From the IMG/VR virus record IMGVR_UViG_3300037780_000049, positions 1 through 42,349 of that record: a stretch of 42,349 nt of DNA. The stretch is one strand, 5' to 3'. Every line of letters starts with the position of its first letter. Positions within the stretch are counted from its first letter, which is position 1. Below are positions 1-42,349 of this stretch, piece after piece. The DNA is from a virus (lineage: Duplodnaviria > Caudoviricetes). The notes below the pieces were generated by a model. It was not told where the DNA came from. It made no database searches and saw nothing but the letters and a program-made list of their open reading frames with translations. The position numbers and the translations under genes are program-made.

Positions 1-2
1 GC

Positions 3-386
3 GTGTTCACGCCCAAGGAATATGCCGGCGCCGCCCGTATGGCCGACAGTTCCGTCCGCCGCCGCGCCACGGTCAGGGGCACGACGCCCAACCAGCAGTT
101 GACGGACGCCGCGGCGGACGTGCTGCCGAACACGATTCCCGACAGCGGCACGGCTGGCCGCCTGGGGGCGGGCATGGCTATCGGGTACGGGGCTGGTGCG
201 CTCAACCCGGCAACGCTGGCCGGTCTCGCCGCCGCAGCCGCACCCTACAGCCGTCCAGGTCAGAAATTGGCGAACAGCCTGTTCGTGGGGGAGCGCGGCA
301 AGGCCATGAGGCTGATCGCGGAGGCCGCTGAGCGGGCGCGCAGGGTTTCGCCGCAGGTGCTGGTGCCGTTGGCGGAGAGCGACTAG
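3..386 (+). CDS. C-terminal part of internal virion/DNA ejection protein (5'-truncated)
   Basis: Ala/Gly-rich ORF open at the window edge (VLPNTIPDSGTAGRL). Probably the end of the gene starting at 41946. Confidence 0.6.
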   Translation: MFTPKEYAGAARMADSSVRRRATVRGTTPNQQLTDAAADVLPNTIPDSGTAGRLGAGMAIGYGAGALNPATLAGLAAAAAPYSRPGQKLANSLFVGERGKAMRLIAEAAERARRVSPQVLVPLAESD

Positions 387-453
387 AACTTCTGCCTGGT
401 TGATTTCGGCGTCACCCGACCCCTAATATAGAAAACCTATTACGGGGGTTGAG

Positions 454-747
454 ATGAAACTGATTGTTTCGGCCATTGTGGCTTTGGGAATTGCGGGCTG
501 CGCCTCTCAGGAAGAGGCCGCACTGAAGTATCAGACCACGCCTTCCATGCAGTTGTGCGTCGATTACATGACGCTGCCCACCATCAACATCTATCAGGAA
601 GCGCGCGCCCGAGAAATTGAGCGCCGGGGCGTCGACTGTAGCCAGTACGCGGATATCGCGGCTGCGCGAGCGAACGCCAACAGCGGGTCATCGGTGAACT
701 GCACCAGCACGCAGTCTGGGAACCAGACCCACACCACCTGCCACTGA
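454..747 (+). CDS. Small lipoprotein (moron; possible superinfection exclusion)
   Basis: Signal peptide with lipobox IAGC, Cys-rich mature part, own candidate promoter (TTGATT-N18-TAATAT, 400-429) and a terminator. Confidence 0.7.
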   Translation: MKLIVSAIVALGIAGCASQEEAALKYQTTPSMQLCVDYMTLPTINIYQEARAREIERRGVDCSQYADIAAARANANSGSSVNCTSTQSGNQTHTTCH

Positions 748-768
748 TACTGTCTCCAGCCATTTGAC

Positions 769-797
769 GGGCGGTCTTCGGGCCGCCCTTTTTGTTT
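769..797 (+). terminator. Rho-independent terminator
   Basis: GGGCGGTC-TTCG-GGCCGCCC stem with UUCG loop, followed by TTTTTGTTT. Confidence 0.85.
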
Positions 798-922
798 GAG
801 CGCTCGCCCGACGCTGGCACGCCGGGCGAGCTGATCACCAGCCACCTGATTGAGAGGTAGCATGATGACCGAGGCCAACACTACGGGCGGGGCGCAGGGG
901 CTCGCTCATCACGAAAGCGTGA

Positions 923-1150
923 ATGATGGATGAGACACCCGGAGGCTGGCACCTCGATAAGAGGGTGTCTGTTGGGCACATCGTCACGACGCTGATGGCC
1001 CTTCTCGCGGCGCTGTTTGCCTACGCCAACCTTGAAACGCGGGTTTCCGTGCTGGAGGTGCAGACGAATAGCGTCAAGGAGGACATCGGCGAAATCAAGC
1101 GCGCGACCCTCCGGATAGAAGACAAGCTGGACCGCAAGGTCGATAAGTAA
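923..1150 (+). CDS. Small single-TM coiled-coil protein (holin/XhlA-like)
   Basis: One hydrophobic helix followed by a heptad-like tail ending in RIEDKLDRKVDK; first gene of the lysis region. Confidence 0.6.
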   Translation: MMDETPGGWHLDKRVSVGHIVTTLMALLAALFAYANLETRVSVLEVQTNSVKEDIGEIKRATLRIEDKLDRKVDK

Positions 1151-2331
1151 TGCGCCGGGATTACGCGGCCCTCCGACCGTACGCCTACACGGACCGGATG
1201 CGGCAGTACATCGACTCCATCATCCAGCATGGTGGGGTTGTCCAGGCGGCGGAAGCGATAGGGATTGATAAAGCGGCCATCTACCGGGCTCTGAAGGCCA
1301 TAGAGCGCAAGGCGGCGGTTCAGGGGCATTCTCCTGAGCACGACATGACCAAGACCGTCCCTGAGCCTTACATCGTCAAGGGTACGAGCACGCTCTACAA
1401 CCGCGACGGCGAACCCACCCTGCAATGGGTCAAGACCAAGGTCGACGAGCAGAAGTGGCTGGAGCATCTGGTCAGCTTCGTCGGGGACCTGGCGGAAGGG
1501 GTTGCCGGGAAACACCAGCCCACACCGGCGCCGGCGGTTCAGGACGGCGACCTTCTTACCGTCTACCCCCTGGGTGACCCGCATATTGGCATGTACGCAT
1601 GGGGCGAGCAGAGCGGGGAGGATTTCGACCTCGACGTTGCCGAGCGCGACCTTCGCGGGGCAATGACACGGCTGGTGGAGAGTTCGCCACCGTCCAAAAC
1701 GGCGGTCATCCTCAATCTTGGCGACTACTATCATGGTGACGACCCGTCCAACATGACGAAGCGGTCGGGCAATGTCCTGGACGTGGACACCCGCTGGGAA
1801 AAGGTCATGCGGGTTGGCGCCCGCATCATGTTCTGGATGGTCGAGCACGCCCTGACCAAGCACGAGACGGTCATCGTCAGAAACGTGCAGGGCAACCACG
1901 ACGACCAGTCGGCCTTCGCCCTGTCCCTCATTCTCGAGGCGTATTTCTCAGCCGAACCGAGGGTGCAAGTGGAAACGTCTGCCAAGCCGTTCTGGTACTA
2001 CCGCTTCGGAAAGGTGCTCATCGGCTCCACCCACGGCGACAAGGTGAAGCAGGCGGAGCTGCCCAACATCATGGCGGCCGACCGCGCCGAGGATTGGGGC
2101 GCGACCGAATACCGCTACTGGTACACCGGCCACATCCACCACCGGGACGTGAAAGAGCATTACGGCGTGGTGTGCGAGAGCTTCCGCACCCTTGCTGCCT
2201 CCGACAACTACCACCATTCCCACGGCTACCGTTCGGGCCGGGATATGTGCGCCATCGTCCACCACCGGGAGTGGGGAGAGGTGGAGCGGCACCGGGCGGA
2301 TATCAGACGGATACGTTCCGAAAATGGCTGA
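1150..2331 (+). CDS. N-terminal HTH plus calcineurin-like metallophosphoesterase
   Basis: Motifs GDPHIG, LGDYYH, GNHD, THGD, GHIHH. N-terminal AAEAIGIDKAAIYR helix-turn-helix. Confidence 0.85.
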   Translation: MRRDYAALRPYAYTDRMRQYIDSIIQHGGVVQAAEAIGIDKAAIYRALKAIERKAAVQGHSPEHDMTKTVPEPYIVKGTSTLYNRDGEPTLQWVKTKVDEQKWLEHLVSFVGDLAEGVAGKHQPTPAPAVQDGDLLTVYPLGDPHIGMYAWGEQSGEDFDLDVAERDLRGAMTRLVESSPPSKTAVILNLGDYYHGDDPSNMTKRSGNVLDVDTRWEKVMRVGARIMFWMVEHALTKHETVIVRNVQGNHDDQSAFALSLILEAYFSAEPRVQVETSAKPFWYYRFGKVLIGSTHGDKVKQAELPNIMAADRAEDWGATEYRYWYTGHIHHRDVKEHYGVVCESFRTLAASDNYHHSHGYRSGRDMCAIVHHREWGEVERHRADIRRIRSENG

Positions 2332-2518
2332 CAATCCTTCCGAAAATGTAATCCATGCCGAGCATCGGTTTATACGCACCCCGCCGGTTGCAGATAACTG
2401 CCCAGCCCTTGCAGACGGTGGGTGGCTGAAGATGCTCAGAGAGGGGAATGCGGGGGACTGCCAAGCAAAAGATGTCGCCGATTGGCATGACCGCCCCTGC
2501 GACACGGAGCCTGAATGA
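2324..2518 (+). CDS. Hypothetical protein
   Basis: ATG overlaps the upstream gene end and the stop overlaps the next start (MADNPSENVI...). Confidence 0.45.
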   Translation: MADNPSENVIHAEHRFIRTPPVADNCPALADGGWLKMLREGNAGDCQAKDVADWHDRPCDTEPE

Positions 2519-2709
2519 CCGACCTCCCGACACGCCGCCCGTCCGTGACCGTCACGGGCGAATACCTCTCCGCGTCCGTCTCCTTCGACCCAAGGACGGG
2601 GGCGCCCTGTGAAGTGTTCTTCGTCTCCCGAGGCAAGACAGGCACGGACCTGAACGAAGAGCTTGAAGAGCTATCCATCCAGATCAGCAGGATCATGCAG
2701 CACCGATGA
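2515..2709 (+). CDS. Stand-alone TSCPD-like domain protein (resembles C-terminal region of class II RNR)
   Basis: RRPSVT...SFDPRTGAPCEVF...KTGTDL...SIQISRIMQH pattern; overlaps its neighbours. Confidence 0.6.
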   Translation: MTDLPTRRPSVTVTGEYLSASVSFDPRTGAPCEVFFVSRGKTGTDLNEELEELSIQISRIMQHR

Positions 2710-3254
2710 GCTTTCTCGATAATGCCCTCGACGCCATCATTGCCCGCGAAGGCGGCTATGTGAACGACCCGGCGGACAGGGGCGGGGAGACCCGTTACGG
2801 CATCACGGTCGCCGTTGCCCGACAGAGCGGCTATGACGGACCGATGAAGGATCTGCCGCTGGACCTGGCGAAGAACATCTATGCCGACCAGTATTGGCGC
2901 CGTCCCGGCTTCTCCCGCGTCTCTCAGGTCTCCGAACGCCTTGCAGAGCGGATGCTGGACTGCGGCATCAACATGGGGCCTTCAGTCTCCACCGGTTTCC
3001 TCCAGCGCGCCCTGAACGCCCTGTCACAGAACGGCGAACTCTACGAGATGCTGACCCGCGACGGGGCCTATGGCGACCGCACCCATTCCGCCCTGAGGGC
3101 CTACATACGGGCCCGCGGGCGTTCCGGTGGGGAACAGGTGCTCATCACGGCATTCAACGGCCTTCAGACCCAGCGGTACATCGAGCTGACCGAGGGCCGC
3201 CCACAGAACGCGAGATTCACCTTCGGCTGGCTGAGGCACCGGATATGGCTGTGA
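2706..3254 (+). CDS. Endolysin, glycoside hydrolase family 108 with peptidoglycan-binding domain
   Basis: EGGYVNDPADRGGETRYGIT catalytic motif; LQRALN...DGAYGDRT; C-terminal FTFGWLRHR. Confidence 0.93.
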   Translation: MSFLDNALDAIIAREGGYVNDPADRGGETRYGITVAVARQSGYDGPMKDLPLDLAKNIYADQYWRRPGFSRVSQVSERLAERMLDCGINMGPSVSTGFLQRALNALSQNGELYEMLTRDGAYGDRTHSALRAYIRARGRSGGEQVLITAFNGLQTQRYIELTEGRPQNARFTFGWLRHRIWL

Positions 3255-3526
3255 ACCCGAGGAACGATGAAGGGACGTGGGGTGTCCGACGCATCATCAT
3301 CATTACGACGCTGGCCCTGTGCGCGTTCGTGGTGCTGCGCTTCACCCTGTTCCGGGCAGACGATACGGAAGTGAACTCCACGCTCGTCATGGGCGCCTTT
3401 ACGTTGGCGGGCGCGGTTATCGGCTCGTACGTCTTCGGCGCTGTCTGGGACGACATCGAGGTGCGGAAAGAGCGGCGCCGCGACCGGCTCTATGACCGTT
3501 TCCCCTACGACGATAGGCCCGTGTGA
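3251..3526 (+). CDS. Holin-like protein (2 TM helices)
   Basis: GTG start overlaps the endolysin TGA; two hydrophobic helices; GSYVFGAVWDD; charged tail. Confidence 0.7.
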   Translation: MNPRNDEGTWGVRRIIIITTLALCAFVVLRFTLFRADDTEVNSTLVMGAFTLAGAVIGSYVFGAVWDDIEVRKERRRDRLYDRFPYDDRPV

Positions 3527-3642
3527 TGGAAATCCTTGGCTGGATATTCCTCGTGCTGCTGGTTGTCGGCGCCCTTGGCTGGTGGGTGCTGAAGGCTCTC
3601 GCCAAGAGCTTTTGGTGGGGAGGAGTAGGTGCGGCGAGGTAA
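3526..3642 (+). CDS. Small membrane peptide (38 aa)
   Basis: MEILGWIFLVLLVVGALGWWVLKALAKSFWWGGVGAAR; TGATG coupling to the upstream gene. Confidence 0.5.
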   Translation: MEILGWIFLVLLVVGALGWWVLKALAKSFWWGGVGAAR

Positions 3643-3647
3643 GCATT

Positions 3648-3761
3648 TGGTGCCGACCGGGATACGCCCAATCCAAAACACCGAGAGTCCCTTTGCCGGG
3701 CATTTGCCGACAGGCTTCCCTCTCACCCGCTGCTCTCGCACGTCAGAGACGCCGCCGCACC
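3648..3761 (-). ncRNA. Candidate ~114-nt cloverleaf-like small RNA ending in CCA
   Basis: Extended -10 TGCTATACT 7 nt upstream. 5' GGUGC pairs with 3' GCACC(A). Three internal hairpins; a G-U pair favours the minus strand. Confidence 0.5.
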
Positions 3762-3778
3762 GTGACGGAGTATAGCAG

Positions 3779-4336
3779 ATGCCCGTTCTGATGAAAATCT
3801 TCTGGTGGTGCGTCGCCCACAGGAAGTGGCTCGGCATCGGCCTTGCCGTGCTGGCCGTCCTCGGGGCGCTGTGGTGGTACGGGAGCAGCCGGTATCAGGC
3901 AGGGGAAGCCCACGTACAGGCCAAGTGGGATGCCGACGTAGCCTATCGAGAAAAGGCCTTCCACGCCCTCCAGGCTGGCTACTGGAACCTTCAGCGGCAG
4001 ATGCAGGAAAAGTACAGCATCCTCAGACAGGAGAAAGCCGATGCCGATGCGCGTGTTGCTGATTCTCAGCGCCGTATTGATGACCTCTTGCGCGACCGGC
4101 CCAAGCGGCCCACCAATCTGTCCAGCCCCGCCCCAGCTACCGCCGCTGGAGAAGCTGCCCCCGGTTGTACTGGAAAGCAGCTTTTCGGAGAGGATGGAAC
4201 TGTTCTTAAGCGGGAAGCTGCCAGAGCCGATTCCATCCGCACAGCCCTAGCCCTCTGCCAAGCCCAATATCAGGCAGCCGTGGACGCCTACGAGGCGGCG
4301 CGGGCTATCAACAATGGAGAAACCGATGACCGATAA
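3779..4336 (+). CDS. Rz-like inner-membrane spanin
   Basis: N-terminal TM helix, coiled coil, C-terminal AARADSIRTALALCQAQY. The start may be 3791. Confidence 0.85.
   Translation: MPVLMKIFWWCVAHRKWLGIGLAVLAVLGALWWYGSSRYQAGEAHVQAKWDADVAYREKAFHALQAGYWNLQRQMQEKYSILRQEKADADARVADSQRRIDDLLRDRPKRPTNLSSPAPATAAGEAAPGCTGKQLFGEDGTVLKREAARADSIRTALALCQAQYQAAVDAYEAARAINNGETDDR
4041..4250 (+). CDS. Rz1-like outer-membrane spanin lipoprotein, embedded in Rz in the +1 frame
   Basis: Lipobox LMTSC, Pro-rich mature part with Cys, fully nested in Rz. Confidence 0.8.
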   Translation: MPMRVLLILSAVLMTSCATGPSGPPICPAPPQLPPLEKLPPVVLESSFSERMELFLSGKLPEPIPSAQP

Positions 4337-4445
4337 ATCGTGGACCAACCTGTCCGACCTCCGCTTCATCGCGAAGAAGAAAGAGTTCTGGGCGTCACTC
4401 GCTGCCGCGTTCGTCATCGGGCTGGGCGTGGGGCTGGTGTTCTAG
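4326..4445 (+). CDS. Small C-terminally anchored membrane peptide (39 aa)
   Basis: GGAG RBS; MTDKSWTNLSDLRFIAKKKEFWASLAAAFVIGLGVGLVF. Confidence 0.55.
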   Translation: MTDKSWTNLSDLRFIAKKKEFWASLAAAFVIGLGVGLVF

Positions 4446-4649
4446 AAGCGCCACGACGGGCTTATCCAACGACTTTAGCATCCGCTCCAGTGTCTCACGC
4501 AATTCAGTGACCGATGACCCGACGACATCTATTGGGTCGCTCGTCCAGCTGTGCGGCTCGGTCTGTCCTTCGTCATAATAGCACTCGTGGATGGCGTAGT
4601 ACGGATCTGTTGGGTGGTCGTGCCGCAGAACCCTATGATTCCAATGCAT
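4395..4649 (-). CDS. Hypothetical phage protein
   Basis: GGAG RBS; WNHRV...YAIHECYY...LERMLKSLDKPV pattern typical of small phage proteins. Confidence 0.7.
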   Translation of the reverse strand: MHWNHRVLRHDHPTDPYYAIHECYYDEGQTEPHSWTSDPIDVVGSSVTELRETLERMLKSLDKPVVALLEHQPHAQPDDERGSE

Positions 4650-4842
4650 GAGACTCCTCCGCAGGAATGTTGTTGAGCGCGCCCTCTTCGATCAGCTTCT
4701 GGCACCGTCGGCACGTTACGGCGTCATTGCGGATCGTCCAAGATTCAACAGAGAGATCGACCTTGCGCATGCTTCGCACCCGGCAGAGCGGAATGATGTC
4801 GCCGCGGTCATTTACAAGCTTGGCGCGATGATACTTTGTCAC
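4633..4842 (-). CDS. Hypothetical zinc-binding protein
   Basis: Likely GTG start (TKYHRAKL); H...C...VTCRRC motif; AT-rich upstream region with TGCTATTGT. Confidence 0.55.
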   Translation of the reverse strand: MTKYHRAKLVNDRGDIIPLCRVRSMRKVDLSVESWTIRNDAVTCRRCQKLIEEGALNNIPAEESHALES

Positions 4843-4920
4843 CGGGAACACCTGTGGAACATTTACGAAAATCCGCAGCCAAAACAATAGCATAAACCAC
4901 GCCGCAAAGCGCGGTTTTCT

Positions 4921-4949
4921 TTGCCTTTTCGGCTCCGGAAGGGTATCCT
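4921..4949 (+). promoter_or_regulatory. Sigma70-type promoter
   Basis: TTGCCT-N17-TATCCT, pointing into the hairpin-rich region that starts at 4956. Confidence 0.65.
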
Positions 4950-4955
4950 TGGAAA

Positions 4956-5379
4956 AGATTGAGGCCCGGAGCGGGAAACTCCGAGCCTCGATTTCGAGAC
5001 GAGTCCTTTGGCGGTGTTCCTCGTCTCCGTTGCAGCGGATTTTACCCCATCCCCCGCAATTTCGCAACGCCGATAGATCGCCCGCAGTCGGTGGATCCTG
5101 CTTTCAAATCCATCATGCCTCGGGGGCACTTCACTCGCAAGAGGCTTCCGACCCGGCCAAATGCTCCATGTGGCTATGGCCGTAACTCGCGCATATGTAC
5201 GGCACTCTATTTTCATGGTCGTGGTTCGACCGCCGGGCGGCTGACCCCCGTTACAGGGTACGCGAGCTATACGAGGCTGAAACAGCATGGTCCTAGACCG
5301 CGTGGCCCCAGGCTTCCCTATGAAGCCGCACTCAGGGTAGGGCCGGGATAACGCGGAAGGCGGAGTATGCCCAGCTTCC
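4956..5379 (+). ncRNA. Candidate large structured non-coding RNA (~425 nt)
   Basis: Contiguous helices (4956-4994, 4996-5027, 5028-5069, 5087-5152 multiloop, 5154-5182, 5186-5266, 5298-5356), a GCAA tetraloop, + strand G-U pairs and an upstream promoter. Overlapping ORFs are not protein-like. Confidence 0.6.
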
Positions 5380-5380
5380 A

Positions 5381-5572
5381 TCACTCCCCTCCCGGTGGGG
5401 CTGGCAGGGGCTGCCAGTGGGTGGGGCTCGCCTCGTGGAACCACTGGCCAGCCGACCAATATCCCGACCCGGCATCCCAATATCCAATCTTGGTGAGCCT
5501 CTTCGGGCTATAGTGCAGCAGAACCCGCGTCCCATCCCTCGGCGCCGTCTCTATCGGCATCCACTCACTCAT
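5381..5572 (-). CDS. DUF551-like phage protein
   Basis: WMPIETAPRDGT...PTHWQPLPAPP signature. Confidence 0.85.
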   Translation of the reverse strand: MSEWMPIETAPRDGTRVLLHYSPKRLTKIGYWDAGSGYWSAGQWFHEASPTHWQPLPAPPGGE

Positions 5573-5623
5573 CCCAGCTTCCCCCTTCTTCCAGGTGCCG
5601 GCGGACTTCGGCTATCGCGGCGG

Positions 5624-5818
5624 TCATGGCTTACCCCTCAGTTCCGGCGGCAGCGCCTGACGGGCGACCAGCTTGATGATATCGTAGTTCGCTTGGCCCG
5701 GCCCATCACCAAGGTTGCCCTCGGCTATTGCCCTCAGCGCGGCGTACGCGTCATCCAACCGGACGGCCATTGAACGCCTCCGACGCAGCCACCGCGCCAC
5801 CTTCTCCCGCAGCGTCAT
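5624..5818 (-). CDS. Hypothetical protein
   Basis: ATGA-coupled ORF in the leftward cluster; GGAGG RBS. Confidence 0.6.
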   Translation of the reverse strand: MTLREKVARWLRRRRSMAVRLDDAYAALRAIAEGNLGDGPGQANYDIIKLVARQALPPELRGKP

Positions 5819-6030
5819 GGCCCACCTCCCAGCATCAACTGAATGATTTCGCGCATTCGGCTTCGGTACGCGCTCGCCAGACTACGCCCGACCTCATCGT
5901 CACCTAGCGCGTCTTCGTCTGACAGATTCGCCAATGATGAAGTGAGCGTGACCCGCAGCGTCATAGCTTGCGCGCGCGAAAGTTCGACGCCATTGATCGT
6001 TATGCGCGGCTCGTCGCCTTCCAGCGTCAT
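5815..6030 (-). CDS. Hypothetical protein
   Basis: EPRITINGVELSRAQAMTLRV; coupled ORF with GGAGG RBS. Confidence 0.7.
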   Translation of the reverse strand: MTLEGDEPRITINGVELSRAQAMTLRVTLTSSLANLSDEDALGDDEVGRSLASAYRSRMREIIQLMLGGGP

Positions 6031-6302
6031 GGCTTGTCCTCCAGCGCCGCAGGGATGAGGTCGCCGCTGTCAGGCCCGAAATACGCCTCCACATGCGCTA
6101 TCGTTCCGATGCCATACCCCGCCTCCCGCAGCGCCCGGAGCTGGGCGGATACGATGAGGGCGTCGAGGTGGGCTTGGGCTTCCGCAACCTGCCCATCGGC
6201 TGGGATAGCTGTCAGGCGAATGGCGGGGCCATATGGCGTATCCACAACCCACCGCGCCCGCGTCTCCCTCATCGCGGCTTCCATGATGTCGCGGATGCTC
6301 AT
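6027..6302 (-). CDS. Hypothetical protein
   Basis: ATGA-coupled ORF in the same operon. Confidence 0.6.
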   Translation of the reverse strand: MSIRDIMEAAMRETRARWVVDTPYGPAIRLTAIPADGQVAEAQAHLDALIVSAQLRALREAGYGIGTIAHVEAYFGPDSGDLIPAALEDKP

Positions 6303-6553
6303 GGGGTGGGGTCCTTCCGGCTCTTCAGCGAGCGTAGATGCTCGGCAATGTGCATGGCCGCGTGATAGGCGGCGGAATGGATGCAGCCCTCGACCATCAA
6401 ATCTTTGGCCTTCTCGAAGTCGGCACGCGTTCGGCTGGCGCCGCTCAGAACCGGGTCCAGAAATATGGTGTCCTCTGCCTGCCGCATCCGCTCTTCAGCG
6501 TAGAACTCAGCGAACTTGGCCGCCTCTTCCAAGGCATCGTCGCGGTCGCTCAT
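6299..6553 (-). CDS. Hypothetical protein
   Basis: AGGAGG RBS upstream of MSDRDDALEEAAK. Confidence 0.65.
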   Translation of the reverse strand: MSDRDDALEEAAKFAEFYAEERMRQAEDTIFLDPVLSGASRTRADFEKAKDLMVEGCIHSAAYHAAMHIAEHLRSLKSRKDPTP

Positions 6554-6714
6554 GTGTCTCGTCCTCCTATGCCTGACCGGGGCGGTTTGGGCAGAACACG
6601 CAATACTGCGGAACACCCTGCACGCCGGGCGGCGGCTTGGTTGCTGAGGTGCCGCCGCTGCTCCACGTTGTGAGCGGCTGACCGCAGTAAGCCATGTCGC
6701 AGGTGGTGAGCCGT

Positions 6715-6729
6715 GAACATCCCGAGAAC
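6715..6729. promoter_or_regulatory. Alphaproteobacterial LexA (SOS) box
   Basis: GAAC-ATCCCGA-GAAC (GAAC-N7-GAAC), intergenic, next to attP. Confidence 0.45.
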
Positions 6730-6802
6730 CTACTGGTGGGACTTTGATGGGACTCCGTAGCCGATTCGTTCGCGTTCTCGCTCATTTTTTCCAAATCCTC
6801 GA

Positions 6803-6831
6803 TTGCTAAAAATCGGGCGAAAGCCTAGAAA
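6803..6831 (+). promoter_or_regulatory. Promoter upstream of the tRNA fragment
   Basis: TTGCTA-N17-TAGAAA, 9 nt before the tRNA 5' end. Confidence 0.6.
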
Positions 6832-6840
6832 ACCGCCATC

Positions 6841-6882
6841 CGGGGCGTAGCTCAGTCTGGTAGAGTGCCTGCTTTGGGAGCA
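6841..6882 (+). other. attP core: 5' half of tRNA-Pro(TGG)
   Basis: CGGGGCG-TA-GCTCAGTCTGGTAGAGT-G-CCTGC-TTTGGGA-GCA gives acceptor 5' strand, D arm and anticodon arm. No T arm or 3' end. It lies immediately downstream of int. Confidence 0.85.
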
Positions 6883-6898
6883 TCACAATTATACCGAT

Positions 6899-8080
6899 TT
6901 ACGCCTTTTTCTTCAACGGGATAGGTTCTTCTTGCCCGGGACTGGTGTGATTTTGATGGGACTCGGCCATGCGGGTCCCCATTGCTTCTACGGCCCTGCG
7001 CACATCCTCAACGTCGGTGTGGGCATAGCGCGCGGTTGACGAAATATCCTTGTGCCCGAGCAACATCTGGACCGCCTTCAGGTGCGAGACGCGCAGGAGC
7101 CGGGTTGCTGCAGTGTGGCGCAAATCGTGCCAGCGGAAGTCCGTGACCTGGGCTGTGCGCAGGGCCGCCCGCCAGAGGTTCCCGACCCAGCTTGAAGTGA
7201 TCGGCTGAATGGAGTCCTTGGTGCGCTCGCCCCGCTTCAGGCGGCAGACGTAGGTAAAGACCGCCGTGTCGTGCTTGCCGACCTGCTGGTCTATCAGGGC
7301 GCGCGCGGCGCGGCTCAGCGGGACCGTGTGTATCCGGCCGCCGGGGGTGCGGCTCTTGAGCCGGATGGTCACGACGTTCCGCGCCAGGTCGACCTGAGAC
7401 CAGCGCAGGTTCACGACGGCGGCTTGCCGAAGCCCGGTCATCATCGAAAACAGGAACGGCGCCAGCAACTCGGGTCGCATGGCCTCGATCACGCGCACCA
7501 GATCCTGTTCCTCGGTCGCGGACAGCTCCCGGGTGCGGCCCTCCGGCTCCAGCAGCAGCAGATCGCGCCACTTGATACGGTCGTTGATCTGGCGCTCCCA
7601 TGTCTCGTGGGCGCGGTTGATGACCCGGCGCAGCAGTTCCACGTCACGGTTGACCGTCGACGGGCTGATCCTGGTGCCCTTCCGTCGGGCCTTCTGTACC
7701 TTTCGCCAGGCGACGAACTGCGATATCCGGTCGCTGCCAACCTCGTGCAGCATGGTGGTCTGTCCGAAGAACTCCGCGAGGCGCGCAAGTTGGGTCTCCG
7801 TCTCGACCTGAGCCGGCGTGCCCTCGACCATCTCGTCATAGTAGCGGTCCATTGCGGTCCCTACGGTGATGGGTTCGGCGGCCTTGAACTTGACGCCGCC
7901 GGTTACAGCGAGCAGCGCGTCCCGGGCATCTATCTCTGCCCGGCGCTGTTCTCTGAGCTGCTTTTCCTTGCCTCGCGCCTTTCCTTCATTCGTCTCTCGC
8001 GTGCTGCCAGAAAATCGCTCACCTCGGACCTGGAAGTCGTAGTACCAGTACGGCGAGCCCTTTTTCTGGTAGATGGACAT
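6899..8080 (-). CDS. int: Tyrosine integrase
   Basis: TGLR, HDLRHTAAT, LLGHKDISSTARY catalytic motifs; N-terminal arm-binding beta domain. Confidence 0.95.
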   Translation of the reverse strand: MSIYQKKGSPYWYYDFQVRGERFSGSTRETNEGKARGKEKQLREQRRAEIDARDALLAVTGGVKFKAAEPITVGTAMDRYYDEMVEGTPAQVETETQLARLAEFFGQTTMLHEVGSDRISQFVAWRKVQKARRKGTRISPSTVNRDVELLRRVINRAHETWERQINDRIKWRDLLLLEPEGRTRELSATEEQDLVRVIEAMRPELLAPFLFSMMTGLRQAAVVNLRWSQVDLARNVVTIRLKSRTPGGRIHTVPLSRAARALIDQQVGKHDTAVFTYVCRLKRGERTKDSIQPITSSWVGNLWRAALRTAQVTDFRWHDLRHTAATRLLRVSHLKAVQMLLGHKDISSTARYAHTDVEDVRRAVEAMGTRMAESHQNHTSPGQEEPIPLKKKA

Positions 8081-8283
8081 GCTTTCCTCGACTGCTCTTG
8101 CTGGAAGGCGCGGATGTCGTATCCCTTGAAACGATAGGTGCGGCGGCCAAACAGCGTATACCGGATGTCGCCTTTGTCACGATGGAAAGCGAGCGTCTTG
8201 ACGCTGATGCGGCACAGCCGGGCCGTCTCGCTCATGGTGTAGAGCTGCTCGTCCACGATCTCGTCAGGCAGCGCGCGCTCCAT
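7930..8283 (-). CDS. xis: Excisionase-like HTH protein
   Basis: LYTMSETARLCRISVKTL...GRRTYRF winged helix; overlaps the int 5' end. Confidence 0.75.
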   Translation of the reverse strand: MERALPDEIVDEQLYTMSETARLCRISVKTLAFHRDKGDIRYTLFGRRTYRFKGYDIRAFQQEQSRKACPSTRKRARRTGTTTSRSEVSDFLAARERRMKERREARKSSSENSAGQR

Positions 8284-8570
8284 CACCGCCTCCGCTCAAT
8301 CATGTATTTCGGACCGCGCTTAATCTTTGGCAGATCACCGTCGAGATATTCGGTTGGGTCGATCCCGAGCCACAGACAGATGCGAAGGAACGGTTCCAGG
8401 CTTAGGCCAGTCCTATTGCTGAGGAAGTTGGCAATCTGTGGGCGCCCGACACCGGCTGCCAACGACAGCATTTCTTGTGTGGTCTTCGTCCGGTACATTT
8501 CTTCGCGCAAATCGGCGAGGAAAGCGCCCGAATCAAACGAGGGCAGGTCGAGTTCTGGCAGGTCGCTCAT
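8283..8570 (-). CDS. XRE-family HTH regulator
   Basis: TQEMLSLAAGVGRPQIANFL...ICLWLGIDP. Confidence 0.8.
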   Translation of the reverse strand: MSDLPELDLPSFDSGAFLADLREEMYRTKTTQEMLSLAAGVGRPQIANFLSNRTGLSLEPFLRICLWLGIDPTEYLDGDLPKIKRGPKYMIERRR

Positions 8571-9055
8571 CACCGCCTCCGCGATTCCAGCGCAGTTCGG
8601 GCGTAGGTTGCCCACGCATCATCCTTCGCGTTGACATATTCGGCGCCCCACTTGTCCCCGTGCTTGCGGCACATTTCGTGACCGTTGTGAAAGCCGGTCT
8701 TATAGGCCCGCTCCACGTCCTCGTCCGTGACTGTGGAGAGGCGCTTACGGAGCGCGGAGACCTCACACCGGGCCTCGTGCAGCTTGTCTAGTTTGTGGCG
8801 GATAACTGCCGCGCAGGCTGCCGGGTCGACGCGGAAGCCGTCACCATCCGGGACGAAATATTCCGAGCCGTTTGGCGTGAACTGAAGCAGTGCGTCCCCG
8901 GTTTCCTTCCTGTGAGCCTCCACCTCGGCCAGCCGCTCCCGCAGGCGGGCGTTCTCGGCTTCAATCTCCCTCTCGCGCGTCCAGTGCTTCTCAACCGCTC
9001 GGAACAGTTCTTCGCGGGAGCCTTCTTCCCACAGGGTGTTGAGGTAGGCTGACAT
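8570..9055 (-). CDS. Hypothetical protein (coiled coil)
   Basis: Start MSAYLNTL after GGAGG; TGATG coupling. Confidence 0.65.
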   Translation of the reverse strand: MSAYLNTLWEEGSREELFRAVEKHWTREREIEAENARLRERLAEVEAHRKETGDALLQFTPNGSEYFVPDGDGFRVDPAACAAVIRHKLDKLHEARCEVSALRKRLSTVTDEDVERAYKTGFHNGHEMCRKHGDKWGAEYVNAKDDAWATYARTALESRRR

Positions 9056-9330
9056 CACACGTCCTCCCCGAAGTGCCGGCGCAGGATGGCCTTTGCGTCG
9101 TTCCGCCACGCATCCAGAACGGTCATGCCATTGTCGGCAACGGGTTCGTCTGGATCGTTCTCCATCATGGTTTGGATTAGCGCCACCGCCGCCTTCAGCT
9201 TGGCGTCGTGGGCTTTGCCTGCCACTGAAGCGATATACCCGGCGCCGTCGCGGATTTGCTCGGCATGGAGAACAATGCCGTACGTCCGGAGCCACTGAAC
9301 AAGGGCGGTTTCTATCAGGTCACTGTCCAT
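9055..9330 (-). CDS. Hypothetical protein
   Basis: Coupled ORF with GGAGG RBS. Confidence 0.6.
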   Translation of the reverse strand: MDSDLIETALVQWLRTYGIVLHAEQIRDGAGYIASVAGKAHDAKLKAAVALIQTMMENDPDEPVADNGMTVLDAWRNDAKAILRRHFGEDV

Positions 9331-9670
9331 CGTCCGCCTCCTTCGCCCGGAGAATTGCTGTGGTCAGGGCGGCGGCAGGGGTGGTGGCTTCACAGTCGGG
9401 GCCACGGTGGCCATCTCTTAGCCGAGACAGGCGCCACACCCACGTCCCGTCAGGGTTCTGATAGGCGTCCTCGGTGAGCCACCCATCCGGCACGAGCGCG
9501 AGCGTGTGGTTCATGTCGTCAAGGGGGCGTTTGTCACCATAGAACAGCGGCAGCCCACTCCTGTACCAGTACCCTTTGAGGTCGCGGCTATATCCCAGCG
9601 CCCGCAGCACCTCGGCATTATCGCCGGACCACCGTTCCCCGGCCTCTATGCGGTGGAGGAGGTCAGTCAT
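9320..9670 (-). CDS. Hypothetical protein (phage ABA-sandwich-like)
   Basis: Start MTDLLHRIE; LALVPDGW...TPAAALTTAILRA pattern. Confidence 0.6.
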   Translation of the reverse strand: MTDLLHRIEAGERWSGDNAEVLRALGYSRDLKGYWYRSGLPLFYGDKRPLDDMNHTLALVPDGWLTEDAYQNPDGTWVWRLSRLRDGHRGPDCEATTPAAALTTAILRAKEADDGQ

Positions 9671-9911
9671 GGGCACTCCCCTCGGTTTCTTCGAGGCACT
9701 CAGTGCACTCGTCCTCGCCCGGCCCCAGACCGCGCTCGCCGCATTCGCAGGGCGGGCCGTATCCGAGGGCTTGGGCTTCCTGAATGGCGATGACGCCACG
9801 CGCCCGTTCGGGCAGAACGTCGCCGATGGCGAGGTTCACGACCTCGGTCATGCGCTCGTCCATGCCGCGTTGCAGCAGCTCACTCAGGGTTACGGGGCCG
9901 GTGTCAGGCAT
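9663..9911 (-). CDS. Hypothetical Zn-finger protein
   Basis: CECG...CTEC. Confidence 0.6.
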   Translation of the reverse strand: MPDTGPVTLSELLQRGMDERMTEVVNLAIGDVLPERARGVIAIQEAQALGYGPPCECGERGLGPGEDECTECLEETEGSAHD

Positions 9912-10188
9912 TTCTCTCGCTCCATTCCTTGTGTATCCGCATGGCCAGCACGGGGCCGTCTATGCCCCGAGACGCAAGCCAGCGGGTTTCGTTTCCATCT
10001 GCGTGCAATTCGCTGTGGTGGGACGGGCAGAGCGGCACAGTCCAATCATCGCCGCTCTTCATGCCCATGCCCTTGCCGGGCGCCCTGAGCAGGTGGTGGG
10101 CCTGCGCCGGCTGGTAGCAGATGCAGCACCCCAGCGAGGCGACGTGGCGCAGGTACTTCTCTGAGCGGAACCGGGCTTCCTTCAGCAT
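9904..10188 (-). CDS. DUF968-like HNH/Zn-binding protein
   Basis: YLRHVASLGCCIC...AHH...GMGMK..DDWTVPLCPSHHSELH. Confidence 0.8.
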   Translation of the reverse strand: MLKEARFRSEKYLRHVASLGCCICYQPAQAHHLLRAPGKGMGMKSGDDWTVPLCPSHHSELHADGNETRWLASRGIDGPVLAMRIHKEWSERNA

Positions 10189-10622
10189 CAGGCGGTCACC
10201 AGCTCATATTCGACGGCCTGCCGAAGCTCGCCCTCGGGGATGTGGGGAACGATGTCCTCTATCATCACCTTCAGCACGGCCTCGAAGAACTCGCGGAACT
10301 CGGCGTCGTCCATGTTCTCGAAGGACCAGCTCATCGGGTCGTGCCGCACGTAGCCCAGCGCGGGGATCTCGACCGTCTCGAAATACCCGGCCTTGACCGT
10401 GGCGTATTTCCGCACCGTCTCCGGGGCCAGACCTGCCGCTGCCGAAACGTTGTTCAGCAGGGCGAACGCCTTCCGGTGGAACCCGATGTTGCGGATCAGC
10501 TTCGGCTTCATCTGCACGAAGTCGCCCGGCTTGTACTTGGCCGCGACCTCTCGGGCGTGCTCGTCCATCGGCACGAAACCGGCGGTGGTCCACACCCAAG
10601 TCGGAAGGGCCTTGGTTGCCAT
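10188..10622 (-). CDS. DUF1367-like protein
   Basis: RNIGFHRKAFALL...SWSFENMDDAEFREFF. Confidence 0.75.
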   Translation of the reverse strand: MATKALPTWVWTTAGFVPMDEHAREVAAKYKPGDFVQMKPKLIRNIGFHRKAFALLNNVSAAAGLAPETVRKYATVKAGYFETVEIPALGYVRHDPMSWSFENMDDAEFREFFEAVLKVMIEDIVPHIPEGELRQAVEYELVTA

Positions 10623-10840
10623 CAGCAGACCCCGCAGCACATATCTTCGCGGACGGTCTGGATTGGGGTTATCTTGCCGTGCGTTTTGGTGCATTCCTTG
10701 CAGCGGTATCGGTCTTCCTCATGTGTCATGTGCGTAGACGGCACAAACACCCACGAAGCGCCGCCACCTCTGCAAAGTTCAGAATGCTTGATGAACCTGC
10801 CGCAGCATTCACACTTGAACGACCATGGGTTTCCCATCAC
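10622..10840 (-). CDS. Hypothetical Cys-rich protein
   Basis: CECCGRFI...CKEC. Confidence 0.6.
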   Translation of the reverse strand: MMGNPWSFKCECCGRFIKHSELCRGGGASWVFVPSTHMTHEEDRYRCKECTKTHGKITPIQTVREDMCCGVC

Positions 10841-10846
10841 GTCACC

Positions 10847-11218
10847 TCAGAACGGAATGCTATCGTCTAGGTCGTTGGTGCCGCCGCCCCAGCTATCCTC
10901 GCGCTGTTCGGTGCGCGGGCTCTCCAGCGAAAGCCGGTCGGTGATGACCTCCCACACATGCCGGGTCTGGCCGTCCTTCTCGTACTGGCGCGTCTGGATT
11001 TTGCCCTGCACGAGAACCTTGGTGCCCTTCTGCACGTAGCTCTCCACCACGTCGGCGGTCTTGCCGAACGCGAGGCAGTTGAACCACGTCGTCTGGTCCT
11101 CGCCCTGCCGCCGCTCGGATACCGCGACGGAGAAGTTGGCGACCTTGTTGCCGTTGGACGTGTGGCGGATGTCGACCTTGCCGACATTGCCGAGGATGAT
11201 GAGAACTTGGTGGCTCAT
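10847..11218 (-). CDS. ssb: Single-stranded DNA-binding protein
   Basis: OB-fold motifs (ILGNVG, VANFSVA, GKIQTRQYE) and acidic tip DLDDSIPF. Confidence 0.95.
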   Translation of the reverse strand: MSHQVLIILGNVGKVDIRHTSNGNKVANFSVAVSERRQGEDQTTWFNCLAFGKTADVVESYVQKGTKVLVQGKIQTRQYEKDGQTRHVWEVITDRLSLESPRTEQREDSWGGGTNDLDDSIPF

Positions 11219-12114
11219 GCCATTTCCTTCCTGAGTTTGGCTTGTAGCTTTCCAACGTTGGCGGCGAGGGCGTCGAACGCCTCACGGTCGCCGTCACGGA
11301 TGGCCTCCAGGTGGGAGCCTGCCCTGACGATCCAGCCGTCCTCACCTGTGGACAGCCACCCTGCCTGCTTCATGCTGGTTTCCAGTGCGGTCAGGTGCGG
11401 GGCCGCCTTCCATGCGGCGTAGAACTCCCGCGCCTTGGTCCGTGCTGGTGAATCTCCCCCGGAGGCGCTATCCTCTCGCTGGCCTCCGGTCTCGGGCGCG
11501 TCCCGTGAGGAGCCCTGTTGGTCGAGCTTCCGTTCCGCAAGAACCTTGTGAAGCTCGCGCGTAAATTCGTTGTAGAGTTCGGGCGCGTTGCGCTGGATGC
11601 GCTTGAGGTCGGTCATTTCCTCTTTCCACGCGAACTCGAATTCAGCGCGGTTGCCGACTTCTAGGTTCTTCGCCCGGTCCATGAAGTCGTTCAGGATGGC
11701 CTCGGGGGTCCGGTGGTCGGCCTCTTCCTCGACGCGCTGCTTGAAGTCGTCGGCCTCATCCTCGGAATAGGCCAGCCCGTGTAGGCCGATCAGCTTGAGG
11801 ATGACGCGATCCTTAGCGCGCTTCTCAGCCATCGCCCACGGATAGGCGTTCTTGTTGTTGTTAGGCGCGGCCTCGCCGATGGACCATTCCGTCTTGTCGC
11901 CGTAGGTGCCGGTGACGCAGATGGCCGCGATCTTGTCCTTGCCGTTCGCCTCCACCACCATGGGCGGGTCGAACCGCACACCGGCCTTGGCGGCGATCTG
12001 CTCAAGCACCCGGTGATAGACCACCCACACGCCGTGACAGTCCCACATGGCGGAGCGGTCAAAGCCGAATTGCTTGAGGGTGTCGGTGATAATTGGGTCA
12101 GGGCGCCTGCTCAT
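11215..12114 (-). CDS. Putative single-strand annealing recombinase (Rad52/Sak-like)
   Basis: SIGEA...AYPWAMAEKRAKDRVILKLIGL...YSEDEAD motif; adjacent to ssb. Confidence 0.6.
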   Translation of the reverse strand: MSRRPDPIITDTLKQFGFDRSAMWDCHGVWVVYHRVLEQIAAKAGVRFDPPMVVEANGKDKIAAICVTGTYGDKTEWSIGEAAPNNNKNAYPWAMAEKRAKDRVILKLIGLHGLAYSEDEADDFKQRVEEEADHRTPEAILNDFMDRAKNLEVGNRAEFEFAWKEEMTDLKRIQRNAPELYNEFTRELHKVLAERKLDQQGSSRDAPETGGQREDSASGGDSPARTKAREFYAAWKAAPHLTALETSMKQAGWLSTGEDGWIVRAGSHLEAIRDGDREAFDALAANVGKLQAKLRKEMA

Positions 12115-12587
12115 TGAATATGACTCCAGCTCTCACCCTTCGTGATTCGGGCGATTTGCGTTTTTGAAATTGGGTAGTGCGCGGTCAGGCGGTCGAGCGT
12201 CCATCCGTCTGCCCGACGGTCGCGAATTTCTTGGACAAGCGCCTCGTCGATCTTTGACCACGGCGCGTCTTCGCCACGGCATGCGCCGTCACGACCCTTA
12301 ATGTGGCGATCACGTATATTCTCGGCCTGGGTGCCTAAGCGAAGGTGGGCGGGGTTGAGGCAGCGCCGGTTGTCGCAAGTGTGCATAACGACCAGCCCAT
12401 CAATGTCGTCGCCCGTCGCGAGCGTGTAGATGTAGCGATGCGCCAGCATTGAGCGCCCGCCGATTCTGGGCTGCGGGTATCCATAACTGTCGACGCCGCG
12501 CAGCCAAATCCAGCACGCGCCACGGGTATCGACGCCGTATTTGTTCATGAACTCGGCAATCTTAGGGTCCAGTCTGCGTGCCATCAT
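12111..12587 (-). CDS. HNH homing-type endonuclease with C-terminal DNA-binding domain
   Basis: CWIW...GY...AHR...VMHTCDNRRCLNPAHLRLGTQAENIRD; C-terminal HTH ending in GESWSH. Confidence 0.9.
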   Translation of the reverse strand: MMARRLDPKIAEFMNKYGVDTRGACWIWLRGVDSYGYPQPRIGGRSMLAHRYIYTLATGDDIDGLVVMHTCDNRRCLNPAHLRLGTQAENIRDRHIKGRDGACRGEDAPWSKIDEALVQEIRDRRADGWTLDRLTAHYPISKTQIARITKGESWSHIQ

Positions 12588-12743
12588 TCAGTCCTTCAGT
12601 TCCAGCGACAGGCGTATCCAGAGCCGGGTGCTCTCCATGTAGCTGCGGGTGGTCACGTCAAGCGGCATCCGCAGGACCGCTTGCAGGCGCGTGTGAAGGT
12701 CTTCCAGTGCTTCCCGGATTTCCGTCTTCTCGGTAATCGTCAT
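12588..12743 (-). CDS. Hypothetical protein (51 aa)
   Basis: MTITEKTEIREALEDLHTRL...; GGAG RBS; stop abuts the HNH start. Confidence 0.5.
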   Translation of the reverse strand: MTITEKTEIREALEDLHTRLQAVLRMPLDVTTRSYMESTRLWIRLSLELKD

Positions 12744-12859
12744 AGGGGTCGTCTCCATGGTCTCTGGCCTGCCGAGCCCAGATCATCATCTGGACAGCCC
12801 ATGAGCCGTTGTAATCAAACCGGATGAAGTGGACGCACCTGCGCCATTCCTCGCGCTGT

Positions 12860-13096
12860 TCAGGTGTCATGACCGCCCCGCACGTAATCGTCCGCCGTGT
12901 TGAGGCCCTGAATGACCAGCACGATGCCGCGGGCGACCTTCTCCATGCCGGGCAGGTGCGCCAGTTCGTCGGCGGATTCCTCGATGAGGGCGGCAAGGGA
13001 CAGGTCGCGGGCAATCAGGTCATGGTTGGCCTGGTCGGTGGCCCGGCGCTTCTCTGAGCGGGTGAGGGTGTCGCCCTGTGTGCGCATGTGGTTCAT
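12860..13096 (-). CDS. Hypothetical protein
   Basis: ATGA-coupled ORF; GGAGG RBS. Confidence 0.6.
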   Translation of the reverse strand: MNHMRTQGDTLTRSEKRRATDQANHDLIARDLSLAALIEESADELAHLPGMEKVARGIVLVIQGLNTADDYVRGGHDT

Positions 13097-13524
13097 GACC
13101 GCCTCCGCATGAGGCTCAGGTGCGCCTGCTCAGCGGCGGTCAGGGCGAGCCGGTCGCACACAGCCCCCAGCGCCTCGTTCCATCCCTTCGTGTAGGGGTC
13201 GGGCGTGTTCTCGTCCTCGAAGACGCCGGGGGTCAGGGTGAGGCGGGAGCGGGCGATGACCTCGGAACCGCTAGATTTAGCGTCGGATATCGAAGACTGA
13301 AGGCACCCAGGCAAAAGGCGCCCATCCCGCATCCGATACAGGTTCACCCACCTGACGACTTTCTCCGGCTCCGGCGGCGCAGGGGGGAGGAGGTCGCGTG
13401 CAAAGCCGCAAGCGTCACCGTTATCCCTTTCCCATGCGTACCGGCCATCCGACGTGACGCCGATAACGGTCACCTCTCGACCGTCGAGCAGAGCCTTGTC
13501 GCCTGGTTTGAATTCGTGTGTCAT
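13093..13524 (-). CDS. Hypothetical protein
   Basis: FKPGDKALLDGREVTVIG...WVNLY; coupled ORF. Confidence 0.65.
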   Translation of the reverse strand: MTHEFKPGDKALLDGREVTVIGVTSDGRYAWERDNGDACGFARDLLPPAPPEPEKVVRWVNLYRMRDGRLLPGCLQSSISDAKSSGSEVIARSRLTLTPGVFEDENTPDPYTKGWNEALGAVCDRLALTAAEQAHLSLMRRRS

Positions 13525-13616
13525 CTGTAGAACTCCGGGTTGAAGGCCACGAGCATCGCCAGCATCGCCACGATGAAGCCGGACAGCGCGAGGAAGGCTT
13601 TGAAGTCAGCCCACAT
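13521..13616 (-). CDS. Small membrane peptide (31 aa)
   Basis: MWADFKAFLALSGFIVAMLAMLVAFNPEFYR; stop overlaps the next start. Confidence 0.45.
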   Translation of the reverse strand: MWADFKAFLALSGFIVAMLAMLVAFNPEFYR

Positions 13617-13685
13617 GACGTGCGTCCCACCGGGCGCGGCTCCATCGATACTGAAGCCAAAGCCAGACGTGGCGGAGGAAGCGGG

Positions 13686-13874
13686 TCATACGCCCAACTC
13701 CCGGCGGAAGGCTGTCATCTCGGCCTCGTTCTGGAAGTGCCAGGACTTCGCCACCGCGAGGGTGAGAATGAGGCCGGTCGGAACCTCCGTGACCTTGATG
13801 CGCCGCTGAACGTCGGTCGGCGGGCGGGCGGGAAGGTACGGCGTCGGCACGGCAGGCATATTGGCGGCGGTCAT
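13686..13874 (-). CDS. Hypothetical protein
   Basis: AAGGAG RBS; coupled. Confidence 0.55.
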   Translation of the reverse strand: MTAANMPAVPTPYLPARPPTDVQRRIKVTEVPTGLILTLAVAKSWHFQNEAEMTAFRRELGV

Positions 13875-14272
13875 GATTGTTCTCCTTCATCGGAGGGGTG
13901 GGTAGCGGCGGCAATGGCGGCGCGGGCGGCGTCCAGAGCCTCTTTGGGGATGCGGCACCAATGCGCGCCATCAGGCTCTTCCGGGCTGAGGTGGGTGGTC
14001 TCGTAGACCATCTCTTTCAGCGCGCTCAAAAGCTGCTTGTTGGTGGCTTCAAGACGGTAGTTGTCGGCTTCAATCCGTCGACACCGGGCAATCTCTTGGC
14101 CGATGTTCCACTCGCCGTTCTCGCGCAGGTAGTCCTGCACGGCGTGCAAAAACTGGGCGTAGATTTCATCCGCAACCCGTCGGCACGTCGGTTCAGCCGC
14201 CGCGGCGAAAGCCTCTAGGGTGGGCCTGATCGCCTCGCCGATGCTCTCGGGCGTGTGCTGTGCGTCGGACAT
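13871..14272 (-). CDS. Hypothetical protein
   Basis: LLSALKEMV...ARAAIAAA tail common in phage early proteins. Confidence 0.7.
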   Translation of the reverse strand: MSDAQHTPESIGEAIRPTLEAFAAAAEPTCRRVADEIYAQFLHAVQDYLRENGEWNIGQEIARCRRIEADNYRLEATNKQLLSALKEMVYETTHLSPEEPDGAHWCRIPKEALDAARAAIAAATHPSDEGEQS

Positions 14273-14604
14273 CAGCGCGCCTCCGTCTCGGCAACGTCGC
14301 CAATCGCGGCGCGCATGTCGGCAAGAAGGCGCTCCTCGTGCTCGGCCGCGCCGTCGAAACTTCCTTCGCCAGGGGCGTCAAGCCAGTTGAGCCAGTTCCG
14401 GCAGGCCGCCTCTAGACGCAGAACGCGCGCCCCAAGCTCGGCCTTCTCCGCGCTGGGCCGAAGGTCGCGCTTGCAACGGATGATGCTGAACGTCTTGCTC
14501 GGCACCTTTTCGCGAAGACGGGCCGCTTCCTTTTCCGCGCGTTCGAGCGTCTTGTGCTCAACGAAGGGGAAGGTTGTCACAATCCAATAGTCGGACTTTG
14601 CCAT
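14272..14604 (-). CDS. Hypothetical protein, first gene of the leftward early operon
   Basis: GGAG RBS; HKTLERAEKEAARL motif. Confidence 0.7.
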   Translation of the reverse strand: MAKSDYWIVTTFPFVEHKTLERAEKEAARLREKVPSKTFSIIRCKRDLRPSAEKAELGARVLRLEAACRNWLNWLDAPGEGSFDGAAEHEERLLADMRAAIGDVAETEAR

Positions 14605-14644
14605 CTGGTATCTCCCGGCGGCGCTGTGCCGCGTTCATGGGGAG

Positions 14645-14781
14645 ATAATTGTACGAAATTTGGGATATGTCAACGAAATTTCGTACAGTCCAGATATGAC
14701 AAATGCATTACGCCAATCTTCGTACGAATCTCGTTACGGATCGATCACAGTAAGCACCCAAAATGGGTACAAACATTTGTA
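14645..14781 (-). promoter_or_regulatory. pL-like promoter with repressor operators
   Basis: TTGACA on the minus strand (14668-14673). Imperfect palindromes TACGAAANTTCGTA at 14652, 14672, 14723 and 14768. Confidence 0.7.
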
Positions 14782-14799
14782 TATGCGCGGAATGTGCGG

Positions 14800-15528
14800 C
14801 TAAGGGACCGGGGCGCCGTGGACATAAATGACGACGCCTACGACTCGCACCTCGTCGTCGGGGTCTTCGTTCCACTCATCATGGGGAGGTACGCGGAGGG
14901 GCTGTTGGAACTCAGGTTCGTTTGACCTGGGCCAGAGCCAGTGCTCACCATCCGGGCGGACTTCAAGTTGCTTGACAGTTGTCTCGTGCTCGCCCCAGCG
15001 GTTCTTGCGTTCGCAAATAACGAACTTGCCGGTAGTGATTTCGCCGTTGTAGTCCAAAAAGTGGACGCATTCTAAAAGAGTGCCAGGCAAGAACTTGCGG
15101 TTCATGGATTCGCCAGCTACCTCGACGAGGTAAGTGTTCTCGTAGCCATGCGCTTTCTGCGAAATCACTGGTAGTTCAATATGTACGACATCAGGCGCTT
15201 CAAAAGCCAAAGCCCGTCCCCATTGACCCGCCTGAACCGCCCCAAGCAACGGCACCTGCACTGTCCCAAAGTTGGCTATGACTTTATGCGACGGCGCGGA
15301 AATTTCCGTCAAGGCCCAAATTCTATCACGGTGTATTCCGCGCTGAATAAGAGGGGCCTCCAATGCCTTAACAATTTCGGCCGGGAGGCTTTCTTTCTTG
15401 TACTTCCCGCTAGCGTAATAGTTGAGCGTTGTGGCGGGAATTTCGGCAACACGCGCCAGCTCGCGCTGAGACGATAGCCCAGCGTCGCGCCACAACTTCC
15501 CAATCTTTTCGGCCAGGATTTTTCCCAT
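14800..15528 (-). CDS. cI: CI-like repressor (HTH plus S24 autopeptidase)
   Basis: SQRELARVAEIPATTLNYY HTH; VQAG cleavage site; GESM and VKQL catalytic motifs. Confidence 0.9.
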   Translation of the reverse strand: MGKILAEKIGKLWRDAGLSSQRELARVAEIPATTLNYYASGKYKKESLPAEIVKALEAPLIQRGIHRDRIWALTEISAPSHKVIANFGTVQVPLLGAVQAGQWGRALAFEAPDVVHIELPVISQKAHGYENTYLVEVAGESMNRKFLPGTLLECVHFLDYNGEITTGKFVICERKNRWGEHETTVKQLEVRPDGEHWLWPRSNEPEFQQPLRVPPHDEWNEDPDDEVRVVGVVIYVHGAPVP

Positions 15529-15559
15529 ATCCGGCTTGCTCCCGCGTAGGGCAGCACCG

Positions 15560-15626
15560 TACGAAAAATCGGCCGTGGCTGGTTGCACCATTCTTCGTTT
15601 ACACTGTACGAAACTTCGTATAACAT
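15560..15626 (+). promoter_or_regulatory. pR-like promoter/operators
   Basis: TTTACA-N17-TAACAT with palindrome TACGAAACTTCGTA (15607-15620) in the spacer; a second degenerate site at 15560. Confidence 0.75.
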
Positions 15627-15633
15627 GGTGCCC

Positions 15634-15846
15634 ATGTCGAACACTGCAAGCCAGATCATTGGCGCGTTCGGAGGGGTCGTCGCGATGCACGACGCCACCG
15701 GCATTCCGCTGAACACCATTCGGACGTGGGCCAAGACCGGTGTCATCGGCTCACCCAAGACGCGCGACTATGAGGCAAAGATCCTGACGGCGGCGAAGGA
15801 ACTCAACCTTCCGATTAAGCCGGAAGATTTCGTGAGGGCCGCATGA
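15634..15846 (+). CDS. cro: Cro-like repressor
   Basis: IIGAFGGVVAMHDATGIPLNTIRTWAKTG HTH; divergent from cI. Confidence 0.8.
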   Translation: MSNTASQIIGAFGGVVAMHDATGIPLNTIRTWAKTGVIGSPKTRDYEAKILTAAKELNLPIKPEDFVRAA

Positions 15847-16016
15847 GCCTCCCCTTCACCATCTGCTTTCTGCTGAGCCTCGCCCGCGGCTTCTGGTTCG
15901 GCTGGAGGCGCACGAGATGAAATCGGCAGGTATCGACTCCCCTCGTCCTGCCGCGCGCCGGTCCCTATCCCCTCCCTGTCTTGAGGGACCGGCGCACCCC
16001 TTTCTGGAGGACGCGC

Positions 16017-16343
16017 ATGGATAAGCCCGCCAGCAAAAAAGGCGGCAAGCCCAGCCGCGACAAGGGCAGCCGCTTCGAGCGCGCCGTGGTCAATGAACTC
16101 AAGGCCAAGCACCTGGACGCCCGCCGCGTGCCCCTCTCGGGCGCCATGTGGCTGAAGGGTGATGTTGAAGTCTCCGTCCACTGGCGAGACGACCCGCTCC
16201 GCCTGGAGTGCAAGATCCGCAAGGACGGTTTCAAGGAAATCTATCGCTGGCTGGACAAGAACGACGCCCTAGTCATCCGGGCGGACGGGCAACCCGCGCT
16301 TGCCGTGCTGCCCCTGTCCATGCTGGCCGACCTGTTGCAGTAG
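16017..16343 (+). CDS. Holliday junction resolvase-like PD-(D/E)xK nuclease
   Basis: KGSRFER...RRVPLSGA...GDV...LECK. Confidence 0.8.
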   Translation: MDKPASKKGGKPSRDKGSRFERAVVNELKAKHLDARRVPLSGAMWLKGDVEVSVHWRDDPLRLECKIRKDGFKEIYRWLDKNDALVIRADGQPALAVLPLSMLADLLQ

Positions 16344-16348
16344 GGGGA

Positions 16349-16765
16349 ATGATGAAGCCCGGAACGCGAGGCTATGTAAAGCAGGACCCGCCGGAACTGG
16401 TGGAACGCGTGCGGGAGCTGGCGGAGAAGCGCCTTCCCATGCGCCAGATTGCCGCTGAATTGAACGCCGGGCCGAAGCTGGTGCGTGGCGTGATGCGGCG
16501 GAACGGCATCAAGACCAACGCCCCGAGAGGCCCGAAGAAGGGCACCGGAGGGCGCCCATCGCTGAAGCCATGGCGTGTGCCAGCCACATCGGGGGACCTG
16601 GAGTTCGCCGTCCAGAAGCTGCGCAGCCGCTACCCGGTGGTCTGTGCCGAGCACACCATCCGCCGTCCCCATGACCGGCCCTTGCCGTACACCGAGGAAA
16701 CGCTGTTCAGGGTGGGCAACCGGAAGAACGTGCCTGCCAAGACGGTGCTGAGGATGGCGCGATGA
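16349..16765 (+). CDS. HTH protein, GcrA-like N-terminus
   Basis: ELVERVRELAEKRLPMRQIAAELNAGPKLVRGVMRRNGI. Confidence 0.5.
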   Translation: MMKPGTRGYVKQDPPELVERVRELAEKRLPMRQIAAELNAGPKLVRGVMRRNGIKTNAPRGPKKGTGGRPSLKPWRVPATSGDLEFAVQKLRSRYPVVCAEHTIRRPHDRPLPYTEETLFRVGNRKNVPAKTVLRMAR

Positions 16766-16896
16766 CCGAGGAACAGAAGCGCCAGAACAGCGCGGCATCC
16801 TTCCAGTTGGCCGTGGACGAGCTGCGCCGCATGTGGCTTGAGCAGCGCCACCCCGGTGAGAGCGCCAAGGACTGGCATCGGAGGGTGTATGGCTGA
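16762..16896 (+). CDS. Hypothetical protein (44 aa)
   Basis: ATGA-coupled MTEEQKRQNSAASFQLAVDELRRMW... Confidence 0.45.
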   Translation: MTEEQKRQNSAASFQLAVDELRRMWLEQRHPGESAKDWHRRVYG

Positions 16897-17644
16897 GCGC
16901 GTGGAACAGATAGGCGACTGCACGCTGTATCTGGGCGACTGTCTGGAGGCGCTGCCGACGTTGGACGGTGTGGACCACGTCATTAGCGACCCGCCGTATG
17001 AAGACGAACTGCACGCAGCCATCGGGCGCATCAGGCGTTCAGATGGGGGCGAAATGGTCGACGACCTTGGCTTTGCCGGGGTGAATTCTGGCCGGGCTGA
17101 AATCGCAAGCGCCTGCGTGTCTATCGCCCGAGGCTGGGTAGTTCTTTTCACGCTGGCGGAGGGCGTGCGCGCGTGGCGGGATGATCTGCAAGCAGCCGGG
17201 GCGAAGTGGGACACAACTTGTTTCTGGATCAAACCAGACGCCAGCCCCCGATTCAACGGCCAAGGTCCCGCACGAGGCGCCGAATGCTTCGTAACCTGCT
17301 GGGCGGGGAAGGGCTATCGCCGCTGGAATGCTGGCGGCAAACGAGGCGTCTACACGCATTGCGTCAATACCGGCCGGCAGGGGGAACACCCTACCGAAAA
17401 GCCCGCACCGTTGATGATGGAGATTGTGGGCGACTTCACGCAACCCGGCGAAGCCATTTGCGACCCTTTCATGGGCAGCGGAACAACCGGCGTTGCGTGC
17501 GCCCGGATGGGGCGCGCCTTTATCGGTATCGAGCAGAATCCTCGCTGGTTCGACCTAGCCTGTCGCCGGATCGAGGGCGTCTACAAGCAGGGCGACATGT
17601 TCCGCGAGCCCCCGCCCAAGCTGAAGCAGGAGGCGATGCTGTGA
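16889..17644 (+). CDS. Orphan DNA N6-adenine/N4-cytosine methyltransferase (beta class)
   Basis: SDPPY (motif IV) precedes HPTEKP and DPFMGSGTTG (motif I). Confidence 0.93.
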   Translation: MAERVEQIGDCTLYLGDCLEALPTLDGVDHVISDPPYEDELHAAIGRIRRSDGGEMVDDLGFAGVNSGRAEIASACVSIARGWVVLFTLAEGVRAWRDDLQAAGAKWDTTCFWIKPDASPRFNGQGPARGAECFVTCWAGKGYRRWNAGGKRGVYTHCVNTGRQGEHPTEKPAPLMMEIVGDFTQPGEAICDPFMGSGTTGVACARMGRAFIGIEQNPRWFDLACRRIEGVYKQGDMFREPPPKLKQEAML

Positions 17645-17847
17645 TTACCCTGCTCAAGCGCGCCTTCAGCCGCCCCACCCCGATAGCCCTCAAGGAGCCG
17701 GTGGTTCGTGTGTGCCTGATAGAGATTGGCGGCGCCTCCGTTCTGAAGGTGGGCGGCGATGTCGTGGCGGTCATCAACGACAGCAAGACGCTCGACCGGC
17801 TGATTTACGAGGCATTCGAGGCCAAGCGGGGCATGGAGGCGCGGTGA
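17641..17847 (+). CDS. Hypothetical protein
   Basis: GTG start overlapping the MTase stop; AGGAGG RBS. Confidence 0.55.
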   Translation: MITLLKRAFSRPTPIALKEPVVRVCLIEIGGASVLKVGGDVVAVINDSKTLDRLIYEAFEAKRGMEAR

Positions 17848-17851
17848 GTAT

Positions 17852-17866
17852 GTTCCTGATATGTTC
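17852..17866. promoter_or_regulatory. Alphaproteobacterial LexA (SOS) box
   Basis: GTTC-CTGATAT-GTTC in the intergenic gap upstream of the replication genes. Confidence 0.6.
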
Positions 17867-17906
17867 CGGTAGCACGGCGCCAATCGGTCGGTCATTAAAC
17901 TAGACG

Positions 17907-18110
17907 ATGAGCAACGTCACACACATATTCCCGCCCGCCGCCACGGTTCCCAATGAGGCCCGTGTGGAGTTCATGTACTCGGTCCTGACCGGGCTTCCCA
18001 AGGTGCGCCAGAAGCGCCTTATCGTGGAGGCCGCGTGTGCCGAGGTCGGCTTCCTGACGCCAGAGCAGGCCGAGCGGATCATCAGTTCCCTCGGGTTGGA
18101 GGCGGCCTGA
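17907..18110 (+). CDS. Hypothetical protein
   Basis: 67-aa ORF coupled to the initiator gene. Confidence 0.6.
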   Translation: MSNVTHIFPPAATVPNEARVEFMYSVLTGLPKVRQKRLIVEAACAEVGFLTPEQAERIISSLGLEAA

Positions 18111-18790
18111 TGGTGCTCCGGGAAAAGAACATGCCCGCCATGCCGTGGTTCGTCAGGGACTACCTGATGGACACCCAGCATCTGACGCGGGACCAGCACG
18201 GCGCCTATCTGCTGCTGCTGGGGACCGCCTGGACGCAGGGTGGGACCCTGCCAGACGACGACATCCAACTCGCTGCAATCGCCAAGGCAACGCCGGAAGA
18301 ATGGGCCGCCATCAAGCCTGTCGTGATGTCGTTCTGGACGCTCACCAAGCGCGGATGGAAACAGAAGCGTTTGATGAAAGAACTTGCGTATGTCACGTCA
18401 CAGCGGGAGCGCCGCAAGAAGGCCGCCCAAGCCGGTGGTCGCGCAAAGGCTTCAAAACAAACAGGAAAACAGGGTGCCAATAGCACACCAAAGGCAGAGC
18501 AAACGAGTGCGATTGCCCTAGCACCCACACCCACACCCACACCCACTCTAGTAGATAAATCTACTGAGGATGCCGCGCTGTACCAGCGCGCAGAGGCGGT
18601 TTTGGGGAAGGGTAGCGGTGGCATGGTCACCCAGCTCAAGCGTGCCAAGGGCGGCAGCATCGAGTTGGCGAGGGCGGCCATCGAGATGGCGGCGACCAAG
18701 CACAAGCCCCGTGAGTACATCGGGGCAATCATCAACAAGGCGGCCGAGGAAGCCGGGCAGCCGACGCGGGGCACGGTCGGTGCGATATGA
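18110..18790 (+). CDS. YdaU/DUF1376-family replication initiator
   Basis: MPWFVRDYLMDTQHLTRDQHGAYLLLL...LPDDD..LAAIA...QKRL. Confidence 0.85.
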   Translation: MVLREKNMPAMPWFVRDYLMDTQHLTRDQHGAYLLLLGTAWTQGGTLPDDDIQLAAIAKATPEEWAAIKPVVMSFWTLTKRGWKQKRLMKELAYVTSQRERRKKAAQAGGRAKASKQTGKQGANSTPKAEQTSAIALAPTPTPTPTLVDKSTEDAALYQRAEAVLGKGSGGMVTQLKRAKGGSIELARAAIEMAATKHKPREYIGAIINKAAEEAGQPTRGTVGAI

Positions 18791-19101
18791 GCCTGGAGGA
18801 ACACGGCATCCGACTGAAGCGCCGCACTCCGGGCAACCACAAGACCGTCTGCCCGAAGTGTTCGGCGCAGCGGAGGAAGAAAACCGACCCGTGCCTTTCG
18901 GTGACCATCGAGGTGGACGGGTCATGGGTGTGCAACTGCCATCACTGCGGATGGGCGATGGGGGAGCGAGATGCTGAACAAGCAACACATGGACTGGCTG
19001 GCAAAGCGCGGGATAGATCCCGAGACCGCGACCAATTACGGGCTGCACAGTCGAGACGACGCGCTCGTCTGGCCGTACAGCGAGCGGGGCGAGGTGGTTA
19101 A
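18787..19101 (+). CDS. Primase zinc-binding domain (separate ORF)
   Basis: CPKCS..RRKKTDPCLSV...CHHCGW, as in T7 gp4/Twinkle N-termini. Confidence 0.75.
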   Translation: MSLEEHGIRLKRRTPGNHKTVCPKCSAQRRKKTDPCLSVTIEVDGSWVCNCHHCGWAMGERDAEQATHGLAGKARDRSRDRDQLRAAQSRRRARLAVQRAGRGG

Positions 19102-20392
19102 CGAGAAGGTCCGCCGCCCCGGCAAGCAGTTCCACCAGCAGGCCGGCGGTCGCAAGACGTTCTGGAACGCCGACGTGCTGGACGACCCGGCCTTGCAGAC
19201 CGCGAGCCGCGGCAAGCTGGTCATCACGGAAGGCGAGATGGACGCCCTGACCGCCATCGAGTGCGGTTTCCCGTTCGCGGTGTCGGTGCCTGATGGGGCG
19301 CCTGCCACGGCGACGGACAGCGACCAGAAGTTCGGCTATGTGCTGAACAACTGGGACCGGTTGGAGAAGGTCGAGGCGTTCATCCTGGCGGGCGACGGGG
19401 ACGAGCCTGGCCGGTATCTGAACGCAGAACTGGCGCGCCGCTTGGGGCCTGAGCGGTGCTGCCATGTGACCTATCCCGAGGGCTGCAAGGACCTGAACGA
19501 GGTGCTGTGCAAGTATGGCCCGGCGGAGGTTTCGCGGGTCATCAACGGCGCCAAGCCCTACCCGGTGAAGGGGCTTTACAGCCTCGCAGATTACCCGGAC
19601 CTGCCGCCGTTCCGCACCTACAGCACGGGATGGCCGGGGGTTGACGACCACTACAAGCTGACGCCGGGAACGCTGACCGTGGCGACAGGCATTCCCAGCC
19701 ACGGCAAGTCTACGGTCATCACGGCGATAGCCCTAAACGCGGCGGCGCTGCACGGCTGGTCCATCCTGCTGTCCAGCTTCGAGCTGCCGCCGGTCCCCTA
19801 CCACCGGGATGTCATCCGGTCATACCGCATTGGGAAGCTGCCGAAATATGCGTCGGCGGACGAGATTGCGGAGGCCGACGCCTGGATTCAGGACCACATC
19901 ACGTTCCTGACCGAGGACCCGGAGGACGGCGAGGGGTTCCAACTGGACGACCTCATCGAGAAGGCGGAAATTGCGGTCATCCGCCACGGAATTCGCATGT
20001 GGGTGCTGGATCCGTGGAACCAGATCGAGCACCTGAAGGGCGGCGACGAAACCGAGACGGAATACACGGCCCGTGCCCTTCGTGCCCTGCGGCGATTTGC
20101 GCGCCGCTTCGAGGTTGCCGTTGTTCTGGTGGCGCACCCGGCGAAGATGGCGACCAAGGGCGAAGCGGCTAAGCCCCCGACGCTCTACGACATCGCCGGG
20201 TCGGCGCATTTCTACAACAACCCGGACTTCGGCTTGACCATCTGGCGGCCAGACCTGACGCAGAACGACACGGATATCATCGTGCGGAAGGTGCGTTTCC
20301 AGGAGACGGGGAAGCCGGGCGTGGTGCCCATGCTGTTCCTGCAATCGAGCGGGCGGTTCATGGTGAACGAGATGCGGGAGAGCCCAGCATGA
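18971..20392 (+). CDS. TOPRIM primase - DnaB-like (SF4) helicase, T7 gp4/Twinkle-like
   Basis: ITEGEMDAL, SVPDGA, DGDEPG, KDLNE; Walker A GIPSHGKS; LDPWN; VAHP; GSAHFYN. Confidence 0.93.
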   Translation: MLNKQHMDWLAKRGIDPETATNYGLHSRDDALVWPYSERGEVVNEKVRRPGKQFHQQAGGRKTFWNADVLDDPALQTASRGKLVITEGEMDALTAIECGFPFAVSVPDGAPATATDSDQKFGYVLNNWDRLEKVEAFILAGDGDEPGRYLNAELARRLGPERCCHVTYPEGCKDLNEVLCKYGPAEVSRVINGAKPYPVKGLYSLADYPDLPPFRTYSTGWPGVDDHYKLTPGTLTVATGIPSHGKSTVITAIALNAAALHGWSILLSSFELPPVPYHRDVIRSYRIGKLPKYASADEIAEADAWIQDHITFLTEDPEDGEGFQLDDLIEKAEIAVIRHGIRMWVLDPWNQIEHLKGGDETETEYTARALRALRRFARRFEVAVVLVAHPAKMATKGEAAKPPTLYDIAGSAHFYNNPDFGLTIWRPDLTQNDTDIIVRKVRFQETGKPGVVPMLFLQSSGRFMVNEMRESPA

Positions 20393-20625
20393 AAGTCCAC
20401 GGCATCACCATCACCCCGGAGCAGATAGCGGCGGCTGAGACGCTGACCAATGGCGGCAGGTTCACCTTGGCGCAGGTCGAGAAGTTGTTAGAGGCGCATG
20501 GCGTGCCGAGAACAACCGAACGGGACTTTCAGCCTGTGCTGATGCGCGCTGCCGACCGCCTCCTCCAGAAATGGAAGCGAGAGGGAAAGATAAGGTGGAC
20601 CGGCAGCTATTGGGAGCGGGTATGA
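20389..20625 (+). CDS. Hypothetical winged-helix-like protein
   Basis: RAADRLLQKWKREGKI; coupled ORF. Confidence 0.6.
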   Translation: MKVHGITITPEQIAAAETLTNGGRFTLAQVEKLLEAHGVPRTTERDFQPVLMRAADRLLQKWKREGKIRWTGSYWERV

Positions 20626-21119
20626 AAGCGGTCGTAACCAGATCCTCCACCCGTGCCATCGCCAATGCCGAGGCTCGTCAGCGTGCCGAGCAGGACAGGG
20701 GAGGGACGCCGGAGACCATCGCCAAGGCCCGTGTGACGCCGTGCCCCATCGACACCCTGCTTGAGAGGGGTGTGATCGACGACGGGCAGGCCAAGGACAT
20801 GGAGGCCATCCAGGCGGGATACCAGATCGTTACCCAGGGCGTGTCGGTCAAGACATCCTCGCCCTTCCGGGTCGACCACGGGGAGCGCAACGAGACGGAA
20901 CGGCAGGCCGTGGTGAGCGGGCGATACCGGCTGTGGTCGGTCAAGTTGAAGATGGCCGGCAAGCTGTGGGCGCAGAGGGTCTGTGTGTGGGTGGCGGCTG
21001 AAGGATTGAACCTGGCTGACTGCGACGAGAGGTTGCGGAAGCGGAAGGGCACGGCGCGTGGGCTTTTGCTGGACGGTCTGGCGATGTATCGCGAGGTCAA
21101 ACGGACTGGCGGAATATGA
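20622..21119 (+). CDS. Putative late-gene regulator (Q-like antiterminator)
   Basis: Last early gene; C-terminal HTH-like region; followed immediately by a promoter and terminator. Confidence 0.6.
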   Translation: MKAVVTRSSTRAIANAEARQRAEQDRGGTPETIAKARVTPCPIDTLLERGVIDDGQAKDMEAIQAGYQIVTQGVSVKTSSPFRVDHGERNETERQAVVSGRYRLWSVKLKMAGKLWAQRVCVWVAAEGLNLADCDERLRKRKGTARGLLLDGLAMYREVKRTGGI

Positions 21120-21149
21120 TTGACCGCCGGGGGTCGGGAATGGTACTAT
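21120..21149 (+). promoter_or_regulatory. Late promoter (pR'-like)
   Basis: TTGACC-N18-TACTAT with TG extended -10. Confidence 0.65.
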
Positions 21150-21180
21150 CCTGTTAATCGACGCTTTGCGTCCCGAGTTC

Positions 21181-21206
21181 AGGCCCCGCTTCGGCGGGGT
21201 CTTTTC
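21181..21206 (+). terminator. tR'-like terminator
   Basis: AGGCCCCGC-TTCG-GCGGGGTCT-TTT. Confidence 0.8.
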
Positions 21207-21277
21207 GTTAGGGGCAGGCGACACGCTACAGACATTCCTGACCTGAGCGCCTCGCCCCACACCCCATGAGGCCCGGT

Positions 21278-21679
21278 ATGCGCGATCCTGAGAAAATCGC
21301 AGCATATACGGCCAAGGCCCAAGAGCACATCGACGCCTTCTTCGCGGACGGCCGCACGCTGCCTTACGACTACACGTCTGGCGCCATCACGGCGCGGATT
21401 CACAGCGTCACCATCGTCGAGGAAGCTGGACGTTATCAACCGGGCGATCTGGTGGTTGTGGTTGGGCTGTTCGTCAATGGGCAGGAGATCACATGTCCCG
21501 ACCGAGCGGGGCCAACTGGCAAGTGCCAGGAATGGGTGAGCATCAACGTCCCGCTGGAGGTGCCAGACCCCGAGGGGCCGATTGAAAAGGCCGACGGGTC
21601 CCGTTGGCGGGAAGACCCGCTGGCCATCCAGCGCGGCGGCCTGACCGAACTTGTCTCGCAGGTCATGGGCGCGCTCTGA
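21278..21679 (+). CDS. Hypothetical virion-associated protein
   Basis: First late gene; WVSINVP resembles WKLVDPP of 36826-37065. Confidence 0.65.
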   Translation: MRDPEKIAAYTAKAQEHIDAFFADGRTLPYDYTSGAITARIHSVTIVEEAGRYQPGDLVVVVGLFVNGQEITCPDRAGPTGKCQEWVSINVPLEVPDPEGPIEKADGSRWREDPLAIQRGGLTELVSQVMGAL

Positions 21680-22818
21680 TGCCCACCTACACCATTTACG
21701 CCGACACGTCGGATGGCTATCTCGGGAGCGAAAGCGGGACCTCCTACGCCGATGCGCGCTCTGCGGCAGGTACCGTCACGGTCTACGAGGCCGCCGTCAC
21801 CACGATCCGCGTCGGGCAAGAACTGGACGGCAGTCAGTACGGCGTCTTTCTGGGGTACCTGTCGTTTGACACGTCCTCGATTGGTGATTCCGAGGAAGTC
21901 GGCACGCCGGTCCTGTCGCTGTACGGGGATGGGGATAATTCCGCCACCGACTTCACCGTCGAGGTGTTCGTCTACGATTGGGGCGCGACCCTTGGAACGG
22001 GAGATTGGCAGGGCACAAGCCTAGGCGGCCTGACCAAGGTAGCAACCAAGGCAACCTCGGCCGGTTGGGGTTTCTCCTACAACGACCTCACTGCCGAAGT
22101 GGCCTTTGCGGCGAACATCAACAAGACCGGGGACACAAGGCTTGTCATCGGTTCCTCCAGGACGAGAGGCAACAACAGCCCGTCCGGCGCTGAATATGTG
22201 AACTTCCGCTCGTCGGATTTCACCGGCACGGACCGGGATCCGAAGCTGGTCGTGACGACCACGCTGCCGAACATCAACATCGACGTCCCCGCTGGCTCCA
22301 TAAGCCTGACGGCCAATGCGCCTTCGGTTCTCACTGACGCCGCGGTTCAGGTCCCGGCTGCATCCCTGTCTCTCACAGGGTACGCGCCGACCCTGCTGAT
22401 CGACCCGATCATCTCGATCCCGGCTGCGAGTATTTCGCTCACGGCATACGCGCCGGGAATAGAGATTGGCATCAAAGTGCCTGTTGCCGGGGCTGTGCTG
22501 GCCGCTGGTGCGCCTGCCGTTCTGGTCGACACGGTTGTGGCGGTTCCTGCGGCGTTGCTCTCTGCGGCCTTCCAGGCGCCTCTGATTGCAACGGGTGCCT
22601 CAATATCAGTTCCGGTCAAGTCGCTGTCCCTGACAGCACGGCTTCCAGGCCTGGTGATAGACCGGTTCATCTCGGTTCCCTCGGCTGGGCTAAGGATCAC
22701 GACACACGCACCGACCAGAACGGGGCCGCTATGGAACCCGGCGACGGTTCAGAGCACGAGCTGGAGCGCAGCCAGCGTGGATGAAACGACATGGACGCCG
22801 GTTGCGCCGGCCGACTAG
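21679..22818 (+). CDS. Fibre/decoration protein: N-terminal beta-sandwich (DNRLRE/CBM-like) plus Ala/Pro repeat stalk
   Basis: FDTSSI...PKLVVT domain followed by repeated VPAASLSLTxxAP units. Confidence 0.65.
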   Translation: MPTYTIYADTSDGYLGSESGTSYADARSAAGTVTVYEAAVTTIRVGQELDGSQYGVFLGYLSFDTSSIGDSEEVGTPVLSLYGDGDNSATDFTVEVFVYDWGATLGTGDWQGTSLGGLTKVATKATSAGWGFSYNDLTAEVAFAANINKTGDTRLVIGSSRTRGNNSPSGAEYVNFRSSDFTGTDRDPKLVVTTTLPNINIDVPAGSISLTANAPSVLTDAAVQVPAASLSLTGYAPTLLIDPIISIPAASISLTAYAPGIEIGIKVPVAGAVLAAGAPAVLVDTVVAVPAALLSAAFQAPLIATGASISVPVKSLSLTARLPGLVIDRFISVPSAGLRITTHAPTRTGPLWNPATVQSTSWSAASVDETTWTPVAPAD

Positions 22819-22827
22819 GAGGCCGAC

Positions 22828-23259
22828 ATGGCTGTGACGATCCAGGTTTACAACTCGTTCTATGAGAAGCTTACCGAAGGCTTCAACATGGGCTCGGATT
22901 CCTTCAAGGTGATCCTGCTCGACAACAGCCACAGCTTCAACGCGGCGCATACCCAGCTTTCGGACGTGAGCGCGAATGAGATTGCGACGGGCAGTGGCTA
23001 CACCCAGCAGAGCAAGACGCTGGCGAGCGTCACCAGTGCCCAGTCGAGCGGGACATACACCTTCGACGCGGCGGATGTGACGTGGACGGCATCGGGCGGG
23101 GCGATCAGCGCCTATCATGCGGTGATCTACAACGACACGGATGCCAGTGACTCGCTGGTGTGCAGCATCAACTTCGACGGCCAGCAGACGGCGGCGGATG
23201 GGGCGGACTTCAAGCTGATCTGGAACGCCTCGGGCATCTTCACTCTGGCGGCGGCCTAG
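22828..23259 (+). CDS. Virion structural protein (fibre base/decoration type)
   Basis: AGGAGG RBS; FKVILL...EIATGSGYT...FDAADVTWT...AVIY...WNASGIF. Confidence 0.7.
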   Translation: MAVTIQVYNSFYEKLTEGFNMGSDSFKVILLDNSHSFNAAHTQLSDVSANEIATGSGYTQQSKTLASVTSAQSSGTYTFDAADVTWTASGGAISAYHAVIYNDTDASDSLVCSINFDGQQTAADGADFKLIWNASGIFTLAAA

Positions 23260-23441
23260 TCGGGCAGAAACCCGTACATCAGCATATAACGGATGCACAG
23301 TTCAGCCGGGCCGGTGATGGGGATCTCGCCCGCTTCCCAGCGCCTGACAGTGCGGTCGTTTGCCAAGCCCAACTCGGCAGCAAGCCCGGCCTGCGAGAGG
23401 CCGAGCTGCTTACGGGCGGATACGATTTCCTCGGGGGTCAT
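23256..23441 (-). CDS. Small XRE HTH repressor (Aca-like)
   Basis: ARKQLGLSQAGLAAELG...RTVRRWEAGEIPI. Confidence 0.85.
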   Translation of the reverse strand: MTPEEIVSARKQLGLSQAGLAAELGLANDRTVRRWEAGEIPITGPAELCIRYMLMYGFLPD

Positions 23442-23875
23442 GCGGCGGGCCTGATGTAGGACTTGTCCTGCGTGGTGGTGAAGCCGCTTTCGGTGCGGAT
23501 GCGATAGGTCTTGGTGTTGACCTTGACGATTTCGCAGGCGCCGTAATGGATCGAAACGGCTTTGTCGCCAGCCTTGAGGGTCAGGGCATCGCGCACAGCC
23601 TGACGGGCACGTTCAGCGTCGCCCTTCTTGCTATTGGCCATCTTGGTGAGGTTCTTGGCTTTGGCGCGGTGTGCGTCGGCCTTGGCGAGCAGTTCATAGG
23701 CACGGTCGGTGTCCGCGATCTGCTTGGCACGGGCGGGCAGGTGGCCGGGCTGAGTGATGAAGGCCCAATCGTGGTTCTGGTTGTCGAGCAGGGCGCGGGC
23801 TTTGGCTTCGGCGGCATCGGCCCAGGCGTTACGACGGTCAGCGCGGTTGGCCCAAGTGGTCTTGATGTTGGTCAT
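23438..23875 (-). CDS. Hypothetical protein (helical N-terminus loosely DUF3560-like; SH3/KOW-like C-terminus)
   Basis: GGGAG RBS; LKAGDKAV...IVKVNTKTYRI. Confidence 0.75.
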   Translation of the reverse strand: MTNIKTTWANRADRRNAWADAAEAKARALLDNQNHDWAFITQPGHLPARAKQIADTDRAYELLAKADAHRAKAKNLTKMANSKKGDAERARQAVRDALTLKAGDKAVSIHYGACEIVKVNTKTYRIRTESGFTTTQDKSYIRPAA

Positions 23876-23922
23876 TTCAGTCTCCCGTGTCCGGTGGGCC
23901 ATTGGCCCGTTGCGATGATGTT

Positions 23923-23951
23923 AGAATAGGACAATATGTCCGGTATGGCAA
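23923..23951 (-). promoter_or_regulatory. Strong promoter with palindromic operator
   Basis: TTGCCA-N17-TATTCT; GGACA-N3-TGTCC (23929-23941) in the spacer. Confidence 0.75.
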
Positions 23952-23962
23952 CAGGAAAAGTG

Positions 23963-24514
23963 ATGGCACGAGCGACTTTTTTTCTCAGTGCCGGGCGCTG
24001 TGGAACACAGACGCTACGCCATGCCATCAACGTCTTGCGCCCTGACGCTGTGGTGGGGCATGAATCAATCGGGCCTGAGTATGCGGCGTTCGACAAGGCA
24101 CTGGCTCACATGCACGAGGTGGAACAGATCCTCGACGGCGGGCAGGACTACATCGAGACGGGCTGGCCGTGCTTCGTGGCGCTGCCGTTCTACCGTGCCA
24201 TTCATCCGGAGTGGAACATCGTCCACATCGAGCGGCGCTTGCAGGACCAGGCGGCTAGCCTGAACGCACAGGGTCTGTTCGATGGAAGGAACGGCAGGTT
24301 CGCCCCACTTCTCACGGGCCTGACAGCCGAGGAGCACATCATGAACATCACGGCGCTGGCGGTGAGCATGAGAACCGAGGGCATCACATTCACCCAGTTG
24401 TTCGGAGGCTACATGGCGCCGGCCAGGATCGCGGCGATGGTCGGTGTTGACCCGGGCGCCCTGACGGACCAGTTGAGGCACAAGGTCGACGCATACGCAC
24501 CGGAGGCTGTGTGA
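23963..24514 (+). CDS. Sulfotransferase-family (P-loop) protein
   Basis: FFLSAGRCGTQTL (5'-PSB-like), HES, IVHIERR...AASL (3'-PB-like). Confidence 0.65.
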   Translation: MARATFFLSAGRCGTQTLRHAINVLRPDAVVGHESIGPEYAAFDKALAHMHEVEQILDGGQDYIETGWPCFVALPFYRAIHPEWNIVHIERRLQDQAASLNAQGLFDGRNGRFAPLLTGLTAEEHIMNITALAVSMRTEGITFTQLFGGYMAPARIAAMVGVDPGALTDQLRHKVDAYAPEAV

Positions 24515-24951
24515 TGGCTGGTCAGCCGAGGACCAGGAAGGCGAAGAAGCCGCTCCCCGCTGATGTAACCCAGCCGCTTGAAGAGGCGGGCGTTGAAGCG
24601 GTGTGCGCTCTGATCGTGGAGACGGGCAAGACCAAGGCCGCTGCCGATGCGCTGGGTGTGTCCAAGACCACGATGATGCGGTGGCTGTGGCGGGAAGAGA
24701 ACCGCCCGAAGTACGAAGAGGCACAGAGACAGCTTGCCGAGCAACTGGCAGACGAGACCATCGACATCGCGGACCAATGCGACCCTGCCGAGCATAGCAA
24801 GGCCAAGCTTCAGATATCCTCAAGGCAATGGATGGCATCCAAGCTGGACAAGGAACGCTACGGAGACCAGACAGGACCGCTGGTCAATGTGGACATGGGC
24901 AACCTGCACCTCGGTATCCTGAGGTCACAAGGCAAGGAGATAGAGGGTTGA
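24514..24951 (+). CDS. terS: Terminase small subunit
   Basis: HTH followed by YEEAQ...LADETIDIAD...AKLQISSRQWMASKLDKERYGD (Sf6-like TerS). Confidence 0.88.
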   Translation: MAGQPRTRKAKKPLPADVTQPLEEAGVEAVCALIVETGKTKAAADALGVSKTTMMRWLWREENRPKYEEAQRQLAEQLADETIDIADQCDPAEHSKAKLQISSRQWMASKLDKERYGDQTGPLVNVDMGNLHLGILRSQGKEIEG

Positions 24952-25310
24952 AGCTGTCCCACGAGGAATGGCAGGCTGAGCTTGCCGCGAAACTAAGGGC
25001 GGGCGACCCTGAGGTTCATCGGGCACTCGATGTGCTGAGCGATATGGACAGAGAGATCATCGTTCGCAGGCTAGTGCAGGGGGAGTCGTTGTCTGTGGTG
25101 GGTAGGGCGGTCGGCAGATCACCCGAGCGTATCAGGCAACGGCAGGCGAAGTCGGAGCGGCAGGTTAGGAAGCGGTTCAGGATCAATATGTTTGGGGCGT
25201 CTGAGCACATCGCACGGTCTCCGCGCACCTGCGCGAGAAGGGACAATGACGCTGTCTCACCGGCAGGCCAAACGCAACCAACAGTTACGTCATCGAACAT
25301 TGGAACGTGA
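24948..25310 (+). CDS. Sigma70 region-4-like HTH protein
   Basis: TTG start overlapping the terS stop; ALDVLSDMDREII...SLSVVGRAVGRSPERIRQRQAK. Confidence 0.65.
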   Translation: MKLSHEEWQAELAAKLRAGDPEVHRALDVLSDMDREIIVRRLVQGESLSVVGRAVGRSPERIRQRQAKSERQVRKRFRINMFGASEHIARSPRTCARRDNDAVSPAGQTQPTVTSSNIGT

Positions 25311-25318
25311 CGAAGCCT

Positions 25319-25425
25319 AGCGATATCAATGGGTTAGGCCCTGATTTAACATAATGCCTCTTATGCGTTGAGGCGTAGACGTTCCAGTATTCAGGACGAA
25401 CACAAGCGATATCAATGGGTTAGGC
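25319..25425. repeat. 21-bp direct repeat containing IHF consensus (25319-25339 and 25405-25425)
   Basis: AGCGATATCAATGGGTTAGGC occurs twice; TATCAA-TGGG-TTA matches WATCAANNNNTTR. Confidence 0.85.
25344..25371 (-). promoter_or_regulatory. dif-like XerCD recombination site
   Basis: Minus strand TCAACGCATAA-GAGGCA-TTATGTTAAAT. XerD arm is identical to E. coli dif, XerC arm keeps CGCATAA, spacer is 6 bp. Confidence 0.8.
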
Positions 25426-25600
25426 AGATGGGGCAGCGGTGATGACCTATAGCCCCCCGGCACCCACGACCACCCCGACCCCCGGCTCTGGTGCGGACAC
25501 CCACACCCACCGATTTTCCTCTCAAAATTCCTACCCAAAGTTGCACAACACCCCCACCGGGTGCCCCTGAACACGGGGTTTAGACACCTATAGGTAGAAA

Positions 25601-25783
25601 ATGACCCGATATGTGACGAAATCGGCCCGCTGGAGCTATGCGCTGGACGACGATGTTCTGCTCCCGGAGACGATGACGGTCATCGAGGAGGACGCTGGGC
25701 CGAAATACACGGGCCTTCTGGACGCTTCGGGAAACCCGATTTATCGGGTCCCTGACGACAAGGTGTTCGGCTTTGGACGCTAA
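25601..25783 (+). CDS. Hypothetical protein
   Basis: TGLLDASGNPIYR...FGF motif; overlaps the terL start. Confidence 0.65.
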   Translation: MTRYVTKSARWSYALDDDVLLPETMTVIEEDAGPKYTGLLDASGNPIYRVPDDKVFGFGR

Positions 25784-27179
25784 GGCCGCCCTGGAGCAGT
25801 GGTTCCACCGCTACAAGGACGAGCCTGTGCTGTTCGTCCGCGAGGTGCTTGGGGTAGAACCTGACCCGTGGCAGGCGGAGCTTATGGAGGCTGTACGGGA
25901 CGGGGAGCGGCGTATCTCTGTCCGTTCGGGACATGGTGTTGGAAAGTCGTCCGTGGCGTCCTGGCTGGCGATCTGGCACACCCTGTTCCGGTTTCCTCAG
26001 AAGACGGTTGTGACGGCACCTACGTCGTCCCAGTTGTTCGATGCCCTGTTTGCCGAGATCAAGGCCTGGATCGGGTATTTGCCGGACCCCATCAAGGTTC
26101 TGTTGGACGTGAAGGCCGACCGTATCGAGTTGGCGGCGTCTCCTGCGGAGAGTTTCATTGCGGCGAAGACCTCCCGGTCGGAACAGCCGGAGGCGTTGCA
26201 GGGTGTTCACTCCAAGCACGTGCTGCTGATCGCGGATGAGGCGTCGGGTATCCCTGAGGCTGTTTTCGAGGCGGCGTCGGGTTCCATGTCTGGAGACGAA
26301 GCCTGCACGATGCTGCTGGGCAACCCCACCCGAGGGTCGGGGTATTTCTACGACACGCAGACCCGGCTGAAGGAGTTCTGGTGGACCCGCCGGGTTTCTT
26401 GTGTGGATTCCCCTCGCGTGTCGAGGGAATACGTCGCGGAGCAGGCGCAGAAATACGGCGAGGAGTCGAACGCCTACCGGGTGCGCGTGTTGGGGGAATT
26501 CCCTCTCAAGGACGACGATACGGTCATTCCTCTCGAATTGGTCGAGAGTGCGATGCACCGGGACGTTGTCGGGAACCCCAACGCGAAGGCCATTTGGGGG
26601 CTTGATGTGGCCCGGTTCGGGACGGATTCGAGTTGTCTTGCGAAAAGAAGCGGCAACGTCATCACCGAGGTTCGGCTTTGGCGCGGTCTGGACCTGATGC
26701 AGACCGTTGGGGTGGTGAAGTCGGAATATGACGGTCTCCCCCTGGATTTGAGGCCGGCGGAGATACTGGTCGACTCCATCGGGTTGGGCGCGGGTGTCTG
26801 CGACCGCCTGAGGGAGCTTGGGCTTCCCGCGAGGGGTGTGAACGTCTCGGAAAGCCCGGCCATGAAGACACTGTACGCGAATTTGCGGGCCGAACTGTGG
26901 TTCACCCTGAAAGGCTGGCTGGAAAAGCGGGATGTGAAGATCCCGAAGGACGAGGCCCTGTTCGCTGAACTTGTGGCCCCGAAATACGCCTTCATGTCGA
27001 ACGGCAAGATGAAGGTGGAATCCAAAGAGGAAATGAAGCGGCGCGGGTTGGGGTCTCCTGACCGGGCCGATGCCCTGTGTCTTACCCTGGCGACGGACGC
27101 GTCCACGGCCCTTTACGGAACATCCTATGCCGGGAACTGGAACCGCCCGATCCGGCGAAACATCCGAGGTGTTGTATGA
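25773..27179 (+). CDS. terL: Terminase large subunit
   Basis: Walker A SGHGVGKS, Walker B LIADEA, GNPT, nuclease GLDVARFGTD and SPDRADA. Start codon uncertain (TTG). Confidence 0.95.
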   Translation: MDAKAALEQWFHRYKDEPVLFVREVLGVEPDPWQAELMEAVRDGERRISVRSGHGVGKSSVASWLAIWHTLFRFPQKTVVTAPTSSQLFDALFAEIKAWIGYLPDPIKVLLDVKADRIELAASPAESFIAAKTSRSEQPEALQGVHSKHVLLIADEASGIPEAVFEAASGSMSGDEACTMLLGNPTRGSGYFYDTQTRLKEFWWTRRVSCVDSPRVSREYVAEQAQKYGEESNAYRVRVLGEFPLKDDDTVIPLELVESAMHRDVVGNPNAKAIWGLDVARFGTDSSCLAKRSGNVITEVRLWRGLDLMQTVGVVKSEYDGLPLDLRPAEILVDSIGLGAGVCDRLRELGLPARGVNVSESPAMKTLYANLRAELWFTLKGWLEKRDVKIPKDEALFAELVAPKYAFMSNGKMKVESKEEMKRRGLGSPDRADALCLTLATDASTALYGTSYAGNWNRPIRRNIRGVV

Positions 27180-27481
27180 GCATACTGGTCAAGGATTCCA
27201 ACGGCGTCGGGGTTCCGGCTGGGACCTGGGGCGCGGCACAGAACCGCTCCACCGGCTCCAGTTCCGCGCAGTCTTCGGCGGTCGGCTCGACCACGACGCT
27301 GGTCCGGCTTGCCGCAACCGAGGATTGCTACGTCAAGATCGGCGCGGACCCGACCGCGGCGGCGGGCGACCCCCTGGTTTTCGGCGGGTCTGAGGTGACG
27401 GTGGGGATTACCCCCGGTCACAAGATCGCGGCGATCCGCCGGACCACGGACGGGATTCTGAACATCACGGAGCTTGCCTGA
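27176..27481 (+). CDS. Small virion protein (possible head spike base)
   Basis: 101-aa beta-rich ORF coupled to terL and to a fibre-like gene. Confidence 0.55.
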   Translation: MSILVKDSNGVGVPAGTWGAAQNRSTGSSSAQSSAVGSTTTLVRLAATEDCYVKIGADPTAAAGDPLVFGGSEVTVGITPGHKIAAIRRTTDGILNITELA

Positions 27482-28776
27482 TGCTGATCTCTGTCGGCGC
27501 CTTCATGGCCCGGCGTCCGGCAATCCGAGGGTACGACTACGTTGTCGACGACGTGAACGGCAACGACAGCAACGACGGGACCCCTTTGGCCCCTTGGGCG
27601 TCACTGAACAAGCTGGAGACGCTGACGCCGGCTGCGAACCAGACGACCCGTGTGCTGGTGAAGTCCGGCACCTACGACAAGGCCGGGGACTATTTCGAAG
27701 TTTCCAACGATTCGGCGGCGGCGTGGACGTTGGATGTCACGTTCGAGCCTGGCTGTGTCATGGACGGCACGGTCTGCAACACGAGTTCGGCGCAGAACCC
27801 GATCTTCGGCAACGGGACTGCCAGTTGGCGCCTGAACCTGCACGGCAACGGCCTGACCATCCAGGATTACGACAACACGTCGGGCGGCTCTCCCAACGGC
27901 ATTGGCTGGGGCGGGAACTGCTTCGTCTACGCCTCGGACGTGGACATCACGAACTGTGTGGACGGGGTGAGCAACCACGACAACGGCCCCGGCCTGATCG
28001 TGAACGTCACGGTGACGGCGTGCTCCAAGTACGCACTGGCTCAGACCGGGACCGGGCATACGGATTTCTATGGTTGCTCGTTCACCGGGGAGGATGCAGC
28101 GACCGGCGGCGTGGCATCTGTGGCGCTGGATGCTTCGGCCGCCTTCTACGACACCAAGTTTATCCCAGTTGGGACATCCAGGAACCTTGCGCTGTCGAAC
28201 AGCACGCTCACCCGCTGTCAGGTGGGCACGGAGACCGACGACATGGTCTTCAACCCGGATCTAGCCAACAGCACGACATTCTCCAAGTGCTACGTGCACA
28301 TGGAATGCCAGCAGCTCGTTGGGCCGATCATGGATGAATGCTTTGGTCGGTTCTCCATGCGCCTGCGCGACAGTGGCGAGCCGGACATTCAGAACTGCGT
28401 ATTCACCGGCCCGGCGGAAAGCCAGAGCCTGATGCTCTACGCCAACACCGGCACCGCTTTCGCGCCCTTCACCTTCTCCAACAACATCCTGGCCGGTAAC
28501 TTCACGTTCGACAATCTCGGCAGCCGCTACAACCTGCTAGAAGCCGACAACGTGTTTGCCAGCAACCTGCTGTTCGGCGGCGTGGCCTACAGCGCGAACC
28601 TGACCGGATCCAGTGCAACCATATCCGGCACGGTGACGGACGACCCGCTGATCGGCGACGCGGATAGCTACCTGATGGCGGATTACGCCTATGGGGAAGG
28701 CTCCCCGGCCATCGGAGCGGGGACGGTGGACAATATCGGCTTTGGTGCCGACGACGTGGAAGAACTGGCAGCATGA
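27481..28776 (+). CDS. Parallel beta-helix fibre/depolymerase-like protein
   Basis: VDDVNGNDSNDGT...PWASL...VKSGTY start and Asn/Cys ladder repeats; short hydrophobic N-terminal peptide. Confidence 0.7.
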   Translation: MLISVGAFMARRPAIRGYDYVVDDVNGNDSNDGTPLAPWASLNKLETLTPAANQTTRVLVKSGTYDKAGDYFEVSNDSAAAWTLDVTFEPGCVMDGTVCNTSSAQNPIFGNGTASWRLNLHGNGLTIQDYDNTSGGSPNGIGWGGNCFVYASDVDITNCVDGVSNHDNGPGLIVNVTVTACSKYALAQTGTGHTDFYGCSFTGEDAATGGVASVALDASAAFYDTKFIPVGTSRNLALSNSTLTRCQVGTETDDMVFNPDLANSTTFSKCYVHMECQQLVGPIMDECFGRFSMRLRDSGEPDIQNCVFTGPAESQSLMLYANTGTAFAPFTFSNNILAGNFTFDNLGSRYNLLEADNVFASNLLFGGVAYSANLTGSSATISGTVTDDPLIGDADSYLMADYAYGEGSPAIGAGTVDNIGFGADDVEELAA

Positions 28777-29339
28777 CGCGGAAGAAGATCCCCGATCACT
28801 ATTACGAGTCCATCCAGGGCTGGTTCAACTTCCGCGGCGTCTATGAGAACGCCGTGCGTGAGGCCAAATCCGGCGCCCAGTTCGTGGAGGTGGGCTGCTG
28901 GAAAGGGCGTTCGACCGCGTTTCTCGGGGTGGAAATCCTGAAATCGGGCAAGAAGATCACCCTGCACTGCGTGGACCACTTTCTCGGCTCCGATGAGGAA
29001 GTCCACCAGTCCGACCCGGAGGTCGGGGCGCTGCTGAGGGTGTTCGAGAAGAACACCACTCCCCTGAAGGGCCTGGATCTGGAAGTTCACGTCATGGAAT
29101 CCGTCGACGCTGCCGACCAGTTCAAGGACGGATCCGTGGATTTCGTCTGGCTCGATGCCGGGCACGACTATGAATCGGTCAAGCGGGACATCGAAGCCTG
29201 GCTGCCCAAAGTGAAGCCCGGCGGGATGATCGGCGGGGACGATTTTCCCATGCAGGGGGTGGCGAAGGCCGTCAAGGAGTTCGGAGACCATGAACTCCAC
29301 ATCGAAAACGGCTGGACGGTCTGGACCAAGCGTATCTGA
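28773..29339 (+). CDS. Class I SAM-dependent methyltransferase (Methyltransf_24-like)
   Basis: VEVGCWKGRS, VDHF, VDFVWLDAGHDYESVKRD, KPGGMIGGDD. Confidence 0.9.
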   Translation: MTRKKIPDHYYESIQGWFNFRGVYENAVREAKSGAQFVEVGCWKGRSTAFLGVEILKSGKKITLHCVDHFLGSDEEVHQSDPEVGALLRVFEKNTTPLKGLDLEVHVMESVDAADQFKDGSVDFVWLDAGHDYESVKRDIEAWLPKVKPGGMIGGDDFPMQGVAKAVKEFGDHELHIENGWTVWTKRI

Positions 29340-31384
29340 TGGAAGAATACATGGACGACGACGCTCTCGAGATGGATGAGGGCGAGGGCGAAGCCATGTC
29401 CGAAGAGGAACTGGAGTCCATCGTCTCCGGCGAACTGGACGACGCGGTCGACTACATCGACACGACCGTTTCGACCGAGCGCGCCCAGGCCACGGACTAT
29501 TATTGGGGCCGCCCGTTCGGGAATGAGGAAGATGGCCGCTCCCAGGTCGTTTCGTACGACGTTCGGGACACGGTTCAGGCCATCCTTCCCTCTCTCATGA
29601 GGGTGTTTTTTTCCGCCGACAACGTGGTGGAGTTCGTCCCCCAGGGGCCGGAGGACGAAGAGGTGGCGAAACAGGCCACGGACTACGTCAATTACATTGT
29701 CCAGCGGGACAACAACGGCTTCCGGGAGTTCTACGCCGCGTTCAAGGACGCCCTGGTGAGAAAAGCCGGCGTCATCAAGTACTGGTGGGAGGAAACCCCC
29801 AAGATCGAGTCCTGGGAACTGACCGGCCTGGATGAGTTGGCGGTTCAGGTGGTCATGTCGGACCCCGGCGTGACGGTGGAGGTATTCGAGGAGGAAGTCC
29901 TCCCCGATATGCCCCCGACATTCTCTGTTCGTGTGGTTCGGGAGACCAAGGACGGGCGGGTCAAGATCGAAGCCTTGCCCCCGGAAGAATTCCTGATCGA
30001 CCGGCGTGCGAAATCCATCCCCGACGCGACCCTGGTGGCTCATCGGAGCACGGTCTATGCCGGCGACCTGGTGGCGATGGGCTACGACCCGGAACTGGTC
30101 GAGGAACACGCCGGAAACGACGAACTGGACACCAATCAGGAGCGGATTGCCCGCAACGCGGACGCCACGATAGCCATTGGCGACCGTTTCGACGAGGCCA
30201 TGAAGAAGGTCCTCTATGTCGAGGCCTATGTTCGGGTCGATTATGACGGCGACGGCGTCCCTGAGCTGCGGAAAATCTGCACCATGGGGCCGAATTACCG
30301 TGTGGTGATGAACGAACCGGCCTCTTTCCGGCCTTTCGTCGATCTCTGCCCTGACCCGGAGCCTCACACCTTCTTTGGCATGTCCATCGCCGACGTGACG
30401 ATGGATATCCAGAGGATCAAGTCCTCGATTTTGAGGAACATGCTGGATTCACTGGCCCAATCCATCCATCCGCGCATGGCGGCGGTGGAGGGTCAGGTGA
30501 ACATGGACGACCTGTTGAATACGGAAGTGGGTGGGGTTGTCAGGATGCGCCAGCCGGGCATGGTGCAGCCCCTGGATACGCCATTTGTCGGTCAGGCGGC
30601 CTTCCCGGTGCTCGGGTACATGGATGAAATCCGCGAAAACCGGACGGGAATCACCAAGGCGGCTGCCGGCCTGGACGCGGATGCGCTTCAGTCGACCACG
30701 AAAGCGGCTGTCGCGGCCACGATCACCGCAGCGCAGCAGCGTGTCGAGCTGATCGCCCGTCTTTTCGCCGAAGGGGGTGTTTCGGACCTGTTCCGCGGCA
30801 TCCTGAAGCTGATCACGCAACACCAGGACCGGGAACGGATGGTCCGCCTCCGCAACCAGTGGGTGCAGATCGACCCCAGGGCGTGGAACGCGGACATGGA
30901 CGTGACCGTGAATGTGGGAATCGGGACGGGGGATACCCAGGAGCGGTTGATGTTCCTTGCCTCTGTGGCGGAGAAGCAGGAAGCGGCGATGGCCCAATTC
31001 GGCCCGGAGAACCCGGTTGTCGGCTTCGGTCATTACAGGAACACCCTTGCCAAGATGATGGAACTGGCCGGCTACAAGAACCCGGACCAGTACTGGCGCG
31101 ACCCGGCCACCTTCCAGGCGCCGCCGCAGGAGCCGCAGCCCGACCCCAACATGATCGTTGCCCAGGCCACGGTGGAGCAGATCAAGGCCGACGTGGCGAA
31201 GAAGGAAGCGGAACTGGCGCTGGAGCGGGAAAAGATGCTCCGCGAGGACGACCGCAAGCGCGACGAACTGGACGCCGACTATCAACTGAGGGCCGCCGAG
31301 ATCAACGCCAAGTACGGCACGCAGGTGGATATCGCCCGGATCAAGGCGGACGTGGACCGCCAGAGGAACTTCAATGGATCATGA
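29339..31384 (+). CDS. Portal protein (P22-like)
   Basis: 681 aa; EEDGRSQVVS.DVRD, ATDYVNY, PDPEPH motifs; position after terL. Confidence 0.9.
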   Translation: MEEYMDDDALEMDEGEGEAMSEEELESIVSGELDDAVDYIDTTVSTERAQATDYYWGRPFGNEEDGRSQVVSYDVRDTVQAILPSLMRVFFSADNVVEFVPQGPEDEEVAKQATDYVNYIVQRDNNGFREFYAAFKDALVRKAGVIKYWWEETPKIESWELTGLDELAVQVVMSDPGVTVEVFEEEVLPDMPPTFSVRVVRETKDGRVKIEALPPEEFLIDRRAKSIPDATLVAHRSTVYAGDLVAMGYDPELVEEHAGNDELDTNQERIARNADATIAIGDRFDEAMKKVLYVEAYVRVDYDGDGVPELRKICTMGPNYRVVMNEPASFRPFVDLCPDPEPHTFFGMSIADVTMDIQRIKSSILRNMLDSLAQSIHPRMAAVEGQVNMDDLLNTEVGGVVRMRQPGMVQPLDTPFVGQAAFPVLGYMDEIRENRTGITKAAAGLDADALQSTTKAAVAATITAAQQRVELIARLFAEGGVSDLFRGILKLITQHQDRERMVRLRNQWVQIDPRAWNADMDVTVNVGIGTGDTQERLMFLASVAEKQEAAMAQFGPENPVVGFGHYRNTLAKMMELAGYKNPDQYWRDPATFQAPPQEPQPDPNMIVAQATVEQIKADVAKKEAELALEREKMLREDDRKRDELDADYQLRAAEINAKYGTQVDIARIKADVDRQRNFNGS

Positions 31385-31631
31385 GGAGGACATCCGGAGG
31401 GGTGAGAACGCCCGCCGGATACTGGAAGACGACCTGTTCGTCGAAGCCGTCGAAACCATCAAGCAGCAGTGTTTCGAGGCCTGGAAAGCCACCTCGTGGA
31501 ACGAGACGGACAAGCGGGAGGCCATCCACCGCCAGTTCAAGGCGCTGGGTGAGATCGAGACCCGCCTCCGGTCGATCATGGAGGGCGGCAAGGTCGCCAA
31601 GTCCATGCTGGAAAAATTGCTTAGAAAATAA
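31374..31631 (+). CDS. Small head-region protein
   Basis: Helical ORF between portal and scaffold. Confidence 0.7.
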   Translation: MDHEEDIRRGENARRILEDDLFVEAVETIKQQCFEAWKATSWNETDKREAIHRQFKALGEIETRLRSIMEGGKVAKSMLEKLLRK

Positions 31632-31642
31632 GGAGTTACCTG

Positions 31643-32584
31643 ATGGATACCGACAACCCGCAAGGGATCGGGCTGAATGCCGCTCAGGAGCAGATCGCTA
31701 CCATGCTGGAGCCAGACGAGCCAACCGGCGATGAGGGCGATGATGCCGTCGAAGAGACGGAAGACCTGGAAGCCTCCGATGAAGAGGAGGAAGCCGGGGA
31801 ACCGACCGAGGACGAAGAAACCGGCGAGGAAGAAGAGCAACCCCGATACACCGTCAAGGTAGACGGTGAGGATGTCGAGGTCACGTTCGACGAACTCGTT
31901 TCCGGCTATTCGCGCCAGGCGGACTACACACGCAAGACGCAGAAGCTGACCGAGGAACGGAAGGAGATCGAGGCCGAACGGGCCGCCCTGAAGGAAGTGG
32001 AGCAGGAGCGTAAGCAGTACTCCCAGCTTCTCTCGACCCTGAAGGAGCGCCTTGAGGCCCCTGACCCTGAGCCTGACTGGGATGCCATCTATGAGCAAGA
32101 TCCGGGCCGCTTCGCCCTGATCAAGCACAAATGGGACCAGCAGCAGGCCCAGAAGCGGGAATCGCTCAACGCAGTGAAGAGCGAGCAGGAGAGGATCGCG
32201 GCCAATCAGAAAGCCGACTGGGAACGCCAGCGAAAGGCGGAACTGGAGGCCGAAGAAGCCCGTATCCCCGACCTGATCCCCGAATGGAAGGACCAGGGGC
32301 GCCGTGAGAAGGAATGGACCGCCATCAAGTCGTGGATGAACGACACCTACGGGGAAGACCCGGAAGGTGTGGTCGCCGCGGGTGGGCGGGATATCCTCCG
32401 CAAGGCATGGCTCTACGACCAGGGCAAGGCGAAAGCGAAGGGGGCCAAGCCCCAGCCGTCTCCCACCCTGCGACCGGGCCAGCCCCGCAAGCCCACGTCC
32501 AACCTCACGAAAGCCAAGCAGCGTCTGGCAAAAACGGGCCGCGTACAGGATGCGGCCGGCATCATCGAAAGCATGCTGGAGTAG
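31643..32584 (+). CDS. Capsid scaffolding protein
   Basis: Acidic N-terminus; YTVKVDGEDVEVTFDEL..GYSRQADYTRKTQ; coiled coil. Confidence 0.88.
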   Translation: MDTDNPQGIGLNAAQEQIATMLEPDEPTGDEGDDAVEETEDLEASDEEEEAGEPTEDEETGEEEEQPRYTVKVDGEDVEVTFDELVSGYSRQADYTRKTQKLTEERKEIEAERAALKEVEQERKQYSQLLSTLKERLEAPDPEPDWDAIYEQDPGRFALIKHKWDQQQAQKRESLNAVKSEQERIAANQKADWERQRKAELEAEEARIPDLIPEWKDQGRREKEWTAIKSWMNDTYGEDPEGVVAAGGRDILRKAWLYDQGKAKAKGAKPQPSPTLRPGQPRKPTSNLTKAKQRLAKTGRVQDAAGIIESMLE

Positions 32585-32587
32585 CAA

Positions 32588-33553
32588 ATGGCTATCGTAG
32601 CGAACACGTTCACGACGTATTCGGCAGTGGGTATCCGCGAGGAACTGTCGAACGTCATCTACAACATCTCCCCGGAGGAAACTCCGTTCATTTCCAATAT
32701 CGGCAAGGAGAAGACGGGTAACACCTTCTTCGAGTGGCAGACCGACGCCCTGGCGGCGGCTTCCACCTCCAACGCCGTGGTGGAAGGCGACGACATTTCT
32801 TCGTTCACCGCGGTGACCCCGACCGACCGGCTGGGCAATTACTGCCAGATCAGCCGCAAGGATGTGATCATCTCGGGCACCGAGGAAATCGCCAACAAGG
32901 CGGGCCGCAAGTCGGAAATGTCCTATCAGCTGGCCAAGAAGGGCGCCGAGCTGAAGCGGGACATGGAAGCGATCCTGCTTTACAACCAGGCGGCCAACGC
33001 CGGCAACTCGTCCACGGCCCGCAAGACCGCCGGCCTCCCGGCCTTCCTGCGGACCAACACCAACTACTACACCACGGACGGCGGCGACCCCACCGTTTCC
33101 AGTGGCGTGGTGAATGCGGCCCGCACGGACGGCACCCAGCGTTCCTTCACGGAAGTCATCCTGAAGGACGTGGTGGCGCAGTGCTGGACCGAGGGTGCCA
33201 ATCCGAAGCTTCTCATGGTCGGCCCCGTCAACAAGCAGCGGGCCAGCGGCTTCACCGGCATCGCCGAGACCCGCGTGCAGGCCAAGAGCAGCCCGACCAC
33301 GATCATCGGCGCCGCCGATGTCTATGTGTCGGACTTCGGCAACCTGTCCATCGTGCCCAACCGCTTCCAGCGGGAGCGCGAGGCGTTCGTGATCGACCCG
33401 GAATATGCTGCCCTCGTGCAGTACCGGCCGATCCAGCAGGAGGCGCTCGCCAAGACCGGCGACGCCGAAAAGCGGATGCTGATCGTGGAATACGGTCTGA
33501 AGGTGAAGACCGAAAAGGCCCACGGCATCGCGGCGGACCTGACCACCACCTAA
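32588..33553 (+). CDS. Major capsid protein (DUF5309/SU10-like)
   Basis: REELSNVIYNISPEETPF, EWQTD, ELKRDME, LAKTGD motifs. Confidence 0.92.
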   Translation: MAIVANTFTTYSAVGIREELSNVIYNISPEETPFISNIGKEKTGNTFFEWQTDALAAASTSNAVVEGDDISSFTAVTPTDRLGNYCQISRKDVIISGTEEIANKAGRKSEMSYQLAKKGAELKRDMEAILLYNQAANAGNSSTARKTAGLPAFLRTNTNYYTTDGGDPTVSSGVVNAARTDGTQRSFTEVILKDVVAQCWTEGANPKLLMVGPVNKQRASGFTGIAETRVQAKSSPTTIIGAADVYVSDFGNLSIVPNRFQREREAFVIDPEYAALVQYRPIQQEALAKTGDAEKRMLIVEYGLKVKTEKAHGIAADLTTT

Positions 33554-33574
33554 ACGTCCCCAGCCTGAACTATG

Positions 33575-33603
33575 GGGCGGTCTTCGGGCCGCCCTTTTCT
33601 TTT
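33575..33603 (+). terminator. Rho-independent terminator after the capsid gene
   Basis: GGGCGGTC-TTCG-GGCCGCCC-TTTTCTTTT. Confidence 0.85.
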
Positions 33604-33612
33604 GGAGATGTC

Positions 33613-33912
33613 ATGAAGGTATTTTCACAGGACCCGGTCTACGGGATCACCACCTATTGGCATTACGACGAGTCCACGGACACCGCCACCCTGCAGAAGA
33701 GTCAGGAGGTGGAAGGCCTGCTGGACATCAACAAGGCGCATTTCAACGACGCGCCGAACCGCTGGGGCGACTGGAGCCGCGTCGCCTCGATCCCGCTCAC
33801 CGTTTACCAGGAATTGAAGACCAAGGGCGTCGTCGATGACGAGAGGGCTTTCAAGCGGTGGCTGAACGACCCCGACAACCGCTTCTTCCGCACCAGACCA
33901 GGAACAGTATGA
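33613..33912 (+). CDS. Conserved hypothetical head-region protein
   Basis: GGAG RBS; VASIP...KRWLNDPDNRFFRT. Confidence 0.75.
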   Translation: MKVFSQDPVYGITTYWHYDESTDTATLQKSQEVEGLLDINKAHFNDAPNRWGDWSRVASIPLTVYQELKTKGVVDDERAFKRWLNDPDNRFFRTRPGTV

Positions 33913-34532
33913 ACATCGCAATCTGCGTTCCCTGCCGCGACCAGGTCGAGACGGGCTTTGCCTTCGATATGGCGATGGCGACCAGCTACCATGTGGCGAA
34001 CTTCAAGGACCGGGTTCATCTCTATCATTCCAAGGGCACGCTGATCTGCAACCAGCGCCAGGAACTGGTGAAGAACGCCCTGATCGACGAGGCGGACTGG
34101 ATCCTCTTCCTCGATGCGGACATGCGGTTCCCCAAGGACGTGATCTCCCGGCTTCTGGCCCATGACGTTCCGGTGGTGGCGGCCAACTATTCCACCCGGC
34201 GGTCTCCCGTAAAGCCGGTGACGTTCGCCAATGCGAGCGTGGATGACCGGATCTACACCCGTCCGGAATCCGAGGGCCTGGAAGAGTGCTTCGGCACCGG
34301 CATGGGCGTGTTCATGGTCAGGGCGGACATCTTCAAGGAACTGCCCTTGCCGTGGTTCCAGATCGGCTATTCCCCCAGCCTGCATGACTTCGTGGGGGAG
34401 GACATCTACTTCTGCCGCCTGCTTCGGGAGGCGGGACACAAGATCATGATCGACCACGACCTGTCGAAACAGGTCCGTCATGTGGGGACGTGGGAGTTTT
34501 CCACCGACCACGCCTGCGTCGTAGCGGAGTAA
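33909..34532 (+). CDS. GT-A fold glycosyltransferase (family 2-like)
   Basis: IAICVP; RQELV; LFLDADM (DxD); GMG; PWF; GEDIYFC; HVG. Confidence 0.85.
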   Translation: MNIAICVPCRDQVETGFAFDMAMATSYHVANFKDRVHLYHSKGTLICNQRQELVKNALIDEADWILFLDADMRFPKDVISRLLAHDVPVVAANYSTRRSPVKPVTFANASVDDRIYTRPESEGLEECFGTGMGVFMVRADIFKELPLPWFQIGYSPSLHDFVGEDIYFCRLLREAGHKIMIDHDLSKQVRHVGTWEFSTDHACVVAE

Positions 34533-34536
34533 GCCA

Positions 34537-35169
34537 ATGGCAATCACGACCTATGCTGAACTTCAGGAATCCATCGGAGACTGGCTGAACCGGAACGACC
34601 TGACGTCGGTCATTCCATCCTTCATCGACAACGCCGAGGCGCGCATCAACCGGCGCCTGCGCACCCGGTCCATGGAAACCTCCACATCCCTCTCGCTGAA
34701 CGCGTCGGGCGAAGCCACGCTGCCTGCGGATTTCCTGGAGGCCCGCCTTGTCACGGTCGCCACCACGCCGGTCTCGTTCCCGGAGTACGTGGAGCCGGAC
34801 AGCCCGGAATTCCTCTACAAGCACCGGCCCAACCAGAACCCGCAATACTATTCCGTCATCGGCACCACCATCAAGGTGCAGCCGGCCTATAACGGTTCCG
34901 CGACGCTCTACTACTACGGCAAGCTTACGGCCCTGGCGGACGACAACACCACCAACTGGCTGCTCACGAAGGCGCCGGACATCTACCTCTATGCCTCGTG
35001 CCTGGAGGGGGCGATGTATCTCAAGGATGCGGAGTCGGCGGCCAACTACACGGACCTGTTCGTGGCCGCCGTCAACGACCTGATGGTAGAGGAGCGGGCG
35101 CATGTGGGTTCCCGCCAGCCATTGACCCCGAACACCCCCTCGGGGAAGACGATGGACCTTGAGAAGTGA
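34537..35169 (+). CDS. Head-tail adaptor protein, copy 1
   Basis: TYAELQ..I.DWLNR.DL...FIDNAEARINRRLR...TNWLLTKAPDIYLY. Confidence 0.8.
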   Translation: MAITTYAELQESIGDWLNRNDLTSVIPSFIDNAEARINRRLRTRSMETSTSLSLNASGEATLPADFLEARLVTVATTPVSFPEYVEPDSPEFLYKHRPNQNPQYYSVIGTTIKVQPAYNGSATLYYYGKLTALADDNTTNWLLTKAPDIYLYASCLEGAMYLKDAESAANYTDLFVAAVNDLMVEERAHVGSRQPLTPNTPSGKTMDLEK

Positions 35170-35777
35170 TCACCGACTACGACTCCCTCAAGAACGCCGT
35201 CGCGGACCAGTTCGTCACCACGGAAGTCGTTCCCTATGCGGGGACGGCCATCGGTCTGGTGGAAGCGAACATCAACCGCAACGTCCGGGTGCGGCGGATG
35301 ATCGGACGCTACACGGCCTCGATGAGCGGCCAGTTCACCGGGCTGCCTTCTGACTTCCTCGCCGCGGCGGGGCTTCAGGTCAACACCAACCCCGTTCGGA
35401 AACTGGAGTTCGTCACCATCGACCGCATGGACGAGATGAAGGCGGGCTATCAGGCGGGAGGGGTTCCGGTCTGGTACACCATCATCGGGGCCGAATTCGA
35501 GGTTCTTCCCATCCCGGACACGACCTATACGGCGGAACTGACCTATTACGCCAAGGTCCCGGCACTCTCCGACGACAACACCACCAACTGGCTGCTGACC
35601 AACTATCCGGACGTGTATTTCTACGGGACGCTCGCCATTGCGGCCCCCTATGTGAACGACCCGAGGGCCCCGATGTGGGCGGGCATGTACGACGCGGCCC
35701 TGGAAGAAATGATCGTCGAGGACGAGCGGGCGCGGTTTCCCCGTCCCGTGATGCGCGCCCGTACCGTCTATACGTGA
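35166..35777 (+). CDS. Head-tail adaptor protein, copy 2 (paralog)
   Basis: Colinear with copy 1: LPSDFL, YY.K..AL.DDNTTNWLL...PD.Y.Y. Confidence 0.8.
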   Translation: MITDYDSLKNAVADQFVTTEVVPYAGTAIGLVEANINRNVRVRRMIGRYTASMSGQFTGLPSDFLAAAGLQVNTNPVRKLEFVTIDRMDEMKAGYQAGGVPVWYTIIGAEFEVLPIPDTTYTAELTYYAKVPALSDDNTTNWLLTNYPDVYFYGTLAIAAPYVNDPRAPMWAGMYDAALEEMIVEDERARFPRPVMRARTVYT

Positions 35778-35785
35778 GGTGAGGA

Positions 35786-36829
35786 ATGGCTGATACGACC
35801 ACCAGCGTCCTGGGGCTGACCAAGCCCGAGGTGGGCGCCTCCGATTCGACATGGGGCACAAAGCTCAACAGCAACCTCGACGACCTGGATGCGATCTTCA
35901 CCGCCAACGGAACGGGGACCTCGGTCGGTCTCAACGTGGGCTCGGGCAAGACCCTTGCCGTTGCGGGAACGCTGACGGTCACGGGCTCGACCAACATCAA
36001 CCACGACAACCTGACCGGGTTCGTGGCGAACGAGCACATCGACCACTCCGCTGTTTCCATCTCGGCCGGCGGCGCGCTTTCCGGTGGTGGAACGATTGCG
36101 GCCAACCGCACCATTTCCCTGGATATCTCCGGCCTGACGGAAGACACCAGCCCGGCCACGACGGCGGATTACATCGTCACCTATGACGCTTCGGCCTCGT
36201 CCCACAAGAAGGTCCGCCTCGACAAGATCAATCACGACAACCTGACGGGCTTCGTCGCTGACGAGCATGTGGACCATTCCGCCGTCTCCATCTCGGCCGG
36301 GACCGGTTTGACAGGCGGCGGCACGATTGCGGCCAACCGCACCCTGTCGCTGAACATCTCGGGCCTGACGGCGGATGCCACGCCTGATGTGGCGGCGGAC
36401 TATCTGGTCACCTACGACGCCTCCGGCACCACCCACAAGAAGGTCCTGATCGAGAACCTTCCCCTGAAGATCGACCAGTTCCTGATGGCGCGGGCGGTGG
36501 AGGCGACCACGAACGTGGAAACCGGGACCAACGTCATGGGCCGGATCTACATTCCGCCTGGTGGGAGTTTCACGGTCATTGCGGCGAAGGCCTATGTGGA
36601 CACCGCCGGGTCTTCCGGCTCCACCGTCATCGACGTGAACAAGAACGGCTCGACCATCTTTTCGTCCAATCTCTCGATTGCCTCGGGCGGCACCGCCTCG
36701 ACCGGGGGAACTCTTTCTGGGACCCCGACCCTGACGGCGGGGGATTACCTGACCATCGACGTGGATTCCGTCTCCACCACGAAACCGAGGGGCCTTCAGG
36801 TCCACCTTCAGTTGAGGGCGACCTATTGA
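35786..36829 (+). CDS. Tail fibre protein
   Basis: MADTTT..LGLTKPEVGASDSTWGTKLN attachment domain; 77-aa tandem repeat; beta-rich tip. Confidence 0.8.
   Translation: MADTTTSVLGLTKPEVGASDSTWGTKLNSNLDDLDAIFTANGTGTSVGLNVGSGKTLAVAGTLTVTGSTNINHDNLTGFVANEHIDHSAVSISAGGALSGGGTIAANRTISLDISGLTEDTSPATTADYIVTYDASASSHKKVRLDKINHDNLTGFVADEHVDHSAVSISAGTGLTGGGTIAANRTLSLNISGLTADATPDVAADYLVTYDASGTTHKKVLIENLPLKIDQFLMARAVEATTNVETGTNVMGRIYIPPGGSFTVIAAKAYVDTAGSSGSTVIDVNKNGSTIFSSNLSIASGGTASTGGTLSGTPTLTAGDYLTIDVDSVSTTKPRGLQVHLQLRATY
35996..36457 (+). repeat. Tandem 231-bp (77-aa) intragenic duplication
   Basis: INHDNLTGFVA...HKKV unit starts at 35996 and again at 36227. Confidence 0.85.
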
Positions 36830-37065
36830 GCGCGGATGCCCTGGTTTCCGCCCTCCCTGACCCCTGTACGGTGGAGTGGGACGGGAAAACGGTCATTGCT
36901 GGGGATTTCCGGGCTGTTGGCAACGTTCTGTCCTGCGTCGTGACGTTCAGGGTGGGTGGAGAGGAAAGGCCATTCAGCAACCCCTGGAAGCTGGTCGACC
37001 CTCCCGGAGACAGTCAGGAGTGGTTCGAGCAGGCCGTGATGGGTTCGGGGTTCTTCCGTGGCTAG
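36826..37065 (+). CDS. Hypothetical tail-associated protein
   Basis: TTG start overlapping the fibre stop; precedes the beta-sandwich gene. Confidence 0.6.
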   Translation: MSADALVSALPDPCTVEWDGKTVIAGDFRAVGNVLSCVVTFRVGGEERPFSNPWKLVDPPGDSQEWFEQAVMGSGFFRG

Positions 37066-37687
37066 CTATACCTTCTATGGGGTCACGGCTGACGCGGGTG
37101 TTTATTGCACGGATTCGTCGTGGACAGCTGTCCAGACAGGGGCCGGGACGCTCCAGACGGTCACGGCCAGCGGGACCAGCCTGTTTGTCGGCAAGCAGAA
37201 GGTCAGCACCAACTATCAGAACTTCCTTCAGGGGGTTGGGTTTGACACGTCTTCCATCCCCGATGACGCGGAAATCCTGACGGCCATCCCGAGTTTTTGC
37301 GCCTCTACCACCGATCCCGCCAAATCATGGACGCTGGAGGCGCGGGACTTCAATTGGGGACCGACCATCACCACGGCGGATTACCGGACGGCCTCCCAAT
37401 GGTCCGCCCTACCGTTGCTGGCGGAGATGAGCCTATCGGCTGGCCTGACGGTGGACACCTACTATGCCATGACCGGCTACGGGACCAATCTCGTCAACGC
37501 CATCAACAAGACCGGCGTGACCTATTTCATGCTGGGGGCAAGTAATTACGGCGGCATCGCGCCGACCAACGATGACCGAGTGGTCTTCTATTCAGCCGAC
37601 GAGACGGGCACCTCCAAGGACCCCAAGCTGGAAGTGACGACGTTCGAGGCCCCTGATTTCACGCCCCAGGTGATGTGGATCGCATGA
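37058..37687 (+). CDS. Beta-sandwich (DNRLRE/CBM-like) virion protein, paralog of the N-terminus of 21679-22818
   Basis: FDTSSIPDD, INKTG, GTSKDPKLEVTT shared with the 21679 ORF. Confidence 0.7.
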   Translation: MASYTFYGVTADAGVYCTDSSWTAVQTGAGTLQTVTASGTSLFVGKQKVSTNYQNFLQGVGFDTSSIPDDAEILTAIPSFCASTTDPAKSWTLEARDFNWGPTITTADYRTASQWSALPLLAEMSLSAGLTVDTYYAMTGYGTNLVNAINKTGVTYFMLGASNYGGIAPTNDDRVVFYSADETGTSKDPKLEVTTFEAPDFTPQVMWIA

Positions 37688-39153
37688 GCTATATTCCTCT
37701 CGTCTTCCCTCCCGGCATCTACAGGGCTGGCACGGAACTGCAATCCACGGGCCGCTGGTATGACGCCAACCTGGTCCGGTGGGCGAACGGCGCCATGCTC
37801 CCCGTTGGGGGGTGGCTGCCCTTCACCACGGGCCTTACAGGTGTGGCGCGGGGCGCGATTGCCTGGGTGGACAATTCCGGCGACCGGCATCTTGCCGTTG
37901 GAACACAAGATTACCTCTACGAGATCAATGAAGCCGGGACGGTCGACGACATAACCCCCGCGTCCTTCACCACGGGCGACGTGGATTCCGGCACGCAGAC
38001 CGGCTACGGCGGCGGTCTTTATGGGGATGACGAGTACGGCACCCCGCGTTCGGATGCTTCGTCGATCACGGACGCCTCCACATGGGCGCTGGACACCTGG
38101 GGAGAGTATCTGGTGGCCTGTGCGACCTCCGACGGCAAGCTTTACGAATGGGACCTGACCTCGGATGCCGCGGCGATCTCCAACGCCCCCACCGGGTGTT
38201 CTGGTCTGGTCGTAACAGCAGAGCGGTTCCTGTTCGCCCTGGGGGCAGGTGGGAACAAGCGCAAGGTGCAATGGTCGGACCAGGAGGACAACACCACCTG
38301 GACGCCCTCCACGACCAACCAGGCCGGGTCTCGTGAACTTGCCACCTCCGGCGCGTTGATGGCGGGAAAGCGGGTGCGGGGGCAGACCCTGTTGCTGACT
38401 TCGGTGGATGCTTATGTCGCGGAGTATGTCGGCCCCCCTTACGTCTACGGGTTTCGTTCGGCCGGTTCGGCCTGCGGGCTGATCGCCCCCAATGCGATCA
38501 CGGTGATCAATGGCGGTGTCGCCATCTGGATGGGGGACGCGGGGTCCTTCTACACCTATGACGGCGGTATCGTCCGGGCGGTTCAGTGCGATGTCGCGGA
38601 CTATCTGCGCCGGAACATGAACGCCAGCCAGAAGGCCAAGGTGTTCGCGCTCACCAACTCGGATTTCGACGAAGTGACGTGGTTCTACCCCTCGGGGACG
38701 GAGTGCGATTCCTACGTGACCTATTCCACGACGGAGGGGCACTGGACCATCGGATCCATGGACCGGACCTCGGGTGTGGACAAGGGGGTCTGGCCCTATC
38801 CGCTCTATGTCTCCCCGGACGGGGATGTCTACCAGCACGAGACCGGCAACGACTATGAAGGAGCCACCGTCTATGCGGAGAGTGGCCCTTATCAGATCGG
38901 CAACGGGGATCAGGTGATGATGGCCCGCTCCCTCGTCCCGGACGAACTGACGCAAGGGGATGTGAGGGTGTCGTTCAAGGGGCGCCTTTACCCCAACGGG
39001 GCCGAGACGACCTACGGCCCCTACACCCTTGCAAATCCCACGGACATCCGGTTCTCCACCCGGCAGGTGAGGCTGAGGGTCGAGGGCGTTGAAGAAACTT
39101 CCTGGCGCTGGGGCGCGCCGCGCATTGAAGCCATTCCGACGAGCCTGCGATGA
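37684..39153 (+). CDS. Tail nozzle/DNA stabilisation protein (P22 gp10/T7 gp12-like)
   Basis: PPGIYR.GT...GRWYDANLVRW; beta-propeller-like repeats; VQWSDQED...W. Confidence 0.75.
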   Translation: MSYIPLVFPPGIYRAGTELQSTGRWYDANLVRWANGAMLPVGGWLPFTTGLTGVARGAIAWVDNSGDRHLAVGTQDYLYEINEAGTVDDITPASFTTGDVDSGTQTGYGGGLYGDDEYGTPRSDASSITDASTWALDTWGEYLVACATSDGKLYEWDLTSDAAAISNAPTGCSGLVVTAERFLFALGAGGNKRKVQWSDQEDNTTWTPSTTNQAGSRELATSGALMAGKRVRGQTLLLTSVDAYVAEYVGPPYVYGFRSAGSACGLIAPNAITVINGGVAIWMGDAGSFYTYDGGIVRAVQCDVADYLRRNMNASQKAKVFALTNSDFDEVTWFYPSGTECDSYVTYSTTEGHWTIGSMDRTSGVDKGVWPYPLYVSPDGDVYQHETGNDYEGATVYAESGPYQIGNGDQVMMARSLVPDELTQGDVRVSFKGRLYPNGAETTYGPYTLANPTDIRFSTRQVRLRVEGVEETSWRWGAPRIEAIPTSLR

Positions 39154-39374
39154 GACTTCCCATTCCGCCCGAGACATGGACCCGTGAATATCAGCAGCGG
39201 GTCAACGCGGAAATCGAGCAGGCCGACAGGGAGAACCGGAAGACGGGCAGGGACATCGAGATGGTTCAGAGCGACGGCACCCGGACGGAGCGGATCATCC
39301 TGCGCAGTGACGACGGGTCCCGGTGGGCATTGACCGTGGACAACAGCGGCAACCTGTCCGCAACCAGCATCTAG
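39150..39374 (+). CDS. Small tail protein
   Basis: IILRSDDGSRWALTVDNSGNL motif. Confidence 0.7.
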   Translation: MRLPIPPETWTREYQQRVNAEIEQADRENRKTGRDIEMVQSDGTRTERIILRSDDGSRWALTVDNSGNLSATSI

Positions 39375-39383
39375 GAGAGGCAC

Positions 39384-40700
39384 ATGGGCATTCTGGGTTC
39401 ACTGTTCGGCGGGGGTGGCGGCACCACCAAGATCGGCAAGAAGGCGGCCAAGGACCTCTACAAGAGGGCGCAGACGGTCGCTGACACGCCCTATGTCCCT
39501 TATGAGGGAAACAGGGTGGCGGACGCCAACCCCACCCTTCAGGCGGCCATCGCACAGGCTTCCTCGGCAAGCGGCGCCGGCAACGGTTCCATCAACAAGG
39601 CGGTCAACTTGGCGCAGTCCGCCGGGTCCTACACGCCCTCGACGGTGACGGCCAACCCCATCACCGCGTCCCTGATGGCGGCCTCGTCTCTTCGTCCGGT
39701 GAACGACATCACCGCGGCGTCCCTCGCTCCGGTGGGGGACGTGACCGGGGCGGCGGTCGATCCGTCGACGGTCCGGGATGTGAATGCCTCGTCCTTCCTG
39801 GACTACGACGTGAACCAGTACATGAACCCGTACCTCCAGACGGTGGCGGGCAACGTGATGAGCGACCTTGCCCTGCAAAGGGACCGGCAGCGGCTGAACG
39901 ACAATGCGGCGGCTGTGCGGGCTGGGGCTTTCGGGGGCGACCGTCAGGGGGTAGCGGATGCGCTGACCAACGAAGCGTTCATGCGGACCAGCGCCAGCAC
40001 TCTGTCCGACCTCTACAAGTCGGGCTTCGACCTTGCCTCCGGGCTGATCACGACCGACGCCGATCGTGCATTGCAGGCCGGTGAGTCCAACCAGACCCGC
40101 GACCTTTCCGTTGCCGGGACCAACGCCGGGTATGACCAGGCGGCGCGTCTCGCCAACCAGACCGCTCAACTGTCCGTGGCGGGGCAGAACGCCGGCTTCC
40201 AGCAGGACGCGGCGAAGGTCAACCAGGCCAACCAGTACAACACGGCCCTCCAGGACGCGCAGATGATCCAGGAGGCCAACCGCCTGAACATGGCGGCGCA
40301 GAACACGGCATCGACCACGAACGCATCCAACAGCCTCGAGGCGGCGCTCGCCAACCAGGAAGCGGGCCTGACCGCCAACGAACAGGCGTTGCTGTCCTCC
40401 AACATCCTGGGGGAAATCGGCAACAACCAAGCCAGAAATGCGGTTGTCGGTTCCGAGGTCGCGCTGAAGGCCGGCACCGCGCAGCAGCTGATCGACCAGG
40501 CCAAACTGGATGCAGAATACGACGCCTACCTCCGGGAGCAGGGATGGGCACCGAGCATGATCAACCTCCTGACCGACGCCGCTGGTGTGGCCGCCGGCAC
40601 GCGGAGCAATCAGAGCAACGGCATCATCCCCGGCCTGTCCAGCATGTTCAGCGGTGGTTCCCAGTCGGCGGCCAACGGCATCTACAGCATGTTCAAGTAA
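39384..40700 (+). CDS. Internal virion/DNA ejection protein
   Basis: PYVPYEGNRVA, YMNPY, GAFGGDR, Gln/Asn/Ala-rich repeats. Confidence 0.75.
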   Translation: MGILGSLFGGGGGTTKIGKKAAKDLYKRAQTVADTPYVPYEGNRVADANPTLQAAIAQASSASGAGNGSINKAVNLAQSAGSYTPSTVTANPITASLMAASSLRPVNDITAASLAPVGDVTGAAVDPSTVRDVNASSFLDYDVNQYMNPYLQTVAGNVMSDLALQRDRQRLNDNAAAVRAGAFGGDRQGVADALTNEAFMRTSASTLSDLYKSGFDLASGLITTDADRALQAGESNQTRDLSVAGTNAGYDQAARLANQTAQLSVAGQNAGFQQDAAKVNQANQYNTALQDAQMIQEANRLNMAAQNTASTTNASNSLEAALANQEAGLTANEQALLSSNILGEIGNNQARNAVVGSEVALKAGTAQQLIDQAKLDAEYDAYLREQGWAPSMINLLTDAAGVAAGTRSNQSNGIIPGLSSMFSGGSQSAANGIYSMFK

Positions 40701-40710
40701 GGAGCGGCGC

Positions 40711-41946
40711 ATGTTCTATAACAAGGCGTCCCGTATCGTTGACGACACCGGGCTCACCGAGCAGCAGAAGCGCATTCTCCGTATCGCCCAGGAGGCGGAC
40801 CGCAACGCGATGCTGGATGGGCGGATGCCTGTCGCGCAGTTCAAGCTTCAGGACGAGTGGGCCGCCCGCAAGCGTGCAGCGGAGGACCAGGCTTTGCTGA
40901 AAGGAGCCGCCGGTGCCACCTTGACCCCCGAGCAGTTGACCATGCTCGCCGAGGGTGGGCGCACGGTACCGACCGAGCTGGTCCGCCCCCAGGCCAGCAC
41001 GGGAGTGGACCTGAACGACGCGCAGCGGCAGTTGCTTGCGCCCGCCATCCAGAAGTACGCCGATCCCACCGCCGCCTACACGCCTTCCCGACCGTCGCCG
41101 GATACGATCCGGATGCTCAATGCCGAGGGCGTGGACACTACGGGCATTGCGCCGAAATATGAGCGGGACAAGATCTACGACACCGCGACCGGTCGGGAGA
41201 GGGTGGCTGCAATCGACATGACCGACCCCACCAATGTGGTGAATGTGGGCGGTGTCAAGGCGCAGGAGCTTCCGTCCGAAATCGACGCCGTGGAGTATCT
41301 GACCGGGCAGAAGCTTGCCGGCGCCGGTCAGGCAGGCATGGATATGGTCGGGGGATACAACCAGTCCAAGGCCGCCCGGACGAACGTCAACGTCAACACC
41401 GGCACCGTGGGCGAGGACGAGTTCGACAAGACGGCGGCCAAGGAGCTGGCTGCGTACACCATCGGCGGCGGGTTCTCGGACGTGCAGAAGCAGCTTGGTC
41501 AGCTTGGTCAGGTTCTCACCAATCTGGAGAGCAGCGACGATATCACGGGCTGGTTCGTGGGCAGCCTGCCGGAGTCGGTGGCGCCCATCATCGCACCGCA
41601 GGCCGTTGCCAACCGCGATCTGGTGGAAGAGGTGGTGCAGCGGAACCTTCGTCTCATCCTGGGTGCCCAGTTCACAGAGAAAGAGGGCGAGCGACTGATC
41701 AAGCGTGCCTACAATCCGAAGCTGTCGGAACAGGAAAACGCCCGCCGCGTGGCGAACCTCATCAAGCAGATCCACCAGGCCGCAAAGGCGAAGCAGGACG
41801 CCGCCGATTACTTCCGGGAGAACCGGACGCTTCGCGGCTGGGGCGGGCAGTTGCCCCGGATCACAGACTTCTACGAGGCGGTTGACCCGGTCGAGGAACC
41901 CACGGTCAAGCAAGGGCGTGGCTTCAAGGTGCTGGGGGTGGAGTGA
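40711..41946 (+). CDS. Internal virion/DNA ejection protein
   Basis: AAGGAG RBS; helical protein with LGAQFTEKEG; position in the ejection cluster. Confidence 0.7.
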   Translation: MFYNKASRIVDDTGLTEQQKRILRIAQEADRNAMLDGRMPVAQFKLQDEWAARKRAAEDQALLKGAAGATLTPEQLTMLAEGGRTVPTELVRPQASTGVDLNDAQRQLLAPAIQKYADPTAAYTPSRPSPDTIRMLNAEGVDTTGIAPKYERDKIYDTATGRERVAAIDMTDPTNVVNVGGVKAQELPSEIDAVEYLTGQKLAGAGQAGMDMVGGYNQSKAARTNVNVNTGTVGEDEFDKTAAKELAAYTIGGGFSDVQKQLGQLGQVLTNLESSDDITGWFVGSLPESVAPIIAPQAVANRDLVEEVVQRNLRLILGAQFTEKEGERLIKRAYNPKLSEQENARRVANLIKQIHQAAKAKQDAADYFRENRTLRGWGGQLPRITDFYEAVDPVEEPTVKQGRGFKVLGVE

Positions 41947-42349
41947 TGGCGATCTATCGTGTCGAGGGGCCGGATGGCCGCATCTACCGTATCGAAGGCC
42001 CGGATGATGCCAGCAACGAGGAAATCGAGGCGTTCGCGACGCAGCAGTTCGGCCCCAAGGAGCCTAGCGGCCCGCCCAAGACGCTGGAGGATGCCCGTGA
42101 GCGCATAAACAGCGACGTGCGCGGCTTTGGCCTGGGTGTCATCAAGCCGGTGGAGAACCTTGCGTCCTGGGCCATGAACCTGCCCGGCATGGAGGCGGCG
42201 GACAAATTCATGTCCGACACCCTGGGCACCACGCCCTATGGCGAGATTGTCGAGGGGCGCCAGGCGGGCCGAGCCGAGAACCAGAGCAAGGGCGCGCAGA
42301 CGGTGGGGAACATCGTCGGTGTCCTGCCCACGGCGGCGCTGCCTGGGGG
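41946..42349 (+). CDS. Internal virion/ejection protein, N-terminal part (3'-truncated)
   Basis: MAIYRVEGPDGRIYRIEGPDDAS...; TGATG coupling; open at the window end. Confidence 0.7.
   Translation, partial: MAIYRVEGPDGRIYRIEGPDDASNEEIEAFATQQFGPKEPSGPPKTLEDARERINSDVRGFGLGVIKPVENLASWAMNLPGMEAADKFMSDTLGTTPYGEIVEGRQAGRAENQSKGAQTVGNIVGVLPTAALPG

What the first reader, a model, noticed from the sequence alone, without database searches (positions are those of the whole stretch)
3628..3777. Promoter-driven ~114-nt cloverleaf-like RNA ending in CCA, antisense within the lysis cassette
Seen on the minus strand: TGCTATACT extended -10, then 7 nt later GGUGC...GCACCA. Inside are three hairpins (CUCU/AGAG; GAGAG-UGUCGG/CCGGCA-CUCUC with a G-U pair; GGAU-7 nt-AUCC). 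The 5' GGUGCGGCG can also pair perfectly with 3628-3636, giving an alternative fold. It has no TTC T-loop or canonical anticodon arm, so it is not a tRNA. Known: P1 C4 and P4 CI RNAs are tRNA-like antisense regulators. Inference: a tRNA-mimic or antisense switch acting on holin/spanin expression.
Basis: partly seen in the sequence, partly recalled or inferred. Interest (0 to 1): 0.7.

Follow-up and report, generated by a model that had tools for sequence, protein, structure and literature searches.

The report
Candidate antisense RNA within lysis genes
Inside this temperate phage's lysis genes, a promoter-like site on the opposite strand points into a gene-free gap and would make a folded RNA of about 134 bases overlapping the end of a tiny membrane-protein gene, likely damping leaky lysis messages in the dormant phage; it is not a tRNA mimic, and no transcript or homologue has been shown.

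Summary
The minus-strand promoter-like site (TTTTCA-17-TGcTATACT, 3797-3769) is one of six strong sigma70-type sites in the genome. A perfect 9-bp stem begins at the predicted start and closes at 3628 (18 of 5000 shuffles). The 114-nt CCA cloverleaf fails: -28 versus -48 kcal/mol, three of its four inner helices near zero probability, and a 5-bp stem plus CCA arises in 284 of 5000 shuffles. The 134-nt form is a three-way junction of modest stability (z about -2). A second pond sample holds a relative of that gene that keeps the purine-rich junction. tRNA, C4, c4-2, c4-a1b1 and IsrK models miss the RNA, and C4-type same-strand targets are absent although the test recovers them for P1 and P4. 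No homologue of the RNA was found, so covariation is untested. Best reading (0.38): a convergent cis-antisense RNA that destabilises leaky peptide/lysis mRNA, like lambda OOP, STnc6030 or type I antitoxins. Main rival (0.27): a chance by-product of a spanin-swap scar.

The parts
3792..3797 (-). -35-like hexamer TTTTCA (4 of 6), inside spanin codons 5-7
3769..3777 (-). extended -10 TGcTATACT (5 of 6), overlapping the spanin SD-to-start spacer
3628..3761 (-). candidate 134-nt antisense RNA, predicted three-way junction; start inferred at 3763-3761, 3' end inferred at the base of the terminal stem
   Evidence: no transcript data
3753..3761 (-). 5' arm of the perfect 9-bp terminal stem
   Evidence: (pair probability 0.84-1.0)
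3628..3643 (-). 3' arm: 9-bp terminal stem plus 7-bp inner stem (partner 3728-3722); antisense to the last codons and stop of the 38-aa ORF
3683..3724 (-). hairpin A (core helix 3712-3707/3699-3694, CAAAUG loop)
3568..3627 (-). C-rich, G-poor tail behind the stem (possible Rho loading site; also explained by the membrane-helix codons opposite); no intrinsic terminator predicted
   Evidence: 77 of 4229 windows are as C-rich
3526..3642 (+). 38-aa single-helix membrane ORF, coupled to the upstream gene by a TGATG overlap; relative P0017 (32 aa, 89% over 27 aa)
3245..3526 (+). holin-like two-helix gene (PHROG 14936, function unknown; holin role inferred from position)
2706..3254 (+). GH108 endolysin
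3779..4336 (+). Rz-like inner spanin, with an embedded lipoprotein ORF (likely Rz1) at 4041-4250
3697..3785 (+). sense-strand 11-bp helix 3697-3707 with 3775-3785, covering the spanin AUG; predicted exclusive with the 9-bp stem
   Evidence: (I9)
3629..3775 (+). 48-codon open frame behind an SD-like run; probably not a gene

Best explanation
A host-type promoter-like site on the minus strand likely makes, in the lysogen, a ~134-nt end-paired RNA that overlaps the 3' end of a 38-aa membrane-peptide gene in the lysis operon and would pair with leaky lysis mRNA and speed its decay. Shown by sequence: the promoter-like site, the 9-bp stem at the start, the convergent overlap and the peptide ORF. 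Inferred: (1) the host's housekeeping polymerase fires the promoter, so it needs no phage activator; (2) transcription ends in the C-rich tail (Rho) and is trimmed back to the stem, which protects both ends; (3) a loop or the AAAUG linker nucleates pairing with the sense mRNA over 3628-3761, and RNase III cuts the duplex, removing the peptide's stop region and separating the spanin from upstream genes; (4) strong late transcription after induction out-titrates the RNA, so lysis proceeds.
For: Promoter-like site among the 6 best in 42 kb. It is the only one of the 6 followed by a 9-bp start-anchored stem. The gap is non-coding by codon score (-0.30 for the 48-codon frame against +0.26 for the first 27 peptide codons) and was not called as a gene. 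The peptide is called on this contig and has a relative. A contig in run X2 keeps 73 nt of the peptide gene with 3 differences, ends the ORF at the TAG that abuts the stem, and keeps the purine-rich junction plus the first 3 letters of the arm although the codons before it differ. In 46 of 65 loci with a related holin-like gene, a >=70-aa membrane-anchored ORF follows directly, so peptide plus gap is an add-on. The phage has an integrase whose best hits are alphaproteobacterial. Precedents: OOP and STnc6030 (PMC7067206, passages), convergent type I antitoxins (PMC6563280, passages), PAK_P4as15 (PMC12197685, passages).
Against: No homologue of the RNA in any search (34/37, 42, 46, 58/60, 68, 79/81, 82, 123), so no covariation. 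The fold is only z about -2, a level reached by 14 of 142 windows. Both promoter hexamers sit in spanin start-region sequence (SD spacer and ATGAAA), so the site could be a by-product. No intrinsic terminator. The relative's conserved junction is also SD-like and only 3 letters of the arm are visible. The 9-bp stem test was made after seeing the stem, and the stem forms on either strand.
Confidence: 0.38

Rival explanations
1. No functional RNA. The 38-aa ORF is the stranded membrane anchor of an earlier spanin gene, the gap is a recombination scar left when a new Rz/Rz1 module came in, and the promoter-like site is a by-product of the spanin start region.
For: The peptide sits where 46 of 65 relatives have a membrane-anchored gene start and resembles a spanin N-terminus by eye. 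Its last 11 codons are not conserved in the relative. Fold stability is ordinary. No homologues were found.
Against: A start-anchored 9-bp stem right behind a top promoter-like site (18 of 5000). The peptide's first 27 codons are kept at about 96% DNA identity behind what is probably a 50%-identical holin-like gene, and the junction sequence reappears.
Confidence: 0.27
2. A trans-acting structured small RNA, merely parked in the lysis operon, that acts on host or rival-phage messages or binds a protein through its two exposed CAAAUG motifs or its anti-SD-like CU-rich tail.
For: End-paired three-way junction with CAAAUG in both a loop and the linker. Fully open CU-rich tail. Loose likeness to a second small-RNA-like unit at 5033-4953 (11 of 500 shuffles).
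Against: Accessible 8-mers hit only 4 scattered starts among 42 phage gene starts, with no shared tag (one start was entered on the wrong strand). No Rfam match. Host messages could not be tested.
Confidence: 0.13
3. A true type I toxin-antitoxin pair: the 38-aa peptide is a membrane toxin and the RNA is its antitoxin, stabilising the prophage.
For: Under 60 aa, one hydrophobic helix (19-residue hydropathy up to 2.39), basic and aromatic C-terminal part. Convergent 3' overlap. Peptide start region fairly occluded (3rd of 23).
Against: No sense promoter or leader of its own (best score 7 against 11); the gene is coupled to the holin-like stop. No Pfam, PHROG or PADLOC match.
Confidence: 0.1
4. 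The working element is on the sense mRNA: a switch in which ribosomes finishing the peptide melt the 9-bp stem, so that 3697-3707 pairs with the spanin AUG and lowers spanin output.
For: 11-bp helix over the AUG (18 of 2000 shuffles; strongest of 37 starts, 2 of which reach 11 bp). Exclusive with the 9-bp stem. Opening cost 13.8-14.7 with a modelled ribosome against 9.4-10.9 naked.
Against: Overall spanin start occlusion is unremarkable (6th of 23). The helix has probability 0.01-0.25 in longer contexts. The test was post hoc, and this reading does not explain the promoter.
Confidence: 0.08
5. A tRNA-mimic or P1 C4/P4 CI-type immunity RNA.
For: It starts with GGU and ends CACC, with a long closing stem, two abutting hairpins and a short 3' linker, as C4 does.
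Against: No hit with tRNA, C4, c4-2, c4-a1b1 or IsrK models at the element. No same-strand targets for loops or linker, while P1 and P4 controls show them. No precursor leader, because the stem begins at the predicted start.
Confidence: 0.04

Closest known systems
Convergent type I antitoxin RNAs (C. difficile RCd8-10; B. subtilis SR4) - PMC6563280, passages read
   Same: Antisense RNA convergent on a gene for a <60-aa hydrophobic protein, in a prophage.
   Different: Here the peptide has no promoter of its own and is coupled inside a lysis operon; the overlap visible in the folded RNA is about 15 nt; toxicity untested; likely alphaproteobacterial host.
STnc6030 of prophage BTP1 and lambda OOP - PMC7067206, passages read
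   Same: Prophage RNA antisense to lytic-operon genes, thought to destabilise the sense mRNA.
   Different: STnc6030 is 786 nt and antisense to tailspike and injection genes; OOP acts on cII. This RNA is short, end-paired and mostly intergenic. Expression is not shown.
PAK_P4as15 - PMC12197685, passages read
   Same: Phage antisense RNA at a lysis gene, proposed to delay lysis.
   Different: [quoted passage not shown]
P1/P7 C4 and P4 CI RNAs (Rfam RF01695) - PMC5320573, passages read; P1 and P4 records
   Same: Three-way-junction shape, 5' GGU.
   Different: 134 nt against 77-87; no model hit; no a/b targets on its own strand; no leader for RNase P; lies in the lysis region, not an immunity operon.

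Membership tests
tRNA / tRNA mimic | 7-bp acceptor stem, discriminator base and free CCA | tested here: not met
   5-bp stem with the CC paired; ARAGORN 0 genes
tRNA / tRNA mimic | T-arm with a TTC loop | tested here: not met
   no TTCR in the 134 nt
C4 / CI antisense RNA | match to the C4, c4-2, c4-a1b1 or IsrK covariance models | tested here: not met
   P4 control scores 74.9 bits
C4 / CI antisense RNA | loop and linker complementary to targets on the same strand up- and downstream | tested here: not met
   found for P1 and P4; for this RNA only stem-region 7-mers, plus one at -24 inside the promoter
C4 / CI antisense RNA | three-way junction with a long closing stem | tested here: inconclusive
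   predicted for the 134-nt form, without covariation
C4 / CI antisense RNA | RNase P processing from a precursor | not testable with these tools
   the stem begins at the predicted start, so little or no leader
type I toxin-antitoxin | small hydrophobic protein under 60 aa with a membrane helix and charged C-terminus | tested here: met
type I toxin-antitoxin | antisense unit overlapping the toxin message | tested here: inconclusive
   promoter-like site and overlap present; transcript not shown
type I toxin-antitoxin | toxin gene with its own promoter and leader (typical feature, from my own knowledge) | tested here: not met
   no good sense promoter in 3100-3520; TGATG coupling
type I toxin-antitoxin | toxicity neutralised by the RNA | not testable with these tools
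   bench test needed
cis-encoded antisense RNA of temperate phages | opposite-strand promoter facing a lytic operon | tested here: met
   (sequence match only)
cis-encoded antisense RNA of temperate phages | expressed in lysogens and lowers sense mRNA | not testable with these tools
   needs lysogen RNA data
any Rfam family | gathering-score match | tested here: not met

The most novel reading that the evidence does not exclude
A new class of folded phage RNA that gates the last step of lysis: a membrane micropeptide plus a convergent three-way-junction RNA, inserted between holin and spanin. Peptide translation closes the spanin start through the 11-bp helix, and the RNA both silences the peptide and re-opens or cuts free the spanin message, so outer-membrane disruption is timed separately from holin and endolysin.
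Probability: 0.08. Interest if true: 0.65.

Novelty: new member of a known kind. Interest (0 to 1): 0.3.

Why it matters
If real, it is an RNA safety catch on lysis genes in a likely alphaproteobacterial prophage, paired with an unannotated membrane micropeptide, and a lead on post-transcriptional control of spanins. Three paper searches returned no description of an antisense RNA at a holin-spanin junction; the library lacks most subscription papers. The general mechanism is well known and nothing here shows expression or conservation, so the present value is modest.

Tried and rejected
Homologue searches without a true hit: blastn of phages and plasmids; own genome, single copy; exact patterns in viral contigs, metagenomes (both hits lie in coding genes) and genomes; flanks scored in scripts. 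A single-sequence covariance model R1 found nothing in 50 of the 65 holin-relative records searched whole, in the other 15 as loci and 80 of 119 pattern loci, or in 100 of 111 junction-pattern loci; no positive control genome exists, so these blanks are weak. Relatives by spanin, holin and integrase single queries gave no loci. The contig of peptide relative P0017 was not found in viral contigs. Bacterial genome sets could not be searched because no genome handle with relatives was obtained. Sequencing runs: no RNA holder listed, which says nothing on expression. Run X2 has no cover over 3634-4249, which proves nothing. A recalled likeness to IsrK/c4-a1b1 hairpins was tested and rejected. The 48-codon sense ORF was rejected as a gene on weak grounds. 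A multi-target tag on phage gene starts was not found. Pairing with the second small RNA is at chance level (201 of 500 shuffles). The Atlas gave only a 0.75 hit for the peptide. My early 33-aa reading of the peptide was a framing error, corrected to 38 aa; searches used the 33-aa part. ORF 23438-23902 was entered on the wrong strand.

Full report
Setting. The window is a whole 42,349-bp virus record with a tyrosine integrase whose best hits are Sphingopyxis, Sinorhizobium and Bradyrhizobium phages and alphaproteobacterial plasmids. It is therefore likely a temperate phage of an alphaproteobacterium. Two pond-metagenome runs hold it or parts of it; X1 may be its source. The lysis region on the plus strand reads: GH108 endolysin 2706-3254, holin-like gene 3245-3526 (role inferred from position), a 38-aa ORF 3526-3642, a gap, Rz-like spanin 3779-4336 with an embedded lipoprotein ORF.

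Observation. All motifs are in place. The promoter-like site TTTTCA-17-TATACT with TG is one of 3 in 2.8 kb against 0.8 expected and one of 6 passing a strict filter genome-wide. It ranks first only with a bonus for the TG. Both hexamers lie in spanin start-region sequence, so a by-product cannot be excluded. Its 5-bp stem plus CCA is common by chance (284 of 5000). The 'alternative' pairing is the stronger feature: a perfect 9-bp stem from the predicted start to 3628 (probability 0.84-1.0; 18 of 5000 shuffles, 58 of 12,026 genome positions, and none of the other 5 promoter-like sites). In that 134-nt form a 7-bp inner stem closes two abutting hairpins and an AAAUG linker. Total stability is modest (z -1.99 and -2.41; 14 of 142 windows reach -2), and the plus strand scores alike (z -2.15). 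No intrinsic terminator follows, but the next 60 nt are C-rich (77 of 4229 windows).

What it overlaps. The 38-aa ORF was called on this contig by public pipelines, has one strong hydrophobic helix and coding-like first 27 codons. The RNA's 3' arm covers its last five codons and stop. A search of 1.84 billion representatives gave 2 hits: itself and a 32-aa relative, P0017. Run X2 holds a 151-nt contig matching 3524-3596 with 3 differences, including the change that gives P0017's residue 14. Its 10 upstream letters read as the last three residues of holin-like cluster P0002/P0018-20 (my reading of the letters). The 30 visible letters of its 68-nt loose end complete P0017 and return to the purine-rich junction and the first GGT of the stem arm. 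So holin-like gene, peptide and junction appear to be kept together in at least one relative; the rest of its element was not visible. In 65 loci with more distant holin-like genes, 46 have a >=70-aa membrane-anchored ORF directly behind, 6 have a gap of 106-338 nt and 13 could not be scored; none resembles the element.

Family tests. Rfam gives nothing at gathering score and only unrelated weak hits around the element; ARAGORN finds nothing. C4, c4-2, c4-a1b1 and IsrK models do not hit the element, while P4 scores 74.9 bits. C4 acts through loop and linker sequences that pair with targets in its own operon and is cut from a precursor by RNase P (PMC5320573, passages; P1 annotation). A 7-mer scan recovers such targets on both sides for P1 and P4 but not for this RNA. 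It shares C4's outline but is not a member. The C4 table entry in PMC2864571 (passages) added nothing further.

Homologues. None was found by blastn, exact patterns or a single-sequence covariance model (counts under Tried and rejected). Covariation, the decisive test, is therefore open. Bacterial genome sets could be scanned only by one exact pattern.

Mechanism. I commit to a convergent cis-antisense RNA (0.38). Shown: promoter-like site, start-anchored stem, overlap with the peptide gene. Inferred: constitutive firing in the lysogen, Rho-type ending and trimming, pairing with leaky lysis mRNA, RNase III cutting, and swamping after induction. That a complete -10 makes a strong alphaproteobacterial promoter, and the RNase III step, rest on my own knowledge. 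Precedents read as passages: OOP and STnc6030 (PMC7067206), convergent type I antitoxins (PMC6563280), PAK_P4as15 (PMC12197685); no supplements were opened. Rivals: a non-functional spanin-swap scar (0.27); a trans-acting small RNA (0.13; no shared target tag among 42 starts); a true type I toxin-antitoxin pair (0.10; no toxin promoter); a sense-strand spanin switch (0.08; 11-bp helix over the AUG, 18 of 2000 shuffles, but unremarkable overall occlusion); tRNA mimic or C4 (0.04).

Verdict. This is a plausible but unproven new member of a known kind. Three paper searches showed no report of this arrangement. Interest 0.3.

Noticed in passing
window 5033-4953 (-): A second small-RNA-like unit: promoter-like TTGCGA-17-TAAAAT (5067-5039), two hairpins, terminator; z -4.4; weak FinP hit (E 0.59); loosely aligns with RNA positions 28-115 (11 of 500 shuffles). 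A weaker sense promoter-like site near 4921-4949 (seen by eye) would overlap it head to head. No blastn homologue.
   Followed up: partly
window 6841-6882: Short stretch shared with many other contigs that run on into tRNA-like T-arm sequence: likely the attP core, next to the integrase end.
   Followed up: no
window 4900-5380: Long gap without a convincing ORF, holding a two-way terminator (4901-4915), an 11-nt copy of an RNA segment at 5319-5309 and a GCATTTGG complementary to the RNA linker at 5164; folding is not unusual.
   Followed up: partly
window 4850-4395 (-): Two small minus-strand ORFs facing the lysis operon; one matches PHROG 21321 (unknown). Their transcript could read on antisense into the spanin genes.
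   Followed up: no
window 4272-4309: A 38-nt piece at the spanin 3' end is shared with another 7.9-kb contig in X1 and a 309-nt contig in X2.
   Followed up: no
window 28228-28362 and 7828-7962: The most stable sampled 135-nt windows (z -4.6 and -3.6), both inside coding genes.
   Followed up: no
window 16838-17644; 28773-29339; 23936-24514: ORFs that by eye resemble a DNA methyltransferase, a class I SAM methyltransferase and a sulfotransferase-like protein (not scanned, except 23936 against PADLOC with no hit).
   Followed up: no
L040 and L041, just behind the holin-like gene: An extra gene of about 100 codons lies between the holin-like gene and the spanin, so this junction takes insertions in other phages too.
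   Followed up: no

Follow-up and report, generated by a model that had tools for sequence, protein, structure and literature searches.

To our knowledge, large and highly conserved bacterial RNAs are few; those that are understood are ribozymes or core machinery, and ROOL, GOLLD, and OLE are still unexplained. Two reports describe ROOL, which is borne by phages and prophages, as a large RNA with many junctions and a pseudoknotted fold, with an average length of 581 nt, about 10 highly conserved positions, a frequent location near tRNAs, and neither a protein partner nor a function known (PMC5737381, PMC12286853). GOLLD often exceeds 800 nt and is found in tRNA islands. In the ENE of MALAT1, an internal loop supplies two pyrimidine strands that, together with a purine strand at the 3′ side, guard the RNA end from 3′-5′ exonuclease (PMC6379651). 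The virus structured-RNA candidates of Fremin 2023, found by covariation in a similar type of source collection, are 29 to 151 nt long (PMC10690425).

The locus described here apparently belongs to an uncatalogued family of large structured RNAs of alphaproteobacterial phages and one plasmid, with a fold unlike that of ROOL or GOLLD. The family shows the features by which large ornate RNAs are recognized (a length above 300 nt, numerous covarying stems, one or more pseudoknots, and no linked gene). It resembles ROOL and GOLLD in kind, being large, ornate, carried on mobile elements, and without a known partner (PMC5737381, PMC12286853). In contrast to ROOL, it is about 340 to 450 nt long, has a dense invariant core and no adjoining tRNA, and matches no Rfam model. 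It is also shorter than GOLLD, again with no Rfam match; an RNA-only oligomeric cage is a further mark of ROOL and GOLLD. Unlike the ENE of eukaryotic RNAs, with its U-rich strands, about ten triples, and A-rich tail, the new RNA would form at most four triples (CUUC/GAAG), proposed from invariance only.

Three of the six supplements and part of the text of the Fremin report hold no match to the new RNA, a fragment of which may stand unnamed among its candidates (PMC10690425). The literature searched, mostly papers open without subscription, yielded no description of this RNA and no bacterial counterpart of ENE end protection. The family would add an unrelated class of large RNA with a dense invariant core, carried by phages of several types as well as by a plasmid, and, if the triple helix proposed below for its tail is true, a bacterial counterpart of the ENE device. 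Because one copy lies on a small plasmid of a cultured, sequenced environmental strain, its expression, structure, partners, and deletion phenotype are testable.

The phage and the RNA locus

The window, meaning the whole stretch of DNA analyzed, is an entire virus record of 42,349 bp. Its capsid protein has 58% identity to that of Sinorhizobium phage phiM5, and its integrase is nearest to those of Sphingopyxis, Sinorhizobium, and Bradyrhizobium phages; we infer that the virus is temperate and podovirus-like and infects an alphaproteobacterium. The RNA locus sits in an accessory zone between the lysis genes and the integrase, among small minus-strand genes (Table 1). The two genes of 84 and 67 amino acids that flank it in the window are found beside no other copy of the RNA. 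The terminator-like hairpin ahead of the RNA would shield its promoter from the late (lysis) operon. Two DNA sequencing runs, one of which may be where the window itself came from, revealed no variant within the locus.

Two further elements were seen nearby. The 5′ half of a tRNA-Pro-like sequence lies just past the integrase stop codon (6841 to 6882), where many contigs join, and is likely the attP core. A 13-bp imperfect inverted repeat (4926 to 4938 and 4966 to 4978) surrounds the −10 box and start site, and could be an operator or a product of chance.

Table 1. Coordinates of the predicted RNA, its elements, and neighboring genes (window positions unless a locus is named)
Feature	Position	Strand	Remarks
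Lysis genes	2706-4336	+	Accessory zone starts after them
Two small flanking genes	4395-4836	−	84 aa, phrog_21321; 67 aa, without family
Terminator-like hairpin and U tract	4896-4920	+	Stem 4901-4915, on both strands; just 5′ of the RNA promoter
Predicted sigma-70-type promoter	4921-4949	+	TTGCCT-17-TATCCT; score 8/12
Predicted RNA, about 416 nt	4956-5371	+	Probable ends, from promoter position and end of conservation
P1 hairpin	4956-4994	+	Sequence variable, covarying
P2 hairpin	4996-5027	+	8 bp, 16-nt loop
Pseudoknot PK1	5010-5082	+	P2 loop 5010-5015 with 5077-5082
P3 hairpin	5028-5069	+	Loop start conserved in close group only
C-N-C-N-GU linker	5083-5088	+	C5083, C5085, G5087, and U5088 invariant in 8/8
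P4 hairpin	5092-5112	+	Covariation
Near-invariant core	5123-5154	+	Stem 5123-5125/5152-5154; 8x8 loop GCACUUCA / GCUUCCGA; cap hairpin 5134-5143
P7 hairpin with inner stem	5154-5182	+	Compensatory changes
P8 domain	5186-5266	+	Closing stem covaries; interior varies by lineage
3′ domain	5287-5356	+	Terminal stem 5298-5303/5351-5356 around 5304-5344
3′ tail	5354-5371	+	Invariant CGGAA(G), UGYC 8-9 nt later; would pair back into core
Convergent DUF551 gene	5381-5572	−	Stop codon 10 nt past RNA end
Integrase gene	6899-8080	−	Other border of the accessory zone
Small HTH proteins	23256-23441; L355 541-777; L362 9263-9448; L370 18842-19060; L177 1248-1685		

Homologues of the RNA

A preliminary description, made from the window alone, had proposed a large structured RNA gene on the plus strand with its own promoter. 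All 32 motifs that it named are present (−35 at 4921, −10 at 4944, and helices between 4956 and 5356). Its folding-energy check went the other way: the plus strand of the RNA region gave a z of +0.46, with 63 of 100 shuffles folding equally well, against −2.34 for the minus strand, and local folding gave −0.36 (plus) and −3.1 (minus). Perfect helices of at least 6 bp number 11 in this region, where shuffles average 7.4 and 46 of 300 reach as many. As the window alone is not above chance, the case for the RNA had to rest on homologues.

The family comprises 11 distinct sequences in 13 records, of about 340 to 450 nt (344 to 449 nt between probable ends; 383 nt in the plasmid copy) and 41 to 98% identity. 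Its carriers are podovirus-like, lambdoid, and 115-kb phages and plasmid pSR-7 of the cultured Skermanella rosea; the RNA, described at first as a phage RNA, has a range that spans unrelated phages of several types and reaches beyond them to a plasmid. A 20-base pattern matched 12 metagenome contigs, 2 of them true (L177, E value of 1e-81, and L167, 1e-27, the latter with a second partial copy), and a genome scan gave one match, a true one (L241), identical to L177. A pattern of 17 bases, taken from the core that the copies share, had 62 viral matches, of which 6 are true (L217, L220, L233, L231, L239, and L205). A second viral pattern had 111; the 7 accepted were 5 already known and the new L269/L325. 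A profile of three close copies also detects L217, L220, and L241 and, more weakly, L233 (4e-7), L231 (0.018), L239 (0.022), and L205 (0.11), E values that are flattered because the distant viral members were chosen by exact core bases. These distant sequences are judged members by features outside the pattern, namely, the common offsets of P2 and PK1, the distance to the promoter, and the CGGAAG near the 3′ end. The plasmid copy was reached by short blastn, which led to an unannotated gap of pSR-7; a core model built without this copy scores it at 63.4 bits (E value of 1.8e-14). It occupies about 18,710 to 19,100 of NZ_CP086117.1, on the minus strand of that record, and its promoter-like site reads TTGTCA-16-TACGGT.

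The core model, with a positive control run alongside, detected no copy in 50 related phage records, 26 of them near complete. The RNA block is likewise absent from a syntenic relative (L165) that shares an exonuclease, a 43-amino-acid gene, and DUF551-type genes with the window. Loci reached through neighboring proteins (80 lysin, 80 capsid, 2 exonuclease, and 0 integrase) yielded no copy of the RNA. In blastn searches, the window region gave 5 short chance matches among 50,697 phage records and 1 among plasmids, the regions of L205, L231, and L233 gave none, core queries gave chance matches in coding genes, and the pSR-7 copy retrieved only itself among 14 records. E. coli genomes held no copy. 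A blastn match in a Rhizobium phage was rejected, as it lies within an open reading frame and the core model gives it no score.

Some sequences were set aside or stand out. L267 (1118 to 1425) and L345 carry GCUUCCGACC, CUAUAC, and the 3′ CGGAAGGCGG at the family spacing, without the cap. They were kept out of the member counts, since the three shared motifs come without a cap and the core model does not detect them; they are a possible very distant or decayed relative. The phage of L267 has little in common with the other carriers. The contig of L241 is filed under a Bifidobacterium metagenome-assembled genome and has spanin genes and a neighboring tRNA at its end; it is probably a mis-binned prophage end.

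Searches with known RNA models gave no sign of a described class. At the gathering score, Rfam 15, whose families include ROOL, GOLLD, OLE, HEARO, RNase P, and group I and II introns, has no match in the window (best E value of 0.67 in the RNA region), in 12 metagenome loci, or in the pSR-7 copy; in seven loci, it returned only a tRNA and a partial sX13 match of 29.7 bits on the opposite strand. ARAGORN found no gene in the window and no tRNA beside the RNA in 14 of 14 loci, the one tRNA of L241 being about 2.4 kb from the RNA. The preliminary description had noted no hallmarks of RNase P, tmRNA, or group I or II introns. A likeness to group II domain V or to tmRNA (including the two-piece form) was also considered, and found no support from Rfam or ARAGORN.

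Covarying helices and a pseudoknot

When five close copies are compared, both partners differ in 17 of 53 pairs, a proportion reached in none of 500 shuffles and far above that of slid partners; in the 3′ half, compared in three copies, both differ in 6 of 40 pairs, as in 1 of 500 shuffles. Shuffle controls on three to five related sequences are not probabilities, and in both tests one helix was one column out of register and so was scored as unpaired. The covarying stems are P1, P2, P4, P7, P8, and the terminal stem. P2 is the more informative case: it is a different stem of 6 to 9 bp around a loop of 13 to 16 nt in each of 10 copies, and a different stem in the pSR-7 copy as well. The closing stem of P8 changes on both sides in 3 of 6 pairs, and the pSR-7 copy has a different 7-bp stem there. 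The outer pairs of the terminal stem vary in step between copies. The hairpin at 5311 to 5327 is optional, being missing in L217 and L220, and the segment 5287 to 5294 pairs with 5345 to 5349 or, alternatively, with the tail.

The sense strand folds with a z of −1.7 to −3.1 in six of eight accepted copies; the window comes out near 0 and L269 at +0.5, and in several copies antisense folding is equal or better. Because of the value near 0 in the window and an antisense z that is often as low, the strand was assigned from the promoters, the GNRA loops of the cap, and G·U changes, the last including exchanges of G·U and A-U in PK1 (window versus L177, and L231 versus L239).

The comparison also revises the long-range pairing. 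The loop of P2, GGCGGU, had been paired with ACCGCC at 5229 to 5234; this forms a run of 6 in the window and of 3 to 4 in the other four close copies, and ACCGCC is missing from the pSR-7 copy. A second proposed loop pairing, UACCC with GGGUA, changes on both sides without compensation in L177 and L217, as read from the alignment. The early model of two kissing loops was dropped, as homologues contradict it. A search pattern built from these loops had no match, and one of ACCGCC plus CGCGAG had three, all in coding sequence. Where the helices GUCGG/CCGAC and UGCC/GGCA had been placed, RNAalifold favors (G/C)GG:CC(C/G), with a compensatory change in three of nine rows.

Covariation in six lineages identifies the segment directly before the C-N-C-N-GU linker as the real partner of this P2 loop. 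The mean predicted duplex energy is −11.9 kcal/mol for own pairs, versus −5.6 for 74 cross-lineage pairs. With the loop taken from the P2 hairpin, the own pairing ranks first of 120 lineage permutations for three choices of representatives; an earlier fixed-window test, which missed the loop of L233, ranked it seventh of 120. PK1 was spotted by eye in the same sequences that were later tested, and the pSR-7 copy alone is out of sample. This copy has a 7-bp PK1, and the own pairing ranks 1 of 720 with six lineages, in a test whose anchor was loosened to CUC and in which 34 of 1,000 shuffled loops pair equally well. Its loop pairs more strongly with the partner of L220 (−11.6) than with its own (−8.5).

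A conserved core and its 3′ tail

Across eight sequences of 41 to 80% identity, 41 columns are invariant, 20 of them in the 32-nt core and 5 in CGGAA, an apparent core invariance that the choice of distant members by exact core bases inflates. The symmetric 8x8 loop of the core is identical in nine of nine copies; in L269 and pSR-7, its first three bases differ, and the CUUC on both sides is kept there too. The 3-bp stem changes from G-C to C-G in three of nine rows, and the cap hairpin has a GNRA loop in most copies.

All full-length accepted members carry CUUC on both sides of the core loop and GAAG in the tail, an ENE-like arrangement toward which the pattern searches are biased. Together with the near-invariant core, the constancy of the 3′ GAAG suggests a tail that is locked in the core. 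In such a fold, GAAG would pair with one CUUC, possibly forming C·G-C and U·A-U triples with the other, as in the ENE; since CUUC and GAAG are both invariant, covariation lends this pairing no support. The UGYC of the tail, found at an offset of 8 to 9 nt in 8 of 10 copies (background of 0.045 per three offsets), may pair with GGCA. Its C/U variation is compatible with a G partner; the pairing fails in L269 and keeps three of four pairs in the pSR-7 copy. The terminal stem needs the CGG of the tail as well.

The core could be read as the active site of a new ribozyme, formed with the captured tail, whose target would be the RNA itself or one of the host. About 41 invariant positions, half of them in one 32-nt element, and the pseudoknots would suit this, as would the plan of a tail entering the core: in RNase P and group I cores, a 3′ segment pairs into an internal conserved strand. 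Rfam has no ribozyme match to it, however, the varied orientation and neighbors leave no exon or splice context, and no conserved substrate or guide was seen, so that we judge a ribozyme to be quite unlikely.

The invariant strand might instead pair with the 16S decoding site and tune host translation. ACUUCAC with the cap arm can form 8 to 11 pairs with E. coli 16S rRNA (1485/1488 to 1494/1495) in eight of eight copies, and the last 8 nt of the other core strand are the same as 23S rRNA 1955 to 1962; we take the matched regions to be the decoding site and helix 71. These matches were found post hoc, with E. coli rRNA as the sole target. Shuffled 7-mers have an exact complement in 16S rRNA in 481 of 5,000 cases and in either rRNA in 1,684 of 5,000, and the 23S identity recurs in 204 of 2,000 shuffles. 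The run also lies partly inside the cap stem, and the tail GAAG accounts for the same bases in cis. We consider an RNA directed at the ribosome very improbable.

Promoter, coding potential, and genomic contexts

The promoter proposed for the RNA is borne out in part. In the window, L167, L217, L220, L233, L205, and the pSR-7 copy, a TTG/−10 pair precedes the core by 191 to 212 nt, and in the shorter L269 by 142 nt, so that spacing is similar in most copies; the score of the window motif is below the cut-off of the promoter scan. The promoter rule holds in 7 of 13 rows scanned and does not hold in L177, L231, and L239. No U tract occurs within 50 nt 3′ of the tail in any of 10 copies.

The spacing of core motifs differs modulo 3 between copies; every one of the six frames is interrupted by stops in L233, L205, and L269; and the minus frame open in the window and L177 is not the one open in L217, L220, and L167. 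None of three frames overlapping the RNA has a PHROG match. With no reading frame common to the copies, this comparison shows the RNA region to be non-coding; what the homologues keep is base-pair covariation. The view that there is no RNA here, and that the locus holds chance GC-rich helices, a minus-strand protein gene (a 205-codon frame, 4863 to 5480), or a DNA site, draws on the z of the window, on a terminator-like minus-strand hairpin (4989 to 4961), and on the minus frame also open in L177. It is largely refuted by the shift of frames between copies, by the stops in distant ones, by the PHROG result, and by the compensatory and G·U changes, and it now seems scarcely tenable. The existence of a structured RNA gene is very likely on the comparative evidence, which partly confirms the first observation, corrects its long-range pairing, and supports its interpretation as a predicted plus-strand transcript of an uncatalogued class.

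Neighbors and orientation vary. The RNA follows spanin genes, lies between ninB-like and HNH genes on the opposite strand, follows an endolysin gene, or precedes a portal gene (L231) or parA (pSR-7); in L217, the RNA cassette lies between two genes that adjoin each other in the window. No protein is common to all seven carrier genomes compared, the best being a small HTH protein in four of seven. In the phage of L233 and in L177, a small HTH gene comes right after the RNA, on the opposite strand; such genes are common in these phages, and their tie to the RNA is unproven. Because the neighbors vary, no protein is shared, and related phage records lack it, the RNA appears to be a rare accessory cassette.

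These contexts bear on whether the RNA could be a large cis leader or riboswitch, in which the GGAAGG of the tail would be a ribosome-binding site sequestered by a CUUCC strand. A start codon lies at an offset of 5 to 8 past the tail in 8 of 10 copies, the L231 portal gene starts there, and parA of pSR-7 is on the same strand. Against this, the next real gene is on the opposite strand in the window, L217, L220, L233, L205, and L269, and the genes downstream of the remaining copies are unrelated, with no consistent class such as a riboswitch would have. The frames past the tail are short or unrelated, the parA start is about 170 nt off, and the NUG is explained by the paired UAU/UGYC tail. A cis role is therefore, in our estimate, very unlikely. 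At L354 8579 onward, in the phage of L231, the RNA tail overlaps the likely start of the portal gene.

Between L217 and L220, the 5′ part has 42 aligned positions that differ and the rest has 1. The 5′ module of P1 to P3 is swapped between two near-identical RNAs, and L167 has both 5′ versions in tandem (815 to 975 and 1026 to 1322), each behind a promoter-like site. This 5′ difference and tandem arrangement, and the varied insertion sites with the promoter included, would also suit an orphan guide or scaffold RNA that needs a protein encoded elsewhere, or a selfish passenger of no help to its carrier. Each genome, however, has one copy, no end repeats were seen around the RNA in the window, the carriers have no nuclease, transposase, or reverse transcriptase in common, and Rfam gave no HEARO or IS605-type match; a guide or passenger is accordingly improbable. 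The flanking genes include no reverse transcriptase or RNA-guided nuclease gene, the mark sought for a retron, DGR, or omega-RNA.

Skermanella is alphaproteobacterial, and one carrier has a GapR-like gene, presumably an alphaproteobacterial marker. On pSR-7 (L375), a ProQ/FinO-family RNA-binding protein is encoded at 23634 to 24311, about 7 kb from the RNA; no homologue was noticed in the phage carriers.

Proposed role of the RNA

Among the roles first suggested (ribozyme, protein sponge, or anti-defense RNA) and that of a trans-acting binder, the binder fits best. By its promoter match, the RNA would be transcribed by the host polymerase from its own host-type promoter; its predicted fold is a compact knot in which the invariant core holds the 3′ tail. 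As the transcript has no intrinsic terminator, capture of the tail would give it a stable end, guarded against 3′ exonucleases. The resulting particle may act in trans as a decoy or modulator of a host factor, to the benefit of its element. A host rather than a phage partner is suggested because the carriers have no candidate protein in common, and the benefit by analogy with other accessory cassettes that have their own promoter. Taken whole, this chain, from a self-promoted RNA of about 420 nt, knotted with its tail locked in the core, to a stable particle made of RNA alone and binding a host factor in trans, is a tentative reading that falls a little short of an even chance. We think it rather unlikely that the invariant core is itself the working site, either as a new ribozyme center or as a grip on the host decoding site, with the swappable 5′ module setting specificity.

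Two other intergenic elements were encountered among the loci. L170, L172, and L176, from one metagenome, share an element of about 150 bp with inverted repeats around position 1500; it has no Rfam match and is unrelated to the RNA save for a 20-base word. In L362 (G002), a second gap (4380 to 4700) has a promoter-like site and hairpins, scores an E value of 0.005 with the family profile, and is possibly another structured RNA.
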